A stretch of 26,201 bases of DNA. Origin: an uncultured Candidatus Saccharibacteria bacterium. GTDB taxonomy: Bacteria > Patescibacteriota > Minisyncoccia > Phycocordibacterales > CAZXUM01. Location of the stretch: contig CAZXUM010000001.1 in NCBI GenBank assembly GCA_964644005.1, positions 1-26,201 of the forward strand, given 5' to 3'. Made by a program: the position numbers and the translations under genes. Below, one piece after another: positions 1-26,201 of the stretch. How positions within the stretch are numbered: position 1 is the stretch's first letter; each line of letters starts with the position of its first letter. A model generated the notes under the pieces. The model was given only the letters and a program-made list of their open reading frames with translations. It made no database searches and was not told the origin of the DNA.

Positions 1-186
<186 letters not shown>

Positions 187-222
187 CTATCGCATACTGA
201 ATAATCGAACTAGTGTAGCACG

Positions 223-259
223 AAAAAAATCCACCGATTATGCATAGCATAATCGGTGG
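223..259 (-). terminator. Intrinsic terminator after the 273..494 ORF
   Basis: Perfect 13-bp stem CCACCGATTATGC-ata-GCATAATCGGTGG (231-259); A7 at 223-229 gives a U-tract on the minus strand. Confidence 0.85.
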
Positions 260-272
260 CGTGTGTACCCCG

Positions 273-494
273 TTAGTTGGGATACTTATCGGCGGCATCG
301 CCGCGAGGAATCGTGTGGCCAGAGGTGCTCGGTGTGGCAAGGCAGGTGCGCTGATTGCACAGACACCGTCCGTTCAGGACGAAGTGTACCGGCGATTTTG
401 CGGCAACAACCGTTCCGTCGGCGTGAATCTCGGGATGGTACTGTTGTACTGACCATCCGTGAGTGACACTCGGCAACATCGTGCTACGTTTCAT
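273..494 (-). CDS. Small hypothetical protein (73 aa) with a His/Cys cluster
   Basis: 3' part of track ORF 273..572. ATG at 494 follows GGAAAGG; flanked by a promoter (582-609) and terminator (223-259). Contains VHFVLNGRCLCNQRTC. Confidence 0.6.
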   Translation of the reverse strand: MKRSTMLPSVTHGWSVQQYHPEIHADGTVVAAKSPVHFVLNGRCLCNQRTCLATPSTSGHTIPRGDAADKYPN

Positions 495-581
495 AACGCA
501 AACCTTTCCGGCTCTATCTGTAGAGCCAACCCTTTTTTTGGTATGGAGCTTCCATATCTCTCCACGTCCCATCCGTATACA

Positions 582-609
582 ATTGTATCATATTATATAG
601 ATTTGTCAA
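582..609 (-). promoter_or_regulatory. Sigma70-type promoter TTGACA-N16-TACAAT with extended -10 TG; overlaps the 12-bp palindrome ATACAATTGTAT (577-588)
   Basis: Minus strand reads TTGACA aatctatataatatga TACAAT. Confidence 0.7.
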
Positions 610-615
610 GTACCT

Positions 616-1707
616 CTAGAGCAGCCCGTGGAATGGCCACATTAGCAATTCTTGGAGTTTCAAAATGACACCGCGGCGCTTCCACTCTGCATAGTTGATT
701 GCTGTTGCCATACGCAAGTTTTCAAAAAAATGTTGTCGCATACTTCCCACTAATTGTGGATCAGTACTACGCACCGCGATCTCGTAGTTCCACACAAAGC
801 TCAAGCTATCGAGGTTGAATGTGCCGACAAGCGTGGTCTCATCATCAATGACCGCTGTTTTTGCATGAAGAGGTGCTCCGCTGTATCTAAAAATTTTCAC
901 CTTAGCACGCAAGAGCCATGAGAAGTAGAAGTTATTAGCGCTGGTTAAAAATAAATGATTCACTCGATGTGGCACCAGTATGCGAACATCCACACTGCGC
1001 TTTGCGGCTAATCGAAGTACACGCAGCAACCGAGTGTCGGGTACAAAGTAGGGTGTGGTGAGGTATACACACTTTTTCGCCTGACGAATATGATCGATAA
1101 GCGTGTAATAGATAGCACGCTCGCCCACACGCGGAGCATTAGTAAGCACTTCCCAATCACGATGAAAGGTTCGTGGTACACGGGTCGTCAAACGACCCTG
1201 GCGATGTATGTACGATCCTTTCTTGGTATGCAGCCACATTGTTTCAAATGCAATTTTGAGTTCCTCAGCAACTGGTCCCTGAAATCGAACGTGGGCGTCA
1301 CGCCAGTCTGCCATCTCATCGGCAATATTTACACCGCCGGTATACCCAACGATACCGTCAACAACGAGTACCTTGCGGTGGTCACGAAAGAAGTTTGAGA
1401 GCAGGTTTGCAATTCTCCACACACTCACCGGATTAAAAAAGATGACTTCAATTCCCTTTTGCCGTAATTCTTCAGGAATACCTGATTGGTAGAACGTAAA
1501 ACTTCCTACCATATCGAGCAGTATGCGGACACGAACACCCTCACGGGCACGCTCTAAAAAGGCTTCAATAAAACGCCCGCCGATTGCATCGGCAGAAAAA
1601 ATGTAACTCTCAAAATCAATCGAGTTTTCAGCGATTTTAATATCTGAGAGCATTGCTTCCCACGCATCCGACGAAACAGCGTAGGTTGCTGTTGATACTG
1701 TATGCAT
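616..1707 (-). CDS. cls: Cardiolipin synthase / phospholipase D family protein (ClsB-like, no N-terminal TM helices)
   Basis: Two HKD motifs (RDHRKVLVVDG, LHAKTAVIDD), plus WRDAHVR and GTFNLDSLS; 363 aa. Confidence 0.9.
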   Translation of the reverse strand: MHTVSTATYAVSSDAWEAMLSDIKIAENSIDFESYIFSADAIGGRFIEAFLERAREGVRVRILLDMVGSFTFYQSGIPEELRQKGIEVIFFNPVSVWRIANLLSNFFRDHRKVLVVDGIVGYTGGVNIADEMADWRDAHVRFQGPVAEELKIAFETMWLHTKKGSYIHRQGRLTTRVPRTFHRDWEVLTNAPRVGERAIYYTLIDHIRQAKKCVYLTTPYFVPDTRLLRVLRLAAKRSVDVRILVPHRVNHLFLTSANNFYFSWLLRAKVKIFRYSGAPLHAKTAVIDDETTLVGTFNLDSLSFVWNYEIAVRSTDPQLVGSMRQHFFENLRMATAINYAEWKRRGVILKLQELLMWPFHGLL

Positions 1708-1718
1708 ACCTTTATAGC

Positions 1719-4262
1719 TTACTCCTTCAGCGTCCAGCCGTCTCGGGTGAATGAGTCGAGCTGTTTATATTTAATATCTTTCGTTTCACCATTTTTGGTG
1801 ATAGTAACTTTCTCATTTCTGCCTTTTTCGACCGCAGTAGGAGCAAGAGTTGGTGTTGATCGAAGTGATAATTTTTGTTCAGGCTGCATGTGTGAGGCGT
1901 GGAGAGTTGCAGGTGCGAGCACATCGGGTGTCGGCTTTCCTTCAACAGCTTCGAGTTTTACGTTTTTGAGAATCTCAATTGATTGAGTGACAATACTCTC
2001 CTGCATATCCTTGAACATAGTAAGTCCATCTTTTTTATACTCAACTAATGGATCACGCTGCCCATATGCACGGAGGTGGACGCTTGAGCGCAAGTACTCC
2101 ATTGTTTCGAGGTGCTCAACCCAAAACATATCAATTGTTTGGAGCAAAATACGGCGAGCAACTTGCCGAAAACCGTCATCGCCTAATGTCGTTCGTTGCG
2201 CTGCAATAATTGCTTTCGCCTCATCGGTGAGATGTCCGAGCGCAAACGCGTGGGTAATAGCAGCATCAAGACCCTCACCTTGTGCAAAGAGCAGTTCGCG
2301 GCGGCGGCCATACACGATAGCGCGCTGGTGGTTCATGACGTCATCATATTCGAGGGTGTGTTTGCGAGAATCGAAGTGGAACCCTTCAATTTTTGTTTGA
2401 GCAGTTTCAAGTGAGCGCGTGATGAAGTAATTTTGAATCGGCTCATCTTCAGGAATGTTAAATCGTCCCATTATTTTTTTAATGGTGTCAGCAGCAAAAA
2501 TGCGCATGAGATCGTCTCCAGTTGAAACGTAAAACTGTGTTCCACCTGCGTCACCTTGGCGTCCAGCGCGGCCGCGGAGCTGGTTATCGATACGACGAGC
2601 CTCATGACGTTCAGTACCAACAACATACAGTCCACCCAGCGCCTTTACTGCTTCGTATTCTTCTTTAGTTGCCTGTGTGCCACCAAGTTTAATGTCGACG
2701 CCACGACCAGCCATGTTTGTGGCAATAGTCACCGAACTACGTTTTCCGGCATCAGCAACAATTTGTCCTTCTTGCTCGTGGTTTTTAGCGTTCAACATGT
2801 TGAACTGTACTCCCTCACGTTTCAAGTATTCACCGAGCAACTGGTTTTTCTCAATCGACACTGTTCCAATGAGTACTGGCTGACCTTTTTTCTGAAGTTC
2901 CTTTACTTTTCGTGAGAGCGCTTTAAATTTTCCTGATTCGTTTTGAAAGATGAGGTCATTCGCATCAACACGAACAACCGGACGATGTGTCGGGATAGAT
3001 ACTACGTTCAATCGGTATACTTTCATGAACTCTTCCGCAGAGGTTGTTGCGGTACCCGTCATACCCGAGAGCTTTTTGTACATACGGAAATAGTTTTGGT
3101 ATGTAATCGAAGCGAAGGTACGTGATTCTTGCTGGACAGCGACGCCTTCTTTTGCCTCAATTGCCTGGTGCAATCCTTCTGACCATCGACGACCCGGTTG
3201 CAAGCGACCGGTAAACGTATCGACAATGACAATTGTGCCGTCTTTCACCACGTAATCAACTTCGTTTTTATACAGTGCTTTTGCTTTTACCGCAGTTTCA
3301 AGGTGGTGCACGTACTTAATACCCTTGTCGGTGTAGATATTTTCAACACCGAGAGCCTTTTCTGTTTTGGTAATACCGTTATCAGTGAGCGCAATTGAGC
3401 GAAATTTTTCATCAACGGTGTAGTCATCCTCCTTTACCAACGAGTCTGCAATCTGGGAAAATTGCGCGTAGAGCGAACCTGAATCTTCGGTCGGTGAAGA
3501 AATAATGAGCGGCGTACGCGCTTCATCAATCAAAATAGAATCGATTTCATCGACAATAGCGTAGTGGTATTCGCGCTGGCGAACTTTGTCAGTATGGTAT
3601 TCGAGGTTGTCACGGAGATAGTCGAAACCGAACTCGCTATTTGTTCCGTAGGTAATATCGGCACGGTAGGCATCTGGTCGAGCTACCGGTCGGAGAAATT
3701 CGTGCACTACTTTATAACCTCCCGCAGCATCACGAGTTTTGTCGAGCTCAGTATGTGCAGCGTCATATATATATGAAGCATCGTGGTTAAGCACTGCACT
3801 GGTGAGACCAAGTGCGTTATAGATTTGTCCCATCCATACTGTATCACGTCGCGCGAGGTAATCGTTGACTGTAATGACGTGGACACCTTTTCCTTCGAGC
3901 GCATTGAGATATGCAGGAAGTGTCGCAACGAGCGTTTTTCCTTCACCGGTTTTCATTTCAGCAATAGCTCCTGAGTTGAGAATTGCACCACCAATAAGTT
4001 GGACATCGAAATGACGTTGGTTGAGCGTGCGGCGTGCAGCCTCACGAACAGCAGCAAACGCTTCGGCTTTAATGTCTTCGGGTGTCTTCCCTGAAGCGAG
4101 TTCTGCCTTAAACTCGTGGGTTTTTGTCTTGAGCTGTTCGTCAGTGAGCGCCTGCATTGCAGGTTCAAAGCTGTTCACTTTTTCTACAAAACCCTTATAT
4201 CGCTTTACAATACGGCTCGATTCATCACCAAAGATACGGGCAAATGTGGTCGCAATTGACAT
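1719..4262 (-). CDS. secA: Preprotein translocase ATPase SecA
   Basis: MKTGEGKT Walker A, DEIDSILIDEARTPLIIS, TNMAGRGVDI, RRIDNQLRGRAGRQGD; 847 aa. Confidence 0.99.
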   Translation of the reverse strand: MSIATTFARIFGDESSRIVKRYKGFVEKVNSFEPAMQALTDEQLKTKTHEFKAELASGKTPEDIKAEAFAAVREAARRTLNQRHFDVQLIGGAILNSGAIAEMKTGEGKTLVATLPAYLNALEGKGVHVITVNDYLARRDTVWMGQIYNALGLTSAVLNHDASYIYDAAHTELDKTRDAAGGYKVVHEFLRPVARPDAYRADITYGTNSEFGFDYLRDNLEYHTDKVRQREYHYAIVDEIDSILIDEARTPLIISSPTEDSGSLYAQFSQIADSLVKEDDYTVDEKFRSIALTDNGITKTEKALGVENIYTDKGIKYVHHLETAVKAKALYKNEVDYVVKDGTIVIVDTFTGRLQPGRRWSEGLHQAIEAKEGVAVQQESRTFASITYQNYFRMYKKLSGMTGTATTSAEEFMKVYRLNVVSIPTHRPVVRVDANDLIFQNESGKFKALSRKVKELQKKGQPVLIGTVSIEKNQLLGEYLKREGVQFNMLNAKNHEQEGQIVADAGKRSSVTIATNMAGRGVDIKLGGTQATKEEYEAVKALGGLYVVGTERHEARRIDNQLRGRAGRQGDAGGTQFYVSTGDDLMRIFAADTIKKIMGRFNIPEDEPIQNYFITRSLETAQTKIEGFHFDSRKHTLEYDDVMNHQRAIVYGRRRELLFAQGEGLDAAITHAFALGHLTDEAKAIIAAQRTTLGDDGFRQVARRILLQTIDMFWVEHLETMEYLRSSVHLRAYGQRDPLVEYKKDGLTMFKDMQESIVTQSIEILKNVKLEAVEGKPTPDVLAPATLHASHMQPEQKLSLRSTPTLAPTAVEKGRNEKVTITKNGETKDIKYKQLDSFTRDGWTLKE

Positions 4263-4295
4263 TCGGCCATACTAACATATAACACTGTCGATAAA

Positions 4296-4330
4296 CAAAA
4301 ATCACTCCGTTAAAAACGGAGTGATTTTTG
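4296..4330. terminator. Bidirectional intrinsic terminator after the basic peptide gene
   Basis: Perfect 16-bp inverted repeat CAAAAATCACTCCGTT-aaa-AACGGAGTGATTTTTG. Confidence 0.88.
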
Positions 4331-4357
4331 CCGAACGTCGAGCGTTCGATTGAAAGA

Positions 4358-4453
4358 CTAACGACGAGATTTGCGTTTGGTAGCTTTCTTTTTTGTAGCC
4401 TTGCGCTTTGTTGTCTTCTTTTTTGTAGCCTTGCGAGCTTTTTTCTTTGCCAT
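4358..4453 (-). CDS. 31-aa Lys/Arg-rich histone H1/protamine-like peptide (below ORF-track cutoff)
   Basis: ATG(4453)..TAG(4358): MAKKKARKATKKKTTKRKATKKKATKRKSRR; 14 K + 5 R, no acidic residues; has its own promoter and terminator. Confidence 0.82.
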   Translation of the reverse strand: MAKKKARKATKKKTTKRKATKKKATKRKSRR

Positions 4454-4526
4454 TGTTTTTTGTCGACGAGCGACAGTTACAATTATTCAAAGAACAACTT
4501 CGACCCGAGTATTGTTCTTGTACTTA

Positions 4527-4555
4527 ATTATCAGATAGATGTGCGCATGTGTGAA
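4527..4555 (-). promoter_or_regulatory. Sigma70-type promoter TTCACA-N17-GATAAT for the basic peptide gene
   Basis: Minus strand TTCACA catgcgcacatctatct GATAAT; each hexamer 5/6 to consensus, 17-nt spacer. Confidence 0.65.
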
Positions 4556-4582
4556 TAGATTTTTGTGCGCATGTGTGGATAA
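4540..4582 (-). promoter_or_regulatory. 24-bp-period direct repeat carrying two DnaA boxes (perfect TTATCCACA at 4574-4582; CTATTCACA at 4550-4558)
   Basis: TGTGCGCATGTGTG at 4540-4553 and 4564-4577; plus strand TGTGGATAA is the reverse complement of the canonical DnaA box. Confidence 0.6.
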
Positions 4583-4601
4583 GTTTTTTTTCAAAATTAT
4601 T

Positions 4602-5612
4602 TTACGAAATGTATTGCACTTCAGTTTCAAGATGTATATTTGTTTTTTCGTGCACAACAGTGCGCAATTTTTCTGCGAGTGTTCGAACATTGTACGCAGT
4701 TGCGTGTCCATGATTTACAATAACGAGCGCTTGTTTTTCGTAGATACCTGCGTCACCTTCGCGCATGCCCTGCGCATTGCATATTTTGTCGAGTATCCAC
4801 CCCGCAGAAACTTTTACCATTGTGTGTGCAAAGGGAAACGATGGAATACCCGGGTAGGCTTTTTGTAATTGCGCCAGTGCTGCCCAGGCGATAACCGGAT
4901 TTTTAAAGTACGATCCTGCGGTGCCGAGCGCTGTCCAATCAGGTAATTTCGCGCGACGGATAGCGATAACTGTGTCACGCAATGATTGCGGCGAGAAGTA
5001 CGCGAGATTGTTTTTTTGTGCGTACTCCGCAATATCTTTGTATGACGTATCAAGCATCGCAGTGCGTGAAAGGGCGAATATCACTTTCACAATGACCCAC
5101 TCTTTGCCAGCTACTGTTTTAAAAAAACTACCTCGATACGTAAACGCACATTCGGCGTTTGAGAATGTTTTGTGTTCACCGGTAGTAGTATGTACACACA
5201 GAACGTGCGTAATAAACGCGCACACTTCTCTGCCGTATGCACCAATATTTTGTATTGGTGCTGCACCAACAGTTCCCGGAATGAGTGACAGATTCGCTAA
5301 CTCTCCGTATCCCTTAGCAACAACATATGCAACAAAATCATCCCATACCTCTCCGGCAGCAACAGTAAACGTGTCGCCCTGCTGCTCAATACCAGTGAGT
5401 GCAATGTGCATCACGAGCCCATCAAATCCTTCGTCAGCAATAAGGACATTTGAACCACCGCCGAGTACACATAATTTCCAGTTATTATTGTGTGCCCACA
5501 AACAGGCACACTGCACTTCTTCAATTGTTTTTACGGTACAAAAGTGCCGAGCGGGGCCTCCAATACGAAACGTTGTGTAGTCTTTAAGCGGCGTGTGCTG
5601 CAATAGTTGCAT
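4602..5612 (-). CDS. murB: UDP-N-acetylmuramate dehydrogenase
   Basis: TTFRIGGPA, LGGGSNVL, IPGTVGAAPIQNIGAYG, GSYFKNP, ALVIVN, LETEV. Confidence 0.97.
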   Translation of the reverse strand: MQLLQHTPLKDYTTFRIGGPARHFCTVKTIEEVQCACLWAHNNNWKLCVLGGGSNVLIADEGFDGLVMHIALTGIEQQGDTFTVAAGEVWDDFVAYVVAKGYGELANLSLIPGTVGAAPIQNIGAYGREVCAFITHVLCVHTTTGEHKTFSNAECAFTYRGSFFKTVAGKEWVIVKVIFALSRTAMLDTSYKDIAEYAQKNNLAYFSPQSLRDTVIAIRRAKLPDWTALGTAGSYFKNPVIAWAALAQLQKAYPGIPSFPFAHTMVKVSAGWILDKICNAQGMREGDAGIYEKQALVIVNHGHATAYNVRTLAEKLRTVVHEKTNIHLETEVQYIS

Positions 5613-5647
5613 AACTCCACCACTCTAGCACTTTCTTTCCCAGTAAC

Positions 5648-5683
5648 GAACAAGTCCCCGAATTACAGTTCGGGGACTTGTTC
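5648..5683. terminator. Long perfect hairpin (terminator or REP-like palindrome)
   Basis: GAACAAGTCCCCGAA-ttacag-TTCGGGGACTTGTTC, 15 bp; only weak U-rich flanks. Confidence 0.6.
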
Positions 5684-5780
5684 TTCCACCCATGCGCGGT
5701 GGACGGAGCGAGCTCCAATACAAATGATATGTGAGTGCAACCGTCCACCACGCTTAGGGAGAATTTATCTTCGTCCTCTA
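5648..5780 (-). ncRNA. Candidate small structured RNA between groEL and murB
   Basis: TATACT -10 box at 5787-5792 with no ATG after it; 9-bp stem GGTGGACGG/CCGTCCACC (5698-5706/5741-5749); ends in the 15-bp hairpin; no recognisable Rfam family. Confidence 0.4.
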
Positions 5781-5852
5781 TGACTAAGTATACACAAATT
5801 GAATACCCCGATCTATAGCAAGAGATAAAGAGGAGTTAAAATGTAGAATCTC

Positions 5853-5890
5853 GACAACAAAAAAACCGCCTTGCGGCGGGTTTTCTTGTC
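5853..5890 (-). terminator. groEL intrinsic terminator
   Basis: Minus strand CCGCC-GCAA-GGCGG followed by U7; outer GACAA/TTGTC pairing. Confidence 0.9.
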
Positions 5891-5957
5891 ATTTGTGTAT
5901 AAGAACTACGTGTGTAGCACTCACATATCAGCAGTATAGCAGATGTCAGCAGATTGG

Positions 5958-7601
<1,644 letters not shown>

Positions 7602-7913
7602 TTATTTGATAATAGCGGTAATCTCACTCTCTCGAACGATGACATACTCAACACTGTCGACGGTAATAGTATCGCCCCACTGGTAGAGCACCTCATCGCC
7701 TACAGCAACTGACACCGGAATACGTTTTCCGTCTTCAGTGCGACCAGCGCCTACAGCAACCACACGCCCGCGCTTTGTTGTCTTATCATCAGAAACACCT
7801 TCGGGAATGAATATCCCTGAATCAGTTTTTCGTGCTGAATCATTAGTAATCGCCGTCAAAATAACTCGATCCTGCAAGGGCTGGATGCGGAACTTTGTAT
7901 TGTTTTTTGCCAT
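7602..7913 (-). CDS. groS: Co-chaperonin GroES (start more likely 7913, MAKNN)
   Basis: IQPLQDRV, TDSGIFIP, GRVVAVGAGR, VAVGDEVLY, IVRESEI; directly upstream of groEL. Confidence 0.97.
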   Translation of the reverse strand: MAKNNTKFRIQPLQDRVILTAITNDSARKTDSGIFIPEGVSDDKTTKRGRVVAVGAGRTEDGKRIPVSVAVGDEVLYQWGDTITVDSVEYVIVRESEITAIIK

Positions 7914-7951
7914 ACGATTATGTATCACCATTAGTTTAGTAACGTTAAGGA

Positions 7952-7980
7952 AAAGTAACCTACTGAAGAGGGTTCGTCAA
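7952..7980 (-). promoter_or_regulatory. groESL promoter TTGACG-N17-TACTTT
   Basis: Read directly on the minus strand; 17-nt spacer. Confidence 0.65.
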
Positions 7981-7983
7981 CTA

Positions 7984-8011
7984 TTGCACGTACTCATTGA
8001 TGTGCTATAGT
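7984..8011 (+). promoter_or_regulatory. secG promoter TTGCAC-N16-(TGC)TATAGT, 8 nt before ATG
   Basis: Extended -10; back-to-back with the groES promoter. Confidence 0.65.
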
Positions 8012-8019
8012 CCTACCTA

Positions 8020-8253
8020 ATGACTCTCATCGCTTCAGCCCTGCCGTATGTGCAGATTGTGCTTGCCGCTCTCCTGGTGACTGCGGTTCTTTTACAACGT
8101 GGTGATCCAGAACTTGGAAGCGCGTTTGGCGGTGGCGATAGTGGTGGAGCGTCATACTTTACTCGCCGTGGATTTGAGAAGACTGTATTCAAAGCAACAA
8201 TCCTCTTTACCGTACTTTTCTTCGCATCTGCTATTGTTGCCTTGATTGTATAA
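8020..8253 (+). CDS. secG: Preprotein translocase subunit SecG
   Basis: 77 aa, two hydrophobic helices flanking VLLQRG...LGSAFGGG...TRRGFEK. Confidence 0.95.
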   Translation: MTLIASALPYVQIVLAALLVTAVLLQRGDPELGSAFGGGDSGGASYFTRRGFEKTVFKATILFTVLFFASAIVALIV

Positions 8254-8310
8254 GCAATTACCCCCGAGCATACTGCTCGTTTCGCCTTCTCTACCCGTTA
8301 TTTTTAAATC

Positions 8311-10080
8311 GTGAACGTATTTAAGTTTATTCGATCTGTTGCTGTCTATTTCTACCGCAAAACCTGGATTGCTCCGGGTAGCATACAGCTTCGTAGAAGT
8401 ATGCAGACAATGTCACTGACAAGTCGTACTATCTGGTACGTCGTTCTTTTTGTATTCGCCGCGTCGTCATTTGCCATGTTGTGGAACGTCAACCAAGAAT
8501 TCACTATTCGAGTACCCATTCGCGGTGGAACTCTGTCCGAAGGCGTTATTGGTATTCCACGCTTTATTAACCCGGTACTCGCTATCAACGCCGCTAGTCA
8601 CGATGTTGCTCGGTTGGTATACGCAGGACTCATGAAAAAAACGCCGAGTGGCGAAGTTGTTCCTGATTTAGCTGAGTCATACGAAGTCTCAGAAGACGGT
8701 CGAGTATACACTTTTACCCTGTTACCACAGATCGTATTTCACGATGGGGTAGCGGTAACAGCTCGAGATGTTGTCTACACTATTGGACAGTTTCAAGATC
8801 CTGCAATTAAAAGCCCTCGCCGGGCAGTGTGGCTCGGCCTTACTGCAGAAGCAGTCAGCGACACCGTTGTACGAATCACCCTCCGCCAACCATATCCAGA
8901 ATTTTTACCGCTCATGTCAGTGGGCATTTTGCCACAACACCTCTGGGGATCATTAACGGTTACTGAATTTGTATTTAGCACACTCAACACGCAGCCAATT
9001 GGTGCGGGTCCATACAAAATAGTCTCTATCTCTGTTAACAACAGCGGTGTGCCAAATTCCTACGTACTCACCCGATTCAAAGATTACCAGCGCGAACAAC
9101 CCCTCATTGCCAGCATTGCACTCCATTTTTTTGCTGACGAAACACTCGCGCTCGAAGCGTTACGTTCAGGAAACATCGACAGCCTCGGTGCACTCAGCCC
9201 CGTTGGTGCACAAGGGCTCCCAAGCAATTATCGTGTCATCGAGGGTCAATTGCCACGTATCTTTAGTTTGTTTTTCAACCATAACCAAGCGCGTATCTTT
9301 TTAAATCCTGAAGTGAAGCAAGCCCTCCAATTAGCAACTGATATATCCTCAATCATTACTGCAGTCTTTGACGGTCATGCGTTATCAATAAATAGTCCTG
9401 TTCCAACTGAAATTGCATCGCCCCAAGCACCTATCACCGATCGAATTCTCCAGGCAACTGCCCTGTTAGAAAAAGCCGGCTGGGTACGGGGTGTCGATAG
9501 CATTTACGAACGAAAACGTGAAACAGATACCGAACGTCTCGTATTCAACATCACGACAAGTGATACTAACGAGCTCAAGCAAACTGCCGAACTCCTCAAG
9601 CAACAGTGGCAAGCAATTGGTGTTGCTGTCGAAATCCGTGTCTATGGTTCAGGCGATCTCAACCAAAATATTATTCCAAAGCGAAACTATGACGCTCTCC
9701 TCTTTGGACATATCATTACTCGTCCAAGTGATTTGTACGCATTCTGGCATTCGTCACAACGAACAGATCCGGGCCTCAACGTTGCTCAGTACACTAACGC
9801 AAAAGTTGACACAGCACTTGAAGCACTTCGCACTGGAATATTTACCACAACAACAAGCGAACAAATTGCCATTATCACCCGCGAATTTGCTAAAGATATT
9901 CCTGCGCTGTTTCTCTACTCACCATTCTATGTGTACGCAATTCCTGAATCACTCGGTGGCGTTAGCCTTGGACCAATTTCTGAACCCGCCGATAGATTTG
10001 CGACCGTCAACGGTTGGTATCGAGAATCAGACAGATTGTGGACAGTGTTTGCAAAAAAAGAGTATCAAAAATTACCATAA
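8311..10080 (+). CDS. Family 5 (OppA/DppA-like) solute-binding protein with N-terminal TM anchor
   Basis: LVYAGLM, PDLAESYEVSEDGRVYTFTL, FHDG..VTARDVVYT, PIGAGPYKI, FWHSSQ, N.AQYTN; TM segment WYVVLFVFAASSFAMLW; GTG start. Confidence 0.9.
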   Translation: MNVFKFIRSVAVYFYRKTWIAPGSIQLRRSMQTMSLTSRTIWYVVLFVFAASSFAMLWNVNQEFTIRVPIRGGTLSEGVIGIPRFINPVLAINAASHDVARLVYAGLMKKTPSGEVVPDLAESYEVSEDGRVYTFTLLPQIVFHDGVAVTARDVVYTIGQFQDPAIKSPRRAVWLGLTAEAVSDTVVRITLRQPYPEFLPLMSVGILPQHLWGSLTVTEFVFSTLNTQPIGAGPYKIVSISVNNSGVPNSYVLTRFKDYQREQPLIASIALHFFADETLALEALRSGNIDSLGALSPVGAQGLPSNYRVIEGQLPRIFSLFFNHNQARIFLNPEVKQALQLATDISSIITAVFDGHALSINSPVPTEIASPQAPITDRILQATALLEKAGWVRGVDSIYERKRETDTERLVFNITTSDTNELKQTAELLKQQWQAIGVAVEIRVYGSGDLNQNIIPKRNYDALLFGHIITRPSDLYAFWHSSQRTDPGLNVAQYTNAKVDTALEALRTGIFTTTTSEQIAIITREFAKDIPALFLYSPFYVYAIPESLGGVSLGPISEPADRFATVNGWYRESDRLWTVFAKKEYQKLP

Positions 10081-10102
10081 TTAATTAGTTAACGAATCAT
10101 TT

Positions 10103-12079
10103 ATGACTTTTACACGACCGCCACGGCCAGCAGAAGGAGCAGCACAACCAGAACGCCCCGCAGGAGCTCCTGCGGGGACTGTTGGTAGTAATGCACACAC
10201 ACGACCACGCCGACCAATCGGCACTGGAGGCACCGGAACTGGCCCTGCACGCAGTGGCGGCCAGAGTAGCCGACGTTCTCATTCACGCAGTGGCGGACGC
10301 GGCGGCTTAGGCCGGAGCGGACGACCACCTGCACCACCGCGCTCGCGCATTGACCGCTCTATTTCTCATCCTGAGCCGAAGCTCATTATTCCGCCGTTGG
10401 CGCAAGATAGCATCCGCATTATTCCACTCGGTGGCGTAGAGGAAATCGGCAAAAACATGACCGTTATCGAATACAAGGACGACATTATTGTTATCGATGT
10501 TGGTTTCCAATTTAAAGAAGACGAAACTCCTGGTATTGACTACATTCTTCCAAACACAAAGTATCTTGAGGAACGAAAGGATCGCATTAAAGCGGTTATT
10601 ATCACCCACGGTCACCTCGACCACATCGGTGGTGTTCCCTACATTATGCCGCGCATTGGTAATCCACCTATTTATACCCGCAACCTCACCGCAATTATGT
10701 TGCAAAAGCGACAGGCTGAATTTCCACACATGCCACCGCTCAACATCAACCTCGTTGAAAAGAATGAACGTATTCGTATTGGCGGACTGGTTATTCAATT
10801 CTTCGGTGTTACTCACACTATTCCTGACTCAATGGGTATCATCATTGAAACGCCCTATGGAAACATAGTGACACCGGGCGACTTTAAGCTCGATCACATG
10901 AACGGCATTCCATCTGATTCTGAAGAAAAAGAGTACAAAGTGTTCGACAATATGAACACGCTCCTTTTCCTTACCGATTCAACGAACATCGAAAACCCCG
11001 GCTTCTCAACTCCCGAGAGTATTGTTCACGACAACCTCGATCAAATTATTAAAACAATTAAAGGTCGCCTCATCATCGGTACGTTCGCATCACAATTGCA
11101 ACGCATGGTGAAGATTATCGAAATTGCCGAAAAGTACGGCAAGAAAATTGTTGTTGAAGGTCGCAGCATGAAAGTTAATATCGAAATCGCAACCGCGGCC
11201 GGTATTTTGACGGTGAAAAAAGATACCATCATTCAAGGGCAAGATGTCGACAACTATCCACCGGAGCGTGTCATTATTCTCTCAACAGGAGCCCAAGGTG
11301 AAGAGTTTGCTGCACTGATGCGCATGTCAAACAAAACACACAAATACCTCCGCCTCAACAACCGAGACACTGTACTCCTTTCGTCATCAATTATTCCCGG
11401 GAACGAAAAGACCGTGCAGAAATTGAAAGACAACCTCGCCCGCCAGGGAGCAAAAATTATTCACTACCGAACCTCGGATGTGTATATTCACTCAACTGGT
11501 CACGGCAATCGTGGAGAAATTGAGTGGCTTCACAAAAAGATTCATTCAAAATTCTTTATCCCAATTCACGGTACCCACTACATGTTGCGCCTGCATGCAG
11601 AGTTAGCTGAATCACTCGGCACGCCTACAGAAAACATTGTCGTACCTGACGACGGCAGCATTATTGAAATTCAGGCAGGCGGAACAAAGATGGTTATGCT
11701 GAAAGAGAAAGCAGCTGAAGGCATTATGATGGTTGATGGATTCTCTGTTGGAAACATGCAAGACGTTGTTATCCGCGATCGTCAGATGCTCGCTCAAGAT
11801 GGTATCTTCCTTGTGGTTGCAGTGGTAAACACTTCGGTTGGGAAGCTCCACAAATCACCTGATATTATTTCTCGCGGATTCGTGTACCTCCGTGAATCAC
11901 AAGATTTACTCCAACAGGCACGCTACATTGTGAAGAAAACAATTGAGGATGCGGCGGTAAACATGCATCCAATTAACTTCGATTATCTCAAAGAAATTGT
12001 AACCGACAACCTTACGCGATTCTTGTTCCAACAAACCGCAAAACGACCGATTGTTATTCCAGTGTTGCTCGGCGTATAA
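10103..12079 (+). CDS. rnj: Ribonuclease J with a ~90-aa disordered N-terminal extension
   Basis: IIPLGGVEEIGKNMT, THGHLDHIGG, GDFKLD, STGAQGE, HSTGH, PIHG, SRGFVY, KRPIVIP. Confidence 0.97.
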   Translation: MTFTRPPRPAEGAAQPERPAGAPAGTVGSNAHTRPRRPIGTGGTGTGPARSGGQSSRRSHSRSGGRGGLGRSGRPPAPPRSRIDRSISHPEPKLIIPPLAQDSIRIIPLGGVEEIGKNMTVIEYKDDIIVIDVGFQFKEDETPGIDYILPNTKYLEERKDRIKAVIITHGHLDHIGGVPYIMPRIGNPPIYTRNLTAIMLQKRQAEFPHMPPLNINLVEKNERIRIGGLVIQFFGVTHTIPDSMGIIIETPYGNIVTPGDFKLDHMNGIPSDSEEKEYKVFDNMNTLLFLTDSTNIENPGFSTPESIVHDNLDQIIKTIKGRLIIGTFASQLQRMVKIIEIAEKYGKKIVVEGRSMKVNIEIATAAGILTVKKDTIIQGQDVDNYPPERVIILSTGAQGEEFAALMRMSNKTHKYLRLNNRDTVLLSSSIIPGNEKTVQKLKDNLARQGAKIIHYRTSDVYIHSTGHGNRGEIEWLHKKIHSKFFIPIHGTHYMLRLHAELAESLGTPTENIVVPDDGSIIEIQAGGTKMVMLKEKAAEGIMMVDGFSVGNMQDVVIRDRQMLAQDGIFLVVAVVNTSVGKLHKSPDIISRGFVYLRESQDLLQQARYIVKKTIEDAAVNMHPINFDYLKEIVTDNLTRFLFQQTAKRPIVIPVLLGV

Positions 12080-12103
12080 CTAATGGCACTGTGGTGCACA
12101 TAC

Positions 12104-12136
12104 TAAAAACACCGGCTACCCGATCCGGTGTTTTTA
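12104..12136. terminator. Terminator after rnj
   Basis: TAAAAACACCGG-ctacccgat-CCGGTGTTTTTA, 12-bp inverted repeat. Confidence 0.85.
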
Positions 12137-12137
12137 C

Positions 12138-12165
12138 TTGACATAAAATATGTATATTATATAAT
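12138..12165 (+). promoter_or_regulatory. Consensus sigma70 promoter TTGACA-N16-TATAAT
   Basis: Both hexamers are perfect; an AGGAG SD follows at 12213-12217. Confidence 0.8.
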
Positions 12166-12224
12166 ACTATACAGTACATTCCTATTCGTATGGATAGGAT
12201 AGCTCTTTTTATAGGAGAAGTCGT

Positions 12225-12554
12225 ATGACTACTCGTCACATTATCGTGAACGGTCCAAGCAAATTCGACCTCATGCTCGCATTGTTTGATGGTGACAACA
12301 CAAAACGTCGGCTCGTCAAGTTCGACAGACCAGCGGACACCCGGCCGGCCGTCAACGATGCTACTCCTGTAGCAAAACCATTAGTGGTTTACGTGTTTGA
12401 CATATGCATCAACAGCATCGAGCGCGAAGATGGCAGCGGTGAGCGGTGGTTGTTCGGTGGATATTATCTCATCTTCGGACAGCCGATCAAGGCGTCTGGA
12501 TATTACTCCACACAAACCCGCCAAGGTTGGATCGATACCCCAACGGCGCTGTAG
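12225..12554 (+). CDS. Hypothetical protein (109 aa), function unknown
   Basis: SD AGGAG, promoter and terminator flank it; globular-looking sequence (GPSKFDLMLALFD, INSIEREDGSGERWLFGGY, GYYSTQTRQGWI). Confidence 0.85.
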   Translation: MTTRHIIVNGPSKFDLMLALFDGDNTKRRLVKFDRPADTRPAVNDATPVAKPLVVYVFDICINSIEREDGSGERWLFGGYYLIFGQPIKASGYYSTQTRQGWIDTPTAL

Positions 12555-12582
12555 TAATCGTTATCCTGATCACGCGCGCACC

Positions 12583-12619
12583 CCCCACAAACTTTCAATG
12601 AAAGTTTGTGGGGTTTTTT
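12583..12619 (+). terminator. Intrinsic terminator
   Basis: CCCCACAAACTTTC-aat-GAAAGTTTGTGGGG followed by T6. Confidence 0.9.
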
Positions 12620-12690
12620 ATACACACCACTTCCTTGAATGTGTATATCTTTTTCATGTGTAGGACATAACTCCTATATAATGAATGCAT

Positions 12691-13887
12691 ATGGAACACC
12701 GTCTCATTCACCACCATGCACATCCGCACGGTGTGACTCGCACATCTCGCCTTCGAATTTACGCCGCAACACTTTTTCTCGCACTGCACCACGCAATTGT
12801 TGTATACATTAACTCTGATTACCTCAAACAGTATCTCCCCGACCAGTACATTGGGCTCCTGTACGTACTCGGAGCGTCACTCACTATTCTCTTTTTCGGA
12901 TTGATTCCACGATTTTTTAGCCGTTACGGAGCCTATCGCACTACCATTACGCTCATTATTGCTGAGATGGCTGCACTCATCGGCTTGTTTAGTGCAGACT
13001 CGCTTAGTTGGGCAGTAACCGTATTTATTATTCATGTGTCGATGCAACCACTCCTCTGGTATTGTTTCGATGTCTTTCTTGAACGATCAACCACGAATAA
13101 ACGTACCGGCATTACCCGCAGCATCTACCTCACTATTTCGAGTTCAATTTTTGTACTTGCACCAGTCTTTGTTGGCAACATTGTCTCAGGAGCATCGCTC
13201 GCTGTTCCCTATGCCATTTCAGCAATTGCACTCATTCCGACCTTGTTTATTGTTGCTCGTGAATTCAAAAAAATTGACGTCAAAAGTCATGACGATATTC
13301 ATTTCAGTCATTCGGTAAAAGCATTCTTTGCCAACAAGAATGTGCGTATTATTTTCATCGCTGATTTTATCTTGCAGTTCTTTTACGCAATTATGGTGGT
13401 GTACATGCCGCTCTACCTCATCTACCACAAAGGCTTTAGCTGGGCAGAAGTTGGCGGCATCTTCACGATTATGCTCTTACCATTTGTGCTGACTCAAATT
13501 CCTATGGGAAAACTTGCCGATGAAAAGCTCGGTGAAAAAGAAATTCTTATTACGGGATTCGTTATCGCTGCTGCCAGTGTCTTTCTTATTCCGTTTGTCG
13601 GCGGAAGCGGTGAAGTTCTCATTTGGGCCCTCCTCTTATTTATTACCCGTATTGGCGCAGCGTTTATAGAAATTGCGTGCGAAACCTACTTCTTTAAACA
13701 GGTGAGCGCGAAGCAGACTAACTACATTAGTTTGTTCCGATCAGCCATTCCACTTGCCTACATTGTCGCCCCTGCACTCGGCAGTATCATCGTGGCACAG
13801 TTCTGGTACACCGGACTCTTTAGTTTCTTAGGCGTGGTGCTCGTTATCGGACTCTTTGCAAGCCTAAAGCTGCAGGATACGAAGTAA
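12691..13887 (+). CDS. MFS transporter (alternative start 12685)
   Basis: About 12 hydrophobic segments; MFS motif A-like GKLADEKLGEK; TATAAT 8 nt before ATG 12691. Confidence 0.88.
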   Translation: MEHRLIHHHAHPHGVTRTSRLRIYAATLFLALHHAIVVYINSDYLKQYLPDQYIGLLYVLGASLTILFFGLIPRFFSRYGAYRTTITLIIAEMAALIGLFSADSLSWAVTVFIIHVSMQPLLWYCFDVFLERSTTNKRTGITRSIYLTISSSIFVLAPVFVGNIVSGASLAVPYAISAIALIPTLFIVAREFKKIDVKSHDDIHFSHSVKAFFANKNVRIIFIADFILQFFYAIMVVYMPLYLIYHKGFSWAEVGGIFTIMLLPFVLTQIPMGKLADEKLGEKEILITGFVIAAASVFLIPFVGGSGEVLIWALLLFITRIGAAFIEIACETYFFKQVSAKQTNYISLFRSAIPLAYIVAPALGSIIVAQFWYTGLFSFLGVVLVIGLFASLKLQDTK

Positions 13888-13889
13888 TA

Positions 13890-14642
13890 CTATTTTTTAC
13901 TCAGTACTATTGCCAAAAATAGTGGGAACTCTTTACGTGCTCTATCCTCTGCATCTTTTCTTGGACCTTTCTGACTTGATTTTGGGGACACCCACTCTTC
14001 GAGTCGGGTTATTGAGAACCCTGCGTTCGTAAATATTTTTACAAATTCCTGCAGTGGGCGGTGGAATGACACGGTGTAGTTTTTGTCTTTCGGGTTTGTG
14101 ATACCTGGAGTCATGTCAATTTTTTGTTCTCGCTCGCTCATATATGCATCGACACGTCGAAACTGTGTTTTTTGGGCTTCGTCAAACTGCCATGATGATG
14201 CGCCCGGGATACGGAATGCAGGATGGTTGAGCACCACAAGCCACGTACCCTCAGGAGTAAGGCGGGCATACACAGCATCTGCAACAGCTCGTACATTTTT
14301 AATATTTTGAAGAGCGACAACACAGAGTGCTCGACTAAACGTACCCTCCACACCCGCAAGTGTTTCTGCAGGTGTCGCAAGGAATGTCGCATTGTGGAGT
14401 GGATGTTCCTGAGCTTTGGCAATTAATTCTTCTCCGATATCGGTGCCAGTGATACGAGCAACATGCGGAGAGATCAGCCGCGTAAAATATCCGGTGCCGC
14501 AGGCAACATCAAGCACTGTTGTGTTTACTGACATATCGAGCAGCCGCAAAATATTGGGAGCAAGTACCGTTTCGTGGTACGTACCTTCGCCACGCAAATG
14601 CGCATCGTACCAATCGACTACTCCGCCCCAAGAAGTGTTCAT
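13890..14642 (-). CDS. Class I SAM-dependent methyltransferase
   Basis: Motif I VLDVACGTG, ITGTDI, FSRALCVVALQNI, LTPEG. Confidence 0.9.
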   Translation of the reverse strand: MNTSWGGVVDWYDAHLRGEGTYHETVLAPNILRLLDMSVNTTVLDVACGTGYFTRLISPHVARITGTDIGEELIAKAQEHPLHNATFLATPAETLAGVEGTFSRALCVVALQNIKNVRAVADAVYARLTPEGTWLVVLNHPAFRIPGASSWQFDEAQKTQFRRVDAYMSEREQKIDMTPGITNPKDKNYTVSFHRPLQEFVKIFTNAGFSITRLEEWVSPKSSQKGPRKDAEDRARKEFPLFLAIVLSKK

Positions 14643-14665
14643 AGAAGTATGTGTATAGTATGAGA

Positions 14666-16168
14666 TTATTCTGGCACAACAACCATATCGCCCAGTGTGA
14701 GGCCTTCAGTTACCTGTGCATAGCCATCGCTACCGCGGACGCCAAGCGTAATGACGCGCTCTTCAGTAGTATCCCCCTGTTTAAGACTAACAACCGTTTG
14801 ACCGGCATCATTCGTGCGTACAGCGCGAAGAGGCACTGTCAGAGAACTCTCGGTACGAGCGGTGACAATAGTGACATTTGCCGTCATGCCTGAGCGAATG
14901 CGTTCATCGACAGTAACAAACGCTAGTGTTGTTTTATACGTAGGGACACCATCAAGAACTGAGGCTGTTGGATCAATCAGTATGACGTGGGCATCAAAGG
15001 CTACTGAATCGCCGTATGCATCGAGAGTTACACGAGCGGTGTTATCAATAGCTATTTTTGCAATGTCGACTTCAGGAATGTTCGCTTCAATGGTAAACAC
15101 TCCATCAGAAATGAGCGATACTAATGTTTGGTTTGCACCAACAATTTCTCCTTGCTCAACTTCGAGAGCAGTGACGAGACCATCGAATGACGCACGAATA
15201 ATTGTTTTTTCATAGGAAGCCTGCGCCGACAATAGATTTGCTCGTTCAATCGCAATGTCTTCTACTGATGAACCAGCCTGATCGAAGGTATATTCACGTT
15301 CTGCAATACGAAGATCTGACTCTGCATTTTTGTATGTCGTTTCTGCGCTCTGACGCTCGGTAGCAGCATCAATAACTAATTGTCGAGCAGTGGTCATGAC
15401 ACTGCGGTACTCATTAATAGTCGCCTGCGGAGTTGTGTCGTTTGATTGTGCGGTATTTACTGCATCCGCAAGATTAATGATGAATGTTTTGTACCGATTA
15501 AAATAGAGGTCGAATTCAGAAAGGTTCGTTTCAAAGTTTGCTTCGGTGATTATGCTAACGAGACGCTTCCAGCGGACACTTTCATTAACCAGTGTGTATC
15601 GTTCATCTTCGAGCTTTTCAGACATTCCCGAAGAACGAGGTCTAAACCGAAGACTATTGTTTGAACGTCCCGGTCCAATAAAGAGCGTGTCGCCATACCC
15701 ACCAACTGCGCTTAGGGTGTCGCCATATACGGTATTGAGCGAATCAACAAACGCCTGCTTTGAGGCTTCAAAATCGATACGCGCTGAGTCGACCTGCTCT
15801 TTGCTGATTGCTAACTCTTCTGCACGAGTGCCACGCACCGCTTCTGCAAGACGCGCTTCGGCAGCAACGACATCGGCCCGCGATTGGTTGTTTTCAAGGG
15901 AAATAAAAACAGTACCTGCGCGGATACGATCACCCGTACGAGCAGTGACTGACCGAACACGACCACTAACCTCAAAGCCGAGATCGACAGACTGATCTGC
16001 CTTAACTGACCCCGATACTGCAACCTCTTGGACGACAGAGCGGTTTGTCAGTGCTACCAACTGTGCATCAGCAGTATCTCTGCCATTCACCATGAATACG
16101 ATCGCTGCAATAACGACAACAAGGATCGCAGCACCAATAATGCTCACTTTTCGTGAAGGTAATGTCAT
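14666..16168 (-). CDS. Efflux RND/HlyD-family periplasmic adaptor (membrane fusion protein)
   Basis: N-terminal TM; VSGSV, LGFEVSGRV, IIRASFDGLV, ANIPEVDIAKI, IRSGMTANV, VTEGLTLGD. Confidence 0.92.
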   Translation of the reverse strand: MTLPSRKVSIIGAAILVVVIAAIVFMVNGRDTADAQLVALTNRSVVQEVAVSGSVKADQSVDLGFEVSGRVRSVTARTGDRIRAGTVFISLENNQSRADVVAAEARLAEAVRGTRAEELAISKEQVDSARIDFEASKQAFVDSLNTVYGDTLSAVGGYGDTLFIGPGRSNNSLRFRPRSSGMSEKLEDERYTLVNESVRWKRLVSIITEANFETNLSEFDLYFNRYKTFIINLADAVNTAQSNDTTPQATINEYRSVMTTARQLVIDAATERQSAETTYKNAESDLRIAEREYTFDQAGSSVEDIAIERANLLSAQASYEKTIIRASFDGLVTALEVEQGEIVGANQTLVSLISDGVFTIEANIPEVDIAKIAIDNTARVTLDAYGDSVAFDAHVILIDPTASVLDGVPTYKTTLAFVTVDERIRSGMTANVTIVTARTESSLTVPLRAVRTNDAGQTVVSLKQGDTTEERVITLGVRGSDGYAQVTEGLTLGDMVVVPE

Positions 16169-16186
16169 AATGTTGAGTATAGGCGA

Positions 16187-18280
16187 CTAGAGCGTTTTGA
16201 GCAATTGTTCAACTACTTCTTTCAATTCTGGGTGTTCGGTGCTAATTCGTGTAAGTATGGTGCGCGCTTCGGCAGTTCGTTTTGCATATTTCATTGCTGC
16301 CCAAATACGGGTGTCAGAAACGAGATCTTCTGGTGCCATGACGGCGAGTAATTCATTTGCAACAACAGTTTTATTAAAGAACAGAGCGGCAACGAGATAA
16401 TTTTTTTGAATTGCAGGAAACTGCGGACCGAGTGTGTAGGCTTTTGCCAATGCAGCAAGACCTTTTTCAACTTGATCAACCTGCAAGTATCGCGTACCGA
16501 GCTCAAGGAGGAAGGCTTCCTTTTCGGGCGAGAGTGCGAGCGCAGCTTCAAGATAGGTGAACGACAAATCAGGCACATTAAAATTACTGAGGTACGTGCC
16601 CATGAAAAATTGGTACCGCGCGTCTTCTGGTGTTCGGCGTACCTGAACTTCAAGCGCCTGCGCTGCTGTCTTAAAGAACGCCTGTTTCGACTCATCACTT
16701 ACCGGCAATCGAGTAATGTTTGATACGATTTGATACGCCTGTTCAGCAACTTCTGCCCGAGCAAATGAGTCGCGATCAATCAAGTCAGTGAGCTCAGTGT
16801 GTATTTGATCAACGCGCTGCTGCTGTGTTTGAGCACCGAGCGGTTGCTGCTGGAGCGACATGAGACGAATAAGGCCCTTTGAGGTAGCTGATCCGTTTGC
16901 TGAAACCGGAACACTGTAGAGAACAAACAGTACCAAGACAGAGCATGCTACCAACACGACACCCTGTGATACACGACTCGGGGTCGACGGTGCAGAAGTA
17001 TGCTGGTCACGGTAACTGCGGCCGGCGGTGTTTATGTATGCAAACCATGCAAAAAATGGGATGTAGCTAACGATACTATCGAAAACGAATAAATTGTGTA
17101 CCGTGTAGGCAACAATCATGCCGGTAATGACCGCCTTTTCTACTAGTGAATGGCCGGTGTGTCTCCACAGCGTCCACAGTAACACCACGAATAACGAGAA
17201 GTAGCTGAGCAAACCGAGCAATCCCCCAGCAATAAACCAATCAAGGATCACATTGTGCGTTCGATCGAACCACTGCTCCTGCAAGAAGAGGCGTGGATCG
17301 TAGTATTTGTTGAATACGTAGTTAAAATTTTCTTGTCCCCAGCCGAGGAGTGGTCGTTCTTGAACACCTTCAAGAGCCATACCCCAAATAATGAAGCGCG
17401 GCGTTTCAGAAATGTTTTCAAGGGTAATGCCGCGGAAGCGAGAGAGCACACGGCTCTCCTGCACAAACGATGTATTTTGCGCAACCATAAACCCAGCAAT
17501 AACGAGCACAACCGCAATAACCCCACCGAGTGCAATTTTTTGGATGGTAGGATGACGGCGCCGAGCAGTAACTGCAAGAATAAGGGCGGTGACACCAGCT
17601 CCAGCAAGAAAACCGAGGAGCGCTCCACGAGTACCGGTGTAGTACAAAATAATAGTCATGAACGGCACGAGCGACCACACAATCCAACGCTGCCAGTGGC
17701 GGAATCGATACCCAAGCGCAAGGGCGGTAAAAATATGGAAAATCATGTACACCGCCAAGTAGGCTGAGTTGCCAATGTTTGCATCCAAACGATCTGCACT
17801 CTGGTTGATTGTTGTTTCTCCTACCAACTGTGTAAAACCGTAGATGGTAACGTACGCCGCAACACCAACAGATGTCGCAAACCAACGAATCCACAGCTTT
17901 TCGGTGAATACCGTTGTTGTCATGAGAGCGAACAGCGCCAGGTGTGCAAGTGTTACAAATCCTTCCATGCGTTCAAAGTTTGACCAAAAACTTTTAAACG
18001 GACTAATACCAAACACATCTGCTGCTGCAATAATGAGGGTAAACACGGTCAAAGCAATGGTCATTGCAGTTGCACGAGGACGATACTGCGGTGTAGTGAA
18101 CCAGGTTACCACCCATGCGACAGCGGCAATTTCAACCAGAATTCTGAAAAAAAAATTCTTTCCGGTAATGAACGGAAAGAAGTAGGCGCTAAACACTATC
18201 GTTGGAACAAGTGTCACCAAAAAAAGACACCCGACCATGCAATACCGCGCGAGTGTACCAGTCATCGATGTGCCATTCAT
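16187..18280 (-). CDS. O-antigen ligase / PglL-like multipass protein with TPR-like C-terminal domain (start more likely 18280, MNGTS)
   Basis: SFWSNFERMEG, IGNSAYLA, YTGTRGA, RPLLGWGQENF, WFDRTHNVILD, then helical repeats (ALALSPEK, AYTLGPQF). Confidence 0.88.
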   Translation of the reverse strand: MNGTSMTGTLARYCMVGCLFLVTLVPTIVFSAYFFPFITGKNFFFRILVEIAAVAWVVTWFTTPQYRPRATAMTIALTVFTLIIAAADVFGISPFKSFWSNFERMEGFVTLAHLALFALMTTTVFTEKLWIRWFATSVGVAAYVTIYGFTQLVGETTINQSADRLDANIGNSAYLAVYMIFHIFTALALGYRFRHWQRWIVWSLVPFMTIILYYTGTRGALLGFLAGAGVTALILAVTARRRHPTIQKIALGGVIAVVLVIAGFMVAQNTSFVQESRVLSRFRGITLENISETPRFIIWGMALEGVQERPLLGWGQENFNYVFNKYYDPRLFLQEQWFDRTHNVILDWFIAGGLLGLLSYFSLFVVLLWTLWRHTGHSLVEKAVITGMIVAYTVHNLFVFDSIVSYIPFFAWFAYINTAGRSYRDQHTSAPSTPSRVSQGVVLVACSVLVLFVLYSVPVSANGSATSKGLIRLMSLQQQPLGAQTQQQRVDQIHTELTDLIDRDSFARAEVAEQAYQIVSNITRLPVSDESKQAFFKTAAQALEVQVRRTPEDARYQFFMGTYLSNFNVPDLSFTYLEAALALSPEKEAFLLELGTRYLQVDQVEKGLAALAKAYTLGPQFPAIQKNYLVAALFFNKTVVANELLAVMAPEDLVSDTRIWAAMKYAKRTAEARTILTRISTEHPELKEVVEQLLKTL

Positions 18281-18335
18281 GGGTGCGAGTATAGCATGGA
18301 AAAGTGGGAGCAAGTTATGTTAGACTCACACATAT

Positions 18336-19385
18336 ATGAAAAAAGCTCTGATCACGGGGATCACTGGACAAGATGGCTCATACCTTGCAGAATTATTGCT
18401 CGAAAAAGACTACATCGTGCACGGATTAATCCGCCGCAGCTCATCATTTAATACTGAACGGTTGGCGCACATTTACCAAAAACCTCAAAGTGTTGATCGT
18501 CGATTATTTCTCCACTACGGCGACATTAACGATTCATCGTCGCTCTCACGTCTCATTGAAAAAATTAAACCTAATGAAATTTATCACCTCGCAGCACAGA
18601 GTCACGTTCGGGTAAGTTTTGATATCCCTGAGTACACCGCTGACGCTACGGGTATCGGCACCTTGCGTATTCTCGACGCGATTAAAGAATCGGGTGTTGC
18701 AACAAAATTTTACCAAGCGTCATCATCTGAAATGTTCGGCAAGGTGCTCGAAACACCTCAAAAAGAAACAACACCCTTCTATCCCCGCTCTCCATACGGC
18801 GTTGCAAAAGTATTTAGCTATTGGATCACTAAAAATTACCGCGAGAGTTACAACATCTTTGCGAGCAACGGTATCTTGTTTAACCACGAGTCACCTCGTC
18901 GCGGCGAAACCTTTGTAACCCGAAAAATCACTCGCGGACTCACTCGTATCAAAGTTGGTCTCGAAAAAGTGCTCTACCTTGGTAATCTTGATGCAAAACG
19001 CGACTGGGGATATGCAAAAGATTACGTCGAAGGTATGTGGAGAATGCTCCAACACGACACTCCAGACGATTTTATTCTTGCAACAAACGAAACACACAGT
19101 ATTCGAGAATTTGCGGAGGTGTGCGCCAAGCATCTTGGATACGATCTGATATGGGAAGGTACTGGTCTTGAGGAGAAAGGAATTGATGCAAAGACTGGCG
19201 TGCAGCTTATTGGTATCGACCCGCGCTATTTTCGCCCTGCAGAAGTAGAATTTTTACAGGGAGATTTTTCAAAAGCACAGAAGGCCTTCGGCTGGAGTCC
19301 ATCAGTCACTTTTGCAGAATTAGCTCGATTAATGACGGACGCAGACATGCGTATCGCCGAACAAGAAAAAAAACATGGACACTAA
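18336..19385 (+). CDS. gmd: GDP-mannose 4,6-dehydratase
   Basis: [61 protein letters not shown]. Confidence 0.99.
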
Positions 19386-20316
19386 TTCAAAAATTTTCGT
19401 TGCAGGACACAATGGACTGGTAGGATCAGCGATTGTGCGAGCGCTCCGTGGCGCAGGACACACAAACATCTGCACACGCACTCGCCAAGAACTTGATTTG
19501 CTCGATACGGCTGCGGTTCACTCTTTCTTCACAACAGAGAAACCTGAGTACATCTTTGTTGCTGCTGCAAAAGTAGGAGGTATCAACGCTAACAACACTA
19601 AGCCAGCGGAATTTATTTACGAAAACCTCACCATCCAGTCAAATATCATTCACAACGCATACCTCTCTGGTGTAACAAAACTACTGTTTCTCGGCAGCTC
19701 ATGCATCTATCCAAAACTAGCTTCCCAACCAATTAAAGAGGAGTACCTACTGAGCGGTCCACTTGAACCAACAAACAACGCGTACGCAGTAGCAAAAATT
19801 GCAGGCATCATGATGTGTCAGTCATACAACAAGCAATACGGTACAAACTACATTAGCCTCATGCCCACAAACCTCTACGGTCCTGGTGATAATTTTGATC
19901 TCTCCGCATCGCATGTGCTTCCTGCACTCATTCGAAAATTTGATGACGCCAAAAAGAGCAACGCGCCGGAAGTTGAGGTATGGGGTAGCGGAACTCCGAA
20001 ACGTGAATTTCTACACGTCGATGATTTGGCTGCAGCGTCAGTTTTTTTGATGAACAACTATAACGATTCAGAAATTGTGAACGTTGGCACCGGAGAAGAT
20101 ATTTCGATTAAAGAGGTTGCTGAGCTTATCCAGAAAACAGTCGAATACACCGGCGTTATTCGTTGGAATGCTTCGAAGCCCGATGGCACACCCCGCAAAC
20201 TACTCGATGTCAGCAAAATTCATACCCTTGGATGGAAACACGCCATTCCACTCACAGAAGGTATCATCACAACCTACCAGTGGTATCTCACCAATGTACA
20301 TACACTACGTAACTAG
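19375..20316 (+). CDS. fcl: GDP-L-fucose synthase
   Basis: [59 protein letters not shown]. Confidence 0.98.
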
Positions 20317-21340
20317 CTATCGCGACAATGCCCGCGATCTCAGTACCATACAGGGACTCAGAGAAGCAGGGGTGCACGTAACTGAGACCGAGCTCACAGA
20401 CACTGGGTGGAAAAAGTACCAACAACTCAGCCGGGCGCTCCGCTATGATACGCACAATCCTGCGTGGATTATTGTTGGGTATACTGGCGTTCTTTTTGTA
20501 CCATTCGTCCGACTCATCTCACGAACACCTATTGTGTACAATGCACTCGCCTCTTTTTATGAAGGCATGATTATTTCTCGGCAGCACGGTCAGTGGTTTT
20601 CATTGTCCTCCCTTCGCTACTGGATTACCGACACTGTCGCCTTTCATGCAGCTACATACATACTCGTTGAGAGCGAAGCACAGAGGGCGTTCATTCACCG
20701 AGTCTTTTTTGTTCCACTACGCAAACTTATTGTTCACTATACCAGTCTCGACGAACGTTCTTTTTTTCCTGATCCAGCAGTGGTGAAGCATTCGCAATTT
20801 GCTGTCGTTTTTCGTGGAAAATTTTTACCCGAAGCAGGGGTTGAAACATTAATTGCTGCGGCACCGGCACTTGCCCGCGCTGATATTCGAATTGAAATCT
20901 ACGGTCACGGCATGCTTGAAAAAAAAGTTCGAGAGCTGGTCGCTGCATCGCCAGCAAAAAATATACTGCTGGTAACAGACTTTCTACCCATCGATCACTT
21001 ACGCAACGCAATGCTGAAGTGTCACCTTTCTATTGGACAGCTTGCGCAACACCCCCGACTCACCCGAACTATTCCACACAAAGCATTTGAGAGTGCTGTA
21101 CTCAAACTACCGTACCTGACGGGCAGAAATGGTGCCGTCCTCGAACTATTCACTGAAGATGTTACCTGTTTGTGCTGCATACCCGGCGACCCACACGATC
21201 TCGCAGAAAAAATTATTGCAGCAAAAAACAATCCCGAGCACCTCGCCGCAATCAGCGAATCAGCCTATACCTTATACACCAATACATTCTCAGCCAAAGT
21301 GCTCGGAAAAAAACTGCTTATTCAACTCACATTTGCTTGA
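20294..21340 (+). CDS. GT4-family glycosyltransferase (likely start 20294; the track ORF is 5'-overextended)
   Basis: VFRGKFLPEAGVE, IPHKAFESAVLKLP, PGDPHDLAEKI; start overlaps the fcl end. Confidence 0.88.
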   Translation: MYIHYVTSYRDNARDLSTIQGLREAGVHVTETELTDTGWKKYQQLSRALRYDTHNPAWIIVGYTGVLFVPFVRLISRTPIVYNALASFYEGMIISRQHGQWFSLSSLRYWITDTVAFHAATYILVESEAQRAFIHRVFFVPLRKLIVHYTSLDERSFFPDPAVVKHSQFAVVFRGKFLPEAGVETLIAAAPALARADIRIEIYGHGMLEKKVRELVAASPAKNILLVTDFLPIDHLRNAMLKCHLSIGQLAQHPRLTRTIPHKAFESAVLKLPYLTGRNGAVLELFTEDVTCLCCIPGDPHDLAEKIIAAKNNPEHLAAISESAYTLYTNTFSAKVLGKKLLIQLTFA

Positions 21341-21954
21341 ATGTTGAGACTCAACGGTACGGGAACTCCTTGTACTGAAATTGCACGCGATGATCGATCA
21401 GAGAAGTTGTGGTGATCAACAGTGTCTGGTGACCAGAGACGGATATCTACAAAACCAAGATCACCGAGAAATGTGCGAGCGTACGCCTCATTCCAGAGCG
21501 TGTAGTGATTATCATACGGCGGTTTTTGACCAAGCACCTGATCGCGCACCACATCAACAATGCTTCCATTGCCCTGATAAATAGCGATCAGTTTATCAAA
21601 ATCAGGAACAGAAAAACGAAACGTACCGCCCGGCTTCAGTACTCGTTTCCACTCGAGAAGTGTCTGCTGTAATTTTTCACGAGGGATATGCTCAACCACA
21701 TGACTGGCATAGAGAAGATCGACACTCTTTGAAGAGAACATCGAAAGGTCCATAATGTCGTGCACATAGTGTATATTGGGAAACGTAAGAACATCGACGT
21801 TCGTAAATTCTGGACCTGAATCGTTGCCGCAGCCAACATTTACGTACACCTTGCCATCAGGATTTTTCGGCAGGGCAGGAGCCTTAATCGTCCGCTTCAT
21901 AATTTTAAAATGCTTTTTTATCACTTCGTACGGTTTAATAAGGTATCGTTTCAT
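21322..21954 (-). CDS. Class I SAM-dependent methyltransferase (glycan-locus type)
   Basis: VNVGCG, NVD, SVDLLYASHVVEHI, RVLKPGG.FRFSVPD. Confidence 0.9.
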   Translation of the reverse strand: MKRYLIKPYEVIKKHFKIMKRTIKAPALPKNPDGKVYVNVGCGNDSGPEFTNVDVLTFPNIHYVHDIMDLSMFSSKSVDLLYASHVVEHIPREKLQQTLLEWKRVLKPGGTFRFSVPDFDKLIAIYQGNGSIVDVVRDQVLGQKPPYDNHYTLWNEAYARTFLGDLGFVDIRLWSPDTVDHHNFSDRSSRAISVQGVPVPLSLNIQANVS

Positions 21955-22259
21955 ATCTCGCTATATTCCCATAAAAGTAGTAATTGATCTAGGGGACCGC
22001 TGCCAGGAGTGTTCGGCTGTAGCGGTGTCACGATTACGGCTTGCTTGATTGAGGACTGGGGCACCGAGGAGCGATTATACTCCGGCAGCACGGTCGCGCA
22101 CATATGCTGCGCTAAAAGCCTTTCGACGCATGTCCTAGGTCAGCATTCGGCGAATTGTCTTTGTGCCAAAATGAGATGTAGTAAGTCTATGGAAAAAAGT
22201 TGCAGGGCCGCCGACGGTAATTCACTGCACGTAGGCAAACATGGTGATGAATATAATAA

Positions 22260-23432
22260 TTAACGGTCGGGCATGAGCACGAACACTTTAGAATATATCT
22301 TTTCTAGGGGTTTTGCATAGCGGAAGAAGTTGGTACCCTTTCCGTCTTGGTACTCCATAAAAATAGTTCGATGCAATCCGAGCAGCGGTTCGAGAACGTA
22401 GTTAAAAAATCGGACACCCCATGCCGTTGTATATTTTTTCGATACCGGCAGATGCGCATGTTGTTGGTAAATAAAGTCGTACCAGCGATTTTCAGTCAGT
22501 AATATTTTTTGTGCGCCGGGGTTGTATGACAGTAGACAATTTTCTTCAAACATTAGATTGCTAAGGCTTATAATAGTATCGTCCGCAGCAATCGGAATTT
22601 TTTTAAGCTCACGAGCAACACGCAACACATTCCGTGTTGCTCGCGGCCGGAGTGAATACCGTACTCGAGAATACGTAAGAATGTGTACAGTATCAAAGGG
22701 AGCAAATACATTCTGATCACCAGCAATAGCATCCCATCGTTTATTTGGACTCTTCACCAGAACCGCTCGTAGTTCTGGACTAATACGTTTTATCCGCGCA
22801 ATACATATCGATGCGCGCAGTGCTATTGCCGGATCAGCAGCAAGAACCCACAGCGTCTTTGTATCTCCTACCGCTCGAGCGATCTCTTGAAATGCGGCAT
22901 CTTCTTCCGTAACCGACAACTGCAGTCGATCCGTCGGCGGTGACGTATCAAATGATCTGATAAAAAAAGTATCCGGCAATCCAGCAAAATAGTGGCGGTA
23001 CCGCTCAATATACTCTTCGGTAACAGCTCCCATGAGTGTGTCGATAAAAATAGCCGATCGATATCCCATAGCGTAGGCCGAAATTGAAGCGGACGACAAT
23101 GCTGAAAAGACATAGTCGACATGGTGACTCTCTCTGTACAAAAAAACTTCAGCTATCGTCGGTTCACCAATTTCAAATCCAGACAGGTCAATCAGTGACG
23201 CTTCTTTTGTTTCGTTGGGATGTGCCTGGTAGAGCAATCGGTGTTCCGGAAAATGTTTTCTGATGTATGCAAGCATCTGGTTCGTCTTTTGAATAAACCC
23301 CTGCATATTCCACCCGATCGGAAGATCACAAAAATTAGTACCAAAAAACACTACGGTTCCTGTATGAGCTCGCTGCGCCGGTCGAGAATGGTCGAGAAAA
23401 TAGGGAAAAGTAATCTTTTTGACGTTTTGCAT
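22260..23432 (-). CDS. Putative sialyltransferase-like GT-B protein with apparently swapped domain order (start more likely 23432, MQNVK)
   Basis: HP motif (LYQAHPNE) and S-S motif (VFSALSSAS) typical of CMP-binding domains, here N-terminal; adjacent to neuB and neuA. The CDS is solid; the function is inferred. Confidence 0.55.
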   Translation of the reverse strand: MQNVKKITFPYFLDHSRPAQRAHTGTVVFFGTNFCDLPIGWNMQGFIQKTNQMLAYIRKHFPEHRLLYQAHPNETKEASLIDLSGFEIGEPTIAEVFLYRESHHVDYVFSALSSASISAYAMGYRSAIFIDTLMGAVTEEYIERYRHYFAGLPDTFFIRSFDTSPPTDRLQLSVTEEDAAFQEIARAVGDTKTLWVLAADPAIALRASICIARIKRISPELRAVLVKSPNKRWDAIAGDQNVFAPFDTVHILTYSRVRYSLRPRATRNVLRVARELKKIPIAADDTIISLSNLMFEENCLLSYNPGAQKILLTENRWYDFIYQQHAHLPVSKKYTTAWGVRFFNYVLEPLLGLHRTIFMEYQDGKGTNFFRYAKPLEKIYSKVFVLMPDR

Positions 23433-23561
23433 TTCATGTATCATAACACAATCCTTTATATCATCTTTATACCCATTTGCTACTATGCAGGCAGAGAAAA
23501 ACGTGGTTTTTCAGTCACTTCTGACACTGTCCTTCGAAACACATACAAAAAGGAGAAACGA

Positions 23562-24563
23562 ATGGGACACACCATTGAGCCTGTACGGGTAGGTAACGCA
23601 CTGGTTGGCCCGGGCCACCCGACCTACGTCATTGCCGAAATCGGCATCAACCACAACGGCGACACTGATCTCACCAAGAAACTCATCGACATTGCTGCCA
23701 ACGCTGGCGCACATGCCGTAAAGTTTCAGACACGAACGATCCCCGTCGTCTACAGTCCGCAGGATTTGCAGAAACCCCGCCCCGACATTGTCGAGAAGGG
23801 TCTGCCGTACCTCAAGAACGCCATCACCCGCCGCGTCATTCCGGCACACTGTCTCACACGATTGGAGACATCCAATTTTAAAGACGGTCGCACGGAAGAG
23901 CAGAAATACATGCTCGAATTCACGGATTACGAATACGGTGAAATCGACGCGTACTGCGCACAAGTCGGCATTGCGTGGTCAGTCTCATGTTGGGACGTCG
24001 CTTCTGTGGAACGCATGGAGCAGTTCAACCTGCCGTTCCACAAGATTGCCTCACCGTGCAATGAAGACGACGATCTTCTTGTTGCCATGCGAGCAACTGG
24101 TCGTCCGCTCATTTTCTCGACGGGAATGTCGACACTCGAAAGTATCCGTGTCTCCATCGGATTACTCGGCGGCACTGACAATCTCATTCTCATGAATTGC
24201 ACCAGCGTGTACCCGCAAGGGACAAGCACGCCGGAGCTTGTGCTTCCGCTCGTTAATCTGCGGGGCATCGGCACTCTGCGAGAAGCATTCGGTGTTCCGG
24301 TTGGTCAGTCCAGCCACGACACCGGCATTGTGCCGACGTACGCGGCTGTCGCTCAGGGCGCTGACTTGATTGAAAAACATATCACCATCGAACGGGGTAT
24401 GTACGGTTCCGACCAGGCCGCTTCGGTCGAACCCGACGAGTTTGCGCGACTATGCCAATGGATTCGTGATCTGCAATTGGCCAACGGCGACGGGAAGATT
24501 ACTATCTACCCCGATGAGCAGGCGGCTATCAACAAGCTACGCCGTGTCCGACGCGTGATCTGA
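23562..24563 (+). CDS. neuB: N-acetylneuraminate (nonulosonate) synthase family, short type without SAF domain (start 23562 after SD AGGAG)
   Basis: VIAEIGINHNG, KFQ, KIAS, STGM, CTSVYP, SSHD, IEKHIT, SDQAASVEP. Confidence 0.93.
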   Translation: MGHTIEPVRVGNALVGPGHPTYVIAEIGINHNGDTDLTKKLIDIAANAGAHAVKFQTRTIPVVYSPQDLQKPRPDIVEKGLPYLKNAITRRVIPAHCLTRLETSNFKDGRTEEQKYMLEFTDYEYGEIDAYCAQVGIAWSVSCWDVASVERMEQFNLPFHKIASPCNEDDDLLVAMRATGRPLIFSTGMSTLESIRVSIGLLGGTDNLILMNCTSVYPQGTSTPELVLPLVNLRGIGTLREAFGVPVGQSSHDTGIVPTYAAVAQGADLIEKHITIERGMYGSDQAASVEPDEFARLCQWIRDLQLANGDGKITIYPDEQAAINKLRRVRRVI

Positions 24564-24587
24564 ACTATCTGTTTGTGTATAAAAACT

Positions 24588-24623
24588 GCCCCGCGAATGC
24601 ATGCATTCGCGGGGCTTTCTTTT
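24588..24623 (+). terminator. Terminator after neuB
   Basis: 28-nt perfect palindrome GCCCCGCGAATGCATGCATTCGCGGGGC followed by a T-rich run. Confidence 0.88.
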
Positions 24624-24663
24624 TAACGACACGTCAGCTACTGTCAATTATCCGTATTCAGTA

Positions 24664-24692
24664 TTGAATAGGTGCAGTACCTAGCCTATAAT
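24664..24692 (+). promoter_or_regulatory. neuA promoter TTGAAT-N17-TATAAT, 8 nt before ATG
   Basis: Read directly from the sequence. Confidence 0.7.
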
Positions 24693-24700
24693 GAGCCACT

Positions 24701-25447
24701 ATGAACACTCCGCAGCCTGTTGTTGCCATTATTCCCGCTCGAGGCGGTTCAAAGGGAGTGCCCCGAAAAAACATTTACTCTCTCGGTGGATTCCCCCTTG
24801 TTGCGTATTCAATTGTTGCGGCAACGCTGGCAAAAAAAGTTGACCGAGTAATTGTAAGTACCGACGACGAAGAAATCGCTGCTGTTGCAAAAAAATTTGG
24901 TGCCGAAGTTCCCTTCATTCGCCCGCAGCAATTCGCAACAGACGCTTCGCCCGACTACCACTATCTGCACCACGCGCTCGAGTGGTTTGAGAAAAATGAA
25001 CCTGCCCAGCCGAAGTATTTTGTAAACCTTCGTCCAACAACACCGGTTCGCAATCCACAGCACATTGATGCCGCTATCGAGCTCATACAGCAGCACCCCG
25101 AGGCAAGCTCGCTTCGCTCTGGTCATGAAATTCGCGAATCTCCGTATAAATTATTCGGCATCGAAAACGGTTTTTTCACCGGTCTATTCCCCGACGATCC
25201 GCGCGACGATTACTACGACTTACCGCGCCAAACGTTTCCACCGGTCTACCTACCCGATGGCTACGTCGATATTATCGTTACCGATTGGATTCGCAACAAC
25301 CCAACTGCCCACGGTAAAAAAATCCTTGCCTATGCCAGCCCTGATACGGGCGAAGTAGATCGCATCGAAGATTTTAATTTCATCAAGTACACCCTCGAAA
25401 AAGGAGACTGGGAAATTTACGACTATCTCAAGAAGAATTTTAGCTAA
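24701..25447 (+). CDS. neuA: Acylneuraminate cytidylyltransferase (CMP-nonulosonate synthetase)
   Basis: IIPARGGSKGVPRKNI, VIVSTDDEEIAAVAK, VPFIRP, LRPTTP, EVDRIEDF. Confidence 0.95.
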   Translation: MNTPQPVVAIIPARGGSKGVPRKNIYSLGGFPLVAYSIVAATLAKKVDRVIVSTDDEEIAAVAKKFGAEVPFIRPQQFATDASPDYHYLHHALEWFEKNEPAQPKYFVNLRPTTPVRNPQHIDAAIELIQQHPEASSLRSGHEIRESPYKLFGIENGFFTGLFPDDPRDDYYDLPRQTFPPVYLPDGYVDIIVTDWIRNNPTAHGKKILAYASPDTGEVDRIEDFNFIKYTLEKGDWEIYDYLKKNFS

Positions 25448-25465
25448 TCCAATTTTAGCTAACTC

Positions 25466-26200
25466 TTAGTACAACGCCTCCTGTAACACAGCGAACACTT
25501 CGCGAAGCGCAGGAATAGTAATCGTCAGCGGCGGCGCAATTTTAATTGAGTGCTTGTTAGTACATACCGGCAAGACACCATTACGGATACAGGCGTGCAC
25601 GACTCGCGTCGCATCTTCTGTTGTGTGAAAAATGAGAGCAGCAATCATACCGCGCACATTCACCTGCTTAATAAGCGGCGATGACGTGAGTGCGCGGAGT
25701 CGGTCCTCAAAAAAGCGCATCGTTTTTTCACGAGCGGCTATCCGTTTTTTATCTGACAAAAATTCAATGTTTGCGAGAGCCGCAGCACACACTACCGCAT
25801 TACCCGATTGTGTTCCGTGCAGGTCGGCTTTTTCATCGAGGTCGATAATCTCTTTGCGACTGAGCACCGCACCGAGTGGTAGTGATGATGAAATACCCTT
25901 GCCGAGACCGAGGATGTCGGGTTTGATATCGCTGCCGTAGGTCATGTAGCCATACAGTGGTCCCATGCGATAAAATCCTGCTTGCATTTCATCAAAGGCA
26001 ACCAGCGCTCCCACTTTTTTAGCAAACGATGAAAGATCGTTCAAAAATCCTTTTGGATACATCCACGCGCCCCATCCTTGAAACGTTTCAACAACAAATC
26101 CCGCAATCTCCTTGTGTGGCGGTAATTTTTTTGGATCGAATGTTTCTGTTCCTTCGTACGGAAATTCTAAAAAGTGTACACCGGGGTCGGTAACATTCGA
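25466..26200 (-). CDS. Class III PLP-dependent aminotransferase, 5' part beyond window edge
   Basis: Frame is open to the window end (…IAGFVVETFQGWGA…); FDEMQAGF.R, LGKGI (PLP lysine), GTQSGN, IKIAPPL. Confidence 0.92.
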   Translation of the reverse strand, partial: SNVTDPGVHFLEFPYEGTETFDPKKLPPHKEIAGFVVETFQGWGAWMYPKGFLNDLSSFAKKVGALVAFDEMQAGFYRMGPLYGYMTYGSDIKPDILGLGKGISSSLPLGAVLSRKEIIDLDEKADLHGTQSGNAVVCAAALANIEFLSDKKRIAAREKTMRFFEDRLRALTSSPLIKQVNVRGMIAALIFHTTEDATRVVHACIRNGVLPVCTNKHSIKIAPPLTITIPALREVFAVLQEALY

Positions 26201-26201
26201 C

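Follow-up and report, generated by a model that had tools for sequence, protein, structure and literature searches.

A conserved micro-gene of ultra-small Paceibacteria-type bacteria, commonly found upstream of secA and predicted to encode a tail-only polycation

A micro-gene of 31 codons lies between murB and secA in the window (the whole stretch of 26,201 nucleotides that was analysed), and sequence comparison indicates that the same micro-gene occurs across the class of ultra-small (CPR/Paceibacteria) bacteria. The peptide is most likely a tiny polycation that coats DNA or RNA. Judged by comparison among genomes, the micro-gene is real, its peptide is under selection, its module is conserved and it is transcriptionally separate from secA. 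The best explanation, which we hold with moderate confidence, is a minimal, tail-only polycation that binds nucleic acid, with DNA as the likeliest target and with synthesis linked to DnaA. In the proposed scheme, a sigma-70-type promoter with a DnaA-box-like site at a fixed upstream distance would drive a monocistronic unit (4290-4582, minus strand). The mRNA would consist of a leader of ~67 nt with a conserved GGTCG motif, the reading frame for 31 residues and a strong intrinsic terminator. The product would be nothing but tail, with a charge of ~+19, and would bind nucleic acid electrostatically and non-specifically, neutralising its charge. The chromosome would be its most likely target, in the manner of the C-terminal tails of histone H1 or of chlamydial Hc2.

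The source genome comprises 611 kb in 117 contigs, with an estimated completeness of 93% and a GC content of 47%. The closest named relatives of its SecA come from MAGs labelled Candidatus Nealsonbacteria, Paceibacteria and Adlerbacteria, which identifies the source as a Parcubacteria/Paceibacteria-type CPR bacterium. The genes murB and secA and the micro-ORF between them are all encoded on the minus strand, and groES-groEL lie past murB. The stop codon of the micro-ORF is separated from the secA start by 95 nt on the same strand, and this position is conserved. The features of the unit and its two neighbours are listed in Table 1.

Table 1. Features of the micro-gene unit and of the genes on either side of it (positions in the window)
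Feature	Position	Strand	Details
murB	4602..5612	(-)	Upstream neighbour; context gene outside the micro-gene unit
Perfect DnaA-box consensus, TTATCCACA	4574..4582	(-)	Starts 50 nt upstream of the start of the -10 hexamer
24-nt tandem duplication of the box region	4533-4556 and 4557-4580	(-)	Copies 83% identical
Sigma-70-type promoter	4527..4555	(-)	-35 TTCACA, 17-nt spacer, -10 GATAAT; 10/12 matches
5' leader, ~67 nt	4454..4520	(-)	Hairpin 4518-4510 / 4498-4490; GGTCGAA in the loop, 4505-4499
Micro-ORF, 31 codons and TAG stop	4358..4453	(-)	ATG-started; coding 4453..4361, TAG 4360..4358
Internal tandem duplication, 30 nt (10 codons, two pentapeptides)	4371-4400 and 4401-4430	(-)	Copies 83% identical
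Small 6-bp hairpin, then intrinsic terminator, then T-run	4290..4348	(-)	Small hairpin 4348-4332
secA extended -10, TG-t-TAGTAT	4269..4277	(-)	Ends 6 nt before the secA ATG at 4262; leaderless-type
secA	1719..4262	(-)	Downstream neighbour; context gene outside the micro-gene unit

The composition of the predicted peptide is extreme. A sequence-only reading of this DNA had counted 19 basic residues among 31 and no acidic or aromatic ones, and translation of 4358..4453 gives the same result, with 14 lysines, 5 arginines and no D, E, F, W or Y. Apart from Met1, the non-basic residues are Ala, Thr and Ser only. The chain can be described as about four pentapeptides, in each of which three basic residues follow two small ones. 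It closes with a C-terminal Arg cluster (Ser-Arg-Arg). No hydrophobic residue besides Met1, no signal peptide, no TM segment and no amphipathic segment were found in the 31 residues. The exact 18-nt repeat described in the same reading is present and forms the core of the larger tandem duplication at 4371-4430. At 0.61, the K+R fraction of the micro-ORF is the highest among the 8172 ORFs of at least 25 aa in the genome, the runner-up reaching 0.43, and a search of all other ORFs of the source genome for a comparable polybasic segment returned none.

The signals around the reading frame are those of an independent transcription unit. The sequence-only reading had also proposed a promoter, a leader of ~65 nt containing a hairpin and a perfect 16-bp terminator. 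All three were recovered: the promoter agrees with the sigma-70 consensus at the level given in Table 1, the leader measures ~67 nt with its hairpin, and the terminator is a perfect 16-nt inverted repeat with a 3-nt loop (arms 4330-4315 / 4311-4296). The terminator hairpin begins 26 nt past the stop codon of the micro-ORF, and its folding energy is -30.8 kcal/mol (z = -6.9 vs shuffles). Every homologue examined has a hairpin of the same kind (A-run, GC-stem, T-run) 4-65 nt after its stop codon, with a median contiguous stem of 13 bp. The upstream regions of relatives cannot otherwise be aligned, and they share a (G/C/A)ATAAT -10 with a TTG-containing -35. The leader is A-rich before the ATG and carries no Shine-Dalgarno sequence. 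Its GGTCG motif was found in 28 of 30 order-level leaders and in 12 of 13 leaders from other orders or named MAGs. RNAalifold, run on a MAFFT alignment of 28 leaders, predicted zero conserved pairs. A stem search anchored on the motif in the same number of leaders gave a modest excess (8.0 vs 6.75 bp, with 8/28 at p <= 0.1). The leader hairpin of the source genome is real, and these two tests did not show it to be conserved. Rfam returned nothing at the gathering threshold, and only noise for 4250-4620 at E up to 5.

The promoter is marked by a site that resembles a DnaA box. The 9-mer TT[AT]TCCACA, the DnaA-box consensus, occurs in 27 of 30 homologous upstream regions, and in every case 48-51 nt separate its start from that of the -10 hexamer. 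In the window, the proximal copy of the 24-nt duplication holds a second box with one mismatch, CTATTCACA (4550-4558), which overlaps the -35. When the locus is compared with DnaA-regulated promoters, a consensus box, TTATNCACA, is found at a conserved promoter position. The motif TTATCCACA occurs 14 times in the source genome vs ~4.7 times expected, and together with its variants it clusters in the dnaA-dnaN spacer (contig C22). This enrichment and clustering indicate that the motif behaves as a true DnaA box in this organism. Synthesis from the micro-gene is probably tied to the status of DnaA. The same motif also stands upstream of several unrelated promoters in the source genome, such as that of a pilin gene, so the box marks a small regulon rather than a DNA-specific function. 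A replication origin at 4574-4582 was considered and rejected, because the cluster of boxes lies on another contig, between dnaA and dnaN.

Homologues had to be collected by gene position, since searches by sequence or profile are nearly blind to a low-complexity peptide of this size. The flanks of murB or secA were scanned for polybasic ORFs, with these two genes as anchors in each genome. With murB as the anchor, 12 of 23 other families of the same order had an ORF of 22-63 aa with at least 52% K+R just downstream and on the same strand; this count used a simple first-start-codon filter, which missed at least one more carrier (G026). Clustering of the flanking ORFs revealed a conserved block consisting of a TPR/O-antigen-ligase-like protein, murB, the peptide and secA. 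The peptide gene is most closely tied to secA, which follows it directly on the same strand in 17 of 21 cases, including genomes in which murB is not adjacent. With secA as the anchor, 18 of 29 other same-order families had a same-strand micro-ORF no more than 800 nt upstream, and a nineteenth locus (G042) holds a long version broken by an assembly gap. A crude search for the N-terminal pattern Met-Ala-(x)-Lys-Lys-Lys located the gene elsewhere in 3 of 10 genomes that lack it at secA. The relocated copies (G025, G035 and G044) keep the box, the promoter, the GGTCG-type motif (AGTCGAA in G025) and the terminator, which indicates that the module, and not the neighbourhood, is the conserved unit. 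In 7 of the 29 sampled families no copy was found by these two limited searches, the scan of the secA flank and the crude N-terminal pattern. In other orders of the class, shorter versions of 14-24 aa were found at 5 of 28 loci anchored on secA, and versions of 24-43 aa at 3 of 28 loci anchored on murB. A scan of ~60 secA loci from phyla outside the CPR detected a polybasic micro-ORF in none of them. A check of synteny in relatives, which had been proposed along with the first description of the peptide, has therefore turned out in its favour: most sampled families of the order have a polybasic micro-ORF that either separates murB from secA or directly precedes secA.

The collection comprises 45 homologues (33 same-order families, 7 genomes of other orders of the class and 6 named MAGs labelled Paceibacteria, Parcubacteria or Patescibacteria). 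They range from 13 to 63 aa with a median of 30, and 49-68% of their residues are K or R. Their residues are drawn almost entirely from K, A, R, T, V, S and P, and no acidic or aromatic residue was observed in any of the 45 sequences. Three basic residues end the chain in 41 of them, and 30 start with Met-Ala. The autocorrelation of basic and non-basic positions has a period of 4-5. The basic positions are nearly invariant, the spacers vary among small residues and the length changes by gain or loss of repeats. Near-invariant basic positions combined with variable spacers and length are the hallmark of proteins that bind polyanions electrostatically, such as H1 tails and chlamydial Hc2 (PMC2848022), and set the family apart from tiny ribosomal proteins, which have to fit a fixed rRNA pocket. 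The evidence favours a small and probably abundant polycation, under purifying selection for its pattern of charge rather than for a fold.

Conventional searches reflect the difficulty of detecting such a peptide. A whole-genome HMM search recovered it in 3 of 41 genomes. A profile built from 3 sequences had matches in 15 of 201 genomes, and one built from 17 sequences matched 1 of 301 genomes at the level of the phylum. No match to the peptide was found by hmmscan against Pfam-A and NCBIfam at E up to 10 or by phmmer against PDB sequences, and a search of 1.84 billion representative proteins gave 0 matches. Six exact sequences had no entry in a collection of 15 billion proteins. An alignment-based search for homologous proteins had a single match, which proved to be a mis-started ORF of 54 aa. 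Literature searches found no description of this peptide family.

Could the micro-ORF be non-coding, either as an element of purine-rich RNA or DNA or as an ORF that arose by chance in A-rich spacer DNA? Stop codons are rare in several frames of purine-rich sequence, gene callers have all passed the ORF over, and the blanks in the family, structure, representative-protein and exact-sequence searches would all fit such an origin. Several lines of evidence speak against it. All 45 copies begin with ATG, end in frame with TAA or TAG and are followed by a terminator, and the control loci outside the CPR contain no such ORF. The peptide composition is constant while the GC content of the ORF spans 0.26-0.49 across homologues. 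Substitutions between families concentrate at synonymous sites. The source genome (G000) and two further families (G101 and G099) share ~85% peptide identity; between G000 and G101, 29 aligned codons comprise 9 identical, 16 synonymous and 4 non-synonymous ones, and G099 gives a similar picture. For scale, the N-terminus of SecA is 57-69% identical across the order. The choice and the order of lysine codons are also non-random. The peptide family uses 284 AAG vs 179 AAA codons, and the long ORFs of the source genome use 2268 AAG vs 4835 AAA. The longest A-runs in the ORFs of the family sum to 173 vs a permutation mean of 205, and none of 1000 codon permutations gave a value as low. Ribosomes reportedly slide on poly(A) tracks (an observation that is said to come from Koutmou and colleagues in 2015), so an arrangement of AAA and AAG that keeps A-runs short is what would be expected of an ORF that needs faithful translation. 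The missing Shine-Dalgarno sequence is no argument against translation, because the genome largely lacks such sequences (an SD-like word precedes only 9% of 322 long ORFs) and throughout carries a T(-12) A(-11) T(-7) signal ahead of its start codons, as is typical of leaderless mRNAs. A non-coding origin is accordingly so improbable as to be hardly credible, and from codon order and substitution pattern we infer that the micro-ORF is translated in vivo. The earlier suggestion that it is probably a real gene in its own transcription unit is strengthened by counterparts that keep position, strand and composition across dozens of families.

The position of the micro-ORF also calls for comparison with regulatory leader peptides. 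A uORF for secA (or hpf) might act as a SecM-like arrest peptide or, with the adjoining terminator, as an attenuator that senses Lys or Arg. Most genomes have the gene right before secA in the same orientation, a position like that of the small uORFs found directly upstream of sec or yidC genes in Sec-monitoring systems. Two amino acids dominate the peptide and a terminator hairpin follows within 4-65 nt, which is the classical layout of an attenuator; in the source genome, 19 Lys and Arg codons are followed by the terminator. The downstream genes, however, have promoters of their own. An extended -10 precedes secA in the source genome, similar TGnTAnAAT elements occupy the same place in relatives, and its leaderless type fits the genome-wide signal before start codons. 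This promoter indicates that the peptide gene is a separate unit and not a leader peptide of secA. Across genomes, secA or hpf has a -10 of its own past the terminator, often 6-10 nt ahead of the ATG. Relocated copies retain promoter, leader and terminator next to unrelated downstream genes, and the copy in G099 is inverted relative to secA. The 5' arm of the terminator has no conserved alternative pairing (median P = 0.33 with the 3' arm withheld). Attenuation or antitermination was rejected, since no consistent pairing of the 5' arm was found and the downstream genes are separately transcribed.

In Sec-monitoring arrest peptides, an N-terminal signal peptide or TM segment has to be joined by a spacer longer than 30 aa to a conserved C-terminal arrest motif (PMC10987492). 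By these criteria (PMC10987492) the peptide does not qualify, as its 31 residues contain no signal peptide, no TM segment and no spacer of the necessary length. Its likeness to SecM, VemP, MifM and Apc/Apd is limited to a small ORF of unknown function before a sec gene on the same strand; unlike them, it has neither a signal or TM segment at its N-terminus nor a long spacer or a known arrest motif. The codon arrangement, moreover, avoids the poly(A) tracks that would promote stalling or sliding. A SecM-like monitor was rejected on these grounds, and because the strong terminator and the separate secA -10 intervene and leave no coupling through a shared mRNA. A role as a leader peptide of either kind is very improbable.

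Among known proteins, the closest in design is chlamydial Hc2. The sequence-only reading had likened the peptide to H1 tails and to the chlamydial condensing proteins Hc1 and Hc2; the likeness stands for composition and repeat design, as described for Hc2 (PMC2848022), and fails at the level of profiles, where no Pfam or NCBIfam model of Hc1 or Hc2 was matched. Hc2 is built of lysine-rich pentamers with A, V, T or P spacers, varies in length by repeat number and binds both DNA and RNA; it is 165-237 aa long, with conserved regions that flank the repeats (PMC2848022). The peptide family shares with Hc2 (HctB; Hc2-like proteins occur in Bordetella, Burkholderia and Herminiimonas) the consecutive pentamers rich in K and R with A, T, V or P spacers, a repeat region without acidic residues and variation in length by gain or loss of repeats. 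Electrostatic binding of polyanions is expected of Hc2 (PMC2848022) and is predicted for the peptide. The pentamers of Hc2 have 2 basic and 3 other residues, whereas those of the peptide have 3 basic and 2 other residues and number only ~4. In contrast to Hc2 with its conserved non-repeat flanks, the peptide family has a length of 13-63 aa and no non-repeat domain. Hc2 is under late-developmental control, whereas the Paceibacteria gene has a DnaA-box promoter. Held against the Hc2/HctB family (PF07382), the peptide has the pentamer repeats and lacks the profile match, the length of 165-237 aa and the flanks. With no profile match, no flanks and a tenth of the size, it is an analogue of Hc2 and of H1 tails and not a member of the Hc2 family.

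Similar comparisons can be made with eukaryotic proteins. The C-terminal domain of linker histone H1 and sperm protamines are likewise intrinsic polycations of low complexity, rich in K, A, T, S and P, and act by charge neutralisation and condensation of DNA. The peptide differs from them in being bacterial and stand-alone, in having no globular domain and in being dominated by lysine, unlike the arginine-rich protamines. No evidence of homology between the peptide and H1 or protamines was found. Within bacteria, AlgP (AlgR3) of Pseudomonas is another polycation with lysine/alanine repeats, H1-like with KPAA repeats. It differs in being large, in having an N-terminal domain and in being linked to the spacing of polyphosphate granules (PMC9239181).

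DNA is tentatively favoured as the main target of the peptide because of the DnaA-box promoter, the Hc2-like design and the place of DNA as the dominant polyanion in ultra-small cells. Cryo-tomography of ultra-small groundwater CPR cells, reportedly by Luef and colleagues in 2015, is said to have revealed few ribosomes and densely packed DNA, and it is from these two features that DNA is taken to be the dominant polyanion there. The role of a nucleoid compactor, proposed when the peptide was first described, is one that we infer from charge alone. The source genome encodes HU, so the peptide would supplement and not replace the standard nucleoid protein. The presence of HU also means that the cell is not short of such a protein, a point against the main reading. 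A second point against it is that a polycation has no less affinity for rRNA, polyphosphate or acidic lipids than for DNA. Other orders of the class have the arrangement peptide - hpf (Ribosomal_S30AE) - secA, with a gap of 50-130 nt between the first two; the position of hpf directly downstream of the peptide gene points to the ribosome and is a third point against the main reading. Two further points against it are the presence of the box before unrelated promoters and the seven sampled families in which the limited searches found no copy. In the source genome hpf is located on contig C38, and hpf is absent from the slot between peptide and secA throughout the order of the source genome.

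The arrangement with hpf bears on the main rival to DNA, an association with ribosomes or rRNA. The peptide could be a tiny ribosomal protein like bS22, bL37 or bTHX, or an RMF-like accessory of hibernation that neutralises the charge of rRNA. Its composition would suit a tiny basic ribosomal protein, and so would a monocistronic gene with a strong promoter and terminator; bL34, bL36, bS22, bL37, bTHX and RMF share with it a size of ~25-55 aa, a high content of K and R and small monocistronic genes. Parcubacterial ribosomes have been described as remodelled (PMC9297842), and Hc2 too binds RNA and represses translation (PMC2848022). The tiny ribosomal proteins, however, have a fixed length and non-repetitive, position-specific sequences, whereas the peptide differs freely from family to family in length (13-63 aa) and in repeat number, unlike proteins of a fixed pocket. 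Where hpf follows the peptide gene, it has its own promoter past the peptide's terminator, and it is missing from this slot in the entire source order. We know of no DnaA-box promoter as a feature of ribosomal protein genes, which also counts against a ribosomal role. Taken together, a ribosomal association is the less likely reading, and a serious rival to DNA binding.

Two specific ribosomal hypotheses were tested and rejected. The peptide is not a replacement of bL34, since bL34 (PF00468) is present in 189 of 201 genomes of the order, including all carriers of the peptide that were checked. The search with PF00468 found bL34 in relatives as a gene distinct from that of the peptide; in the 93%-complete assembly of the source genome bL34 was not found. 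Nor is the peptide a detached C-terminal tail of uS19. The C-terminal tail specific to uS19 of Parcubacteria is a segment of mixed charge (A/K/E), and it was present in 29 of 29 genomes checked, with or without the peptide.

A main target other than nucleic acid, such as polyphosphate granules, acidic phospholipids at the membrane or the SecA interface, or anionic cell-wall precursors, is improbable. The charge of the peptide is non-specific, its neighbours include envelope genes (murB, secA and the TPR/O-antigen-ligase-like protein), and the H1-like AlgP is associated with polyP granules (PMC9239181). Against such a target, hydrophobic and amphipathic segments and a secretion signal are missing from the peptide, nothing in the present data connects it with polyphosphate, and the module persists where it has moved away from murB and secA.

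Bolder forms of the preferred reading, in which the peptide binds mainly DNA, are doubtful. In these, the peptide would be a 'bacterial protamine' under DnaA control and the main agent that neutralises and compacts the chromosome in ultra-small cells, it would form with HPF an ancient pair for dormancy, and GGTCG would be a site of post-transcriptional control. If the dormancy pair were real, DNA and ribosomes would both be shut down, in analogy to the roles of Hc1 and Hc2 in chlamydial elementary bodies.

The absence of the peptide from the protein collections queried and the literature searched suggests that it is a hitherto undescribed tail-only, H1-like polycation of bacteria, whose gene keeps a DnaA-box promoter and a leader motif across genomes. 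New elements of the present analysis are the gene order peptide-hpf-secA in other orders of the class, the evidence for translation from codon order, the fixed spacing between the box and the -10, the retention of the whole module in relocated copies, the leaderless promoter of secA and the two rejected ribosomal hypotheses. Annotation should take heed as well, since genes of this kind are lost to length cut-offs and low-complexity filters, which also cause false N-terminal extensions of neighbouring ORFs. If the peptide is made, its gene would be among the most conserved lineage-specific genes of a huge, uncultivated class, and would be missing from essentially all protein databases. If the preferred reading holds, the peptide would be a concrete and synthesisable candidate for the packing or neutralisation of DNA in cells with genomes of 0.5-1 Mb and very few ribosomes. 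The fixed DnaA-box promoter would offer a testable link between the initiation of replication and the state of chromatin in organisms that have very few regulators.

Loci from the other orders of this class place the Lys/Arg-rich micro-gene in the arrangement (murB) - micro-gene - hpf - secA, and the hpf product at these loci is a Ribosomal_S30AE protein of ~120-140 aa. The placement of hpf directly before secA is likewise a known arrangement in Firmicutes. The leaders of nearly all micro-gene copies share an invariant GGTCG(A), after which ATTGTT or ATTATT often comes next. The homologous leaders showed no conserved structure.

Perfect TTATCCACA boxes are present 14 times in the 611-kb genome containing the window (G000), as compared with ~4.7 expected. 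The dnaA-dnaN spacer, which carries a cluster of boxes and variants, is likely oriC. Unrelated genes, among them one for a type IV pilin-like protein, also have single boxes 27-41 nt upstream of their -10 elements, and this placement suggests a small DnaA regulon in G000. Shine-Dalgarno sequences are nearly absent from the same genome (9% of 322 long ORFs). Its start codons are preceded by T at -12, A at -11 and T at -7, a signal suggesting that leaderless mRNAs are common. One example is secA, with a TAGTAT that ends 6 nt before its ATG.

Features located in the window, in G000 (contigs C) and at loci (L) of related genomes
Feature	Location	Remark
Micro-gene - hpf - secA order	L058, L077/L115, L079, L119, L121, L124, L149, L170	
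Leader GGTCG(A)	window 4499-4505	minus strand
secA TAGTAT and start	window 4260-4277	
Box cluster and variants	C22:6600-7120	L279, dnaA-dnaN spacer
Further boxes	C9:10535, C16:6073/8754/8774, C27:939, C40:1849, C51:3773	
uS19	C103:894-1133	G000
Long micro-gene array	L091, ~900-1330	G042, secA orientation

Two ribosomal proteins were also considered. The protein bL34 (PF00468) is present in 189 of the 201 genomes of the order and was not found in the G000 assembly (117 contigs, 93% complete), where its absence is probably an assembly gap. A conserved C-terminal extension of uS19, ~25 residues of mixed-charge Ala/Lys/Glu, was present in all 29 genomes checked (L220-L248) and matches the Parcubacteria-specific uS19 tail described in PMC9297842.

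Unusual micro-gene copies exist in two relatives of the same order. The copy in G042 has a much longer repeat array broken by a run of N, and assemblers apparently collapse or break on these repeats. In G099 (L013) the entire module is inverted, so that it diverges from secA and converges with a murB broken into two ORFs. The sole database protein recovered for the family, P0001 (ENA, 54 aa), is a gene call starting too far upstream, the C-terminal part of which is a 23-residue polylysine peptide of the family, and it shows how gene callers mis-handle the micro-gene family.

Follow-up and report, generated by a model that had tools for sequence, protein, structure and literature searches.

Glycosyltransferases of the GT-B type share one of the two major folds of such enzymes, and to our knowledge every GT-B enzyme described so far has its acceptor domain ahead of its donor domain. 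The D/E-D/E-G motif of sialyltransferases belongs to the acceptor-side domain and contains the catalytic base. The HP motif was defined as a donor-binding motif for families GT38, GT52 and GT80; its role in the binding of CMP-Neu5Ac has been shown, and its histidine contacts the CMP phosphate in these enzymes (PMC2169525). That the two halves of a GT-B enzyme can be separated and rejoined in evolution is known from Alg14/Alg13 and EpsE/EpsF, which are MurG-like (GT28/GT1) (PMC4973528). In Tannerella forsythia, Tanf_01245 and TFUB4_00887 are transferases for Pse/Leg derivatives in a protein O-glycan pathway, and both carry HP and D/E-D/E-G motifs (PMC5420450).

Here we analyse a gene in a stretch of 26,201 nucleotides (the window) from a Patescibacteria genome labelled 'Saccharibacteria'. 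An earlier note on this DNA had proposed that the gene encodes a sialyltransferase-like protein that appears circularly permuted. The protein is of an already known kind, a sialyltransferase-like GT-B protein related to GT38; what is new is the reversed order of its domains.

Domain order of the protein and its relatives

The gene (Table 1) is present in a single copy in the 611-kb, 93%-complete genome to which the window belongs. An AAGGA sequence stands 7 nt before the ATG at 23444, and the copy in public databases begins at Met5; judged from the sequence, either Met1 or Met5 could be the start. Numbering the 394-aa form, we found in it all the strings that had been quoted for the proposal: VVFFGTN (31-37), YQAHPNE and VFSALSSAS (112-120), the polar linker DTSPP...EEDAA (166-184), TLWVLAADP (197-205) and ILLTENRW (314-321) in domain B, and the terminal strings YAKPLEKIYSKVFVL (376-390) and KKITFPYF (9-16). 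The protein had no match in Pfam and NCBIfam, even at E 10, and none in the PDB by sequence. Its predicted AF2 model has a pLDDT of 88.4 and a pTM of 0.87. The two Rossmann-like α/β domains by which the GT-B superfamily is recognised are present. The usual order, from acceptor (N) domain to nucleotide-binding (C) domain, is reversed, and the helix that in GT-B proteins returns to the N-domain is retained as helix 178-192, now internal.

Table 1. Features of the permuted transferase gene and of its neighbourhood (positions in the window; aa, residues of the 394-aa protein)
Feature	Position	Strand	Remarks
Circularly permuted GT-B glycosyltransferase-like gene	22260..23444	-	394 aa, stop-free ORF
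Alternative start, Met5	23432	-	Start given in the earlier note
Domain A, aa 6-170	22935..23429	-	Nucleotide/CMP-binding, Rossmann-like; C-terminal domain in ordinary relatives
YQAHPNE, aa 72-78	23211..23231	-	HP motif, H75-P76; domain A
E99 in IAEVF	23148..23150	-	Conserved Glu between HP and S motifs
FSALSSAS, aa 113-120	23085..23108	-	Serine motif, S114 and S117; domain A
New junction, aa 171-195	22860..22934	-	Polar stretch and helix 178-192; canonical C-terminal tail/helix
Domain B, aa 196-390	22275..22859	-	Acceptor-side, Rossmann-like; N-terminal domain in ordinary relatives
Divergent intergenic region, transferase gene / neuB	23445..23561		117 bp; SD-like sequences for both genes
NeuB-family nonulosonate synthase	23562..24563	+	333 aa from MGHT...; PF03102, E 2.8e-56
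CTP_transf_3 cytidylyltransferase (CMP-nonulosonate synthetase-like)	24701..25447	+	PF02348, E 1.3e-22
Class-III aminotransferase	25466..26200	-	Cut by the window end; PF00202, E 5.9e-36
SAM methyltransferase	21322..21954	-	Downstream of the transferase gene, same strand; PF08241 (Methyltransf_11)
Wzy_C (O-antigen ligase family)	16187-18313	-	708 aa; adjoins GDP-fucose genes

When 1.8 billion representative proteins were searched exhaustively with phmmer, 138 relatives were found. The close ones (E < 1e-30) are collinear with the query; in the distant ones, of ~400 aa, residues 6-170 of the query correspond to ~220-390 and residues ~195-390 to ~2-200. For classification the query was cut into domain A (1-175) and domain B (191-394), and every hit was scored. 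The order was A-B in 67 hits and B-A in at least 26, and in many more hits of ~400 aa domain A was detectable solely at the C-terminal end. Short proteins with A or B only also occur among the hits and are indistinguishable from contig-end fragments. A search of longer proteins (691-2000 aa) yielded no tandem or duplicated intermediates, which is weak evidence, and more than one copy of either domain was found in no locus.

Pairwise comparisons gave the same picture. By BLASTP, query residues 196-389 align with residues 2-193 of P0092 (E 1e-12) and residues 27-194 with 224-387 of that protein (E 2e-11); another canonical-order protein, P0074, showed this pattern too. Profile comparison with hhalign placed domain B (query 194-392) on residues 13-216 of P0074 (E 1e-32, probability 99.9%) and domain A (query 6-171) on residues 230-392 (E 8e-46). 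Query residues 164-194 align with P0074 385-416, up to the last residue of P0074, which indicates that the old N-terminus follows almost immediately on the old C-terminus. The equivalents of the last strand of the query (to 216) and of its first strand (from 230) are just 13 residues apart in P0074, and the cut site of the permutation is, as read from these alignments, the 13 residues between the domains of the canonical protein.

In the AF2 models of the query and of a canonical relative, the orders of secondary structure elements are cyclic rotations of each other. The counterpart of canonical helix 397-414 is query helix 178-192, which is followed directly by query strand 197-202, the equivalent of canonical strand 16-21; residues 171-195 are, in the model, the sole covalent link into domain B. 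Whole-chain Foldseek searches with the query gave poor GT-B alignments alone (TM ~0.2, rmsd ~19 Å), as expected for a permuted chain, and these are uninformative by themselves. Taking BLASTP, profile comparison and the cyclic order of secondary structure together, we are almost certain that this is a true circular permutation of domains A and B, as the earlier note had suspected. Its remark that the C-terminus would read naturally into the N-terminus agrees with the 13-residue gap between the equivalent strands of P0074.

Genomic loci, fetched with tighter subsets of the family alignments, show the two orders on the DNA. Domain A is followed by domain B in one frame in all 13 complete loci, which come from independent Patescibacteria genome assemblies labelled Vogelbacteria, Kaiserbacteria, Yanofskybacteria, Paceibacterota and 'Saccharibacteria'; B precedes A in each of the 71 metagenome loci with both domains that a canonical query retrieved. 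As the A-B order is consistent across independent assemblies, the permutation is not an assembly artefact. In a tree of 59 permuted and 49 canonical proteins, all re-ordered to B+A and analysed by a quick search, a single branch (SH-aLRT 99) separates the permuted proteins from the canonical ones. The domain order needs to have changed only once on this tree, and none of 500 label shuffles gave as few changes, although junction columns may contribute some of the signal. This is good but not final evidence that the permuted form, so far found only in Patescibacteria, arose once.

Conserved residues and relationship to sialyltransferases

Conservation was counted in the same 59 permuted and 49 canonical-order proteins (108 in total; values follow this order). 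H75 (100% and 98%), P76 and S117 (both 100% and 100%) are kept almost without exception, and the HP and serine motifs seen by the earlier note are thus not chance resemblances. E99 is conserved in 93% and 94% of the proteins and S114 in 83% and 88%. Other residues conserved in both topologies are G35, N55, R62, Y72, E78, E81 and G127 in domain A, and W199, P205, W237, F250, D289 (93% and 80%), N302, S306, G356, L357 and Y376 in domain B. The spacing of residues 75, 99 and 117 is similar to that of H311, E338 and S355 of PmST1, which we take to be their counterparts, and by analogy E99 is a candidate ribose-binding residue. S355 and S356 of PmST1 are presumably the Ser/Thr pair that binds the CMP phosphate; their equivalence with the serines of the query is read from the spacing only.

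The D/E-D/E-G motif, which had been described as not clearly present, has no strict copy in the query. Candidates for it in domain B are E300-E301-N302, D288-D289 and E352...G356. Residue 234 (window 22743-22745) belongs to an H-R-R-W / H-x-Y-W motif in domain B; it is Asn in the query but His in ~75% of the permuted and 78% of the canonical relatives.

The model of a canonical-order relative is a complete GT-B fold, and its best Foldseek match is a bacterial polysialyltransferase. Aligned exhaustively with VIA-align, the query model matches other structures only one domain at a time. The top four matches were solved bacterial sialyltransferases, aligned via their C-terminal CMP-binding domains to query residues ~13-168: the polysialyltransferase 5wc6 (GT38, score 11.6), PmST1 2ilv (GT80, 11.0), Neisseria NST 2yk4 (GT52, 10.4) and the Photobacterium sialyltransferase 2zwi (GT80, 10.2).

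At the sequence level the link runs through the canonical relatives, 8 of 45 of which match PF07388 (E up to 1; best E 6.8e-10). One of them, P0162, lies above the gathering cut-off (24.3 bits against 23.3), with a match that spans the HP/S region. The query stayed below threshold for PF07388, with no match even at E 10, and matched no sialyltransferase HMM. PDB searches with the family profiles found no solved sialyltransferase by sequence, and P0162 gave chance matches only among PDB sequences. The protein-language-model neighbours of the query in the ESM Atlas carry PF07388 or PF07922. The likeness to sialyltransferases that the earlier note had claimed is thus supported by the fold, by the conserved HP/E/S residues, by the PF07388 matches of canonical relatives, by the language-model neighbours and by the synteny with NeuB described below. 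The note had let its proposal depend on a GT-B fold, on halves that do not match non-transferase families and on conserved HP/SS residues, and no result went against any of these.

Genomic context, proposed function and alternative readings

The transferase gene is transcribed away from neuB, which has AGGAG before its ATG; the region between the two genes holds no convincing sigma-70 site. The cytidylyltransferase is 76% identical to that of the syntenic Vogelbacteria locus L004, where a class-III aminotransferase adjoins NeuA and NeuB too. Eleven of 14 Patescibacteria loci have a NeuB homologue no more than 8 kb from the permuted gene, usually as its immediate neighbour, and two of the three loci without it have < 850 bp of upstream sequence; NeuB was found in just 78 of 401 sampled genomes of the phylum. 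Downstream of the permuted gene, a methyltransferase homologue on the same strand follows within ~65 bp in L005 and L006 and at 1.8-3.4 kb in L003 and L004. This side of the window also carries a GT4 glycosyltransferase, a GDP-mannose dehydratase, a GDP-fucose synthase and the Wzy_C protein, which is of the O-antigen-ligase type. Neither a NeuC-type epimerase (PF02350) nor a DegT aminotransferase (PF01041) was detected in the 93%-complete genome, so that its nonulosonate pathway looks non-standard; judging by this gene content, the product might resemble Kdn or be an amino sugar acid of a new kind.

Some further features of these loci deserve mention. In the window, the GT4 gene (20294-21340) probably starts from the ATG at 20294, with a ~23-nt overlap with the end of the GDP-fucose synthase gene (19375-20316), and a longer TTG-started GT4 ORF from 20084 is probably not real. 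The Wzy_C protein, encoded in an organism without LPS, could by analogy be a PglL-like protein O-oligosaccharyltransferase; its homologues are found near the permuted gene in L003, L004, L006 and L010. Fused permuted members of ~645-651 aa (P0008, P0009, P0012; L004:7983-9938) have a C-terminal Methyltransf_24 / CmcI-type sugar O-methyltransferase domain, instead of which the window has the separate Methyltransf_11 gene. Many NeuB matches in other Patescibacteria genomes (for example G085:C2:19766-20479, G061, G008 and G022) fall in frames of ~625-670 aa, roughly double the length of NeuB, and one family of the phylum may thus have a NeuB fusion protein that is widespread.

We consider it likely that the protein is a permuted GT-B transferase of a GT38-related clade that uses the CMP-nonulosonate made by its neighbours. 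Its function as a nonulosonate transferase, taken on its own, is the reading we lean towards with somewhat less assurance. The nucleotide-sugar (CMP) domain with the HP, Glu and Ser motifs comes first in the chain and the acceptor-side domain second. The old inter-domain linker has been cut to give the new termini, and the old C-terminal helix runs into the first strand of the N-domain. According to this proposal, the donor would be a CMP-activated nonulosonic acid supplied by the NeuB and the cytidylyltransferase encoded next to the gene. The CMP phosphate would be stabilised as the leaving group by H75, and S114/S117 and E99 would hold phosphate and ribose. The acceptor may be a fucose-containing, methylated glycan built by the products of the neighbouring GDP-fucose, GT4, methyltransferase and Wzy_C-ligase genes, and the sugar transfer would probably be a capping step on a surface glycan.

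A permuted GT-B transferase could also use another donor, such as CMP-Kdo or a related ulosonic acid, CDP-glycerol or an NDP-sugar, and its link to NeuB would then reflect a shared glycan island. We think this unlikely, since in the VIA-align ranking the sialyltransferase C-domains lie 2-3 Z units above Kdo transferases or TagF, since Pfam matches were obtained to PF07388, none to Capsule_synth and one to Glyphos_transf (E 0.23), and since NeuB is the immediate neighbour in most permuted loci. It is less likely still that the protein is permuted but not a transferase. A hydrolysing UDP-sugar 2-epimerase like NeuC, for example, would feed NeuB and fill the NeuC gap of the genome; whole-chain similarity in the GT-B fold is the only likeness to epimerases that was seen. 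However, the list of matches of domain A is led by the four sialyltransferases and has no epimerase in its top 50, and PF02350 (Epimerase_2) is matched neither by the query nor by any of the 45 canonical relatives in which the PF07388 matches were counted. Moreover, a member of the family co-occurs with a genuine Epimerase_2 gene in L017 and in L015, where it replaces nothing. The domain-level fold ranking, the Pfam matches and this co-occurrence led us to reject a NeuC-like epimerase.

The rarity of the permuted gene, present in one of the 401 sampled genomes of the phylum, which is that of the window itself, would fit a misassembled or rearranged ORF without function. We regard an artefact or a decayed gene as extremely improbable, because the catalytic-type residues persist in 59 distinct permuted proteins of full length, at 30-50% identity. 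The 13 independent assemblies with the same order in one open frame, the confident AF2 model and the conserved synteny also speak against it. On conservation we reject an assembly artefact or a pseudogene, and a permuted nonulosonate transferase is the reading that we prefer.

The canonical-order relatives (such as P0074, P0075 and P0083) come from Verrucomicrobiota, Chloroflexota and soil metagenomes, and both topologies of the family are annotated as hypothetical protein throughout. A radical SAM gene lies upstream of the canonical relative in 30 of 41 metagenome loci of at least 6 kb (including L028:6703-9167 and L063), apparently mostly from soil. Most of the fetched canonical relatives are not near NeuB, and in the two radical-SAM loci that were annotated the surrounding genes are housekeeping or unrelated ones, none of them for nonulosonates. 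These neighbourhoods suggest a different role for the canonical clade paired with radical SAM. L017, among the closest canonical relatives fetched from metagenomes, is located inside a complete nonulosonate locus. Given these mixed contexts, with NeuB or with radical SAM, members of the wider family may differ in the donor they use.

Significance and comparison with known systems

Full-text literature searches turned up no natural permuted GT-B enzyme, no such sialyltransferase and no account of nonulosonic acids in Patescibacteria. It is tempting, if still rather tentative, to propose that the permuted proteins are the first natural circularly permuted GT-B lineage, Patescibacteria-specific and of single origin, and that they found a new CAZy-level family of nonulosonic-acid transferases. 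If this is true, the two domains would be tethered only via the former C-terminal helix, so that the hinge would work differently in the open/closed cycle of GT-B enzymes, and nature would offer a template for domain-order engineering of sialyltransferases. A conserved permuted clade of single origin would show that the GT-B fold tolerates a cut in the linker together with joined termini. It would also show that rules on motif order in sialyltransferases, with D/E-D/E-G before HP, can miss real members. In some Patescibacteria the protein could be the nonulosonate transferase that has been missing. NeuB is encoded by about a fifth of the sampled genomes of this phylum, and the surface glycans of these organisms are probably important to their episymbiotic life and to their escape from phages.

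Among the known systems, the GT38 / PF07388 polysialyltransferases (Mannheimia haemolytica PST, 5WC6/5WCN; NmB-polyST) differ from the query in domain order, which is reversed in the query, and in the PF07388 match, which the query lacks. The query also has no strict D/E-D/E-G motif, shows no sign of polymerisation or of a capsule export locus, and belongs to a Patescibacteria host. The GT80 and GT52 enzymes (PmST1 2ILV, Photobacterium 2ZWI, Neisseria NST 2YK4) have no sequence match to the query and different N-domains, and in comparison with them, too, the query is permuted. Alg14-Alg13 fusions are named in canonical order, and their family and their donor (UDP-GlcNAc) are unrelated to those of the query (PMC4973528). 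Tanf_01245 and TFUB4_00887 are, like the query in its proposed role, nonulosonate transferases outside the classical sialyltransferase families; unlike the query, they have a TagB-like architecture in canonical order. The canonical homologues are like the query in both domains (E 1e-32 and 8e-46) and in the conserved residues, but they keep the ordinary order from N-domain to C-domain and are mostly found beside radical SAM rather than NeuB.
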